Assembly: GCA_964016885.1 (NCBI GenBank)
Contig: OZ024742.1
Coordinates: 117,304,001 to 117,368,000 of the forward strand
Origin: Eledone cirrhosa
Lineage: Eukaryota
Reading direction: 5' to 3'
Length of the DNA: 64,000 nt
Each line of letters opens with the position of its first letter. Position 1 is the stretch's first letter. A program made the position numbers and the translations under genes. The notes beneath the pieces were generated by a model. The model searched no databases. It was given only the letters and a program-made list of their open reading frames with translations, and was not told the origin of the DNA. This document shows positions 1 through 64,000 of the stretch, piece by piece.

Positions 1-501
1 CATATCTTGATATTTGTGTTTTACTTTATATTGCCTTCATTTGCTTTACTTTCTTTCGTTCAGTGATCTTGTTCAATAAAAATGATCTACTTAAATGTAG
101 GCTAGAATATATAATGGAGTAAGTAAAAAGAAAAAGGTTTAATCAATTGAAATTATGCTTGCAATGAACAGGAAAGTCATTAGCAGTAATGACAATTCGT
201 TTTAAAAGAGGTAAAGGAGAGAACACTGAATTTTATCTTTATTTAGAATTAATGAAGATATACAGTGAAGAGTGAGTCTGAGCTTTGGTAGGTAAAGTGG
301 CAAATCCAGGTATTTCATATATATATATAAGAGAATAATTGAAAGTGAATAAATTCACTCGTGTTTTAACAAAGAGCATTAAAGCTTGATGTGTTATTCA
401 GATCGAATCATGCAAATCACAAAATCCAGGGTGTAATCCATGGGGTAGTTGAAGACTGTGAAAATCACAGAGCATAAATATTCATTTCTGTGGAAGGAAC
501 C

Positions 502-1112
502 AAAGTTAAATTCATTTATTTCAACAAACATTCCGATTAAGAGAGGTATTTAATACAAATCAACTAAATTAATTAGTCACTTAATCAATTATATCGATGA
601 TGCAAACATTTCCCAGAATTTCATAAGGAAACAGGATTACTTAGATTAGTCACTTGGTCCCATTACATGAGCAATCGTTCAAGAAGAGAGGGAAAAAATA
701 ATGTGTGCTTAAAATTAAAAAGCACTGTGGAGGAAGTAAGTTTCGCAGTGAAAAATTGTTGGAGAGAGAAAACGTTAGACAGAAGGTCAAATCATTACAC
801 AAACCGAGAATAAATATATTGATACATTACATTACTTATAAGGCTGGATTTTCCATTGTAACCTTATCTAATTAATGTCTCATTGCAATATTGTGCATTC
901 TAGTAAAGAATTACACTTTTAGAAGAAGGTCTAGAGATCCTATGTGAATATTAACATAATGGAAGCAAGTGACTCATCTAAATAATCCTGTTTCCTGATG
1001 AAATGCTGAGAGATGTTTGTATAAGAGATATAATTGATTAAGTAGCTAATATATTTGACTTGTGTTGTATCTCTCTTAATAAAACCGTTTGTCAAAATAA
1101 ATGATTTTAACT
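502..1112. repeat. Diverged inverted repeat pair, arms about 502-668 and 950-1112
   Basis: The reverse complement of 950-1112 (agttaaaatcatttattttgacaaac...aggaaacaggattatttagatgagtcacttg) aligns by eye to 505-668 (agttaaattcatttatttcaacaaac...aggaaacaggattacttagattagtcacttg) with many substitutions. Family unknown. Confidence 0.75.
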
Positions 1113-1160
1113 GAGCAAAACCTTTGGTTACTTCTTCTGAAATGGATACACACACACTCA

Positions 1161-1556
1161 CTCATAGTGAATGGTCTTCAAAATGTTTTTAATGAAACAT
1201 ACAGTATATTGCCAAATATACTATACATACATTCATGTATACATCGCTATTTCAGAGCACCAATACTAATACCTAATTTTTGCTGGACCGGCAATCGCTC
1301 TGTTTAATTAACTTTTAAATAATACTGGAATTCAATAAGAATCCAGTTTCTAAAACTCTCGGTAGAAGCAAAGGAGTGAGTGGTCTTGATAAACGACAAA
1401 GAGCAGAAAACAGGAATGTCAATCACTCTTCTTTGCTTTTGCCGGGAATAAGTAAGTGACATAGTCACTACTTTAAAACTCATAGCAAATGGTCTTCAAA
1501 ATGTTTTTAAATAAACGTACAGTATATTGCCAAATATACTATACATACATTCATTA
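1161..1556 (+). repeat. About 318-bp unit bounded by ~75-bp direct repeats (1161-1236, 1479-1556) and containing a hammerhead-like motif; retrozyme/Penelope pLTR-like
   Basis: ctcatag..aatggtcttcaaaatgtttttaa...acagtatattgccaaatatactatacatacattcat occurs twice, with the motif at 1357-1446 between the copies. Confidence 0.65.
1357..1446 (+). ncRNA. Degenerate type I hammerhead-ribozyme-like motif (U3-A8 core variant)
   Basis: Long stem I: tctcggtagaagcaaaggagtgagtggt pairs with aatcactcttctttgcttttgccggga, mismatches mostly G:U-compatible on +. Core TTGATAA...GAAAAC aggaat GTC. Stem II poorly formed. Confidence 0.45.
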
Positions 1557-2441
1557 TCATCATCATCATCATCATCATCATTTTACGTCTGCTTTTCCCT
1601 GCTTGCAAGGGTTGGATGGGTCCTATTCAGCACAGCATCTCTCCACTTGTCACGGTCCTTCGTCATCTCCTCAGTGAGTTTCAGCGATCTGATTCCTGCT
1701 CTCACCATCTCCGCCCATGTTTTTCGTGGTCTACCTCTACTGCATCTTCCTTCTACTGGGATTTCTTGGCACTTCTTTACCCAACGGTCATCCTCCATGC
1801 GCATCACATGTCCATACCATCTCAGCCTTCTCTCCTGCACACCACAACTTATCCCCCTTATACCCAGTGTCTTTCTCAACTCGTTTATGCTTCGTTGTTC
1901 ACGCACATTGACATTGCACATCCAACGGAGCATACTTGCTTCATTTCTCTCCAGCCGTCGCATATCCTCTGCAGTTGCTGCCCATGTCTCACTACCATGC
2001 AGCATTATGCATCTCACACAGGCATCATATAACTGTCCTTTCGTATGCAGGGAGAAACCCTTCTTTGTCAACAGAGGAAGCAGCTCCCTAAACTTCTTCC
2101 AACCCGTCCTTATTCTAGATACTATGGCCTCGGAACACCCCCTTCCCCTCCTATGCTAATCTGATCTCCTAGGTACCGGAAGCTATCAACCACTTCTATA
2201 GAACCCACCTGCATTGGAAAAATGTGTCTATCACTGCGATTACTACTGCCAACTTTCCCTGTACATCTACTGCATACGTAATTTTCCCTTCCTGTTAGTT
2301 TGCCTGCTATCCCACTACATCTCTTGTGTACTCGAGATCTGCATTGCGTACATTTTATGGAATTTATGCCAATTCCTTTCCTACATATCGAACATGGCCA
2401 TTTCCCTGATGGAATCAGAGTATTGTCCTCTCTTCTACTTA
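1553..2441 (-). mobile_element. 5'-truncated RTE LINE (family B) with PHD finger, C-terminus and (GAT)n tail
   Basis: ORFs 2122..2481 (WPCSICRKG...HKRC...CSRC, VDSFRYLG) and 1583..2071 (LHGSETW, RRLRWYGHV, RGRPRKTW); (CAT)n at 1553-1581. Confidence 0.92.
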
Positions 2442-2442
2442 T

Positions 2443-2479
<37 letters not shown>

Positions 2480-2515
2480 ATTATCTTTATATAATGTTAA
2501 ATAAGGAAAATAATG

Positions 2516-2730
2516 GTTTCTGATTTAGGCACATGGCCAACAACTTTGGGTGAAAGGGAAAAACAATTACATCAACTCCAGCGCATTACTGGTACTTTAT
2601 TTTATCGACCTCATAATGATGATAAGCAAAGCTAACCTCAGCGGGATTTGAACTTAGAATGTACAGGGCTGTAACTATATGCCGATAAACTTGTTGTCTC
2701 ATGCTCTACTGATACTGCCAATCCACCACC
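2516..2730 (-). mobile_element. tRNA-derived SINE, Meta-domain type, with TSD
   Basis: B-box-like gttcaaatcc and core gtcgataaaataaagtaccag on minus; aataaggaaaataatg duplicated on both sides. Confidence 0.8.
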
Positions 2731-2757
2731 AATAAGGAAAATAATGATATAAGACAA

Positions 2758-2952
2758 AGGGAAGTAGTTAATTCAGCTATTGATTTACGATCGTTTCAGA
2801 GAGCAAAATTATCAATGTTCAGTCCAATCAATAGCAGTTATGCAAATGTGCTTTTATGAAGAGTTGAATTACTACCATCGATTGCTCTGTGCAGCGATGA
2901 TTTTGCTTACTGAAATGATCGTAAATCAATAGTTTAATTACCTACTTCCCCT
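2758..2952. repeat. About 195-bp fold-back (MITE-like) element
   Basis: gggaagtagttaattcagctattgatttacgatcgtttcagagagcaaaattatc versus the reverse complement of gatgattttgcttactgaaatgatcgtaaatcaatagtttaattacctacttccc. Confidence 0.75.
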
Positions 2953-3727
2953 ATTGCGTAGTATTATATATCTGACACTATAGTTATGAACACTCAATGG
3001 GGATATCATCTTTCCATAAAAAACACAAATTTCACTTTACTTCGATGAGTTATTCACAACAACATTACACCGTGTTCTAAAACGGTTATAAATCCTACTA
3101 AAATTAGGTAGAAAACACTAATGAGAGTGTATATATATAGTCTTTTATTCCTTTATTGGTTTCATTCATTGGGCTGAAACTATGGGGGTACACAGCATTA
3201 TAGATTTTATATAATGAAAATCTTTAATTTTTATTAGATAAAATATCTTTTCATCTATCTGGGATAAATATTTATTTAACATCAAAGATGTTCTTTCCTT
3301 ACTGTCTTGGAAAAATAATACTTTGATGACATTCTAGAACAGAAGCTCATTATCGGTGTTAATCTTCTTCATTCTGTAGGACATTAATATTGTCCATAGA
3401 ATACTATAAAACTCTCTGTTTTGAATTTTTAAAAATTCATTTATTTAAGTATACAAAGTTACTATCGTCAGATTTGCTCCGAAATACTTAAAAACAGGAT
3501 TTTCTGACTACTTTTTCCAGATCTCACCTAAATATTATCTGAAACTTACTTCACCTATCACCTAAATTACTATAAAATATTCCATGTCGATATAATTTTA
3601 CTTAGTGATTTGAAAAAAAATCAAAAAGTATTCACTTTAAATCTTGTATGTGTGCAAAAGTATTTATTGTCTTCTTTTATCTCCTGAAGAATGGCAAAAT
3701 CAGTAAGGTTTGCTTTTCTACTTTCAG

Positions 3728-3814
3728 TACGGGGCAAGGATTTTAAAAACAACATTACCTCACCCATTGTTGATATACTGAATAGTCAATTACCAGAGTT
3801 TTATACCTTGTCTG
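3728..3814 (+). CDS. Candidate 87-nt phase 1-1 host exon (RGKDFKNNITSPIVDILNSQLPEFYTLS)
   Basis: Acceptor ttttctactttcag, donor G|gtgagt, open frame, length divisible by 3; in-frame ATG at 3691. No recognisable homology. Confidence 0.3.
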
Positions 3815-4177
3815 GTGAGTGACATATATATATATAATTCTTTCTGATTCGCGTGTCACTGTCTCTTTAATTTATATATGTATTTCTTGTACATTTGTGT
3901 AAAATAGTACAAATACTTGCATACTTTTTTAATATATATCTTATATATATTTGAATTGCATGCTTTTATTTAAAAAATATATACATATATAATTTATAAT
4001 TTGAGTCCATGAAAATATTTATTTTTTGAGGTGACTGTAACTCAAAAAAAGACTCATTAACTAAGTAGATTGTATGTTAATTTATCATTTAATAGAGACC
4101 TTACACTTATACAAATGTAAAGTCACTATATATATATGTATATACATACACGCTTATATATATATATATATATATAT

Positions 4178-4350
4178 AACGAAGGAGTTGTGGTAAGGAA
4201 CCAGATGGACCATAACGCACCAGAGTACTCAATACTTAGGGTAGTAGAGTGGGTAATATGAAAAAGTTTAACCCCAACGGCAGAGCTCTAGCCATTTCGA
4301 TGGCTATTTCTGGACAGAAGTAATCAGAATGTGTCTTATAAGCCAACAAA
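4178..4350 (-). mobile_element. Fragment of the Penelope-pLTR/retrozyme-like repeat also at 24117-25524 and 6407-6473
   Basis: aacgaagga..tgtggtaaggaaccag.tggaccataacgcacca.agtactcaatactt is shared with 24117-24190. The minus strand carries the 3' half of the hammerhead (tagccatcGAAAtggctagagctctgccGTTggggt). Confidence 0.7.
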
Positions 4351-4369
4351 TACAGTATATATATATATA

Positions 4370-4803
4370 CTAGCTGACGTAACCAACTTCACCCGGGTAA
4401 ACAGATGCTAAGAGAAGACAGGTAGAAAAGAAAATGACTGTGTTGGTCTGGTTTACAGTATGAGCAAGACTGTGGTGTGTGCATGACAAAAAAAAAAAGA
4501 GTAAAATATATTCTAGATACACCAGATTTTTTTGTTTTACCGTTCGTGCATAGTATATGAAGATTTCTACAATCTACATATAACTGTCCATGGGTAAAAA
4601 ACGATTCTCTTCTTTTATTCAATTCTACAACATTGAAACTCTGAGCCTGAGCTTTATTTATGGTCATAGCAAAACTGGCTTTAACAGAGAACTGAAGTCT
4701 TGATAAATTGAATGGCAGATCAGTAGAAGAAGGGATAAGAGGAATCTTGGGAATAAATACATTTTCTCCTTGATGATTGCCTCCAAGAATAATAACCTCT
4801 AGG
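4370..4803 (-). mobile_element. Helitron 3' end with degraded PIF1-type helicase C-terminus
   Basis: Minus translation GENVFIPKIPLIPSSTDLPFNLSRLQFSVKASFAMTINKAQAQS...FTHGQLYV; terminus tacccgggtgaagttggttacgtcagCTAG|T at 4370-4373. Confidence 0.88.
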
Positions 4804-5026
4804 AGATTGTGTATTCTCCTGTTTGCTACTCACTGGAACTGCTGAAAATACATAGTATTTTCAAATGTATACACCGGCTGATTAGCCTCATTTGCATACC
4901 GAGTGATTTTTACGGACGGCTTTGCTGAAAATCAAAAACAAAATTTGCGCTCACTCTTAACATGGTGGATACCTAAATGTATTCTCAGCAGTTCCAGTGA
5001 GTAGCAGACAGGAGAATACACAATCT
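4804..5026. mobile_element. MITE-like element with ~50-bp terminal inverted repeats
   Basis: agattgtgtattctcctgtttgctactcactggaactgctgaaaatacat (4804-4853) versus atgtattctcagcagttccagtgagtagcagacaggagaatacacaatct (4977-5026), about 2 mismatches. Confidence 0.75.
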
Positions 5027-5261
5027 TGATAAGGAGTAAACACTGAAACTATATTATCGATTGTTTTCTCTCAGTTACCACTGCAACAAAAGGTTGAAGT
5101 TGTTCATCTAGAAAACACACATGGTGTCTATGAGGCTGTTTGCTTGCAAACAAACCAAATATTAATAACATCATTGTTAGGTATCCACAATGTCAAGAGC
5201 GAAAACAAATTTTTCTTTGGCTCCAAGCAGTTGTACAGAAGACCGGACTGCCATTGCATAC

Positions 5262-5579
5262 AAACCTACAGTCAGTAGGCACCTCTTAACCCAATGTACA
5301 CCCCATCCCACACACCCGACCCCATCCTCCTTTTCCCGTTCCGTCCACTGTGTCGATGACACAACAGTCCACACTGTAAAGTGGTCGTGTAGGAGACACG
5401 GTAAAAAGGCTCCCAGTCCACATTGTAAATGTGGTTGGTGTTAGGAAGGGCATCCAGCTGTAAAAAGAACCTGCAGAGACATTTCCATATGAGCGAGACA
5501 CCATTCCCGTATCAAATGGAACAAAACCATCTAACCCATGCTAGCGTGGAAGATGGACATTAAACGATGATGATGATGA

Positions 5580-5583
<4 letters not shown>
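5262..5583 (+). mobile_element. Solo RTE 3' UTR with (GAT)n tail followed by (AT)n
   Basis: aaacctacagtcagtaggcacctcttaacc matches the sequence at the ORF end at 28505; ggaagggcatccagc motif; aacccatgctagcgtggaa...gatgatgat end. Confidence 0.85.
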
Positions 5584-5648
<65 letters not shown>

Positions 5649-5959
5649 GCCTGATTAGTTTTTTCATTGTTTTTGGTATTGTGCAGTTAGGTTTACCTAC
5701 CACAATTTTCAGTTTGTCAGGCTGTCTAAACGTATGTTATTACTCTAAGGCCTGCAACCTTATTGAGTGCTTTGCTGCTCATTCCTAATTGTAGGTTGTT
5801 AGCTTGACCACAGCCAAAGCTTCTATTTTACTAAGCTTCCACTTGTATGTATATATATATGTATACGTATATGTCTATATATATGAATATGTATGTATAT
5901 ATATGTATACTCTTTTACTTGTTCCAACCATCTGGCTGAAGTCATGCTGGGGCACTGCC

Positions 5960-6405
5960 CTTGTTGCTACGCATTCTATATCTAGCCTGTGTTGGCTGGT
6001 CATTAGTGTAGGATGGAGTTTGTTACTGCTGCCCTTAGGTTACCTTCGTTCCATACTATGGGCTCATTTGGGATCCTGGATAGCAGAGTGTCAAGATGTT
6101 TCTTCAAAACATCCACATCCACACCATGCACACCTCTCAAATCTCTTGGCAGCTTATTCAAGAGTTGAGGGCCTTTGAACCCCAGGCAATTGCAATATCT
6201 GCTCCGGGGCTTTTGGTACCACACAGTGACGTCCTGTTCGGGGGTTGGTCCAGCTCTCAATGCCAAAGTTTGATACTAGTCCATCCAGGATCTTCCATAT
6301 GTATATCACTGCATATCTCTCCCGCCTACATTCAAAGGAGTAGTGTTTTAGATCTTTTAGCTTCTCCCAGTAACTCATCTCGTTCATCGTGGCAATCCAG
6401 TTGGT
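5960..6405 (-). mobile_element. CR1/L2-group LINE 3' fragment (ORF2 C-terminus, frameshifted)
   Basis: MSYWEKLKDLKHYSFECRRERYAVIYIWKILDGLV and GPQLLNKLPRDLR...LKKHLDTLLSRIPNEP motifs. Confidence 0.8.
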
Positions 6406-6481
6406 ATACCCTAAATATCGAGTACTCTGGTGCATTATGGTCCACATGGTATCTTACCACATCTTCTTTGTTATATATATA

Positions 6482-6532
<51 letters not shown>

Positions 6533-6537
<5 letters not shown>

Positions 6538-8008
6538 AGAGTTTAGCGTAAAAGTTGGCGTCCATCAGGGCTCTGTTCTCAGCCCCCTACTATTTATTAT
6601 TGCCCTTCAGGCTATAACAGAGGAGTTCAAGACCGGCTGCCCATGGGAACTTCTATACGCAAACGACCTGACACTCATAGCTGAATCAATGGCCGAGCTA
6701 GAGAAGAAATTCCAAACATGGAAGCACGGCCTAGAATCAAAAGGCCTTAAAATTAAACAGGCTAAGACTAAAGTTCTAGTTTGTAGGAAAGAAAATAAGG
6801 CGGCGGTCCCTTCCGGGAAATGGCCATGCTCAGTGTGTAGGAAAGGCGTAGGTAGAAACTCCATTTTATGTCCCAAATGCAAAGTATGGGTGCATAAAAG
6901 ATGTAGTGGGATCACAGGTAAGCTAACTAAGAACTTAGATTTTACATGTGGGCGGTGCTCTGGTGCAATAAGTAACATCGAGTGCCCACAAAATACTAAC
7001 TCTTTCAATTGCGCAGAGGGCTCTATAGAAATAGTGGACAGCTTCCATTACCTGGGTGACAAAATCAGCAGTGGGGGAGGGTGCTCCGAAAGTACAGTAG
7101 CTAGAGTCAGAACTGGATGGAAAAAGTTCAGAGAGCTTATACCACTATTAGCCGCTAAAGGGTTCTCCCTAAAAATGAAATGCAGGTTGTATGATGCCTG
7201 CATACGAACAGCAATGTTGCATGGCAGTGAGACCTGGGCATTGTGTGCAGAGGATATACGCAGACTAGAGAGGAACGAAGCTTGCATGCTCCGCTGGATG
7301 TGTAATAGTAATATACGTGAACGGCAAAGCATAAACAAACTAAGGAAAAAATTAGAAATAAGAGGGATCAGATGTTGTTTACTCGAGAGAAGGCTACGTT
7401 GGCACGGACACGTGATGCGCATGAAAGTCGATAGCTGTATAACAAAGTGCAGGGCAATAAAGATAGACGGTAGCCACGGAATAGGCAGACCTAGAAAATC
7501 CTGGGACGAGCTGATAAACTCCTACCTCACACACTTACACCTCTCCAAGACAATGTCACTGGACCGAGACCTTTGGCGGTACTCAGTAATAGAGAAGACC
7601 CGCCTTACCTAAATACATAGTAAAACCTACTACAGTCAGTAGGCATCTCTAACAAAATACATCCCCGTCCCACCACCCACCCACCCCATCCACACCACCC
7701 CCTCCTATGTAAAGTTATGTTGGTGCCACAACATCCAGGCCGAAACAAATGAGATCGTGTAGGTGTCACGACAATAAAACACACAGTCCACGCTGTAATG
7801 TGGCCGTGTAGGCAACACGGTAAAAACCTCCCAGTCCCACACTGTAAATGTGGTTGGTGTTAGGAAGGGCATCCAACTGTAGAAAACCTGCCAGATAGTC
7901 CTATGCGAGCAAGACAATCACTCTTGCCTCAAGTGGGAATACCCCCGTCCAAACCCATGCAAGCGTGGAACACGGACGTTAAACGTTGATGATGATGATG
8001 ATGATGAT
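6533..8008 (+). mobile_element. 5'-truncated RTE LINE (family A): RT 3' half, PHD finger, C-terminus, 3' UTR
   Basis: ORF to 7612 with GVHQGSVLSP and YAND (YADD mutated), C4HC3 finger, HGSETW; 3' UTR near-identical to 37110-37508; flanked by (AT)n. Confidence 0.95.
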
Positions 8009-8013
8009 ATATA

Positions 8014-8497
8014 TCCCTCAAAATGAAAGGCAGACTGTATGATGCATGTATACGAACAGCAATGTTACATGGTAGTGAGACCTGGGCGCTGAAGGTGGAA
8101 GACTTACGTAGATTAGAGAGAAATGAAGCCTGCATGCTCCGATGGATGTGTAATAGTAATATACGCGAACAGCAAAGCATAAATGAATTGAGAGTGAGAC
8201 TGAGCATAAGAGGAATCAAATGCTGTGTGCAGGAGAGGCGGTTGCGTTGGTATGGACATGTGATGCATATGAAGGATGACAGCTGCATAAAAAGGTGCAG
8301 AGCACTAGAAGTCAATGGAAACCGCGGAGTGGGGGAGACCCAAGAAGACCTGGGATGAGGTGATAAAAGCCGACTTTACCCAATTACACCTCTCAAAGGC
8401 GATGACACACGACCGTGACCTCTGGCGTAACGCAGTAATACAGAAGAGCCGACCTCCAGCGGGGTACAAGCCGAAGCTGAAGCATATAGACAATATG
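8014..8497 (+). mobile_element. RTE ORF C-terminal fragment (subfamily C), left arm of a palindromic junction
   Basis: MKGRLYDACIRTAMLHGSETW...RRLRWYGHV...GRPKKTWDEVIK. Confidence 0.9.
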
Positions 8498-10560
8498 CAT
8501 ATTGTCTATATGCTTCAGCTTCGGTTTGTACCCATGGGAGGTCGGGTACTCTGTATTACTGCATTACGCCAGAGGTCACGGTCGTGTGTCATCGCCTTTG
8601 AGAGGTGTAATTGGGTAAGGTCGGCTTTTATCACCTCATCCCAGGTCTTCTTTGGTCTTATTGTTTCCTGTGGCTGTTTGCTGCTTGCTGTCCCAGCACT
8701 GTTGCTACATGTGAATCCCACATTCTTAGTTAAGCTTCCTGAGATCCCGCAACATCTCTTGTGTACCCATTGTTTGCATTTGGGGCAGACAATGGAGTTC
8801 CTACCTACACCTTTCCTACATACTGAGCAAGGCCATTTCCCTGAGGGGATCTGGGTTCTGTTTTCTCGTCTACTTACAAGGACCTTATTCCTTGTCAGGT
8901 TGACTTTGAGACACTTTCTTTCTAGTCCCTGCTTCCAAGTTTGGAATTTCTTCCCTAGTTCTACCATAGATTCAGCTATAAGTGCGAGGTCATCTGCATA
9001 CAGGCGTTCCCATGGGCATCCAGTCTTAAACTCCTCCGTTATTGCCTGCAGGACTATGATGAACAGGAGAGGGCTAAGAACAGAGCCTTGGTGGACACCG
9101 ACCTGTACGCTAAATTCCTCGCTATACTCATTGCTAATCCTAACTTTGCTGACTGCTCCCTTATACATGGCTTGGTGTGACCTACCAACCCAGATGCCTT
9201 CAGCATCTCGGCAGCTATACCTGATGGACCGGTTGCCTTCCCTGTCGTCATATCTTTGATTGCCTTACTTACTACACTGCTGCTGACTTGTACTGCTGGC
9301 CCCTCTATAAGATCTACTTGGGGTAGGGTCTCTTCTTCCCATGCATTCTCCTCATTTAGTAATCTATCATAATGGCTCTTCCACACATCTTTCTTCTCAG
9401 CACTTGTGAAGGCAAGCTCACCTTTATCATTCCAGATACACTTCTCTCCAATGACATCACAATTCTCTCCGACACACTGCCTCACAATCTTGAACACTTC
9501 CTGTTTCTGGTCCTCACGTTGCAAAACATGCTTGAATTTTCTATCCTCGGCTTCCCTCCTAGCTAAGTATACTTGTCGCCTAGCTTCCCTCCTGGTCCCT
9601 ATGTAATGTACCCTGCTTCCCCCATTCTTCCATTCTTTCCATGCCTGTCTCTTGGCCTTAACTGCCTCATCTACCTTATTGTTCCACCGCCAAGTCACTC
9701 TCCTCCTGCCTGTGGTCTTACTCCAGCCAGAGATCTCATCCGTCGCCTTTAGTAAGTTATTTTTTAGGAACTCCCAGTGCTCTTCTACATTGAATGTCTC
9801 TATCTGTTCTTCTTTACTGTCATAGGCATTGAGTAAAATATCTTTAAATCCGGCTGAGGGGTCTTTCTTCTCCAGGTTAGCTTCTGTTTCCAGGTTCGTC
9901 TAGTTCTGACCTACACCACCTATCCCATCGTCATTTCCCATCCAGAAAAATTTGTAGCACTGACCTTTTCCTAAAAGGACTCTAGCAGACTCTCCTCTCC
10001 ATCTAGTCTCTTGCACACAGCATACATCAATTTCCTTCCGCTCTAGCATCTCCACGATTTCTCCTGCTCTTCCTTTCATTGTGCTTACATTGATGGTTCC
10101 AACTCAGAGTTTTGGGCATTTGTCAACATTCATGGGAAAGGGTAGATTTTTGCAGGGGTGTGTGTATGCTTCCTGTCTCTGGATTGAAGCTTCACATGGG
10201 TGCTTGGTAGCTTGCGGATTCATATTAATTTTCCTTTATTAATTCAGGGTTGCTCCATTTATTCTCAGCTCATCCATACATAACGGTAGAAGAATTCAGG
10301 GCTAGAAGAACAGTGGTGGTGGTAATAATGGCAGGGTTTGTTGGGACTAGGACGGGTGAGGAGAGAGGTAGGTAGTAGTAGTAATGGCATAGTTTGTTGG
10401 CGTTGGTAATGGGTGGGGGTGGGGGGACATGCTGAGGTTTGATTGGTCGAATAGGCTATGGTGGTGTGAGGGGGTAGGCAGGAGAGAAATTGTGAGATTT
10501 GTAGCCATCATGGCCTATAGCATCTCAGGGCAAAATAAACCGATACGAGTACCTATATTA
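8498..10560 (-). mobile_element. Internally deleted RTE LINE (subfamily C) from 5' region to C-terminus
   Basis: Minus pieces: endonuclease start (VGTINV...IDVCCVQETRW, about 10110-9950), WNNKVDEAVK...GPSGIAAEMLKAS (9698-9180), YADD plus PHD finger (9168-8670). Deletions near 9900, 9170 and 8660. Confidence 0.9.
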
Positions 10561-10640
10561 GACAAGGCGAAATGTTAGGATTTCGAAGGGAGTAGATGAC
10601 TTCGTAGAGACAGCTAAACGATAAATACAACAATAATAAT

Positions 10641-10826
10641 TGTTTCTACTTTTGGCACAAGGCCAGCAATTACCCAGTGTATTACTGGTACTTTATTTTA
10701 TCGACCCCGTAAGGATAAAAGGTAAAGTTAACCTCGGCGAGATTTGAACTCAGAATGGCAAGGGACATAACTCTATGCGTCAAAGCATGGCATCCGATCC
10801 TCTACCGATACTGCCAATCCACCGCC
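10641..10826 (-). mobile_element. Meta-domain tRNA-SINE, full length, 15-bp TSD
   Basis: tacaacaataataat on both sides; partial copies at 10985-11068 and 14277-14363. Confidence 0.88.
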
Positions 10827-12089
10827 CTACAACAATAATAATAATAATGTAAGAGAGGGGAAGGGAGTAGATGACTTTGTCGAGAGACAGCCATAGTGGC
10901 AGCATGGGAAAAGAAAACAAGGGTAAAAAGATAAATGTGTTGTGGAGGCTAGTGAAATGATAAATACAACAATAATACTAATAATAATTGTTTCTACCTT
11001 TGGCACAAGGCCAGCAATTACCCAGTGCATTACTGGTACTTTATTTTATCGACCCCGTAAGGATGAAATAATGTGAGTGGAACATATGCAATTGGGAAAT
11101 AGAGGGATACCAGGAAGATATATATGGATGGCTGGAACATGGTTTAGCAGCTCTAGTGATTCATTTTAGCTTTTCAGAATCAAGTGTGTCTTATCTCTTG
11201 AAGATGTATATGTATAAGGAAAAGGAATTGAAAATGCAACTGGAGTCTTTTAAGAATATTTATTTACTTTACTGCTTTCATAGTTCTTATGATTATCAAA
11301 AGTAAAATTGAGATGGGGGGCTTCTGTTGCATTGTATCTTGCGAGACACACCACAACAGAAACACAGACCCTCCATCTCAAGTTGCATTTTCAATTTCTT
11401 TTCCTCATATTTTCATTTGTGCAGGGCATTAAAAAAAACTCATTTTCTTATATATATGTGTATATATATATATATATGTGTGTATATATATATGTATATA
11501 TAAATGTGTGTGTGTGTGTTTATATATGAATATAAATATATGTATATATATATATGTGTATATATTATTATTCAAAATGTTAACAAATGAAAAATATTCT
11601 CATAATCAAAATATATATTTTGTTATATATATTTCAAAGGTACTGTGTTGTTTATTCAGTACGTCCTCATCAGACAAAATATATGATTTGGTATATGACA
11701 AACTGCTACAGTCTTGATTATTCAATTCCAGTATTGGCAATTCCAGTATATGTGTATATACCTATATATATGTGTGTGCATCTGTGTGTGTGTGTTTATA
11801 TATACACAGGAAACACATTTCCCTTCTGATGAAATCCTTTGTATAAAATCAATATCTTGTCAGAAATTAATATGCCCTCCAGCTACGGTATTCTGATAAT
11901 TCACAATTGAATTTTAATGATGAAACTCTAGTATTATTACATAAACAAATATGAGGCTCTCTTTGAACTGAATCATAATTTTGTTGCATTATGATCTATT
12001 AAATTACATATTCCTGATTAATAATAATTTTTTCCTAATTCTGAGATATTTAACTTTATTAATCTGTTTTAACCTTGCTGCCTTCTACA

Positions 12090-12695
12090 TCATCGCTATT
12101 AACCCACAGGACCAAAACACAGACAGATTTATAAAGTACAGTCCCCCTTTACATCATCACCCTTAAGCCACAACACTGATAGATTTATAAAACACAGTCA
12201 CCTTCTACGTTTTCACTATTAGCCTACAGCACAGACCAATGTATAAAGTACAGCCACACTCTACTTCACCACCTTTAACACATTAGCATTTATATTACTC
12301 TATATATACTATTGTATTTTCATAGTAAAGGCTTTATTTCACATAATATCTTACATACTATCAAATCTATGAGACTTTTATTATTGTTTATTTTGAGAAC
12401 AATACCTTAACATCAGTATGAGTCGCCGGTTATGGTTGGTTTGAACAAAAAGAGGTGAGAGAATTCTGGCTGGATATGACCAGTTTAAATGTTAAAGTGT
12501 TATGCCCCAACACTGATAAATTTATAAAACACAGCCACCTTCCACATCATCACTATTAATCCACAACATAGATTTATAAAGTACAGCCACCCTCTACTTC
12601 ACCATCCTTAAGTCACAACACAGACAGATTCATAAAACAGCCATTCTCCACATCATTACTATTAATCCACAACACAGACAAATTTATAAAGTAAA
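12090..12695 (+). repeat. ~58-60-bp minisatellite interrupted by a MITE
   Basis: Repeated caacacagacagatttataaagtacagccaccctctacatcatcactattaa-like units on both sides of 12275-12502. Confidence 0.8.
12275..12502 (-). mobile_element. piggyBac-like MITE (second copy at 45092-45318)
   Basis: Termini ttaacacattagcattta...taaatgttaaagtgtta; the body is the reverse complement of 45092-45318. Confidence 0.65.
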
Positions 12696-12942
12696 TTTTC
12701 ATTATTTATCATACACAACATTCATGGAAATTTGGACTCATACTTATGTGCAAACGGAGTTTTGGTTAAAAATTACATTTCAGGGCAACTTTGTTCCAGG
12801 TACCATCCCACTCTAAGGCCCCTTCTGCAATTAGTTTCTGCTATAACCACAGGTTTATCAATACTTTGTCAGTGAAATTTGATAAACAGAAACTGTGAAG
12901 AAGCTCAATATATATATGTATATATATATTGTAAAGAGGTAG

Positions 12943-13036
12943 TGCCAATGGCTGAACTCCTACCATTTTGAAAGCAAATGGATAACGGAATTATTTGTTC
13001 ATTTTCATCTAATTCCAAACACTATCTCTTCAGGGT
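12943..13036 (-). ncRNA. Highly degenerate hammerhead-like motif related to the 25416 motif, with canonical CUGAAGA core
   Basis: Minus: cc CTGAAGA gatag...gctttc aaaa tggtaggagttcagcca tt ggcac, resembling gtcGAAAcggcttgagctcagctGTCggggt. Confidence 0.35.
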
Positions 13037-13245
13037 CAGGGTCCTAATTTGATTGACATGTGGGGGTAAGTGAAGAAATGGATAAGGTGTGGTTAGGGGA
13101 GGAGGGGGAAATTATCTAGTGAACTTTGGGGGTGGAAGCCTTTAGCCTATAGTCTCAGTGTTGCCTGTCATAGTGTATGTGTGTGTGTAACTGCATGCAC
13201 CCACACTGGAACTTTAATTTATATATTATTCTCCCGAAATGTGCA

Positions 13246-13517
13246 AAACATTAAGACTATTTTCTTGCTATTTCAAGTGTTAAACTAATATATTTCTTCA
13301 ATGTACTGGTCTGTTTGCTTTGTTATTTCTGTTTACTTTTTACACACACGTGTGTGTCATCATCATCTTCGTTTAACGTTCATCTTCCACGCTAGCATGG
13401 GTTAGACATGTATGTGTGTGTAAATAGTAAACAGAAATAACAAAGAAAACAACACAGTACATTGAAGAAATATATCAGTCTAACGTTTGAAACAGCAAGA
13501 AAATAGTCTTAATGTTT
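13246..13517. repeat. Inverted repeat (~105-bp arms) around a short inverted RTE tail
   Basis: aaacattaagactattttcttgct...ctgtttact versus agtaaacag...agcaagaaaatagtcttaatgttt; the spacer 13357-13408 is a reverse RTE tail. Confidence 0.8.
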
Positions 13518-15322
13518 CAGACACTAGACCTTCATCTGAAGATAAATATTGGTTTAATTTTTTAAGCATTGAAGACATTCAAAAATATCTTATTTTTTAT
13601 TGCTGCCACAATGCAAATAAACTAAAATTAGTTGGAGTTTGTTAAACTGTAAATGTAAAAATGTTAATAGTACTACACATCACAATAAGCTACCAGTTAT
13701 TACTCTTTCTCTCTTCAAAGCCACTTCAATGATCCAACATTGCTTTCACTCTCTCTCCTCCCCTACTGACAAGCAACATATAGCTGCCATTGTTACCCAT
13801 CCCACTTCTACCACTGTAAAGTGGTGGTGTTGTCATAATAATATGTATCAAATACACCTTGTAAAGGAGTAGGACTGATGCCATGAAAAAATGCATCCAA
13901 TTCACCCTGTAAAGTGGTAGTGCTGGTGTTACAATAAATTGCAGACAGTATATGCTGTAAAATTGTTAGCTTTAAAAAGGCCTCCAACTGTAGAAGCTAT
14001 GCCAAAATGGAATATATGTGCAAGCTGTGTTTATCTGAGCTCTCTAGTCTCAAGACATGACAATCTGCCCAACCCATGCTAGCAGGAACATAAATGCTAA
14101 AAGGAACATAAACGATGGTGATGAGAGGCCTGAGGAAAATTTGTTCTCCTTCATATCTACAGTTGGGGTCAACTGATTCTACCACTTTGCTATATCTATA
14201 GTAGATTCCACTTAAGACACCAAACAGCAAGGTAAGGGTTTTAATCCAGATATAAGAATAAATTATTATTATATAATTGTTTCTACATTTGGCACAAGGC
14301 CAGCAATTACCCAGTGCATTACTGGTACTTTATTTTATCGACCCCGTAAGGATGAAAGGCAAAATTATATAATCCTGAACATTTACCCCAGTAAAATGCT
14401 GGAAGTGAATTAACCTAAAGACTAAATTAATTATTTTTCCTTTGAAATAACAATACAGCAAGCACATCACCAAGTTCAAAGTCTGGATATAGAGAAAATG
14501 TTTGATGGGTATGTGGGGAATAAATACAAAATTTTAAGACATTTAATGCATTTTGAATTAAAAATGTTCAGAATTTAATTGTTTTATTAAATTAATTATA
14601 TTAAACACTTAAGGTGAATTTTAGTAAGAAAATATTTCCAATTGCAATGTAAATAGTTTGTTTTTATCATTTCCGAATTGTAAACTAATAGTTTCTTTGT
14701 TAAATTTAATTATGTGTAATTTGAAAAATATTTGTTCTAGACAAACAGAAGAGCCAAAAACACAAAACCAAACCAAAATAAATAGATAAATAAAAATAAT
14801 GATAATAATAATAATCATTATTATAATCCTTTTCAGACAATTAAAAATACCATTCTGTCTGGCAAGACAGCACAATATATATTATGTCTACAGATATATC
14901 GAACATTGTTTTGCCAAATACAGACTAATGAATATATTTTAATGTGAGGAAGTAATTTAATTATTATAGAAGAAAAAAAATGATAAATGAAATCTTACAA
15001 GCGCTTTTTAACAAAAAGTATTGATTTATTTATTTTTGTTTCAATATTTATCTAATAACCTACAAAAAACAGAGAAAATTGAAGGGAAAAGAAAAGATAA
15101 GCAAGAAGGGAATAATAATTCTAAAGTCTGAAAATGTGAGTGAAAATACAAAAACAGGTTATTAATATTTAAAATTAATGAGTATCTATCAGCCATCCCT
15201 TACAAATCAGTGCCAGATCATTTTTCATTAAAACAAATGATTGTCAAATATTTTCTTAGAGTTATGTAAAACATCAGTATATCTATATAATTTTTCAAAC
15301 TATTAATTTCAACTTTAGAGAT

Positions 15323-15330
<8 letters not shown>

Positions 15331-15416
<86 letters not shown>
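15331..15416. repeat. (GT)n microsatellite
   Basis: Directly visible. Confidence 0.98.
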
Positions 15417-15419
<3 letters not shown>

Positions 15420-18400
15420 ATATCATCATCATTTAACTTCTGTCTTCCCTGCTAGCAAGAGTTGGATAGGTCTTCACAGACCAAGTCAGGTTGTCATGCT
15501 TTTAATACAACTTACAATTCCATGCAACCCTTTTTGGCACAGTTTCTACAGGAAGATGCACTTCTTATTGCAAACCACCTTATAGGGTATATTAGGTGCA
15601 TTGTTTTTATGGAGCCAACACTAGACAAATTGTTGGCCATTGACTCAACTGAGGAACCCTCTCTATCCTATGGGGAGTGGGGAAGAATGATAAGTATGTT
15701 ATATTTGTATGATGAGCATATTGGAATTTGACAGAATGATGAGTGAGATGGAGAGCGATCTCTGATAGTTTGGAAGTGTTACTGTGATGATAGCAGCTAT
15801 TAGGGTGTTATGACTGGTGGTGATGTAAAGATCTAAGAATAACTAAGGAGTGAAGTATGAATAGAGTGGATATGTCCAGTCTTGGTATTTAACTCTAAAT
15901 TATTCACTTGAAACAAGAAAACCCTTCTGTTAGTTTAGTTCAGTTCTCAGGCATTAGTGACAGTTAGCAAGTCTTACTCTGGAAGAGAAGCTTCCTGTAT
16001 TCAACTTTAATAAAATCACAATATACATTGAATTGTGAAGAAACAAAAATATTGATAAATTTTATAGGTAATATTTCAATATCTATGTTGAAGATATGAC
16101 ACCCTCTCTCGTGTTGGTGCCATAAAAAACATCCAGTACACTCTGCAAAGTGGTTATTGATTGAATAGAAACAATGCAGAGTAGAGAGGACTCTTTAGTG
16201 CTGATGCTATGATAAAACATACACAATACACTCTATAAAGAGGTTGCCATTAGTAAGGCATCCAACAATAGAAACCTTTCTAAAAATGGAATACATAAGT
16301 ATAATGCAGTCATCAGCGTGACACATCTAGAGGACAGTACACTCCAAATAAGAACTAACCTGCATGGAGGTAGACATAAACAAATGCCAGTGTCATTTTT
16401 TTCTGCTGCATGATAGATACTTTCTTTAATGTGAACACAAGACAACCCAGTGTAATTAAATATCTCATTTGAAACATTTTCTTTGAATTTGCAAACACAT
16501 TATTATCTTCACTACACCTGAGTATTCTAAGCATTGTATTGCAATTGTCACTTGTAAATGCAGCACATTTTTCAAAGAAACCACTTTTCTCTAGAGTTTC
16601 CTATAAACGATTAGTGACTGTGTTTGCAGTGTCATTATGTGTGTTCTTTAACTCAATCAGTTTTGACTGTAAACCACAATTTTTCCAGCCAAAGTACTAA
16701 ATAATTACAGAAAATGGCTTTATTAAATTGTGGTTACTTCCATCTGTAGCAATTCCACAATATGCTATCTCATTTTCTTCCCATTAACAGAATGCAATGC
16801 AGATACAGAATTACCAATTGCTCCTTCTATATTTTGGTTTAGTTTTGTTGTTGTTGTTGTTTTTTATTTGAGAACTAAAAAAACTTGCTACCTTAAAATC
16901 AGAGAAAATCATTTTAACCAAGACAGTTTAATAGTCGATGGTTATAAAACTATTCTGATGCTTAACAGTGTGAAATGCATAAATACCCCCTGCTGCAGTG
17001 ACAGTATCTTCTGTTTTTACTACCTTGTTTAACAAAATATCTATGTTTCATCAATGAACACACTCCTTAAATAGCTTTCTTGTGTTACTGGAGTTGACAT
17101 GTGGTTGCAAATCATTAATACCAATACTTACCACAAAGATGTACATTTCTAGTTTGCTTCCTAAACACTGGGAGTTTAGTCTACAATGCTATAGTGATCT
17201 CAGATTTATAGTACCATTTTATGCTTTGAAAACGTATAAACCATAAGAACTAGCTGCGATAACAAGTTGTACTGTTATATCACTATAGAGTATTAATTCC
17301 CATCCAAGTGTACTTAGGATTTATTGGCTAAAAATAATGAACTTTTTTAACACCAAAATAGGACAAAGAAGCTTTTGAAAATAAGTAATTATTTCAATAT
17401 TTTATTGATATCAATCATTAAATTGTCACCATGCTAGAATTCAAGGTTATATTCAATTATAGCAACTTCAGTATTTGACTGGCACTTTTTTCATTGACAG
17501 AATGTACAGAGAAACAAGCAAATACCACAAAATATTTTGTCATGTTATCTATTGGTTATGCCATCCAAATTAACCATCATAACAAGCCTTTGGAGTGAGC
17601 CACTGTCTATTTACTTTACTTGCTAGAAATAGCAGTCAAGTTTCCCTGAACTCTTAAAAGAGGTAAAGAATGGTTGCTTTTGCTCTAGATTATTATGCTT
17701 GAATATAAGGTGGGGTGATCATATTTTGGCAATTTTGATAGTAGGTCTACTTGATCAGAGATATGCATCATCATCATTCATGCAGTAGTAGATAGTTACA
17801 ATCCTCCTCCACCCTTTGGAGCTTTCATAATCAATTGTGATTTGCTAATTGGGGGATTAGCCTTGGCCATTGGTGAGATTTTAATTCTTAGATGAAATAT
17901 GAATACTTAGTCATAACAGTCATAACAGATCTCATGAAATGCTCTAATATTTGTAACAATCTACCACCTCTTGAGTGGAACTTTATCAACCCTGATAGAT
18001 TGAAACACAAAGTTGACCTTTAATAGATTTGAACTCAATGCAGAAAGCCAGAATAAATATCACAGAGCATTTAATTAGGCTCCCTGCCAACTTGCTGACC
18101 TTTGGCTAAACATTAACAGTGATAAAATTTGCTTCTACATTTCTTAATTTTCAGTTCCCTGTAAATTTTTTCCCACATTTGGTATTACAGTAAAATTAAC
18201 ATATCTCACTTTGTGTCAAAGATAATTAGAAATATTGACATAAAGTATAAAATATAACTTATTCATAATTAGTCATTATTAAGGCTTCTCAGAGAGCATT
18301 TTACAAAGTGGGTCAAGAATGCTTTTGAATCTAGCTGGTGGGAATATTATTGACAGGCCTCTCTTTGGCTCTCTGATGCACTGGCTAAACCTTCCTTTTA

Positions 18401-18519
18401 GAGGCCCTGGTCATCATATAGCATCTAACTAAGCCATTCAATGAGCATAGAGAATAAAGAACCAACCTAGATATTTTATCCTGGCCTACTTCCTCATTTT
18501 TCTTCATTGAAATTTCAAT

Positions 18520-19007
18520 ACAACGATAATAAAGTAAGGAGTGCAGGACTGCATCCAGAATATACTTTTTTATCCCGTTTGTAAAATAAGTTGGATTACT
18601 TTGAATAAATAATGAATGAATATTACATAATGTATCTACTAAATTTCGTTATTCTTGATTAAACATAAATAATTTTGTTGGTTATTTTAAGATTCACTTC
18701 TTTAAAATTTGCATATGTCAACACTTCCGGTTAGCGATTGCTTAAATACACATTCAGATATTCCCTCGCTAATTTTCTCCTAATGCAGTTTATATATAAT
18801 ATCGTTTTTTTTAATGTATCATGGATTACGTTACTGATTACAGTAGACAGTGTAATGCAGTCTTCATTCAATTTCTATCTATTATATATTGTCAATTACG
18901 ATTTTATTTGATGTATCATATCTACATGCATATATACTTGCATATAATATCCATATAGACACTACACATGCTAGCAGAAAACCACCCGAAGTGTGATTTT
19001 CTGCTAG
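18520..19007 (+). mobile_element. Non-autonomous Helitron-like element
   Basis: About 430 bp shared with 52960-53395; ends in hairpin ctagcagaaaaccac-ccgaa-gtgtgattttctgCTAG|T. The 52951 copy supplies a TC 5' end. Confidence 0.7.
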
Positions 19008-20355
19008 TAAATATAACTATATATTTCACCATATTATAACCAATGAAAACCACCAGAGAGAGAATGATAAGTAACATAACAAAATACACTCTTCTACATT
19101 AAAAAGACATACCTTACCTTAATACAAAACTATATATAAAAATGTATATACCTTAGAAAATGACGTAACAAAATAGAGCAAGTACTTCAAAAAAGACATT
19201 ATGCATAAATAATAGTGTATACATCAAAAAGAAACTATAGAAGAGAATGGTCTTTATCATTATCATCATATTTAGTTGCACATTTTCCATGCTGGCATGT
19301 ATTTTTATGAGACTGTTTTTAGAGGTATTTCTATTGTAGGATACCCTCCATTATACCATCTTATAGTTTGTTTATAAGCATAGTACGTACTGCTTCACTG
19401 TGGTTTATATTGTTTATGTGGAACATAATCACCAGCACTTTTTTTAAACATTGTTGAGATGGTAAAGTAAGACATGCACACACAGAAACACACAGACATA
19501 AAAATATATATATATTTGAATGTGTGTGTAACTATATTATGAATGAGCTAAGATATTTCAAACATATATCTTATTTCATAAATGTTCCCTGTTCTGCCTT
19601 TTAAAATGTTCAAATATATAACTTTAGCATCATACTCTCACTCTCCTTCTCTCTCTTTCTCCCTTGAACATTGATGGCGTGGTCTCTTTCTCTCTTTCCA
19701 TCATAATCAGTATTGTCTTACATTCTCACACACACCCCATTCATCTCATTTCACCTTAACAAAATAACAATCTGACCAATGACAGACAGATTTTACAAAT
19801 AAATTATTTCAATAAGTTATTTCAATGATGTTATATCTTATTTCATAAATGTTCCCTGCTCTGCCTTTAAAAATGTTCAACTACATTACCCTAGCGTATT
19901 CCTCCACCATCAAACACCCACCCCTTTTCTATCACCTTCCGGTCCACCATCTTCTACTCCAATACTTTTCAGACATCACACCTCCTTTCCACCATCTTTT
20001 GCTGTTTAGGAGAGCAGTGATTCTAAGTAAAATAAGAATGCACAGAACATATGTTGAGCTTTCTAAACCATTTAGAAGGCAGACCATCTAGGATGGGTGA
20101 GACCCCAATTAAAAACGACTGCTTGAGGCAGATGTGGGCCCTGTAGCTGTGAATGAAGGCCTAGGAGGGCAATAACAGCAATTTGAAAATGTGATAGGAA
20201 GGGCATCCAGCCAAAACATATATGATGTAATAATGCAGTTGATTATTTGTCTTATGTAACTAGCTTTCTGTGTGTATTTTGTGCTAACACAATAAATATA
20301 AAAATATACGACAGGCTTCTTGTCAGTTTCCATCTACTAAATCCACTCACAAAGT

Positions 20356-20548
20356 AATAATTGTTTTTACTTTTTTGGCACAAGGCCACCAATTACCCAG
20401 TGTATTACTGGTACTTTATTTTATCGACCCCGTAAGGATGAAAGGCAAAGTTAACCTCAGCGGGATTTGAACTCAGATCATAAAGGGACGTAACTCTATG
20501 CTCCAAAGCATGGTGTCTGACTCTCTACCAATACTGCCAATCCACCGC
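20356..20548 (-). mobile_element. Meta-domain SINE with ~22-bp TSD, nested in an older SINE
   Basis: aatccactcacaaagtaataat / aatccactcataaagtaataat flank the element; the host SINE continues on both sides (20305-20350, 20570-20660). Confidence 0.85.
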
Positions 20549-21959
20549 CAATCCACTCATAAAGTAATAATGATTCCCCAAGGTATAGTATAGAAGATAC
20601 AGTGTGCCACAGGATGGAACTCAAATCCATGTGCAAGTGAAGCAAAACTTTTAGCCATACTTTTGCAATAATTATACCTATATATATTGTAAATAAATAT
20701 TATAACAATTAAAGATATTGTACATAATAATTAATGATGAACTATATAGTAAAATGGATGTGGTACTTTAGAGACAAATAAGATTACAAAAAAGACTTTG
20801 TACTGTAAAGAAAACATTTCTTTTGGTTATAGCAGTCCACTGTATCTATTCCTCTCCAAAACTCTTGTTCTCTGACCCTCTGATCAAAAAGGAGATATGA
20901 AAGATATCAAAACTCTAAAGGCCAATCAGTTTATTATCCCAATTATAGATTTACATCAGAATCATTCAAAACTGAATGGGAAATTATTTGGACAAGGATT
21001 ACCCAAGGAAACAGGCAGGTTTCAGAAAGAAAATCTCCAGAACAAGTTGTTTTCTTTCTATAAATCAAGTCAAATGAGAATCCACAAGACCTTAGCATAG
21101 CCTTTGAAATAGCCTTTGACTCTATAGCACATAAATCCTTCCTTGGTCCCCCTCATCCCAATATGTATAAATCAAACTTATGTTGACATTTGTAAAGAGA
21201 AACTATAAACATAAAATTCATAAAATACATTATTTACCTTATGTCAACAACAGTTGTATATAATATACATAAGATATTTAACAATTGTTTCTAATATAGA
21301 GACAAGGCCAAAAATATTTGAAGGGGAGTTGATTAAACCAAACAGTACTTGACTAGTACTTTATTCTATTAATCCATGAAGGAAGAAAAGGAAAATTTAC
21401 TTTGGAAAGATTTGAACTCAGAATATAAAGGGTTGTAACTAAACACGGCAAGATATTTTGTCCGATGTTTCGTCAATTCAACCAATTCACTGCCTTAACT
21501 TTATATATACTTAGTAATGATTTCTTTATAAGATGCCATGCCAAGTTCCAGGTTAATGTAATAAAATTTATGGCACCAGTTTGTCTATGAATATTACATA
21601 ACTTAGTTTATTTTATTTAAAAGCCTCTTGTATTTCATAATAGCAATAAGGATCAATGCAGACTACATGTTAACAAAGCAATTTTGTTAATATTTTTCCT
21701 TTGAGTGATTTATTGATTTGTCTGTATCAGACCCACCGGAAAACCTGTTAGGTATGCAATTTGATCTTCTTACATTTCTATTGAGGGTGGAAAAGGTTGA
21801 ACACTTTAATTTGACTTCTTTAATTGATGCAGACAAAATGGGATAATAGATGAAATATCAAAATGGTTGGTCTCATTTGATACTGTTGGGTTTGTTTTGA
21901 TATTCCATTTTCTTTTCTTTTCACCCCAAATCAACATTACAGACAGTATCGACAATCTC

Positions 21960-22240
21960 GAGCCAATGAAGGAGCCTATATGTGCTCACACGACCTGCTA
22001 GAAATAGCAACCAAATCACCTTCAAATTAACCCCAAATATTTTAAACAAAGAGGAACATGAGCCAGTGAGGGATATTCAGTATGGTTTCTCACCCTGTTA
22101 GAAATGACAGCCATATCACCCTCAAAACAAATCAAGTCATCTTAAACAAAGAAGTCCATAGTCAGTGAGAGATTTGTGTGATTGCTTGCTCTGCTAAAAT
22201 AGTAAACAAATCCCCTTCAAATCACACCCCACCATCCTAA
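21960..22240 (+). repeat. Three diverged ~90-bp tandem copies of an interspersed ctgctagaaatagcagccaaatc repeat
   Basis: Motif at about 21995, 22096 and 22191; single copies at 17620, 29370, 29620(-), 34320(-) and 63560. Confidence 0.65.
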
Positions 22241-22779
22241 GATTGTACAGGATGCATATTATCCTGGCATCAGCACTACATACTACTTACAAAGTGTATT
22301 GGGTGCATATTTATTGTAGCATCAGCATTATAGTAACAGTTGTGTCTTCAGGAGGGCAGAGAGAGGCAGTGATGAAGTAGAGGAAGTAGGTGGGAAGGGG
22401 AGCATAATGGAAGTGACACTAATGTGGGGTGACAGCTGAGAGTTAGCATTCAAAGAGGGAAAGAGAGAGGTTAAGATAGATTATTGGGTAGTGGAAATAG
22501 CTTTGAAGAGAAGAAACAAAGGCTGGCAGCTAAGAATATGTGTATGGTGGTGAGGAGAGGATAGATTTATAAATCTGATGGACATATGCAACACTCTGTA
22601 TGTGGTCAGCAACAGTCCTATACGAATAAGACATGGTCACCTGACCCAACTTGCCTCTAATTGGACAACCCGTCTAACCCATGCTAGTGTGGAATATGGA
22701 CATTAAATGATGATGATGATAATGATGATATACATATATATGTATAATCGTCATTGTTTTTATATTCACTTTTCCATGA

Positions 22780-23062
22780 TGGCATATGTCTGCCTACTGA
22801 TAAGGGTGTTGGTTTTCTGATCATGTTGGAGGTTCCATTCCTGGAATGGCTTGTGTGTTGTGTTCTTGAAAAAACACTTCAATTCATGTTGTTCCAATTT
22901 ACTCAGCTGAAAATGAGTACCAGTAAATACTGGGGAACTTAACTCTGCAATGAATTGACATTTTGTCCAGGGGGAAGTCTTGTACTCTCAGTTGTTTCAC
23001 GTCATGGAAACCATGAAAAGCACTGCTCTGAGGAGCCTGTGGGCTCGAAACAGACTTTAGAC
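22780..23062 (+). mobile_element. Old tRNA-derived SINE (MESC/Nin-like central domain)
   Basis: Degenerate A/B boxes, tgtgttgtgttcttga...ttcc.atttactcagctgaaaatgagtacc core, gagcc-tgtg-ggctc hairpin and agacttt tail. Confidence 0.65.
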
Positions 23063-23435
23063 TTTTTTTTAGATGTGTTGGATGGGACATTATTAGGTAA
23101 TGTTTCACAGCTGGATGCTCTTCTTGATGTTGCTTCATATGACATGGAGGATTACAGTGTAACTATTCTAAACTGTATACAGATGGTTTATATATATATA
23201 TATGTATGTATACTTCTGATAGAGTCGTAGGGATGCCATATGTCAATACAGTGTTTCTTCAGCATTTAAGCCTAGCAGATCCCATTCCCCTCTAGGCCTG
23301 AGTACAGCAAATTTCTTCCAGAGAGAGGAAGAATTAACCCCAGTGCTAGACTAGTACTTTTTTTATCGACCTCGAAAGGATGAAAGGCAAAGCTGGCTTT
23401 GGCGGGATTTGAACTCAGAGAATTAGAACAAATAC

Positions 23436-23794
<359 letters not shown>

Positions 23795-23989
23795 ATACTT
23801 GGGGAGGGTCATATTTGTGTAATATTCCCAGAATTAATAACAGAACACACTCACTGTTTGGTTGGTTTTCGCTTTTCGATTCTGTGTCTTTTATATCGGT
23901 AATCTAATTTATTCGGTCCTCAATGTTGCCATTGACTGACCAACGGTCAAAAATAATACAGATACAATATAGACACAAACACATATATA

Positions 23990-24042
23990 TAGTTTATCAA
24001 AGTTCTTTCGTTGCACATCTGCAACATCGTCAGTGGTGCTAT
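23990..24042 (-). ncRNA. Minimal hammerhead-like motif with canonical core
   Basis: Minus: tagcacca CTGACGA t GTTGCA gatg TGCAAC GAAA g aa c TT tgat. Perfect 6-bp stem II, minimal stem III, stem I partly mismatched. Confidence 0.5.
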
Positions 24043-24194
24043 TGTTTCTTCCCGTTGCATTGTATTTTCTACGCCATCTTTATTTAGTCTGTTTATATAT
24101 ATATATATATATATATAACGAAGGAAATGTGGTAAGGAACCAGGTGGACCATAACGCACCAAAGTACTCAATACTTGAGGTAGTAGAGTGGGTA

Positions 24195-25141
24195 ATAGGA
24201 ACCAGTAAGACCCCGACAGCTGAGCTCAAGCCGTTTCGACGGCTAATTCTGGACTAAATGAAAATTTATCCTGGTATTTAAATAGCCGATCTTCTCAAGG
24301 GGTAATTCCATATATGGTCAAAGTGATTGTCAAAAATCAGTAGTAATTCTGTGGTTGCAAATTAGTAGGGGAGATGGTGGCTAAACCTGCCAGTAGGAGA
24401 AAGAGGGGAGGGGGTGGAGTAGACCCAATCAAGCGTTGGTAGTGCCAGCTACAGCTGGGCATGAGGTCAAAGAAGATACAGGGGAGGGGGAGGGGGAGGA
24501 AGTCGGAACGGTAGGTAGAACAATGGGGGGTAGAAATAGGAAAGAAAAAAAAAAAAAAAAAAAATACTGAGAGTGAAGAAAGGCAAATAAGTGTAAAGAA
24601 AAGTAAAGTAAATTAAATTCTACGACCTAGGTGTCAGGCTATTGTATGGCGAGAATAAAATAAAGAAAGAAAGAAAGAAGTAAAAAAATAAATAAATGAA
24701 TAAATAAGGAAATAAGTAAGAGAACTAGGTGGGACGGATAAGGCAAGGACCCTTTTAAGAGGTATAAGTACGTAAATGATACGGTGACGGGTCACAAAAG
24801 GGGCCAAGATACTAAAGGGACTACCACAAAATAAACAATAAAGGTTTCCATCCCGGGATGGAAACCTTTATTGTTTATTTCGTGGTAGTCCCTTTAGTAT
24901 CTTGGCCCCTTTTGTGACCCGTCACCGTATCATTTACGTACTTATACCTCTTAAAAGGGTCCTTGCCTTATCCGTCCCACCTAGTTCTCTTACTTATTTC
25001 CTTATTTATTCATTTATTTATTTTTTTACTTCTTTCTTTCTTTCTTTATTTTATTCTCGCCATACAATAGCCTGACACCTAGGTCGTAGAATTTAATTTA
25101 CTTTACTTTTCTTTACACTTATTTGCCTTTCTTCACTCTCA

Positions 25142-25174
<33 letters not shown>

Positions 25175-25519
25175 CTTTCCTATTTCTACCCCCCATTGTT
25201 CTACCTACCGTTCCGACTTCCTCCCCCTCCCCCTCCCCTGTATCTTCTTTGACCTCATGCCCAGCTGTAGCTGGCACTACCAACGCTTGATTGGGTCTAC
25301 TCCACCCCCTCCCCTCTTTCTCCTACTGGCAGGTTTAGCCACCATCTCCCCTACTAATTTGCAACCACAGAATTACTACTGATTTTTGACAATCACTTTG
25401 ACCATATATGGAATTACCCCTTGAGAAGATCGGCTATTTAAATACCAGGATAAATTTTCATTTAGTCCAGAATTAGCCGTCGAAACGGCTTGAGCTCAGC
25501 TGTCGGGGTCTTACTGGTT

Positions 25520-25524
<5 letters not shown>
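24195..25524. repeat. 1.33-kb spacerless near-perfect palindrome
   Basis: Centre tccatccc|gggatgga at 24854/24855. Arms differ by one visible substitution and by the A20 versus T30 run length. Confidence 0.96.
25416..25509 (+). ncRNA. Type I hammerhead-ribozyme-like motif, U3-A8 variant (mirror copy at about 24210-24303 on minus)
   Basis: Stem I ACCCC/GGGGT; core TTGAGAA; stem II GA(T)CGGCTA...TAGCCGTC; GAAA; stem III ACGGCT...AGCTGT around palindromic TGAGCTCA; GTC triplet at 25502-25504. Confidence 0.7.
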
Positions 25525-25577
<53 letters not shown>

Positions 25578-25580
<3 letters not shown>

Positions 25581-28500
25581 TTCAAGAGACTAGGTGGAGA
25601 GGGGGGGGGTGCCAGATTCATCGTGGGTAAAAAGCGATGCTATAAACTTTTCTGGGTGGGAAATGACATTGGACAGGGTGGTGTAGGAATTATGTTAGCT
25701 GAAAAATGGGTAGATAAGGTAATTGACGTAAATAAAGTGAATGACAAAATAATTGAATTAAGACTAGTTCTAAATAGAACTACTGTGACAATAATATCTG
25801 CTTATGCACCCCAATCTGGTCTACCTGATGTTATAAAGGACAGGTTCTATGAGATGCTAATGCACACTACCTCCCAAATAACCGACAGTGACTACTTAAT
25901 TATTGCTGGTGATCTAAACGTTCATGTTGGACAACATAGTGATGGCTATGATGGAATCCATGGAGGCTATGGGGTTGGAAATAGAAATGAGGAGGGCTTC
26001 AGAATCCTGGAATTCTGTGACGCAAATAGCCTAACTATCTGTAACACAAACTTAAAAATACGTGAAAACCACTTGATCACCTATAGATCAAGGGAACACG
26101 CCAGCCAGATAGATTATATCCTTACTAGAAGATGGGACAAAATGTCTGTAGTAAACACTAAATCCCTCCCCCGTGAAGAATGCACCTCCCAACATAGCCT
26201 AGTAGTTAGTGACCTCATAGTCAGGAATAGACGTACTCAACGACAGAGGAGGCCTACCTTGAGGAGAAGAATATGGAAGTTGAAGGTCCCCATAGCCAGT
26301 GACAAATTTAAAAGCTTATTACTTGATGCCTTTGACAATAAGGAAGAGCAATTAGAGATGTGCAATATAGAGGAACAGTGGCAATTCTTGAAAGTGAACC
26401 TGCTGAAAGCAACGGATGAAATCTGTGGCTGGAGCAGACCTATTGGCAGGAGGAGAGTAACTTCGTAGTTGAACAGTAAGGTGGAAGAGACAATCAAGGC
26501 CAAAAAGCAGGCTTGGAAAGTATGGCAGGATGGGGGAAGTAGAGAGCACTACCAAGTGGCCAGGAGAGAAGCTAGGAGGCAAGTGTACCTTGCAAAAAGA
26601 GTAGCAGAGGATAGAAAGTTCAAGCATGTTCTACAACATGAGAACCAAAAATGTGAGGTGTCAAGGAAAACCGTGATATTGTCGGGGAGAAGTGTGTCCA
26701 TAATAATAAATGGTGTACTTGCGCTCACTGATAAGAAGATAGCGTGGAAGTGTCACTACAAGAGACTATTAAATGAGGAGAATAAATGGGAAAAAGATAG
26801 TCTGCCCCAAATTGATCCAATAGAGGGACCAGCGGTTCAAGTTAAAGGTAGTATAATAAGTAAGGCAATCAAAGATATGAAGACAGGCAAGGCAGCTGGG
26901 CCTTCGGAGATAGTTGCTGAGATGTTGAAGGCATCTGGTATGGTGGGACACACTATGGTCAACCGTATAGTTAACCAAGTAATACAGAATGGGGTCATAC
27001 CGAAAGACTGGCGTAGCAGCGTCATGATTAACTACCACAAGGGTAAAGGGGATGCTCTAGATAGGGGAAACTATAGAGGCATTAAGTTAGTTGACCAAGT
27101 CATGAAGGTCACAGAAAGAGTTATAGCGCAACTAATCAGAGAGCGAATTGATCTAGATGAAATGCAGTTTGGATTTGTGTCAGGTAAAAGTACCACAGAC
27201 GCTCTTTTCCTTGTACGACAACTACAAGAGAAGTACCTAGCTAAAAGTAAACCCCTCTACTTAGCTTTTGTAGACCTGGAGAAAGCTTTTGACAGAGTCC
27301 CCCGCTCCATTATCTGGTGGGCTCTTAGAAAACTAGGTGTAGATGAATGGCTTGTGAGAGCTATACAAGCTATGTATAATGAAACAGTCAGTAAGGTTAG
27401 AATTAACAATGAATATTGTGAAGAATTTAGTGTAAAAGTTGGCGTTCATCAAGGCTCTGTCCTTAATCCCCTCTTATTTATTATTGCCCTTCAGGCTATA
27501 ACAGAGGAGTTCAAGACCGGCTGCCCATGGGAACTCCTATACGCAGATGATCTAACGCTCATAGCTGAATCAATGGCTGAACTAGAGAAGAAATTCGAAA
27601 CATGGAAGCATGGCCTAGAATCAAAAGGCCTTAAAGTTAACTTGTCTAAGACTAAAGTTCTAGTTTGTAGGAAGGAAAATAGGGCACCGGTCCCATCTGG
27701 GAAATGGCCATGCTCAATGTGTAGGAAAGGAGTAGGCAGAAATTCCATTTTATGTCCCAAATGCAAAGTATGGGTACATAAAAGATGTAGTGGGATCACA
27801 GGTAAACTATCTAAGAACGTAGATTTTATATGTGGCCAATGCTCAGGTGCAATAAGTAGCAAGTGTCCAAAGGATACTAGCTCCTTCTATTGCCCAGATG
27901 GTTCTATAGAAATAGTAGACACTTTCCGTTACCTGGGTGATGAAATCAGCAGTGGTGGATGGTGTTCTGAAAGTACAGTAGCCAGAGTCAGAACGGGATG
28001 GAAAAAGTTCAGAGAGCTTATACCGCTGTTGGGCACAAAAGGTTTCTCTCTAAATATGAAAGGCAGATTGTATGATGCCTGTATACGAACAGCAATGCTA
28101 CATGGCAGTGAGACATGGGCATTACGTGCAGAGGACCTGCGTAGACTGGAAAGGAACAAAGCATGCATGCTCCATTGGATGCGTAATAGTAATATACATG
28201 AATGGCAAAGCATAAATGAACTAAGTGAGAAATTAGGAATAAGAGGGATCAGATGCTGTTTACTTGAGAGAAGACTACGTTGGTATGGTCACGTGATGCG
28301 CATGAAAGATGACAGCTGCATAAAAAAGTGCAGGGCGATCAAAATTGATGGTAGTTACGGAGTACGTAGACCCAGAAAAACCTGGGATGATCTGGTAAAT
28401 TCCGACCTCACACACTTACATCTCTCTAAGACAATGTCTCTGGACCGAGATCTTTGGCGCTACACAGTAATACAGAAGATCTGCCTTGCCTATGTACAAA

Positions 28501-28853
28501 GTGAAACCTACAGTCAGTAGGCACCTCTTAACCAAATATTCACCCCAATCCACTACCCCTATCCTATCCTATCCTCCCACTCCCACCAATAGCAAGAGAA
28601 AATGAGATCGAGATCGTGTAGGTGTCACGACAAAAAAAACACACACAGTCCACGCTGTAATGTGGCCGTGTAGGGACACGGTAAAAAGTTCCCAGGCCCA
28701 CACTGTAAATGTGGTTGGTGTTAGGAAGGGCATCCAGCCGTAGAAAACCTGCCAGATACTCCTATGTGAGCGGGACACAGTCACCCGACCAGCCTAACCC
28801 ATGCTAGTGTGGAAAATGGACGTTAAACGAAGATGATGATGATGAGATGATGA
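25578..28853 (+). mobile_element. RTE LINE, slightly 5'-truncated and disabled (APE endonuclease + RT + PHD finger)
   Basis: ORFs 25623..26468 (GDLN, SQIDY) and 26469..28520 (NYRGIKL, DLEKAFD, YADD); stop at 26466 and indels near 26660-26730; (GAT)n tail; preceded by (AT)n. Confidence 0.96.
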
Positions 28854-29919
28854 TATATATGTGTATATACATATACACACACACACACATCTATCTATCT
28901 ATATATATATATGCTCATACACGATGGATTTTGTACAGTTTCTGTTTATCAAATTCTACTCAACAAGGAATTGGTCAACTAGAAGACACTTGCCAAAGTT
29001 GCCACAGATTTAGATTGAAGTCAGAATCACATGACTGTAAAGCAAACGTCTTAACCACACAGCCTTACCTGTGTCTTAGTTCTGTACAAATAAAATGGTA
29101 AAAGTATAAAATACTATAAGCTAAATTACTAATATAAGATTCTGCAATTATATTTCTTTTCTTTTATAATTATTCTTTCTCAGCCATTTATACTGACTTA
29201 GGTCAATTTGGCATTGTATTCTGATGGAAATGGATGTAATTATGGATAATTATTGTTAAATACACTGGAGCACTTTAATAGCTGGTCTGTTAATATAGTT
29301 GGAAAATTCATTGAAAAGAGAAACAATGAGTGAGGTTGGGGGGGGGGGGGGACCACATAGTTACTGTACATGCTAGAAACAACAAACAAAGTCCTCTAAA
29401 ATCACACGGTAAGTGTCTAGGACTGTTTTTGAATGTTCCCTTCCTTCTTGTTGTTTTTGTTGATTAACACTGGACCAGCTCTGACTAAGCAAACAAATTA
29501 TCAAAATATTCCAACCATGACCATCCTGTTTTGTTTTTTTTTCCAGTTAAGCCAGGACTACATTATCAGATGTGTCTTGAGATTTTTAGAATGGCATGTT
29601 GTATTTTGAAGGGAATTTGGCTGCTATTTCTACCCAAAGCAAAGGAAAATTTGACGTTATAGTCCTAGATACATTCTATACATTCTTTTATAAAGAATAT
29701 TATCTCTCTGTCTATCTACGTATGGATGATTACAGTTGGGTAAAGAAATACTGCACCAGTAGTTGCAACTGAAAGGAAGATGCAGAAGACCAAAGAAATC
29801 ATGGCAGAATGGAGAAAGATGATCTGAAGATGTTAAAATCTCACAAAGGAAATGTAAAAAGAATAGATTTTGCTAGTCCAACACATACAACTATGGAAAA
29901 ACAGATGTAAAAGTGATAT

Positions 29920-31460
29920 ATTTATAGATGTGTGTGTGTGTTAATATTGACACTATTTAGCTTATCTACTATTGTTGAATTGTACTTTGAAGCTTCTATG
30001 TGGTTCGTTGACCTGCTAGAAAGAGGTTTAGTTTTTTTAAGGTCAGTCTTCACAACCAAATTCCTGGGTCTGCCTTTTCCATAAGTCCCAGCCACAGGAA
30101 TTTCTCTGCATTTCTTTATGCAGCTGCTATCTTCCATCCACATCACATGTTCATACCAACACGATCTTCTCCCTTGCACACTTCATCCAATTCCTCTCAT
30201 GACAAGTTTTTCTTTCAGTTTTCTTAATCTATGCCATAACATTACTCATCCATCAGAGCATACTCAACTTGTTTGTTTCTAGTCTCAGCAGGTCTTCTGC
30301 AGTCAAGGCACATGTTTCACTGTCATGTAGCATTGCCATTCACTTACAGGCATCATACAGTCAATCCTTCACTCAGACATAAAAGCTCTTTGTTGTCAGC
30401 AGTGGTAACATTTCTCAAAATTTCTTCCAACCTGTTCTTATCCTAGCTATCACAATTTTGGTGCATCCTCTCCAACAGCTGACTTGATCATTTAGGTAGC
30501 AAAAGCTGTCAAATGTCAGGTGCCTCTCTGGCAACTGAAGGAATCTATTTCACATGTACTCTTTGTAATCCTCTTGTGCATGTACCACATATAAAGTCTA
30601 TCTTTTCCATTAGCCTACCTGCAATACCATTACATCTCTTGTGCATCCATAAATTAGACTATGTACACATTAGGAAATTGCAGCCTACCCTTTTCTGACA
30701 TATAAACAAGGCAACTTACCTGATGGTATCATCTTTCTTTCTTCTTTCCTACTTATTATTATGTTCCTCTCTGCTGAGTTTACTGTAAGGCCTTTCAACT
30801 TTAGGTTCTTCTTCCATGTTTGAAATTTTGTCTCTAACTCTTCTACGGGTTCAGCTATAAAGACTAGTTTGTCAATGTATAGAAGCTCCCATGGAGTGCC
30901 AGTATTATATTCATCAGTGATGGCCTAAAGGACAATGATAAACAGGAGTGAACTGAGGAATGATCTCTGGTGGACTCCCACCTGCATTTCAAATTCATCA
31001 CTGTACTCATTGTCAACTCTCACTCTGCTGCTTTCTCCTCTACACATGGTCTGCACGACCCTCCCAAGCCTTTCATATACAACAAACTTCCTAAGGGCCC
31101 ACAAGATTATAGAGCATGCGACTCTGTCAAAGACCTTCTTCAGATCTACAAATGCTTGCCTTAATTATTCATGCTGTAACCCTTTCAGCAACTTTCATGA
31201 CCTGGTCTATCAGCTTAATGCTTCTGTAGTTACTTCTCTCTAGTGCATCTCCTTTGCCTGTGTAGCAATTTACAATAGTACTAATGCACCAGTCATTGGG
31301 TGTGACATCATCCTGCACTACTTGATTAACTATGTGCATAACCAGCTTGTATCCTAACATGTTAGATTCTTTTAGCATCTGAGTGACTATACCAGATGGT
31401 CAAGCGCTTTCCCTACTTTCATGTCCTTAATTGTTTTATCTATCATACTGCTGTCAACTT
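29920..31460 (-). mobile_element. Old degraded RTE LINE
   Basis: Minus ORF pieces DALERSNYRSIKLIDQVMKVAER and WYEHVMWMED...GRPR; remnant of the PHD region near 30560-30720. Confidence 0.85.
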
Positions 31461-31464
31461 TTTA

Positions 31465-32040
31465 AATCAAAATGTGAAGCTTTTATGAAACTTCAGCATA
31501 TATTGTGATGAGGATATCAGCAAGATAACCAGATCTAATACAGGTAGACAAGGAAAAAAGACATTGGCTCTTAATTGACATAGTGGTACCTGGAGATGAC
31601 AAGGTGACAGAAAAAAGGATGAAAAGAATGAAAAATATCAAAACATGAAGCATGAAATAAAGTGAGTTGGTGTATTACAGAGGGTGGAGGTCATTATTAT
31701 AGTTGTGGGGCGGCGGATTGCCAGTATCGGTAGAGGGTCGGACGCCATGCTTTCCAGCATAGTTACGTCCCTTTGCGATCTGAGTTCAAATCCCGCCGAG
31801 GTTGACTTTGCCTTTCATCCTTACGGGGTCGATAAAATAAAGTACCAGTAATGCACTGGGTAATTGCTGGCCTTGTGCCTAAAGTAGAAACAATTATTAT
31901 AGTTGTGGGGGTTTTGCTGTCATGAAAAAAAGGTGCTAAATTGGATTTCAAAGATTGGTGTTGAAATGTGAACTGAGTAACTGCAAAAGACTGCACTTCT
32001 GGGAACAGCAAGAATTTTGAGAAGGGTACTACAAATGTAG
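31465..32040 (+). mobile_element. R4/Dong-type LINE 3' relic (restriction-like endonuclease domain), interrupted by a SINE
   Basis: Manual translation: PDLIQVDKEKRHWLLIDIVVPGD...EKYQ...VEVIIIVVG...LQKTALLGTARILRRVL. Confidence 0.8.
31709..31892 (+). mobile_element. Meta-domain SINE, full length, TSD attattatagttgtgg(gg)
   Basis: Duplication at 31693-31710 and 31893-31910; B-box gagttcaaatcc. Confidence 0.9.
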
Positions 32041-32204
32041 TAATTGATGAGGAACTGCAGACCCCCGAGGAACTTATTATGACCTGCTCCTTCAAGGTAA
32101 TCTTTATGGCAGAAGATCAATATGAAGAAATAATAATAAGGCTAGCAATTTCTGGGGAAGAGGAAAGTTGATCAAACTTGACTGGTACTTTATTGACCCT
32201 AGAT

Positions 32205-32759
32205 CAGAGAATCTCAAAGCGGGCACTACTGCCCCCTGGGGGAGGGGGCGTTGAGAAGGTCCAAGGGGGCGCTGGAGCCTAAGGGGCTGGTGGCGTGCAG
32301 TAGAGATGATATTATAGTATATTAAATATCAAATGATACATGTTATATATAAATATTGTAAAATAAAAAAATATATATTTATTTATACATAGTATAACCC
32401 GCCGAGGTTAACTTTGCCTTTCATCCTTACGGGGTTGATAAAATAAAGTACCAGTAATACACTGGGTAATTGCTGGCCTTGTGCCAAAAGTAGAAACAAT
32501 TATATTATTTATTATATATAAATTAAAGTACCAGTCATGCACTGGGATTGATTTAATCGACTTTCCCCTCCCCCGAATAAATTGCTGGCTTTGTGCCTAG
32601 ATAAGAAACCATTATATATAAATTAACGATTTTATTTATTATATATTATTTACAATTTGCATGTAGACAGGTCTGCCTGGAAATAGATTTGGGGCTGCTG
32701 AGGATATTATGTGACCACAAGGGGAGGCGGCGGTGGTCCCGAAAGTTTGAGAACCTCTG
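32205..32759. mobile_element. Non-autonomous hAT (Charlie/Buster-type) element with 8-bp TSD
   Basis: TIRs cagagaatctcaaa / tttgagaacctctg; TSD ccctagat at 32197-32204 and 32760-32767. It splits an older Meta-SINE and itself contains SINE pieces. Confidence 0.88.
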
Positions 32760-33846
32760 CCCTAGATGGACAAAAGGCGAAGTTAACCTTGGGGGGGATT
32801 TGAACATAGAACATAAAGAGCCAGAATGGTAATACTAAGAGTGACAATGGAATCAATAAAACATTTTATACAAGTTTGAAAAATACAGCTGTGAAAACTA
32901 ATTTCATTTATATAATTAGCTAAAAGTATTGAATATTGCTGTGTATATTTTTTTCATATTATCATTTGAGATTTATTCATTTATTATAAGTACATGACAG
33001 TGTGTGTGTTTGTGTGTGAATGATTGATTGTTTTTCTTTCGTTTATACTCACAACTATGCATGTATGTATATGTGTGTGTACGCATGTATACATGCATGT
33101 GTGTGTGTATATGCATGCATGTATACATGCATGTGTGTGAGAATTAATTGTATATGTGTTTTTGTCTGCATATATAAGTGTTTGTATGTGTGCCTTGTAA
33201 AATATATATCCATGTGTCTACATTGATATACATTTATGTATGTGTATAGCAGAATAACTGGACATCAAATGATGACGATGAGGATTTAAGTGTGTGCGTG
33301 TGAATGGGAGAGAGGAGGAGAGAGAAATAGCAAGAGAAAGAGAGAGGGAGTGTGTATGTACCTGTGTGTATATAGGTTTATACTCATGTATTTGATTTTG
33401 TGAGTATCTTGAGAAATGTGCCTGTATGTCTACATTGATAAACACACACTCACACATGCCTATGTACATGTTTGTATAAATAGAAAGCTATTATTCTTTG
33501 AACATCTACTGCTAAATTTATGACAGTAACATAGATTAAATTGTCTTTCTGACTTTCACATTTTAAACTTATTGAACTTTACAAAGTGTACAAAAATGCT
33601 AAATATTTTGTCTGTGTTGTTACTGCTGTTTAATCATAAGTCAGCTCTGATTGAGCAAACCTATTTTTTGCAGGCAGTCTATGAGTAGAGGAGAGGTTCA
33701 GTTGGTATATTGGTCCAAAATCTAGAGTACCAAGGAGGCCAGTGATTATTTTTACATACATCTTTAAAACTTCTCAGCCCCCTTGAATATATAGAGGTGT
33801 TCCTTTCCTAGCCATGAACTGTAAGCAGCTGTGTTCTGTCATACAT

Positions 33847-34187
33847 GAAGCTGTTTGGCTTAGTGGGTAGATTGTTGAGCTCACAATCTTGAGGTTGTGA
33901 GTTTGATTCTTTGACCAGGCAGTCTGCTATGATTTTGAGCAAAACACTTTGTTTTACATTCCTCCAGTTCACTCAGCTGGAAAAGTAAGTTGCAGCATCA
34001 CTGATGCCAAGCTGTATCAGCCTTTGTCTTTCCTTTGAACACTATCAGTGGCATGGAGAGGGGAGACTGGTAAGCATGGGTGACTGCTGGTCTTCCAAGA
34101 AAACTTTCTTTACCAAGGCTTCTTTTTTGGACAGGAGCTTTCTATCATAGGTGCAAACCCATGGTCATTCATGACTGAAGAGGGGCT
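33847..34187 (+). mobile_element. Old tRNA-derived SINE
   Basis: A-box tggcttagtgg, B-box-like gagtttgattc, core ttgagcaaaacacttt...ctccagttcactcagctg shared with 37652 and 60893. Confidence 0.75.
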
Positions 34188-34725
34188 ATTCTGTGATATA
34201 AAATTTCTCGCAGATGCTCTGATCACATGCATTTTTGACTATTCTATATTTTTATATCTAGGACATTATCTAATATCCTTACTTTTTCATGATAGTAGGG
34301 ATGTGTTTTGAGAGAATTTGTCTCCTATTTCTAGTAGGATGAGTAACCACCTTGAGGCTTTACCTTTGTCTGTGTTATTGAAAGTGGTGAATTGGTGATA
34401 AATAATTGGACAAAATATCTAGTTATGTATCTTTGAGTTCTAAGTTCAAATATTTTCAGGTTTCATTTTGCTTTTCATCATTTTTCAGGTTTGATGAAAT
34501 GAATACTAGTTTCTGTTTTTGTTGTTTAACCCTAGGTTAGCTTTAATCAATTATAGCTATACTTCGTGCTGCCCAGAATGGTGCTTGAGTTCAGTCCCAC
34601 CCCCACACCTAATAAACACTGCACAACACCCATCAAAAGTGATAAAAAGTAGTGCCCCATTTATCATGCTATGTTATTGAAACACATTTTATCCGTGATC
34701 ATCCCATGTATATATATATATACAT

Positions 34726-37508
34726 GAGTGTCTGTTGTTAACACTAAATCCCTCCCCCATGAAGAATGCACCTCCCAACATAGACTGATAATTAGCGACC
34801 TCATAGTCAGGACGAGACGTACTCGACAACAGAAGAGGACTATCCTCAGGAGGAAAATATGGAAGCTAAAGGACCCCACAGCCAGGAATAAATTTCAAAG
34901 CATATTACTTGATGCTTTCGACAGTAAGGAAGAACATTTAGAGTCGGACAATATAGAGGGAGAGTGGGAATTTCTGAAAGCAAACCTGCTGTTGGCGACA
35001 GACGAGGTCTGTGGCTGGAGCAGGCCTGTAGGCAGGAGGAGAGTAATATGGTGGTGGAACAGTAAGGTGGAGGGGTCAATTAAGGCCAAAAAGCAGGCTT
35101 GGAAAGTATGGCGGGATGGGGGAAGTAGAGAGGACTATCAAGTGGCCAGGAGGGAAGCTAGGAGACAAGTGTACTTAGCAAGAAGGGAAGCTGAGGAAAG
35201 AAAGTTCAAGCATGTTCTACAACGCGATGACCAAAAACGTGAGGTGTTCAGGATTGCTAGGCAATGCGTCAAGGAAAACCGTGATATTGTCGGGGAGAAG
35301 TGTGTACTAAACGACGATGGCACACTTGCCATCACCGACGCTGATAAGAAGGTAGCTTGGAAGTGTCACTATGAAAGGCTTCTAAATGAGGAGAATAATT
35401 GGGAGAAAGGCAGTCTCCCCCATATCGACCCAATAGAGGGACCAGCAGTGTTAGTCGAGGGGAGTATAATAAGTAAGGCAATCAAGGATATGAAGACTGG
35501 TAAGGCGGCTGGGCCTTCGGAAATAGTTGCTGAGATGCTGAAGGCATCTGGCACGGTGGGACACACCATGGTCACCCGCATAGTTAACCAAGTCGTACAG
35601 AATGGGGTTGTTCCGAAGGACTGGCATAGCAGCATCATCGTTAACTGTTATAAGGGTAAAGGAGACGCCCTAGATAGGAGTAACTATAGAGGCATTAAAT
35701 TAATCGACCAGGTCATGAAGGTCACGGAAAGAGTAATAGCGCAACTAATCAGAGAGAGAATTGACCTAGATGAAATGCAGTTTGGATTTGTGTCAGGTAA
35801 AAGTACCACGGACGCTCTTTTCCTTGTACGACAACTACAAGAGAAGTACCTAGCTAAAAGTAAACCCCTATACTTAGCTTTTGTTGACTTGGAGAAAGCC
35901 TTCGACAGAGTCCCCCGTTCCATTATCTGGTGGGCTCTTAAAAAACTAGGTGTTGACGAATGGCTTGTGAGAGCTATACAAGCCATGTATAAAGAAACAG
36001 TCAGCAAGGTTAGAATTAACAACGAATATAGTGAAGAGTTTAGCGTAAAAGTTGGTGTCCATCAGGGCTCTGTTCTCAGTCCACTACTATTTATTATTGC
36101 CCTTCAGGCTATAACAGAGGAGTTCAAGACAGGCTGCCCATGGGAACTCCTATACGCAGACGACCTGACACTCATAGCGGAATCAATGGCCGAGCTAGAG
36201 AAGAAATTCCAAACATGGAAGCACGGCCTAGAGTCAAAAGGACTTAAAATTAACCTGGCTAAGACCAAAGTACTAGTTTGTAGGAAAGAAAACAAGGCGG
36301 CGGTCCCTTCTGGGAAATGGTCGTGCTCGGTGTGTAGGAAAGGCGTAGGTAGAAACTCCATTTTATGTCCTAAATGCAAAGTATGGGTGCATAAAAGATG
36401 TAGTGGGATCACAGGTAAGCTAACTAAGAACATAGATTTTACATGTGGCCGGTGCTCTGGTGCAATAAGTAGCAGCAAGTGCCCACAAACTACTAGCTCT
36501 TTCAATTGCGCAGAGGGTTCTATAGAAATAGTGGACAGCTTCCGTTACCTGGGCGATAAAATCAGCAGTGGGGGAGGGTGCTCTGAAAGTACTGTAGCTA
36601 GAGTCAGAACTGGTTGGAAAAAGTTCAGAGAGCTTATACCACTATTAGCTGCTAAAGGGTTCTCACTAAAAATGAAAGGCAGGTTGTACGATGCCTGCAT
36701 ACGAACAGCAATGCTGCATGGCAGTGAGACCTGGGCATTGTGTGCAGAGGATATACGCAGACTAGAGAGGAACGAAGCTTGCATGCTCCGCTGGATGTGT
36801 AACAGTAATATACGTGAACGGCAAAGCATAAACGAACTAAGGAAAAAATTAGAGATAAGAGGGATCAGATGTTGTTTACTCGAGAGAAGGCTACGTTGGT
36901 ATGGACACGTGATGCGCATGAAAGTCGATAGCTGTATAACAAAGTGCAGGGCAATAAAGATAGACGGTAGTCACGGAATAGGCAGACCTAGAAAAACCTG
37001 GGACGAGCTGATAAACTCCGACATCACACACTTACACCTCTCCAAGACAATGTCACTGGACCGAGACCTTTGGCGGTACTCAGTAACAGAGAAGACCCGC
37101 CTTACCTAAATATATAGTAAAACCTACTCCAGCCAGTAGGCATCTCTAACAAAATACACCCCGTCCCACCACCCCCACCCCCACCCGATCCACACCACCC
37201 CGTTCTATGTAAAGTTATGTTGGTGCCGCGCCTTCGAGGCCGAAACAAATGAGATCGTGTAGGTGTCACGACAAAAAAACACACAGTCCACGCTGTAATG
37301 TGGCCGTGTAGGCAACACGGTAAAAACCTCCCAGACCCACACTGTAAATGTGGTTGGTGTTAGGAAGGGCATCCAACTGTAGAAAACCTGCCAGACAGTC
37401 CTATGCGAGCAAGACAATCACTCTTGCCTCAAGTGGGACTACCCCCGTCCAAACCCATGCAAGCGTGGAACACGGACGTTAAACGTTGATGATGATGATG
37501 ATGATGAT
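34726..37508 (+). mobile_element. 5'-truncated RTE LINE with uninterrupted 793-codon ORF (RT + PHD finger) and complete 3' UTR
   Basis: ORF 34728..37109 with QFGF, DLEKAFD, GVHQG, YADD, C4HC3, FRYLG; (GAT)n tail then AT-rich repeat. Confidence 0.97.
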
Positions 37509-37557
37509 ATACATATATATGTATATATATATATATGTATATATCTATATAAATATG

Positions 37558-37589
<32 letters not shown>

Positions 37590-37651
37590 CATATATATAT
37601 GTATATATATGTATATATAGAGGATAACAATATATCGTTAAAGGTAATCCA

Positions 37652-37990
37652 ATGGAGGCATATGGCTTAGTGGTTAGAGCATTGGCCTTGCAATCGAAAG
37701 GTTGTGAGTTCAATTCTCAGACCGGGTGTTGTGTTGTTTCCTTGAGCAAGACACTTTATTTCACATTGCTCCAGTTTACTCAGCTGTAGAAATGAGATGA
37801 TAAGGACTAGGGTCCCTATCATTCCACTGTAAAGTGGTCGTGGAGGTGCCACGGCAAAAAAGCACCCAGCACTCACTGTAAATGAGGTTGGTGTTAGGAA
37901 GGGCATCCAGCTGTAGAAATCAAGCCAGAATCAGTTCCCGTCCCACCCTTGCAAGCAGGGAAAAAGCGGACGTAAAATGGAATGATGATG
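37652..37990 (+). mobile_element. tRNA-derived SINE with RTE-derived 3' tail
   Basis: A-box tggcttagtgg, B-box gagttcaattc, central core, pseudoknot-like modules; tail cccacccttgcaagcagggaaaaagcggacgtaaaat..gatgatg matches the family-B RTE end (1560-1620, minus). Confidence 0.88.
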
Positions 37991-38124
37991 AATGATATAT
38001 ACTTATATATATAAGTATATATACATATATATATAGATATATACATATATATATACATATATATACATATATATATAATATATATACATATATATATATA
38101 TATACATATATATATAAAAATATA

Positions 38125-38156
<32 letters not shown>

Positions 38157-38157
38157 A

Positions 38158-38305
38158 ATCATCATCATCATCATCGTTTAACGTCCATCTTCCACGCTTG
38201 CATGGGTTTGGACGGGAGTTTTCCCACTTGAGACAAGATTGGTTGTCTTGCTCGTATAGGACTGTCTGGCAGGTTTTCTACGGCTGAATGCTCTTCCTAA
38301 CACCA
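38158..38305 (-). mobile_element. Inverted ~150-bp RTE family-A 3' tail abutting the 5' end of the long RTE
   Basis: Reverse complement of 42115-42268 with several substitutions. Confidence 0.9.
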
Positions 38306-41300
38306 ATACGCTACATCCCTATTCCGGTATGGCTGTTTCATTGGTATAATGTAACGTAGACAAATATTTTCTCCATTCTCTCTCCATTTTTAACCCGTTA
38401 GTTCCATTCATTCACCATTCTCTATATTTTCTCTATCGTATTTCTCTATCGTATTTTCCAAAACAAATCTTGTGCTTGTTAAATTATGCCCAAAATACGG
38501 GGATCTTATTTATAACCTTACCTTCTCGCTAACTACCCAACATCCATCCCTCCCGCCCCCACGCACCACCATTATTACGTGGACCAATCATAAGTCAGAG
38601 GGCTATACTATCACTTACCTAGTTGCCTTCCGATATGATGGATGAACTACGGAATTCTGGAGAGTTGAAGAGAGAAAAATCTGGACGCTCAGCGACAATG
38701 CCAAAGATAAAGACAAATTCACCTCGTGGACGAGAATGCAAGCACTCCTCCTTGTTTCGGCCGCGGATGGCTAAGATAACCCCAACTCCGCTATCCCCCC
38801 CCCCCCGCTCCCCACCGCTCCCACCCTCCAAACACAATCCAAAACTTCAGAGTTGGTACCATGAATGTAGGCACCTTAAAGGGTCGCTCTAACGAGGTTG
38901 TGGAAATGCTTGAACGTAAGAAGGTCGATGTTTGTTGTATTCAAGAGACCAGGTGGAGGGGAGGGTCTGCTAGATTCATCGTGGGTAAAGAACGATGCTA
39001 TAAGCTTTTCTGGGTGGGAAATGACAATGGGCTGGGTGGAGTAGGAATCATGGTAGCAGAAAAGTGGGCACATAAGATAATAGACGTAAATAGAGTGAAC
39101 GACAGAATAATGAAAATAAGACTCAATAGAACTACGGTGACAGTAATATCTGCGTGCGCACCCCAATCCGGACTGCCCAGCGCTATAAAAGATAGATTCT
39201 ATGAGACACTGATGCTCGCTACCTCCCAAATAACCGACAGTGACTATATAATTATTGCAGGCGACCTAAACGGTCACGTTGGACAACATTGTGATGGCTA
39301 TGACGGAATCCATGGAGGCTATGGGTTTGGTACTAGAAATGAGGAAGGCTCCAGAATCCTCGAATTCTGTGACGCAAATAACCTAACTATCTGTAACACT
39401 AACTTCAAAAAACGAGACAATCACTTGATCACCTATAGATCGGGGGAACACACAAGCCAGGTAGATTATATCCTTACCAGAAGACGTGACAGAGTGTCTG
39501 TTGTTAACACTAAATCCCTCCCCCATGAAGAATGCACCTCCCAACATAGACTGATAATTAGCGACCTCATAGTCAGGACGAGACGTACTAGACAGCAGAA
39601 GAGGACTATCCTCAGGAGAAAAATATGGAAGCTAAAGGACCCCACAGCCAGAAATAAATTTCAAAGCATATTACTTGATGCTTTCGACAGTAAGGAAGAG
39701 CATTTAGAGTCGTATAATATAGAGGAACAGTGGGAATTCCTGAAAACAAACCTGCTGACGGCGGCAGACAAAGTCTGTGGCTGGAGCAGGCCTGTAGGTA
39801 GGAGGAGAGTAACATGGTGGTGGAACAGTAAGGTGGAGGAGTCAATTAAGGCCAAAAAGCAGGCTTGGAAAGTATGGCGGGATGGGGTAAGTAGAGAAGA
39901 CTATCAAGTGGCCAGGAGGAAAGCTAGGAGACAAGTGTACTTCGCAAGAAGGGAAGCAGAGGAAAGAAAGTTCAAGCATGTTCTACAACGCGAGGACCAA
40001 AGACATGAGGTGTTCAGGATTGCTAGGCAATGTGTCAAGGAAAACCGTGATATTGTCGGGGAGAAGTGTGTACTTAATGATGAAGGTGTACTTGCCATCA
40101 CTGACGCTGATAAGAAGGTAGCTTGGAAGAGTCACTATGAAAGGCTTCTAAATGAGGAGAATAAATGGTAAAAAGACAGTCTCCCCCACATCGACCCAAT
40201 AGAGGGACCAGCAGTGTTAGTCGAAGGTAGTATAATAAGTAAGGCAATCAAAGATATGAAGACAGGCAAGGCAGCTGGGCCTTCGGAGATAGTTGCTGAG
40301 ATGTTGAAGGCATCTGGTATGGTGGGACACACTATGGTCAACCGTATAGTTAACCAAGTAATACAGAATGGGGTCATACCGAAAGACTGGCGTAGCAGCG
40401 TCATGATTAACTACCACAAGGGTAAAGGGGATGCTCTAGATAGGGGAAACTATAGAGGCATTAAGTTAGTTGACCAAGTCATGAAGGTCACAGAAAGAGT
40501 TATAGCGCAACTAATCAGAGAGCGAATTGATCTAGATGAAATGCAGTTTGGATTTGTGTCAGGTAAAAGTACCACGGACGCTCTTTTCCTTGTACGACAA
40601 CTACAAGAGAAGTACCTAGCTAAAAGTAAACCCCTATACTTAGCTTTTGTTGACTTGGAGAAAGCCTTCGACAGAGTCCCCCGTTCCATTATCTGGTGGG
40701 CTCTTAAAAAACTAGGTGTTGACGAATGGCTTGTGAGAGCTATACAAGCCATGTATAAAGAAACAGTCAGCAAGGTTAGAATTAACAACGAATATAGTGA
40801 AGAGTTTAGCGTAAAAGTTGGTGTCCATCAGGGCTCTGTTCTTAGCCCCCTACCATTTATTATTGCCCTTCAGGCTATAACAGAGGAGTTCAAGACCGGC
40901 TGCCCATGGGAACTCCTATACGCAGATGATCTAACGCTCATAGCTGAATCAATGGCCGAGCTAGAGAAGAAATTCCAAACATGGAAGCATGGCCTAGAAT
41001 CAAAAGGCCTTAAAATTAACCTGGCTAAGACTAAAGTTCTAGTTTGTAGGAAAGAAAATAAGGCGCCGGTCCCTTCCGGGAAATGGCCATGCTCAGTGTG
41101 TAGGAAAGGCGTAGGTAGAAACTCTATTTTATGTCCCAAATGCAAAGTATGGGTGCATAAAAGATGTAGTGGGATCACAGGTAAGCTAACTAAGAACATA
41201 GATTTTACATGTGGCCGGTGCTCTGGTGCAATAAGTAGCAGCAAGTGCCCACAAAATACTAGCTCTTTCAATTGCGGAGAGGTTTCTATAGAAATAGTGG

Positions 41301-42268
41301 ACAGCTTCCGTTACCTGGGTGATAAAATCAGCAGTGGGGGAGGGTGCTCTGAAAGTACAGTAGCTAGAGTCAGAACTGGTTGGAAAAAGTTCAGAGAGCT
41401 TATACTACTATTAGCCACTAAAGGGTTCTCCCTAAGAATGAAAGGCAGGTTGTATGATGCCTGCATACGAACAGCAATGTTGCATGGCAGTGAGACCTGG
41501 GCATTGTGTGCAGAGGATATACGCAGACTAGAGAGGAACGAAGCTTGCATGCTCCGCTGGATGTGTAATAGTAACATATGTGAACGGCAAAGCATAAGCG
41601 AACTAAGGAAAAAATTAGAAATAAGAGGGATCAGATGTTGTTTACTAGAGAGAAGGCTACGTTGGTATGGTCGCGTGATGCGCATGAAGGACGATAGCTG
41701 TATTACAAAGTGCAGGGCAATAAAGATAGACGGTAGCCACGGAATAGGCAGACCCAGAAAAACCTGGGACGAGCTGATAAACTCCGACCTCACACACTTA
41801 CACCTCACCAAGACAATGTCACTGGACCGAGACCTTTGGCGGTACTCAGTAATAGAGAAGACCCGCCTTACCTAAATACAAAGTAAAACCTACTACAGTC
41901 AGTGGGCATCTCTAACAAAATACACCCCCGTCCCACCACCCCCACCCCATCCACACCGCCCCCTTCTATGTAAAGTTATGTTGGTGCCACACCATCCAGG
42001 CCGAAACAAATGAGATCGTGTAGGTGTCACGACAAAAAAACACACAGTCCACGCTGTAATGTGGCCGTGTAGGCAACACGGTAAAAACCTCCCAGACCCA
42101 CACTGTAAATGTGGTTGGTGTTAGGAAGGGCATCCAACTGTAGAAAACCTGCCAGACAGTCCTATGCGAGCAAGACAATCACTCTTGCCTCAAGTGGGAA
42201 AACCCCCGTCCAAACCCATGCAAGCGTGGAACACGGACGTTAAACGATGATGATGATGATGATGATGA
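38306..42268 (+). mobile_element. Near-full-length RTE LINE: 5' UTR, single ORF (APE endonuclease, RT with PHD insert), 3' UTR
   Basis: ORFs 38861..40171 and 40214..41875 share one frame, separated by TAA at 40169 (GAA/GAG in the other copies). The upstream ORF from ATG 38636 joins with a 1-nt frameshift near 38847. The 5' boundary is approximate. Confidence 0.96.
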
Positions 42269-42271
42269 TAC

Positions 42272-42320
<49 letters not shown>

Positions 42321-42321
42321 C

Positions 42322-42425
<104 letters not shown>

Positions 42426-43799
42426 TTACATATATATATATATATATATACATACAGTTTTGCCTGCAATCCAGTTTCTGTTGCATTGTTTATTCAATGG
42501 CAAAGAATTAAATAGAAATAAATTAAATTGTATTCTATGATATCATCTCTACACTTGCAAGAACAATATATGATGTCAAATAGATAAGTGAAGTGAATTG
42601 TTCCTTCACATAAACAATATCCTACTTAATAATATGATTGTTCTTATAAACAAAATACTACACATAGGAATGAAAAGGGATTCTAAATCTTAATATTTGG
42701 AGATATTTCTGTCTATAAAAGGTTTCACTTTAAATTTTTTGTCTTTTTGATTTCAATAGAATTCTTGGATGCATCTGTCATCATTTTATCACTTTATATC
42801 ATTCATTTTTATTTGACATTGTATTTCTCATATATTTGACAATATTATGTGAATATTTGTTATACTTCTTTGTAAAGTATATGTGTGTGTTACAATGTAT
42901 TTTAGAAAGCAAAACAATTGATATAAACCCAGTGGCTACTGATGATAGGAAATATAACTGGTGTTTATACAAAATTGTTCCCTTATGAAATCATGTGAAT
43001 TCATTCCTTTCATTGTGTATTATGAAATGAGATATGCATATGTGTGTATGTATGTATATATGTATGTATGTATATATGCTATATATGAATGGATGGATGG
43101 ATGTATGCATGTATGGATGTATCTATGAGTTTGTATGAATGTATGTATGAGTGTATATGTATAAATGTGTGTGGTTAAATATGCATGTGTTTGTATTGTG
43201 GGAATAGATGAGGAAGAAGAATGTGTGCACTCTTCACAACCCAACAAGTGGAGGACTGTCGAGAGGAAAGAGAAAAAGGGTGTGAGAAGGAGCAGCGAGA
43301 TGAAAGAAATTCAATACAATGCCAAAAAGAGGAGAGAAGTGAGAGGAAAGAAGGAAGGATGAAGATGAATGAAAGAAAAAGGAAAATATATATATAATGT
43401 TACTGAGAGGAAGAAAGGAACAATGATGTTATATATATATATACATAGATAGCTCAGAGGAGAAAGAATATTGAGAATGTGTGTATATATGTTTATTTGT
43501 GTGTGTGTGTATATATATGCATGTGTATGTATGTTGATTTGTGTGTGTATATATGTATGTGTACGTGTTCATCACAACTATTACCTTGATAAAAAAATGT
43601 TTGCAGGATGTTCCAGTATAGAATTCTATTGTGTTATTTATCAAACATTGATATGATAAATCTCACTGTTATAGCAGTTGTTATATAATCAATGTTACAC
43701 ACATAATATTATTGGGAACATTAGTCTCAAACTAAAGTTAACACAAAATAGAGTTCAAACAAGCAACAACTAAATAAATGAAATATATTTAGTATAGAT

Positions 43800-44180
43800 A
43801 TGTGGTTAAGGTGTTTCTTCAAGATTTGGGTTCAATCCCAATACGTGACACTTTCAATAGTCTTGCATTGATCAATGCCTTGTGAGGGAAATTTGGTAGA
43901 CAGAAACTGTGTAGAAACACCATCACATATGTATGTGTGTGTGTGTGTGTACATGTGTTTGCATGTATGTGCGTGTGTACATGTGTGTCTGTGTCTGTCT
44001 TTGTTTCCATTTACTGTTTGTTTATATCCTATAATTTAACAGTGTCACAAATTAAGATTGATGACATCAGTATTAAACTTGAGAAAATTAGTACTGGGGT
44101 TGATGTAATGAATTAAATCCCATCAAGTCAGTGTCCAAGATGGCCACAATCTAATGTCTGAAACCAGTAAAAGCATAAAA
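43800..44180 (+). mobile_element. Old tRNA-derived SINE with internal (TG)n
   Basis: gggttcaatccc B-box; gaaatttggtagacagaaactg shared with 12875, 20320(-) and 28935(-); ctgaaaccagtaaaag tail. Confidence 0.65.
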
Positions 44181-44329
44181 CAATTATGCTTTACATTATG
44201 TACTGTGTGCTTTTCTTGTGGTACCAGTAATAGGGAGTTTGTCATGTCCCCCGCAAGACTAGTGACTCTCAACTTCATGTTGCCTCTATTTGCTCAAGGC
44301 AAATATGATAGAGATAGTAAATAGAAAAG

Positions 44330-44635
44330 AGAGTGATGAACAAGTGGTTAAAGAAATAGTCTATTAGTGTGATAGAAACAAGAGAGTAATAGGGGAGGGA
44401 ACAATGGAAGAGAAAGAGAGTCATAGGGGAGGAAATGATGGAGAGAAAAAGAGTGATGAGGGAGGGAATAATAGAAAGAGAGAGAGAGTGATGGGGGAGG
44501 GAATAAGGGAGAGAGAGAGGTGATGGGGGAGGGGATAATGGAGAGAGAGTGATAGGGGAGGAAATAATGGAAGAGAGGGGTAGGGGGGGGAATAATGGAG
44601 AGAAAGAGAGGAAGTGTTAGAGAGAGAAAGAGTGA
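44330..44635 (+). repeat. Purine-rich ~30-bp tandem repeat
   Basis: Repeated gagagtgat(a/g)ggggagggaataatggagagag units. Confidence 0.85.
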
Positions 44636-45091
44636 CAGTTATGCATTAGTTTTTGGTAGAGATTGATGAGAAAAACAGCATGAGCAATGTGATAGGATAA
44701 CAATTAAGATATCAGGGGGAGAGAAAGTGATAGCTAGTAGTAAAAAAAGGATGATAGTAGGAGGTACTGATTATAAAGATGCTGGTTGTCTGAAATTCAC
44801 ATGGCATCCCCTCTATAGTGTTATTAAATTTCTCTCTGTATGCTACTGGGAGTTCTCAGTTAGTTCAGTTATTGTCATGCACTTTTAACCATTTCTCATG
44901 CTCCCTACTCTGGTAATGAAATAAACTTGTTTGTGTTTTTTATACTTATGTTGCAGCATCTCAATTAATGGAAGGTTCGTTTTCCTTTCTTAAATTTAGT
45001 GATGTATTAGCCATATATCCTCTAAGCGTATATAAGTAAATAAAACAATAATTAGTTTAAAATATACTAAATGCTTTGTTTGTTTTTGATA

Positions 45092-45318
45092 TACCCTTTA
45101 GCATTTAAACCGGCCATATCTGGCCAGAAATCTCTCACCTCTTCCTGTTCAAATCGGCTGTAACTGGCCACTCATACTTATGTTAAGGTATTGTTCTCAA
45201 AATAAATAACATCAAAATCTCATAGATTCAATATCATGTGAGATAATTATTGGAGGTAAAGCCTTTACCATGAAAATATAGTAGTATATATAAAGTAATG
45301 TAAATGCTAAAGGTTTAA
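45092..45318 (+). mobile_element. piggyBac-like MITE
   Basis: ccctttagcatttaaa...taaatgctaaaggtttaa inverted termini, TTAA on the right; homologous to 12275-12502. Confidence 0.7.
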
Positions 45319-45959
45319 CGTACAAAATGATAAGAAATTAATTCAGAGAATGATAATCATTGGTAATTAGAATTTTTGAAAGATTTACACAAATAATAAT
45401 TGGGTTAGTTGTGTCTTTAAAATCCTCAAAAAGTGAAACTCAAATTTAATATTCACTCAATAAAGTAATTATATTCCCTTTAAAATTTACAAGAAAGAGT
45501 ATTCATATTTGTACTCATACATACTGTATCTATATAATCAGCATCATTTAACATCAATTTTCTATTCAAGCAAGGTTTGGAGTGACCCTCATAGACCATG
45601 TCAGTACTTCATCAGAGCTACTGACCTTTTAAATAGACAGAAGCCACATTATGGTGATCGATTTTGCAAATTATTTGCCAATCATCTCATGTTGATTATG
45701 CCTGTGTTGATGAAATAACAAGGTATCTCAAATTATAGGTCAATTGAATAATATTTAGAAGTTGCACACGTTCACATCTTTTTATTTATGACAATATTTT
45801 TTAATCTGGCCTGTAGTGTATTGACATTTCTGTTCACTTTACTGAATCCAATGAGGAAACCACAGGACAGAATAAAAAGAAAAGAACATAGGCAAAAGGA
45901 ATACATTCCTAATAATAATATTAGGGCTAAAAAGAGAAACCCTTTTTATGAATGAAATT

Positions 45960-46960
45960 TATAACTGGAAATGGCTCCCTTTGTCCTCCGTTTTCTTTGC
46001 TTGGCAACAATTTTTAGGAAGAACTGTTTTTGATTTTCATCCTTTGTAGAATCATTAAACCTCTTTATGAAATAAATCCCTCACTCAGCAGTGTCGTTTA
46101 CAACTTTCAGAGCATATACAGATGCTTTGATATCGCTGTCAGTGCAAAAATCTAAATTATTTGGGACAATGTCAAGCAGATAGGAAAAGTTATTTGTTTT
46201 CTTTGTAACAAAGTTACTCAGTTCTTTGTTGCTGAAAGCTATTCCTTCAATCTTCATTTTTCCTTTTTTGTTAGATTTTGGAACATTATTTTCTTCTCAT
46301 CCAGTTCAAGTCAAAGAAAGCCAATACTACTAACTCTTCTGACAATACTACAGGTGACACCAAAGGACTGCCTCTGCCACAGTTCTGATCTGTTGTAGCA
46401 GCTTCATCAAATTGAGATCATTCTTTGTAGCCCATCTGGGAACTATTGCTTTGTTTCAGAGTTTTACATACACCAAAGTCACAAAGTAAGTGACTTTTTC
46501 TAGATCTCTTGACTCACTTGGTGTAAGCTAAAGTTGTTCTTTGAACAGAACTATCTTGATCACATATATGGCCTTAACCATCCAAATATCCTTGTGGTAA
46601 GCTCCTGGGACCAGGAGGAAGAACTGGGGAGTTCACCAACCACCAAGATAGAGAAGGGAGAAAGCAGTACAGTCAGTAGTTATTCAACCCTCTCATCCCT
46701 CTTTTTGCTTGTAAATATCTTCCATGGGCTCATCATCGTCCAAAATAGTTTCATGATGAGACTTATCTTTGGAGTCTCAATGTTCCTGGAATTTTTTGAA
46801 CAGTGGGAGACAGGTACCAGATGATAGGTGCAAGATGCCAAAGACTTTCTTCAAAACCAGTTCAAGAATGTGACAGCAGCAAGCCAGCCACATGGTGGAT
46901 TATTTCAGAACTGCTGGTCAAGAACTGGGTTTGAAGTCCTATAGTCAAGTTTGTCATTGT
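45960..46960 (-). pseudogene. Degraded hAT-superfamily (hATm-like) transposase
   Basis: Manual minus translation: WLACCCHILELVLKKVF...PLFKKFQ...PGAYHKDIWMVKAIYVIKIVLF...SEELVVLAFFD...ALKVVNDTAE*GI...TKDENQKQFFL. Subgroup assignment is from memory of the LACRHH/HHARWMAKAIY/VVNDxAER motifs. Confidence 0.78.
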
Positions 46961-47309
46961 GATTAGCTGGCAGGGGGGCTCTTGCTAAGGGAGAGGATGA
47001 GAGATGGGGGAAGAGGGGCAGAGAATGGTAGGTGTATCTATACAGGGGAGGAGGCAGGGGAAGGAAATAATTTGGGTGGGGGTAGAAATAGTTAATAGGC
47101 AGGAACAGAGGAAGAGAAGAAGAACAAATAGATATATGGAATCATAAAAATAAAAAGTGAAAGAGGTGAGGAGTTGGACATGCACACATAGAGATTAGAA
47201 GGTAAATACATAAATGGATTTTTTAAAGAAATTTTAAAAAGGTTTATATAGTAATAAATAAATTAGTAAGTAAATTGGTGAATAAGATAAAATAAAATGT
47301 TGTAAATGC

Positions 47310-48909
47310 TTAATTAGATCTCCTGGTCTTGATGGTGTTACGTACCTGCTTCTTAAACGTGGTGGGTACTTCCTTCTGCACCAGTTATTTAGCTTCTTCC
47401 AATTCTGTCTGAACAACAGTGCTACTCCAGAACAGTGGAAAACTGCCAGTGTCATTCTTCTGTTCAAAAAGGGTGACCACACATCACTTGTGAACTATCG
47501 TCCAGTCAGTCTTACTAGTTGCATCGCCAAACTGATGGAATCCTGTGTCAGAGAAACACTTTGGAACTTCTGGAGCTCTCACAGTCTTATCCGGCCCTCG
47601 CAATTTGGATTTATCCCCAACTCCAGCTGCTGTGATCAACTTATAGAGTTTCTTGAGGACATCACCCGGATCACTGATGGCGGCTCATGGGTGGATGTTG
47701 TTTACCTTGACTTTGCAAAAGCCTTCAATTCTGTGCCACACAAAAGGCTTATGGCAAAACTCTCTGCAATGGGTGTGAAGGATGATCTTTTTAACTGGTT
47801 GAAGTCCTTCATTCTCAGTCGAAGAGAGGTAGTCACGTTTCTGGGACAGCATTCCTCACCATATGAGATGTCATCTGGTATACCACAGGTATCTGTTCTT
47901 GGCCCCCTTTTGTTTGTGGCATGTATTAATGACATGGATGCCAACTTAAAGAATGCCACAGTACTAAAGTACGCAGACGACATCAAGCTGTACCTTGAGA
48001 TAAAAAGGACAGATCCTGAACACTATAGATCTTGCTTGCAGTCTGACCTGGACACAATGCAACAATGGATCTCAGACTGGCAACTCAAGCTAGCTGTGGA
48101 CAAGTGCACCACCATGCATTTTGGGAGTAAAAACCCAGCGTCCACATACTCCCTCCACAGCACTAATATCAAGAAGTCTTCTTGTGAACGTGACCTGGGC
48201 ATTACGGTCAGCAGCGATTTGCATTGGACAAAGCACATCTCTAAAATTGTCAAGAGGGCCGAGGGTGTCTTGGCATCACTCAGCAAGACCTTTGTCAGCC
48301 GCTCTCCAGATATCTATTTAAGGCTGCACATGGCTATGGTGCGACCACACTTAGAATTTGCATCACCAGTCTGGAACCCCTATCTTGCTCAGAACATTGA
48401 CTGCCTGGAAACTGTTCAGAGACGTGCAACCAAGCGAATACCCTCCATCAGGCATCTACCATACTCTGAGCGCCTTGCTTCCCTGGGCATGGATACATTG
48501 AAGCTCCGACGCCTGGCAACTGACTTGGTAAACACCCACAAAATTGTTAACCATGTTGCCAACAACAACCCTGAGTACCTTTTTGATTTCCATGTGTCTA
48601 ACACACGTGGACATGCCCACAAAGTAAGAAAACAGCACAGTTCCCATGACTTTCGGAAACATTTTTTCACGCTCAGAGTTGCTGAAGCATGGAACAAACT
48701 ACCTGTATAGGTTGTTGGCTGTCGAGACACTGCATCCTTTAAGGCCTTCATGCTTCCCGAGATCCGCCAACACTACAGCTAACACATACACACATATACT
48801 TCTCTGACATTTGTGTATTATTCTATGTACTATACATACACCTTTGACGAGTTGTAGTGCACCTGAGCACTTTACACAATAATTTCATTATTATTATTAT
48901 TATTATTAT
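47310..48909 (+). mobile_element. 5'-truncated CR1-clade LINE with open RT ORF (47490-48710) and (ATT)n tail
   Basis: SPGLDG, NYRPVSLTS, SQFGF, YLDFAKAF, YADD, ERDLG, VRPHLEFASPVW, VQRRATK, WNKLP. The 3' UTR is duplicated at about 52600-52765. Confidence 0.95.
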
Positions 48910-49189
48910 AAATAAGTGAATAATAGGTGAGTGTTACTTGTTGTAAAGTATGTATATTATCACAATGACAAGCTTGACCACAGGACTACCAACCCAGCTA
49001 GAGACCTAATTCAACACATCCTACATAAATTCTAGAGAGAAAAATTATTATTCATGATCTTTTCTTCTTTTCAGGTTATAGTTACTGTCGCTCAGAGAGT
49101 GGGATTGGCTCAGTGCACTGTCTTTCCTCACTTAAAAAAAATCTTCATGCACAAGCATTGCACAATAGCATTAATTAATAATTATTAAT

Positions 49190-49368
49190 AATTGTTTCTA
49201 CTATTGGCACAAGGCCAGCAATTACCCAGTACATTACTGGTACTTTATTTTATCGACCCCGTAAGGATGAAAGGCAAAGTTAACCTCGGTGGGATTTGAA
49301 CTCAGAATGGCAAGGGCCGTAACTCTATGCATCAAAGCATGGCATCCGACCCTCTACTGATACTGCCA
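49190..49368 (-). mobile_element. Meta-domain SINE
   Basis: Near-identical to 10641-10826. Confidence 0.88.
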
Positions 49369-49614
49369 AAATGTTATGTCATGCAATGGCCATACTCGAT
49401 AATGAGGGGGCAGCTATTATATATATATAAACTTACAGAAAGATAGGGATCATTTAAAATTTTAAATGTAGTTACCTATAATAATAGTTTAGAAAATCAG
49501 ATAAAATACCATCTGGAAGCAAAAGAAAGTGGATCTAAGTACTTGCGGTGAATCGAATGCCAGGCTTCTCAACTTCTATTTATAATGATTAGATATTATT
49601 ATAGTTATTTACGT

Positions 49615-49787
49615 AGATTGGCAGTATCGGTAGAACGTTGGATGCCATGCTTTGCAGCATAGAGTTACGGCCCTTTATGGTCTGAGCTCAAATCCCGCCG
49701 AGGTTATCTTTGCCTTTCATCCTTATGGGGGTCGATAAAATAAAGTACACTGGGTAATTTGCTGGCCTTGTGCCAAAAGTAGAAACA
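49615..49787 (+). mobile_element. Meta-domain SINE with TSD attatagttatttacgt
   Basis: Duplication at 49598-49614 and 49788-49804. Further partial copies at 52838-52945, 53970-54080 and 54378-54474. Confidence 0.88.
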
Positions 49788-51483
49788 ATTATAGTTATTT
49801 ACGTTGGGACGACTACATTTTGAATTTCATCTATCTCTCTATATATAAATAGTCAATAGAAATTTAAGAAACTTATTGAAACCTTATAAGACAGAAGAAT
49901 CGTGAAACTCATTATGTAGAGGAGTTGTGAGACAAAAACTATACTATAAATAACACTTTAAAATATTTTAGACAAAAATATTCTCCACTCAGGAATTTAC
50001 AAAACCATGCCATCTAAACATATGTTGATTAGCTGCTTCTCCTTATACATGGGCTGGGGTTAGGCTTATATTCAGATTGACTTATACATGAATATATATG
50101 GTAGTTCTGTTTTCATCAGTATAGAAATGCCAGTGGGCATCATCTACAAAGGGCTAAGCCATTTGAATTTCAACATAAACTTGCTAGATGGTTTGCTAAA
50201 TTTTTTACCAGATTAAGCACTATCATCAAACCCTTGGATGCCTTATGCAAAGTGGGCTTTGTTATGAACATTCAGGCCATCTCTTTGGTTTGAAGATAAC
50301 TTTCCCACTTCTTCATTCCAATCTCAAAGGTCCTAAAAAAGATTATGAGCACTGTTATTTCTCCACTGACTTAGCCATAGAAAATGATATACCGCAACTT
50401 ATAAGAGTATAGTATTGGTATCAGGGTAACCAGATATTGTGTGATATTTATAATGGTCTCTCTTCTATCATTGTCAACAAAATCACTGTTTCAGCTTTTG
50501 TCCTCAAATTTTTATAGAATTTCTTTTTCTGTTATAATTTCCAATAACATCTAGCATGCTTTATAGGAATATTAAATCAACTCCAACACTTCATTAGTAC
50601 TTTGATTTATCACTCCCTGAAAAATGAAAGGCAAAATTCACTTCAGCAAGGACATCAAAGCCTGAGCATAAATGGCCATAACTACTGAACTGAAGATCAG
50701 AAGCTTTACCGTAATATTTGGATATTTATCCTGTCATAGTTTGTGATTTGCACATCTGATTTATTTCAATTAGTTTTATTCTGCTTTTAATAAACTTATT
50801 TCATAAAATGATCCCTCTTCTCTAGAGTCAGGTCATCGACTGAAATATTGTATTTTAACACGGGCTTAAGGCTTTTAATTAAAATATTCCCATGTGTACA
50901 TGTTGCTTCCAGTTTGTATTAACATGATCATCCAACTATATAAAATGTTTCTATGATCAAATGAACTTATACAGAATAGCTGAGTCATCCAGATTAGTTT
51001 TTGAAAATGTTAGATAAGATTTGTTTAAGAGAAGAAAAAATACAACATTCAAGATAAAATTTTAAAAAGTCTAATGAAACATAAACAAGTACAACACAGA
51101 AATTTGATTCAATTGCATCATTTAATGCATGTTAAATACAGCTCCATGTTAGAAAGAAAATTAGATCAACAAATTTTATTTGATACAAAAATTTACATCA
51201 CTATAAATATGTTTTCAGTTCAATTTAATCTAATTGTCCCCTTAAATAGATTTTCAAGCTTTATTTAGACAAATATTTATAAAACAACTTATAAATTTTC
51301 GTTTGTTTCACAATTAGTAAACACTTGGTTACAGTTTTACAATTGTTCTTTGGTAAAATTGACGAAGTGTTTCAAATTTGATGTAGAAAAAATATTTACA
51401 AAAGTACCATTTTTACTGTTGATTTTTCTCTGATGTTTATATCCTTTGCTAATATACATCAGAGAAATACATATATATATATT

Positions 51484-51818
51484 CCGAATCTGGAAGCATG
51501 ATCTAGAATTAAAGGGCTATAAAATCAATCTGATAAAGTAGAAGGGAAACAGGTCCCTCATCCCTTCAGGGAAATGGCCTTGCTTAGTGTGCAGGAAAAG
51601 AGTAGGTAGAAATTCCATCTTCTGTCCCAAATGTAAACTCTGGGTATGCAAGAGATGTAGTGGGATCTCGGGCAGGTTAGCTAACAATGTAGGTTTATAC
51701 GTGGCCATTGCACAGGAGAAGTAAGCATCAAATGCCACAAGAAACTAGCTCTATCAAATTCTTGGAGTGTTCAATAGAAGCAGTAGACAGCTTCTGCTAC
51801 TTGGGTGACCAAATCAGC
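51484..51818 (+). mobile_element. RTE internal fragment centred on the PHD finger
   Basis: PSGKWPCLVCRKRVGRNSIFCPKCKLWVCKRCSGISG...VDSFCYLGDQIS. Confidence 0.85.
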
Positions 51819-51914
51819 TATTTAATTAGAAAGTGAACAACACAAAATATAACTACTCAATCCAGAAACCTTTGGTAATGGAGTAATTATATTTTGTGTT
51901 GCTCACTTTCTAAT

Positions 51915-51920
<6 letters not shown>
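51819..51920. repeat. ~100-bp hairpin adjoining (AT)n
   Basis: tatttaattagaaagtgaacaacacaaaatataactactc / gagtaattatattttgtgttgctcactttctaattaaata, 2 mismatches. Confidence 0.85.
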
Positions 51921-51954
<34 letters not shown>

Positions 51955-52950
51955 GTAGGTATGTATCGATATATATATATAATTATATGTATATATGCAT
52001 GTATGCATAGGAGTTACGTGGGGATGGAGAAAGAGAAAATGAGAGAATGGGGAGAGAGATGTCGTAATATATAATTATACGTATCATAGTAGACCTGCAT
52101 CGGCTGATGGCAATTATTTTTTTTTATGCATACATAGTATTATCCAAGGGAGTTAACTCATCTAAAATATTTTAGAATAATGTACCTTTGCATACTTTGA
52201 TAATCCCCAGAAAATTTATATCAAATTTGTCACAATTTAAATGAATTTCTTCATATTGGTATGGTGTTTAATTGTAAAATTGTGACAAGCTTGTTTGGGA
52301 CCTTATTTACTGATTGAAAACATACCTTATGTAATAATTAAGTCTCAATATTTAATTGATTAAACTATTTTTTTTTATCATGAAAAAGTTTATTTCATTG
52401 GAGCATCATTTGGAAAATATTCTTTTTACATTCTAGTTTTATTTTTAGTTTGACTGTTGTTGAAACTGAAGGGAAAAGTGTATGTTGCATGTATGAGAAG
52501 TGCCATGATTTATGAGAGTGAGGCATGGTTAAAGAATATGGATAAACAGAGGAGGCAAAAAGAACAGAAATGAGAATGATTTGGTGGATGAGTGAAGTAT
52601 TCCGCCTATGTACATGCCTCCTAACACAAGCATGCATATATCTGTGTGTATATTATGACTCATACACTATTCACTTTCCTGACATTTGTACATTATTCTA
52701 TGTGCGATACATGCACCTTTGATGAGTTGTGCACCTGAGCACTATACACAATAATTTCATTATATATATTATATCCACGCATTTTGCAAGTCTGATTTAT
52801 CATCTCCATTTGTGTGTGTATGCATGTGTATTTATACAAATCCCGCCAAGGTTAACTTTGCCTTTTATCCTTACAGGGTTGATAAAATAAAGTACCAGTA
52901 ATGCACTGGGTAATTGCTGGCCTTGTGCCAAATGTAGAAACAATTATATA

Positions 52951-53395
52951 TCTAAACTATAATAAAGGGAGGAGCACGGGACTGCATACGGTTTATAATT
53001 TTTTATCCCATTAGTAAAATAAGTTGGATTACTTTGAATAAATGAATGAATATTACATACTTTATCTACTAAATTTCGTGGTTGTTGATTAAATATATTT
53101 TGTTTATTTAAAGATTCACTTCTTTAAAATTTCTGAAATGTCAACACTTCCGGTTGGCGATCGCTCAAATAAACATACTAATTTTCTGTCACTAATTTTC
53201 TCCTAATGCAGTTTATATATAATATCGTCTTTTGTAATGTATCATGGATTACGTTACTGATTACATAAGACAGTGTAACGCAGTCTTCATTCAATTTCTA
53301 TCTATTATATATTGTCAATTACGATTTTATTTGATGTATCATATCTACATGTATATATACTTGTGTATAATATCAATAAACACACTGCACATGCT
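52951..53395 (+). mobile_element. Non-autonomous Helitron-like element, 3'-truncated copy
   Basis: Starts A|TCTAAACTATAATAAA; body homologous to 18530-18975. Confidence 0.7.
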
Positions 53396-56300
53396 ATTAT
53401 ATAACACAGAGAGAAATAAAAACAAACAATGAAGTGCATAGGATGATGGGAATAGGGCCAATGGTGAATGTTGTGAAGAGAAATAGAATGAGATGGCTGA
53501 GTTATGTGTTGAGAGAAAATGAAAGAGATTGGATGAGAAAAGCGATGAAAATTAATGTGGAAGGAAGTAGATTGGAAAAACCATGTAAGACATAGCTTAA
53601 GAGAGTGAGGGAGTTAGAGGATAGGTAAAAATGAAGAAACATGTTGTGGAGCCTTCTGAATCATCGTTTTGAATCCAGTTTATTTTCATGCCAGTATGGC
53701 GAATTGTACAGACAAAACGAAATTATTATTTAGTCAGAGCTACTCCCTTCTCTCCAAGAACTGTTAAAAGTACTCCTGTACATGAGAAAAAGTAAACAGA
53801 GGTGCCTGTAAGGAATCAAATCGCTCATCTCTTGGAAACCATGTATATACATTAACTATTACTGTGAGGAGTCACTGGCCACTGATTGTGGTCTTTTAGG
53901 AGATTTAAGAAATTTTAACATGTCATTGAGTTAAACATTGGGAATTTTCTATTATTATCATAGTCTCCTTTACATTCTGAATTCAAATCCCACCAAGGTT
54001 AACTTTGCCTTTCATCCTTAAGGAGTCGATAAAATAAAGTACCCGTCATGCATTGGGATAATTGCTGGCCTTGTAGAAACAATTATTATCATAGTCTTCT
54101 GCGTTGGTATGATTACATTTCAAAATTCAAATTTGTCCAATTCTTCTTAAGTCAACTTGGTGTTTACAGGCTTAAAATTTGCTAAAAGACAACAAACAGT
54201 TGCTAGGAACTCTTTAGTGTAATGGTTGATACACTCACTCTCCTTCCAAGAGATACAGTGTTCAGTCCCTCACAGGTACCTCTGTCATTTTATTCCATCT
54301 CTAGGGTTACTTTGCCAAATGTTTTCAACTATTTACAGTCATATGCATTTGAAATGTAAAATTCCCAACCAGGTGATAATAATTGTTTCTACTTTTGGCA
54401 CAAGGCCAGCAATTAGCCAGTGCATTACTGGTACTTTATTTTATCGACCCCGTAAGGATGAAATGCAAAGTTAATGATAGTCAATCATTAAAAATAGTAA
54501 AACTCTCATAGCAAGTTACATTAGTATATGTAGAGTTATTTTCTGCACAGCATCTCTCTACTCACTGCATTTCTTCATCATCTTTTCTGTGAGTCTCCAT
54601 TAATTTTCTACATTCATTAGCCTCTTATATTAACATCTCCAATCCTCATTCTTTTGAGCACCAATAGTGCTAAGTACACCAGTGTCATTTCTAAAACACT
54701 TTTCCCCATCAACAACCCGATTCACACTAACACACTACCTTGCAATGCCATATGTATGGGGGCTCAAAGGTCACTTTTCATTTCAAAACTTAAATAACAT
54801 TTTTAATAATGAAGAATGAAAAATATTCATTTTGAAACTTGGAAATTATTTTGAACTAGTTGTGCAGTATTACAACCTAAATATTTTTACAGAATAGAAC
54901 CTTATCCATGACACTCATAATGTGTCTGCCTGTCAGGCTCTTATTTCTTGTTGAATATTATTTTTCAGTAATAATTATGTTTGGAGTTAGTTTACATAAA
55001 TTCTTTCTTTGAAATAATCCCCCAAAAGGCAATCAAATTAAAATGGAAAATTAGTGCTAGTCTATACAAGTTGAATTTATGTTACATTTTAAAATGTAAA
55101 AATAAAAGAGATAAAGGAGATAATTCATGCTAACATTTGGATTAAATTGGAAAAATTGAGTAATATTACTCATTTAAACTACAATTCTACAATATATGCT
55201 AGTTTACTCTTTTATTAGCTTCAGTGATTGAAATACAGTAATGCTGGGGAACTGTCACCATGAGTTTTAGATTATCATATTGATCTTCATATTGATTTTA
55301 GTCGAATCATTATTGTATTGATCTTTATGTATCAAATTATTGAAATAAAGGGATGCAACTCAAAACACCAACCTACACAAATGAACACTAACACACACTC
55401 ATACATATATAGCAAATAACTTACTTTCTCTCTTCCACATTCTACATACTTTGCTTATCTCTTCATTCTGTACTGTGTCTTCATACATTTTAATAACATT
55501 ATGCCTAAATTGACAAATAAGATTTTTATCTAGAACATTCTTAATGGTTATATATTAGCTTTACAAAGAAGGAAGCAGATTGCGTTTAACTAGATTCTGC
55601 CATCCTTGGACTATACTGAGGGCTTGTTTTCTCTCTCACTTTCTCTCACCTACCTTACACACACACATGCACTTTCTCCCTCTCTCATTTTGAAAATAGT
55701 CAAGTGTATGGATTTAGTAATATAACTAACTTTCTGATTGATAAGTTGTTGTTTGGAGTATAATTTAACAAAGTTTCTTGTATAAAATTATGATGGAAGG
55801 TTTTTAGTTAAGTATAAACACTTTAAAATAAGCAGTTTTGTATCAAAGAACCAGGGGTGGTTTCATGTGGTTTGGTATCAAAAGGTTTTAAATATACAAT
55901 TTGTAAAATACTAGAATGGACAGTCTTTAAATGACTTTAAACATTATTTTGTAATTCTTCATTATTCTGTTCTGAATTACATGTTAAATGGTTATTTTCT
56001 TTGATGTATTTTTGCTGCTCATAACTTGACCATTTGCATTTGAACATAATTTCCAATTTCTTTATTAATGAAATATTAATTGTTGTTTCTGAAAAAAATA
56101 TTCATGTCCTTTCTTTCCAGCTACACCACATTTTACAGTAACTTCATTAAAATCTCATGCCAAGCAAGTAGACAAGCACACTTAACAATTAACCAACATT
56201 TATATTGACTCTAAAGGGTTTTGATTGGTTGATTGATAAACATATTCAGAGAAAGGAAAGATGTCTTTATATGTCACCATAGTGAAAGAACAATAAATAA

Positions 56301-57127
56301 TTGTGGTATCTTCATGACATTTCTATTCCTAACATAATAACCAAAAGATTTTCCAGGAATCTTCTAGAATATAACTCAACCAAATCTGAAATAGAAATAC
56401 TGTTTCTAATACCTCTTCTCCCCAAAATATTCTTATGAATATTTCAATATTTAAAATTTCTGCCAATGAGCTCTGAACTGATGATCCCCATTTAGGCAGA
56501 AATATCAATATCTGCAAATAGACTCTTTAATCTATATAAACTTATTAAATTTAATCATTTTATTAAAGAGTTTATAAAGACACCACAAATATTTGTTGTT
56601 GTTTCACTATGGTGATCTATACAGGAGTCTCTACTTCCTCCATATATGTTTATGGATCAACCAACCAAACCCTTTATTTTTGTTGTGTTAATTACTGGCC
56701 TATTTCAATTTCATTTATATTGAACAACTTGTTGGTGGGGCAGGGCTATCAGTCAAATTCCCTCAAACATATACAAAAAAAAACAAAAAAAAACGAAAGA
56801 GATACAGAACCAACAGTCAAACTATACACACCCTAAATGAGTGTACCCAAAGAAGACCATAGCTGAACAACTGCCAAAAAATACTGACAGAAGCAGGAAA
56901 AGGAAATTCTGCAAGGACATTAATTCATATTGGTTATGCTACTTTGATATACAACAAAAACATGGAATGGTCTCAGCTTAAACCATAAGAGCAGCAACTG
57001 TATTTAGTAATCTGAAATTCTATTAAGTAAATTATGTTTTATTGTTTTATGTAATTAATGTGTAAAGTATTAATGTATTTTATCTCAGATCAATAATGGT
57101 CTTGCTTTCTTTTTGTCTTTGTTCCAG

Positions 57128-57252
57128 TCACAGGTGGACGGTATCAGCGATATTACACACCACATTTTGACAATCGTCTAAATAATATTACAACATACAT
57201 TGGAGACACAGCAATACTTTATTGTTCTATAATAAATCTGGGCACAAAAACA
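57128..57252 (+). CDS. Host exon encoding the N-terminal part of a Dpr/zig-8/lachesin-like Ig domain
   Basis: Acceptor cttgctttctttttgtctttgttccag, donor gtaagt; 125 nt, phase 1 to phase 0; translation TGGRYQRYYTPHFDNRLNNITTYIGDTAILYCSIINLGTKT fits the PxF..NxT..GxTAxLxCxVxNLGxKT|VxW pattern of Dpr-type Ig domains. Confidence 0.85.
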
Positions 57253-59040
57253 GTAAGTTTTATTAAAATATTTCTTCTTGGATAATGTTTAGTTTTCATC
57301 CTAATACATATTATTTCCTGATGCCTGTTTCTGGATCAGTATTATGTTGATCCTTACACACACTCTCCAATATAACTCCAATCACAAACCTACACCTTTA
57401 TCACAAGATTGGTCTTTCTGCTCAAACCCCTACATATGTAATTCATTTCTTCTATCATCACCAATATTGAATTGAGTACTACAAACTCTATATTAATCTG
57501 TCTTCCCAGTCCTCAAAACATTAGGCCTATGGAATCCCTTCTTTGTCCATGTTTTTCCTTCAGTTTTTCAAGAACATCAACTAATGCTGAAGGTCCTGTA
57601 AAAGCTATGGATGCAGTCTCTCACTCCAGACTAAACCATTAAACAAATCAATAATCATATGATATTAATAAAAATAAATTTTCTAGATTATCAATCTCAT
57701 TTCTAGGATGTATTTTTCTTTTTAAATATTTATATTTACACTATGGTTATTATGATCTCCTATATCCATTATGTGTGTACATGGTTTGATCTCTTATGGC
57801 CCAAGGTACATACATGGTACCAGAGGGGTATAGTAATGTCCTTATCTACAGCTCTTCTGGTACATGTACTTAGTACATTGGTATGTTGTACTGAATATAT
57901 GTTATTTGTATCAAACATTTCAGTTGTTTGTCAAATGTAGCATAGAAATTGTAGTTACCCATGCTCAATCGATAGTATAGTCATCTCATAACATATCATT
58001 TGTATTTGTGTGCTGTATGGTTTAGCATTTGTTATAGCTTAGTAAGAGGGGAAAGGCAGAACCATAGCCATTTTGTACAGCCTCTGTGATTGGTGAAAGA
58101 AAAAGAAAAAGAAAAAGAACTTGTTAATCTCTGGTTAGAAACTTAGCCTGTACACTTACAACTGAGTGAACTCTACAAAAGGTACCTAAGTACCAGGTGT
58201 TTTATAAAACTGATCAATAGATAATGTCTTCAGAGAATTGTAAATTCTGATCAAAATAACAAGAATAGCATAGTGAGAGAGAAGAAAGAAACTGGAGAAA
58301 AAGATAGTGGGAAAAGACAACAGCGACTGAAGAGAGAGTAAGAGGTTTCACATTGTTTTGAATTCCGTCCACTCCTGGTCATGAGGTCAAATATACCAGC
58401 ACACATCTTCCACCCACAAATATGTATACATATCAAACACCATTATGGACATATACATGCACATGCTTACATATACCATCTCACCAAATTTTGACAACTG
58501 ATGTCATTAAAATAGAGACATTTGATGAATTGGCACAACAGTGGCATCACATTGATTATCAAAAATATAGTTCTGGTGTGTCTAAACATTAACATTGATT
58601 TTTAAGAAAGGAGACTCTTATCTAGCAATAGACAAAAGGCCCTGTTTTTAAAAAGTAATAATGGGGTCCTTCCCAGATATCCTTCTCTAACAGCTGGCTC
58701 TGTGGCAGTTACTCAATTTGTCCCTTGTAAATCTATCCCTGCTTCATTCACTGCAGATTAGAACATGAAGCTAACAAAAGCTCTCTACAAGTTGTACCCC
58801 AATTCCCACAGCAGCAAAGTCTACCTTCTCCATTAACCTGCCTGTGATCTGACTACATTGTTTGTGTGTCCATAGATTACACTGTGTATACCTTGTGGAT
58901 TTTCTGCCCACACCATTTGAATATATTGAACAAGGTCATTTCTTTGATGGTATTAGGGTTCAGTTTACTTTCCTACTTAAAATTTTAATCTTTAGTTTAC
59001 ATTTAGGCTCTTCTATTTTAGGTTTTGCTTCCATGCTTGG

Positions 59041-59043
<3 letters not shown>

Positions 59044-59121
<78 letters not shown>

Positions 59122-59138
59122 ATATATATATATATATA
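59044..59138. repeat. (CT)n plus (AT)n microsatellite next to an old RTE PHD fragment (about 58800-58990, minus)
   Basis: Directly visible; the plus-strand ORF text FLPTPF...EQGHF is the antisense signature of the RTE finger. Confidence 0.9.
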
Positions 59139-60243
59139 TGTGTGTTCTATCACAAAATAAACATATAAACATTAACAATCTACTAAACACTGATACACCA
59201 ACCACAATACCAGAATCTTTCCGGCAGTCTAATAACTTCATAAGTATAATGACACCTCAGAACTGGACGTCAAAATGTACAGCATTCAGCAATAGCCAAC
59301 AGAATTACCTAATCAAACCAAAGGTATAGACAAAACACGCACAGCACCAATCCAAATTATCCACCAAACACAGAACTACTCCATTATGCAACATTCATAC
59401 AAAAATCTATTTTAAAAAATATACATCAACATAATACTTTTCCACAACATTAATCAAAAGAAAATGACAGTAGAACTAGATCTAATAGACAGAACACACA
59501 GACAAAGTCTAACTAGTCAGAGACAGATTTATATTAACAAACTACCGGAGCCATAAAAAATAATTAAGATATGGGAACATGAAAATAAATACTAACCAGC
59601 CCCACCTCCTTAAAAATAACTTTATCTTTAACTACTATATGGCTGGTTAACCACAGCAGCCAATGACCTAATGGCTGTTCCAATTCCATTTCATTCTTGT
59701 CATGTCTTTGATTTTGATCTTTTTGATCTTTATGTTATTTTTTTCATAATTTAGTTTCATTGCATTTCCCCAATGTACTGTAAATGTGTAGCACCCACCC
59801 AACTCACACCCAAACAAATAGACTTCAATGAAAATAACTCAATCACATTGATTTCTCATTTAATATCAAAATAGTCTTAGCTTAGCCATTGGGCAAATAA
59901 TCCCTATAATAATATGTAAACTTCACTTTTTTTACAGAATAGAGTACTAAGTTGAATGACAGTCTTATTGGTCTTAACTAGTAACATCTCATCCATATAT
60001 GTGTGTGAGTGTATTACATATACTTAAATATATATATATATAGTAGTGTAGTTAATATGAAGCTTTGTGAGATATGTAGTAAAAGAGTGATAATCCTTTT
60101 AAAAGCCAGTAAGATGCAGTAGAAAAATATGAAGGGAAAAACTTGCCAACAAAGGGTTGATACCCTTCTTATTACCAATCACTTTATGAAGTGCATTGGG
60201 TGTGTTTTGTCATGTCACCAACATTAGCAAGTTTGCTGTGCCC

Positions 60244-60291
<48 letters not shown>

Positions 60292-60714
60292 TATATATGA
60301 TATACTGTCTCTGCCTGTCTGTATAGCTATAGATAAGCATTTTTAGACTGAGTCAGTTCAAAGCATCATATATCAGAAATGCTGATAAAAACAGAAAACT
60401 AAACAATAGAAATCCATCTCATTGCAAACCTTTATTGTAGATATATAATTTATTAATCATTCCATCCACCAATTGTTTTCTTTTTAATAATTCTACAAAA
60501 TATCTGTCTTCCTTTGTAATTTTTTTCCTGTTAATGAATTACATTTTGTATTTGGTTATTCATTGGAACAGCCATAAAATATGTTTATTCTTTGAAGCCA
60601 ATTGCAAGAAAAAGTATTTGTCAAACTTTAGTGATGTTATGGTAGATGGTTGAAGTGGTCAAGATATTGAATATTTATATTTATATTTATTTATTTATCT
60701 ATCTATCTATCGGA

Positions 60715-60870
60715 GGAGGAGATGACAAAGGACTATGATGAATGTAGAGATGCTGTGCTGAATAGGACCCATCCCACCCTTGCAAGCAGAGAAAAGCAGA
60801 CATAAAACGATGATGATGATATATATATAATAATCATCATCATTTTAACGTCTGCTTTCCCTGCTTGCAA
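60715..60870. mobile_element. Two family-B RTE tails arranged tail-to-tail across (AT)n
   Basis: cttgcaagcagagaaaagcagacataaaacgatgatgat-atatat-atcatcattttaacgtctgctttccctgcttgcaag. Confidence 0.8.
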
Positions 60871-61553
60871 GTTTTGGTCATGGCTACTACTCATGGAGGC
60901 GTGTAACCTGGTGGTAAGGGTGATGGACTTACGATCAAGGTGTTGTGGGTTCGATTCATGAGCTGGGCTGGGTGTTGTGTTCTTGAGAAAAACATTAATT
61001 TCACGTTACTCTAGTATACTCAGCTGAAGTTGTCATGTCTTTGACACAACAGAAGGTCCTCCCAACCCTTTGGTTGGCAAGATTTCTACAGCTGGATGAC
61101 CTTACTATCACCAACCACTTTACAGCGTGTACTGGGTGCATTATGTAGATCACAAACACTAAGGGGGTTGTCATGTCCTTGACATGATTGAGAGTCCTTC
61201 CAGCCCTTTGGCAAAACGTCTACAGCTGGATGCTCTTCCAATCAACAAACACTTTACAGCATGTACTGGGTATGTTTATTGTTTAGGTTACCAAATATTT
61301 GGGAGGCTGTCATGTCCTTGATATGACTGAAGGGTCCGCCATATAAATATTTAGTATTTTCTACCCTACAGTAAAGCATTTACTGTTTTGTTAGCAAATG
61401 AGAAAATAAATCTGTTTGATTTAGTTTGGTTCAAATCTCTCTTCAAGGGTGTGGTCATGGTCTTATTGACAGAGGAGGGGAGAATCTTAGTGGAAAGAGA
61501 TTCTGACATAAGATCACTCACTGAAAAGAAGAGAAAAAAAATTCCCTCATGCA

Positions 61554-62390
61554 CACAGGTGTGTCAGAACAGTAACAGGACATAGTGTGATGTGTGAGTT
61601 ATGAGTGGGATAGGGATGAGCAGGTTGCATCTCCATGTGACCTATATAACTGCCATTTCAGCTCTCTGCAGCCATTGTATGTTTTGTTTATGTGCTTTTG
61701 TAAGCAGCTACTCAATTTTATGCTGTTGAGCAATAGACACAGAGCATCAAGCCAACCTGAAGTTTCTGCTCCGGCTAGGGAAAACTCCATCAGAAGCACT
61801 CAGAATACTAGAGCAATTGTACAGAGATGAGATGATGTCGTGCTCACATGTTTTTGAGTGGCACAATAGGTTCAAAGGATGATGCGAAGATATGGAAGAT
61901 GACTCAAGGAGTGGAAGGCATACAACGAGTATAACTGAGACCAACGTTGAGCATGTGAGGCATGTGGTGAGTGGCGATAATGAGTCAGCTGACTGTTTGG
62001 CTGATTGCTAGTGTGCTGGGCATGAACCACAACAGAGTTTGGGCAGGCAGGAAATCTGTGTCAAATTGTTGTCGAAGCTGCTGAATGATGACCAGAAGGA
62101 GAGGTACATGCAGATGTGTCAGGACATAAGACATCGTCGAGTGTCTTGAAACCAAACCAGACTGGGGAAAATCATCACTGATGATGAGTCAAGGGTACCC
62201 ATTTTCTGGACATGGAAGCCATCAAGAGGGTTGGGATGAGGGGGCAGAATCCTTCCATGAGTGCATGGATGTGCAGCAGAAAAAGATGGGAAAGTATGTT
62301 AGACACAAGGTGGATTATTTCTAAAGAGAAAACTTGCTGTTTGTAGTTTTATTTTCAACTCCAGTCCTGTTTCTTTTCTGACACATCTCG
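61554..62390 (+). mobile_element. Internally deleted mariner element with both TIRs
   Basis: TIRs caggtgtgtcagaacagtaacaggac / gtcctgtttcttttctgacacatctcg|ta; translation EHQANLKFLLRLGKTPSEALRILEQLY...VFEWHNRFK..DDSRSGR, later IITDDES and KVDYF. Confidence 0.88.
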
Positions 62391-62924
62391 TACATACATA
62401 TATCAATTTTCTCAACACTGTTTATGTGAATGCTTAATTTAGTACAAGTTGTATATATGTAAGCACTATCAAAAATTGACATCAAAAATATTCTTTTTCT
62501 ATCTTTACACCATAGAAAGATCAAACAAACTTCTATATATGTAGAGAGTCTGTCAATAGTTTTTTGTTGTTTTTTACTTTTATGGGGAATCAACAGTATT
62601 CTACTTTGGTTATGAAATATGATTAATTTAAAGTAGATATAATAACATCAAAGGTGAATGGTCAACTAAGACTTGACAATTTATATTGGTTAAAAGAGAA
62701 AATCAAACTGTTAATCATCAGTTAACCATAACAACCCGCTACTAAATAAGGTGTTTTCTAGTTTATATAGTTTTTTAACACTAATATTGAAATAACTCAA
62801 TACAGAAAGCAATTTCATAAAAATAGCAGATTGTGTCAGAAAGTAATACAAAATGAAAATTTTACCTGCAAATTAAAATAAATTTTCTAATTTTTTAGTT
62901 AGTAATTCATTTTTGACAGCAAAA

Positions 62925-63390
62925 GTTTCTCCCTACTTACAGAACGATAAATGTATGATGCCTGTGTGTGACGTTTGATGCTGCATAGTAGTGAAACATG
63001 GGCTGGGACTGCAGAGGACATGTGTAGACTGAAAAGAAATGAAGCAACCCTGCTTCAGTGGGTGTGCAATGTAAATGTGAGGGAGAAGCTGGGTTTAAGA
63101 AGAATCTGAGGTTGTGTGCAGGAAAGTAGAATGCATTGATATGGGCATGTGTTGTGCACGGATGATGATCGTTGGGTGAAGAAATGCCAGGAAATCCCAG
63201 TGGAAGGAAGCTGAAGTAGAGGTAGACCAAGAAAGACCTTGGCAGAGGTGGGGAGTACTGACCTCAAATTGTTGAAACTCACAGAAGAGATGACAAAGGA
63301 ATATGGCAGGTGAAGAGATGCCATGCTGAGAAGGACCTTTCCAACCCATGCTAACATGCAAAATCCGACGTAAAAACAATGATGATGATG
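62925..63390 (+). mobile_element. Degraded family-B RTE 3' fragment
   Basis: tatgatgcctgtgtg...gtgaaacatggg...agaccaagaaagacc...aacccatgctaacatg...gatgatgatg; homologous to the reverse complement of 1560-2050. Confidence 0.85.
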
Positions 63391-64000
63391 AATAGGATTC
63401 TTTCATTTGAAAATATAAATTTTGAAGTAGCCAATAGATAATATTTAAAAAATGATAGTGTGAAAGTATCATAAATTATTACCTATATCCCAAATCTATT
63501 ACCAAATCCCAATTAATTTAATGATAAGCTGATAAAGTAACCACAATGCTGGTCATTCCACCTGATAGAAATAGCATCGAAATCACTTTCAAATTGTAGG
63601 CTATCATATTGAATGTGAGAACCCATTGTATAATGTAGTCTTGAATATGAGCATATAAAATACCTGAAGCAAAGATGGTATGATTATGGCTGGAATACCT
63701 TTAATTATAAGCCTTTTTAGTCATGGTTGGCATGATAGTAAACAATAACATGTTTAGCAAAGTATGAAGATATACATCCCTTCTCTTCAAGGTCAGAAAA
63801 TATTTCAAATCCCAACAACTTATGACATTCTAAAAGACATAAGTGAGACCCACAATGGAACACCACTCCCTCATTTAGAGTGATGCTACTATTACTCACA
63901 CTCAGGCACTCCTGACTCCCTTATCTCTCCTCCTCTCATCCTTCATGTTTTGTTCAACCCCCTGCCTCACTCTACACACTAACCACTATACCCAGTTCTT

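Follow-up and report, generated by a model that had tools for sequence, protein, structure and literature searches.

The window analysed here is a stretch of 64,000 nucleotides from the 3.0 Gb genome of Eledone cirrhosa (contig OZ024742.1, positions 117,304,001 to 117,368,000, forward strand). Among its features is a 5'-truncated LINE ORF of a family that we call F1, and behind the stop codon of this ORF, which encodes a reverse transcriptase (RT) and a PHD finger, lies an array of short repeated modules that is followed by the tail of the element and then by a SINE (Table 1). F1-type LINEs have the single ORF with APE endonuclease and RT that is typical of the RTE clade, the endonuclease being present in a sister copy at 38780, and they also share with that clade a short 3' end with a microsatellite tail and no poly(A). 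We take these LINEs to be RTE elements from the single-ORF layout and the (GAT)n tail, the tree described below containing no named references. The terminal stem-loop together with the (GAT)n tail is likely to be the priming signal. Within the ORF the PHD finger is situated 3' of the RT core (window 36320-36460; Pfam E 4.9e-05, slightly short of the curated cut-off). The 5' region of F1 (window 38310-38840) is a pyrimidine-rich segment of about 530 bases that does not resemble the 5' UTR of older lineages, and likely represents a promoter replacement. A second RT ORF, unrelated to the F1 LINE and presumably CR1-like, is found at 47286-48710.

Table 1. Features of the window and of related loci; positions are those of the window unless a locus or contig is named.
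Feature	Position	Strand	Remarks
Copy with compensated A-T loop-tail pair	5372..5480	+	family of 1,601 exact matches
Older F1-lineage copy	28614..28760	+	two changed pairs in loop-tail stem
LINE ORF, family F1	34728..37109	+	5'-truncated, single-ORF type with RT and PHD finger
Degenerate upstream module	37205..37235	+	hairpin-loop remnant and weak stem; by eye
Module A	37255..37283	+	stem 1 37255-59/37267-71, loop 37260-66, then A-run
Hairpin 1	37288..37303	+	5 bp, GUAA-containing loop
Module B (focus)	37303..37331	+	7-bp stem 1, loop 37310-14, A-run, tail 37327-31
Hairpin 2	37337..37353	+	5 bp, 7-nt loop
Module C	37352..37395	+	stem 37352-57/37373-78 enclosing purine-rich loop
Terminal stem-loop and (GAT)n tail	37446..37508	+	
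SINE, tRNA-derived head	37653..37725	+	Rfam tRNA 37663-37720, 28.1 bits (gathering 29), E 0.0016
SINE, CORE domain	37736..37771	+	predicted H-type pseudoknot
SINE, hairpin after CORE pseudoknot	37779..37796	+	
SINE, hairpin, intact pseudoknot module, hairpin and module C	37824..37930	+	matches F2 3' UTR
SINE, tail	37937..37992	+	matches 3' end of module-less LINE family F0
Module minisatellites	L313:1128-7201 (G000 C1); C1 near 112.32 Mb; C2 near 25.78 Mb; L322-L323		

The repeated unit of the array is about 48-50 bases long and consists, in order, of stem 1, a loop, an A-run and a tail, after which a short linker leads to a hairpin whose loop is of GUAA type. It is not a chance arrangement, since the octopod's own genome contains 26,748 exact matches to a 27-letter module pattern compared with none to a reversed control. 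The letters that an earlier, sequence-only reading of this DNA had quoted are all present (at 5384, 28665, 37303, 7803, 42064 and 37837, in the upstream module at 37255 and in an old copy near 13875). Contigs of three sequencing runs held only module variants that were already known, and viral contigs gave no matches. An Rfam search, which that reading had proposed, recognised no family in the modules; over the window there was no match at gathering, and up to E 10 the tRNA head of the SINE and low-complexity noise accounted for everything reported. Our own-genome sample comprised 1.86 Mb of blocks, 120 kb of them chosen at known matches, together with 60 loci picked by pattern, so that counts of module types drawn from it are not frequencies.

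The same unit also forms minisatellites with a period of 47-49 bases, partly broken stems and up to 129 copies per array. These look neutral. In a comparison of satellite with dispersed copies, meant as a control for decay, 23 satellite units were parsed, and some leaked into the dispersed set. The array had been attributed to selected multimerisation, for which there is no need given that module number varies and that the unit can expand into a 129-copy minisatellite. In one F1 subfamily modules B and C are duplicated as a 112-base block, giving the order A-B-C-B-C (L071:6020-6480 and similar copies).

H-type pseudoknots have a loop 1 of 1-3 nt and a loop 3 of 5-8 nt, and the loops of the parsed module types fall within these lengths, although this is doubtful for the shifted register of module B. 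Pairing was assessed over 16 module types that were hand-picked and related and that also supplied the structure, and because relatedness alone can beat shuffles the following values should be read in that light: 83.8% of 167 cells were paired compared with 77.2% after shuffling (none of 500 shuffles as high), and six of 11 pairs showed two-sided change (as many in 9 of 500). Stem 1, which forms a hairpin in single-sequence folding and carries compensatory change as expected of an H-type fold, contributed three two-sided pairs of seven with 79.8% of its cells paired, its outer and inner pairs often being open. The loop-tail stem contributed three of four, with 90.5% paired, yet it is broken in module B and in a second young family. 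Controls in which the partner was slid were paired in 26-57% of cells. The claim that both pairings vary together across copies fails at module B.

Genome-wide, the middle pair of the loop-tail stem is T-A in 37,835 matches, A-T in 1,601, A.A in 484 and T.T in 203. By hand calculation about 94 A-T matches would be expected under independence; the excess is essentially one family-level event, and the A.A rows include a small mismatched subfamily and a satellite. In the type represented by the old copy near 13875 it is the second loop-tail pair that is compensated. The closing pair of hairpin 1 was T-A in 58, C-G in 30, T.G in nine and C.A in three of the first 100 of 40,348 matches, counted by hand. 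The first module keeps four to five loop-tail pairs in both young families, and in module A of the window the loop-tail stem (37263-66/37279-82) has 4 bp in a register one base off the ancestral type. Taken together, comparative support for a fold of pseudoknot plus hairpin in the modules is moderate, and the likely fold of the repeated unit is an H-type pseudoknot with a hairpin behind it.

Several observations run against this fold. Module B, which had been listed among the covarying copies, belongs among the decayed modules: it retains two of four loop-tail pairs in the common register, the 3-bp pairing requires a shifted register, and a run as long arose in 44% of trials with shuffled tails. 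This variant has 37,317 exact matches in the genome. In the second young family, F2, a C.A mismatch interrupts the loop-tail stem of the second module (33 of 264 parsed modules), and in F1 and F2 alike the decayed copy is the one adjoining module C. In folding that allows no pseudoknots, module C instead pairs with the tail of this copy, forming a rival helix. A full loop-tail stem was present in 49% of the 264 parsed modules, a biased sample, and in single copies the loop-tail runs were no longer than with shuffled tails (20-70% of trials as long). The inner pair of stem 1 is frequently unpaired in older types. Furthermore, the region as a whole folds no better than shuffles (z -0.08, calculated with no pseudoknot energies). 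The H-type topology with an A-rich strand proposed by the sequence-only reading has partial support, together with some compensatory change; the loop-tail stem is broken in two young variants.

That reading had also assigned a tail pairing to every module, which does not extend to the last one. The stem of module C was kept in 89 of 113 distinct metagenome copies among the matches listed, compared with 13% in shuffles (the 3' strand being fixed by the search pattern), and its purine-rich loop is conserved across animals. The partner for a tail is not conserved, a tail of the kind described having been found in 12 of the 113 distinct metagenome copies listed.

Module C sits in the 5' UTRs of related LINEs, and several lines of evidence place the whole unit there in the ancestral state. 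Several own-genome LINE lineages lack 3' modules, their ORF running straight into the terminal stem-loop. A module profile matches 100-300 bases upstream of the endonuclease in the single F0 element and in four of six older elements; of the other two, one has the 5' unit by motif only and one is truncated. The same profile found the unit in the 5' regions of none of 12 F1- and F2-type elements, five of which keep at least 290 bases of mutually homologous 5' sequence. Among elements complete at both ends, three have the 5' unit only, nine the 3' array only and none both. The F0-type pattern of the 5' unit has 10 matches, too few for pair counts.

A tree built from 45 C-terminal fragments unites the 28 rows that have 3' modules in a single clade (96/100, the bootstrap not having settled), nested within module-less lineages. 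The young families had been thinned for this tree, rows below 125 aa and close rows with no recognisable tail were dropped, and it was rooted at the midpoint with seven distant rows. The core of module C was also found in at least 121 stretches of metagenome contigs. It stands upstream of an endonuclease ORF, in other animals, in four of the 121 loci listed, and in none of them is it preceded by a same-strand RT. At one metagenome locus (L170) a module of pseudoknot type, whose stem 1 is different, lies in front of module C. Because of the tree, the separation of 5'-only from 3'-only elements and the positions of module C in the metagenomes, we regard the unit, as far as sequence comparison can place it, as originally a solitary element of the 5' UTR, with one move to the 3' UTR in a single derived clade. 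Contrary to what had been supposed, the array is thus not native to the 3' UTR: the 3' end of older lineages lacks the unit, which they carry once in the 5' UTR. A role as a poly(A) substitute that protects the 3' end is for this reason unlikely. Many copies are 5'-truncated, and a finished insertion need not contain the unit.

Two to three tandem copies of another motif lie upstream of the unit in older LINE 5' UTRs (L008:9300-9700, L018 and L004); we take this motif to resemble the RTE 5' UTR domain of Kojima, a likeness that derives partly from a Lyst sequence. At L190, L239 and L144 a structured motif upstream of module C, which at L239 falls within a LINE 5' UTR, combines a purine-loop hairpin with a stem whose G-rich loop is able to pair downstream, and is possibly ribozyme-like. 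A headless repeat of about 250 bases, with a shared start base before a hairpin and module C and with an RTE-like tail, occurs at many metagenome loci (L153, L154 and L173 among them).

The start base of the SINE in the window is shared by 14 of 42 copies. That the modules are common to the LINE and its partner SINE is borne out, with the LINE subfamily concerned being F2; since the SINE modules match the F2 3' UTR, and since some SINE copies retain both F2 modules, capture of the modules from a LINE is plausible. The tail of the SINE, however, is that of the module-less LINE family F0. Its last 48 bases have matches of 91-98% in 15 other ends, of which 11 or more are ORF ends of module-less elements, and because abundant LINEs with no 3' modules share this sequence with the SINE the array is not a 3' tail signal.

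Between its tRNA head and its modules the SINE carries a CORE motif, the arrangement that defines CORE-SINEs, its likeness to published CORE sequences having been judged by eye. The CORE-SINE superfamily was reportedly recognised by Gilbert and Labuda in 1999. A predicted CORE pseudoknot was missed by the sequence-only reading, and it is better supported than that of the LINE modules. Stem 1 (37736-40/37750-54) has 5 bp, with one mismatch in the young family and none in several older copies, and the loop-tail stem (37744-49/37766-71) has six Watson-Crick pairs. In an older own-genome family the second loop-tail pair is G-C instead of A-T (19 copies). An independent SINE from another organism, found in the metagenomes (L192), has a tRNA head, a CORE pseudoknot, module C and an RTE-like tail; its CORE domain combines a third, different stem 1 with a 6-bp loop-tail stem.

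Published consensus sequences, read by eye, extend this pattern across phyla. A loop-tail stem of at least 4 bp is present in 10 of 11 invertebrate consensus sequences (PMC5804259 supplement), with four to six contiguous pairs and, in two of them, ambiguity codes; the crab Peci has three pairs only. All six vertebrate CORE sequences among the matches in the PMC5786205 supplement, as far as that source was available, have four to six pairs. Two-sided changes are seen at position 2 in Limulus, position 4 in Aplysia and position 5 in Gandalfus (PMC5804259 supplement), and at position 3 in Xenopus MIR_Xt (available part of the PMC5786205 supplement). Stem 1 has been replaced almost wholly in decapods with pairing retained, and the hairpin after CORE shows two-sided changes too. 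With both stems kept across phyla by two-sided change, as an H-type fold demands, the CORE domain probably folds as an H-type pseudoknot. Descent of CORE and the LINE module from a common ancestor found no support: in two tests of the LINE-module profile on 60-70 CORE copies the scores were not above those of shuffles, and the likeness is one of layout.

How might these structures be used? The presence of the unit in 5' UTRs, in 3' UTRs and in a non-coding SINE disfavours a function confined to one end or limited to translation. Our preferred interpretation, which we hold tentatively, is that the unit would be an RNA docking site whose action does not depend on position, that it was relocated from 5' to 3' and duplicated, and that it aids entry of the RNA into the retrotransposition complex. 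Binding could be by the protein that the element itself encodes or by a host factor that is conserved. The move may have come about by recombination with a bipartite non-autonomous derivative combining a 5' part with a 3' tail, after which slippage would have multiplied the unit, and the resulting redundancy could have allowed the copy adjoining module C to decay while the first copy stayed paired. CORE would be a separate H-type pseudoknot plus hairpin with a layout like that of the unit, and such a pseudoknot would explain the retention of this segment in SINEs with different LINE partners. A bolder extension, which we consider rather doubtful, is that CORE, from corals to vertebrate MIR-type elements, and the LINE unit, alike in layout and able to work in both UTRs, both dock one conserved factor that delivers RNA to RT, the 3' arrays being the answer of the LINE to competition from SINEs.

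Alternatively, the unit might be a translation aid for uncapped or non-polyadenylated LINE RNA, which in old lineages would act from the 5' UTR and in the derived clade would serve as an array of 3' enhancers. The tandem 3' pseudoknots of tobamoviruses enhance translation, which speaks for such a role, as does the ancestral location 100-300 bases before the endonuclease. Structured 5' ends have in addition been found to support translation of RTE ORFs in reporters, according to the available part of PMC8501958. The distance from unit to ORF varies, however, and the most intact module, among the 37,835 matches, is in a non-coding SINE, so that we judge a translational role unlikely. It is likewise improbable that the 3' array is by now largely a vestige of a 5' structure which once had a function, was carried along and became multiplied through slippage, selection for pairing having since relaxed. 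Such a history would fit the broken loop-tail stems of the largest young variants, the variable module number, the minisatellites of 47 and 48 bases and a folding z-score near 0, but the two-sided changes arose inside the clade with 3' arrays, modules are kept in all 28 of its rows in the tree and the first module remains paired.

A third alternative is that the unit stabilises the RNA as an exonuclease barrier in the manner of xrRNAs. A compact pseudoknot in a 5' UTR would be well placed to shield the ORF, and many copies of the headless metagenome repeat start, by eye, at the same base before the hairpin and module C. In a 3' UTR, however, the unit would not shield the ORF; truncated copies have their 5' ends at scattered positions and do not pile up at the modules (a cluster at 581 is an internal duplication), and Rfam gave no xrRNA family match in the window, all of which makes a barrier quite improbable. 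Last, although RTE 5' ends hold promoters and ribozymes (available parts of PMC5786205 and PMC8501958), it is very improbable that the unit acts as a DNA element for promotion or factor binding, against which the two-sided pair changes point to RNA structure, or as a self-cleaving ribozyme, which, cutting between ORF and tail, would split full-length F1 and F2 RNA even though such copies abound, and which has no Rfam ribozyme match in the window. HDV-like and twister ribozymes in particular were rejected for want of a family-model match and because the unit is internal rather than at the 5' end of the element. A reading of the hairpin as an anticodon loop or tRNA mimic was dropped, its loop varying among GNRA-type forms; the stacked helix of the unit is also longer than a tRNA arm.

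The docking-site interpretation can be set beside a number of known systems. Small H-type pseudoknots with an A-rich loop 3 occur in the preQ1-I aptamer and in luteoviral frameshift signals, and these, together with tobamoviral pseudoknots, share with the unit a 5-7 bp stem, a short second stem, an A-rich connector or a tandem 3' UTR array. This is a resemblance only, no ligand pocket, slippery site or Rfam match having been found in the unit. The pseudoknot of Alu is a 7SL-derived loop-loop type and not an H-type with an A- or pyrimidine-rich connector. Bound in the Alu domain by SRP9/14 (PMC12265939, available part), it nonetheless provides a case of a SINE pseudoknot docking a host factor and serves as our working model for CORE. 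Twister and HDV-like ribozymes (PMC8501958; Ruminski 2011 as cited in PMC5786205; available text of both) place pseudoknotted RNA in RTE 5' regions, as here, but they form double pseudoknots, have catalytic residues and lie at the very 5' end, whereas the unit is internal and predicted to form a single knot.

In R2 elements the protein binds structured 5' and 3' RNA (bioRxiv 10.1101/2023.04.07.536001), and the 3' UTRs of vertebrate A-clade R2 contain a pseudoknot (PMC12503042), as described in the available portions of these papers. Both systems consist of structured RNA in a non-LTR element, that of R2 being bound by its own protein. R2 differs in clade and endonuclease and has single structures, no tandem unit and, in the available text, no known 5'-to-3' move; the likeness is drawn with no comparison of sequences.

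A close parallel to the SINE of the window is offered by the bipartite RTE-derived SINEs WALLSI2 and SINE2-2_ACar, which, in the available part of Kojima 2018 (PMC5786205), have the same order of tRNA, CORE, RTE 5' part and RTE 3' tail. Their 5' UTR piece differs, and the core of module C was not found in the available supplement text of that paper; moreover, in the present case the piece is also borne, in the 3' UTR, by an autonomous clade of LINEs. The same source records, in the part available, that RTE-derived SINEs repeatedly retain a 5' UTR piece beside the 3' tail. In the CORE-SINE superfamily, too, a tRNA head is followed by a central domain with the core motif, as here (PMC4824008, PMC5804259), and all members are said to share a 45-bp part (PMC4824008). 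The available text of these papers leaves function open, whereas the pairing and its compensations are read in the present analysis. Our literature searches, which included PMC13282606 and whose scope stopped at figures and most subscription papers, found no published description of the LINE-module or CORE pseudoknots, and the word "pseudoknot" is absent from the main text, as available, of PMC4758252, PMC5804259, PMC4824008, PMC11481361 and PMC5786205.

The conservation of SINE central domains across hundreds of Myr is described as an open question in the available parts of PMC4824008 and PMC11481361. A CORE pseudoknot with natural compensatory pairs at four positions makes the retention of the central domain a testable matter. 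If the unit did move from 5' to 3', such elements would need, in addition to the tail, a second RNA signal that works independently of position, and the move would explain why RTE-derived SINEs keep pieces of the 5' UTR. It would also bear on how templates are designed for RTE-based gene insertion, in which both UTRs are used (PMC13708176, available part).

Elsewhere in the window, two F2-type copies are fused tail to tail at 8309-9264, with a palindromic junction just past the end of the ORF. A palindrome with 147-base arms lies in a TA tract at 23436-23729, and near-perfect long palindromes occupy 24195-25524, one with 370-base arms at 100% identity and another with 314-base arms and no spacer.
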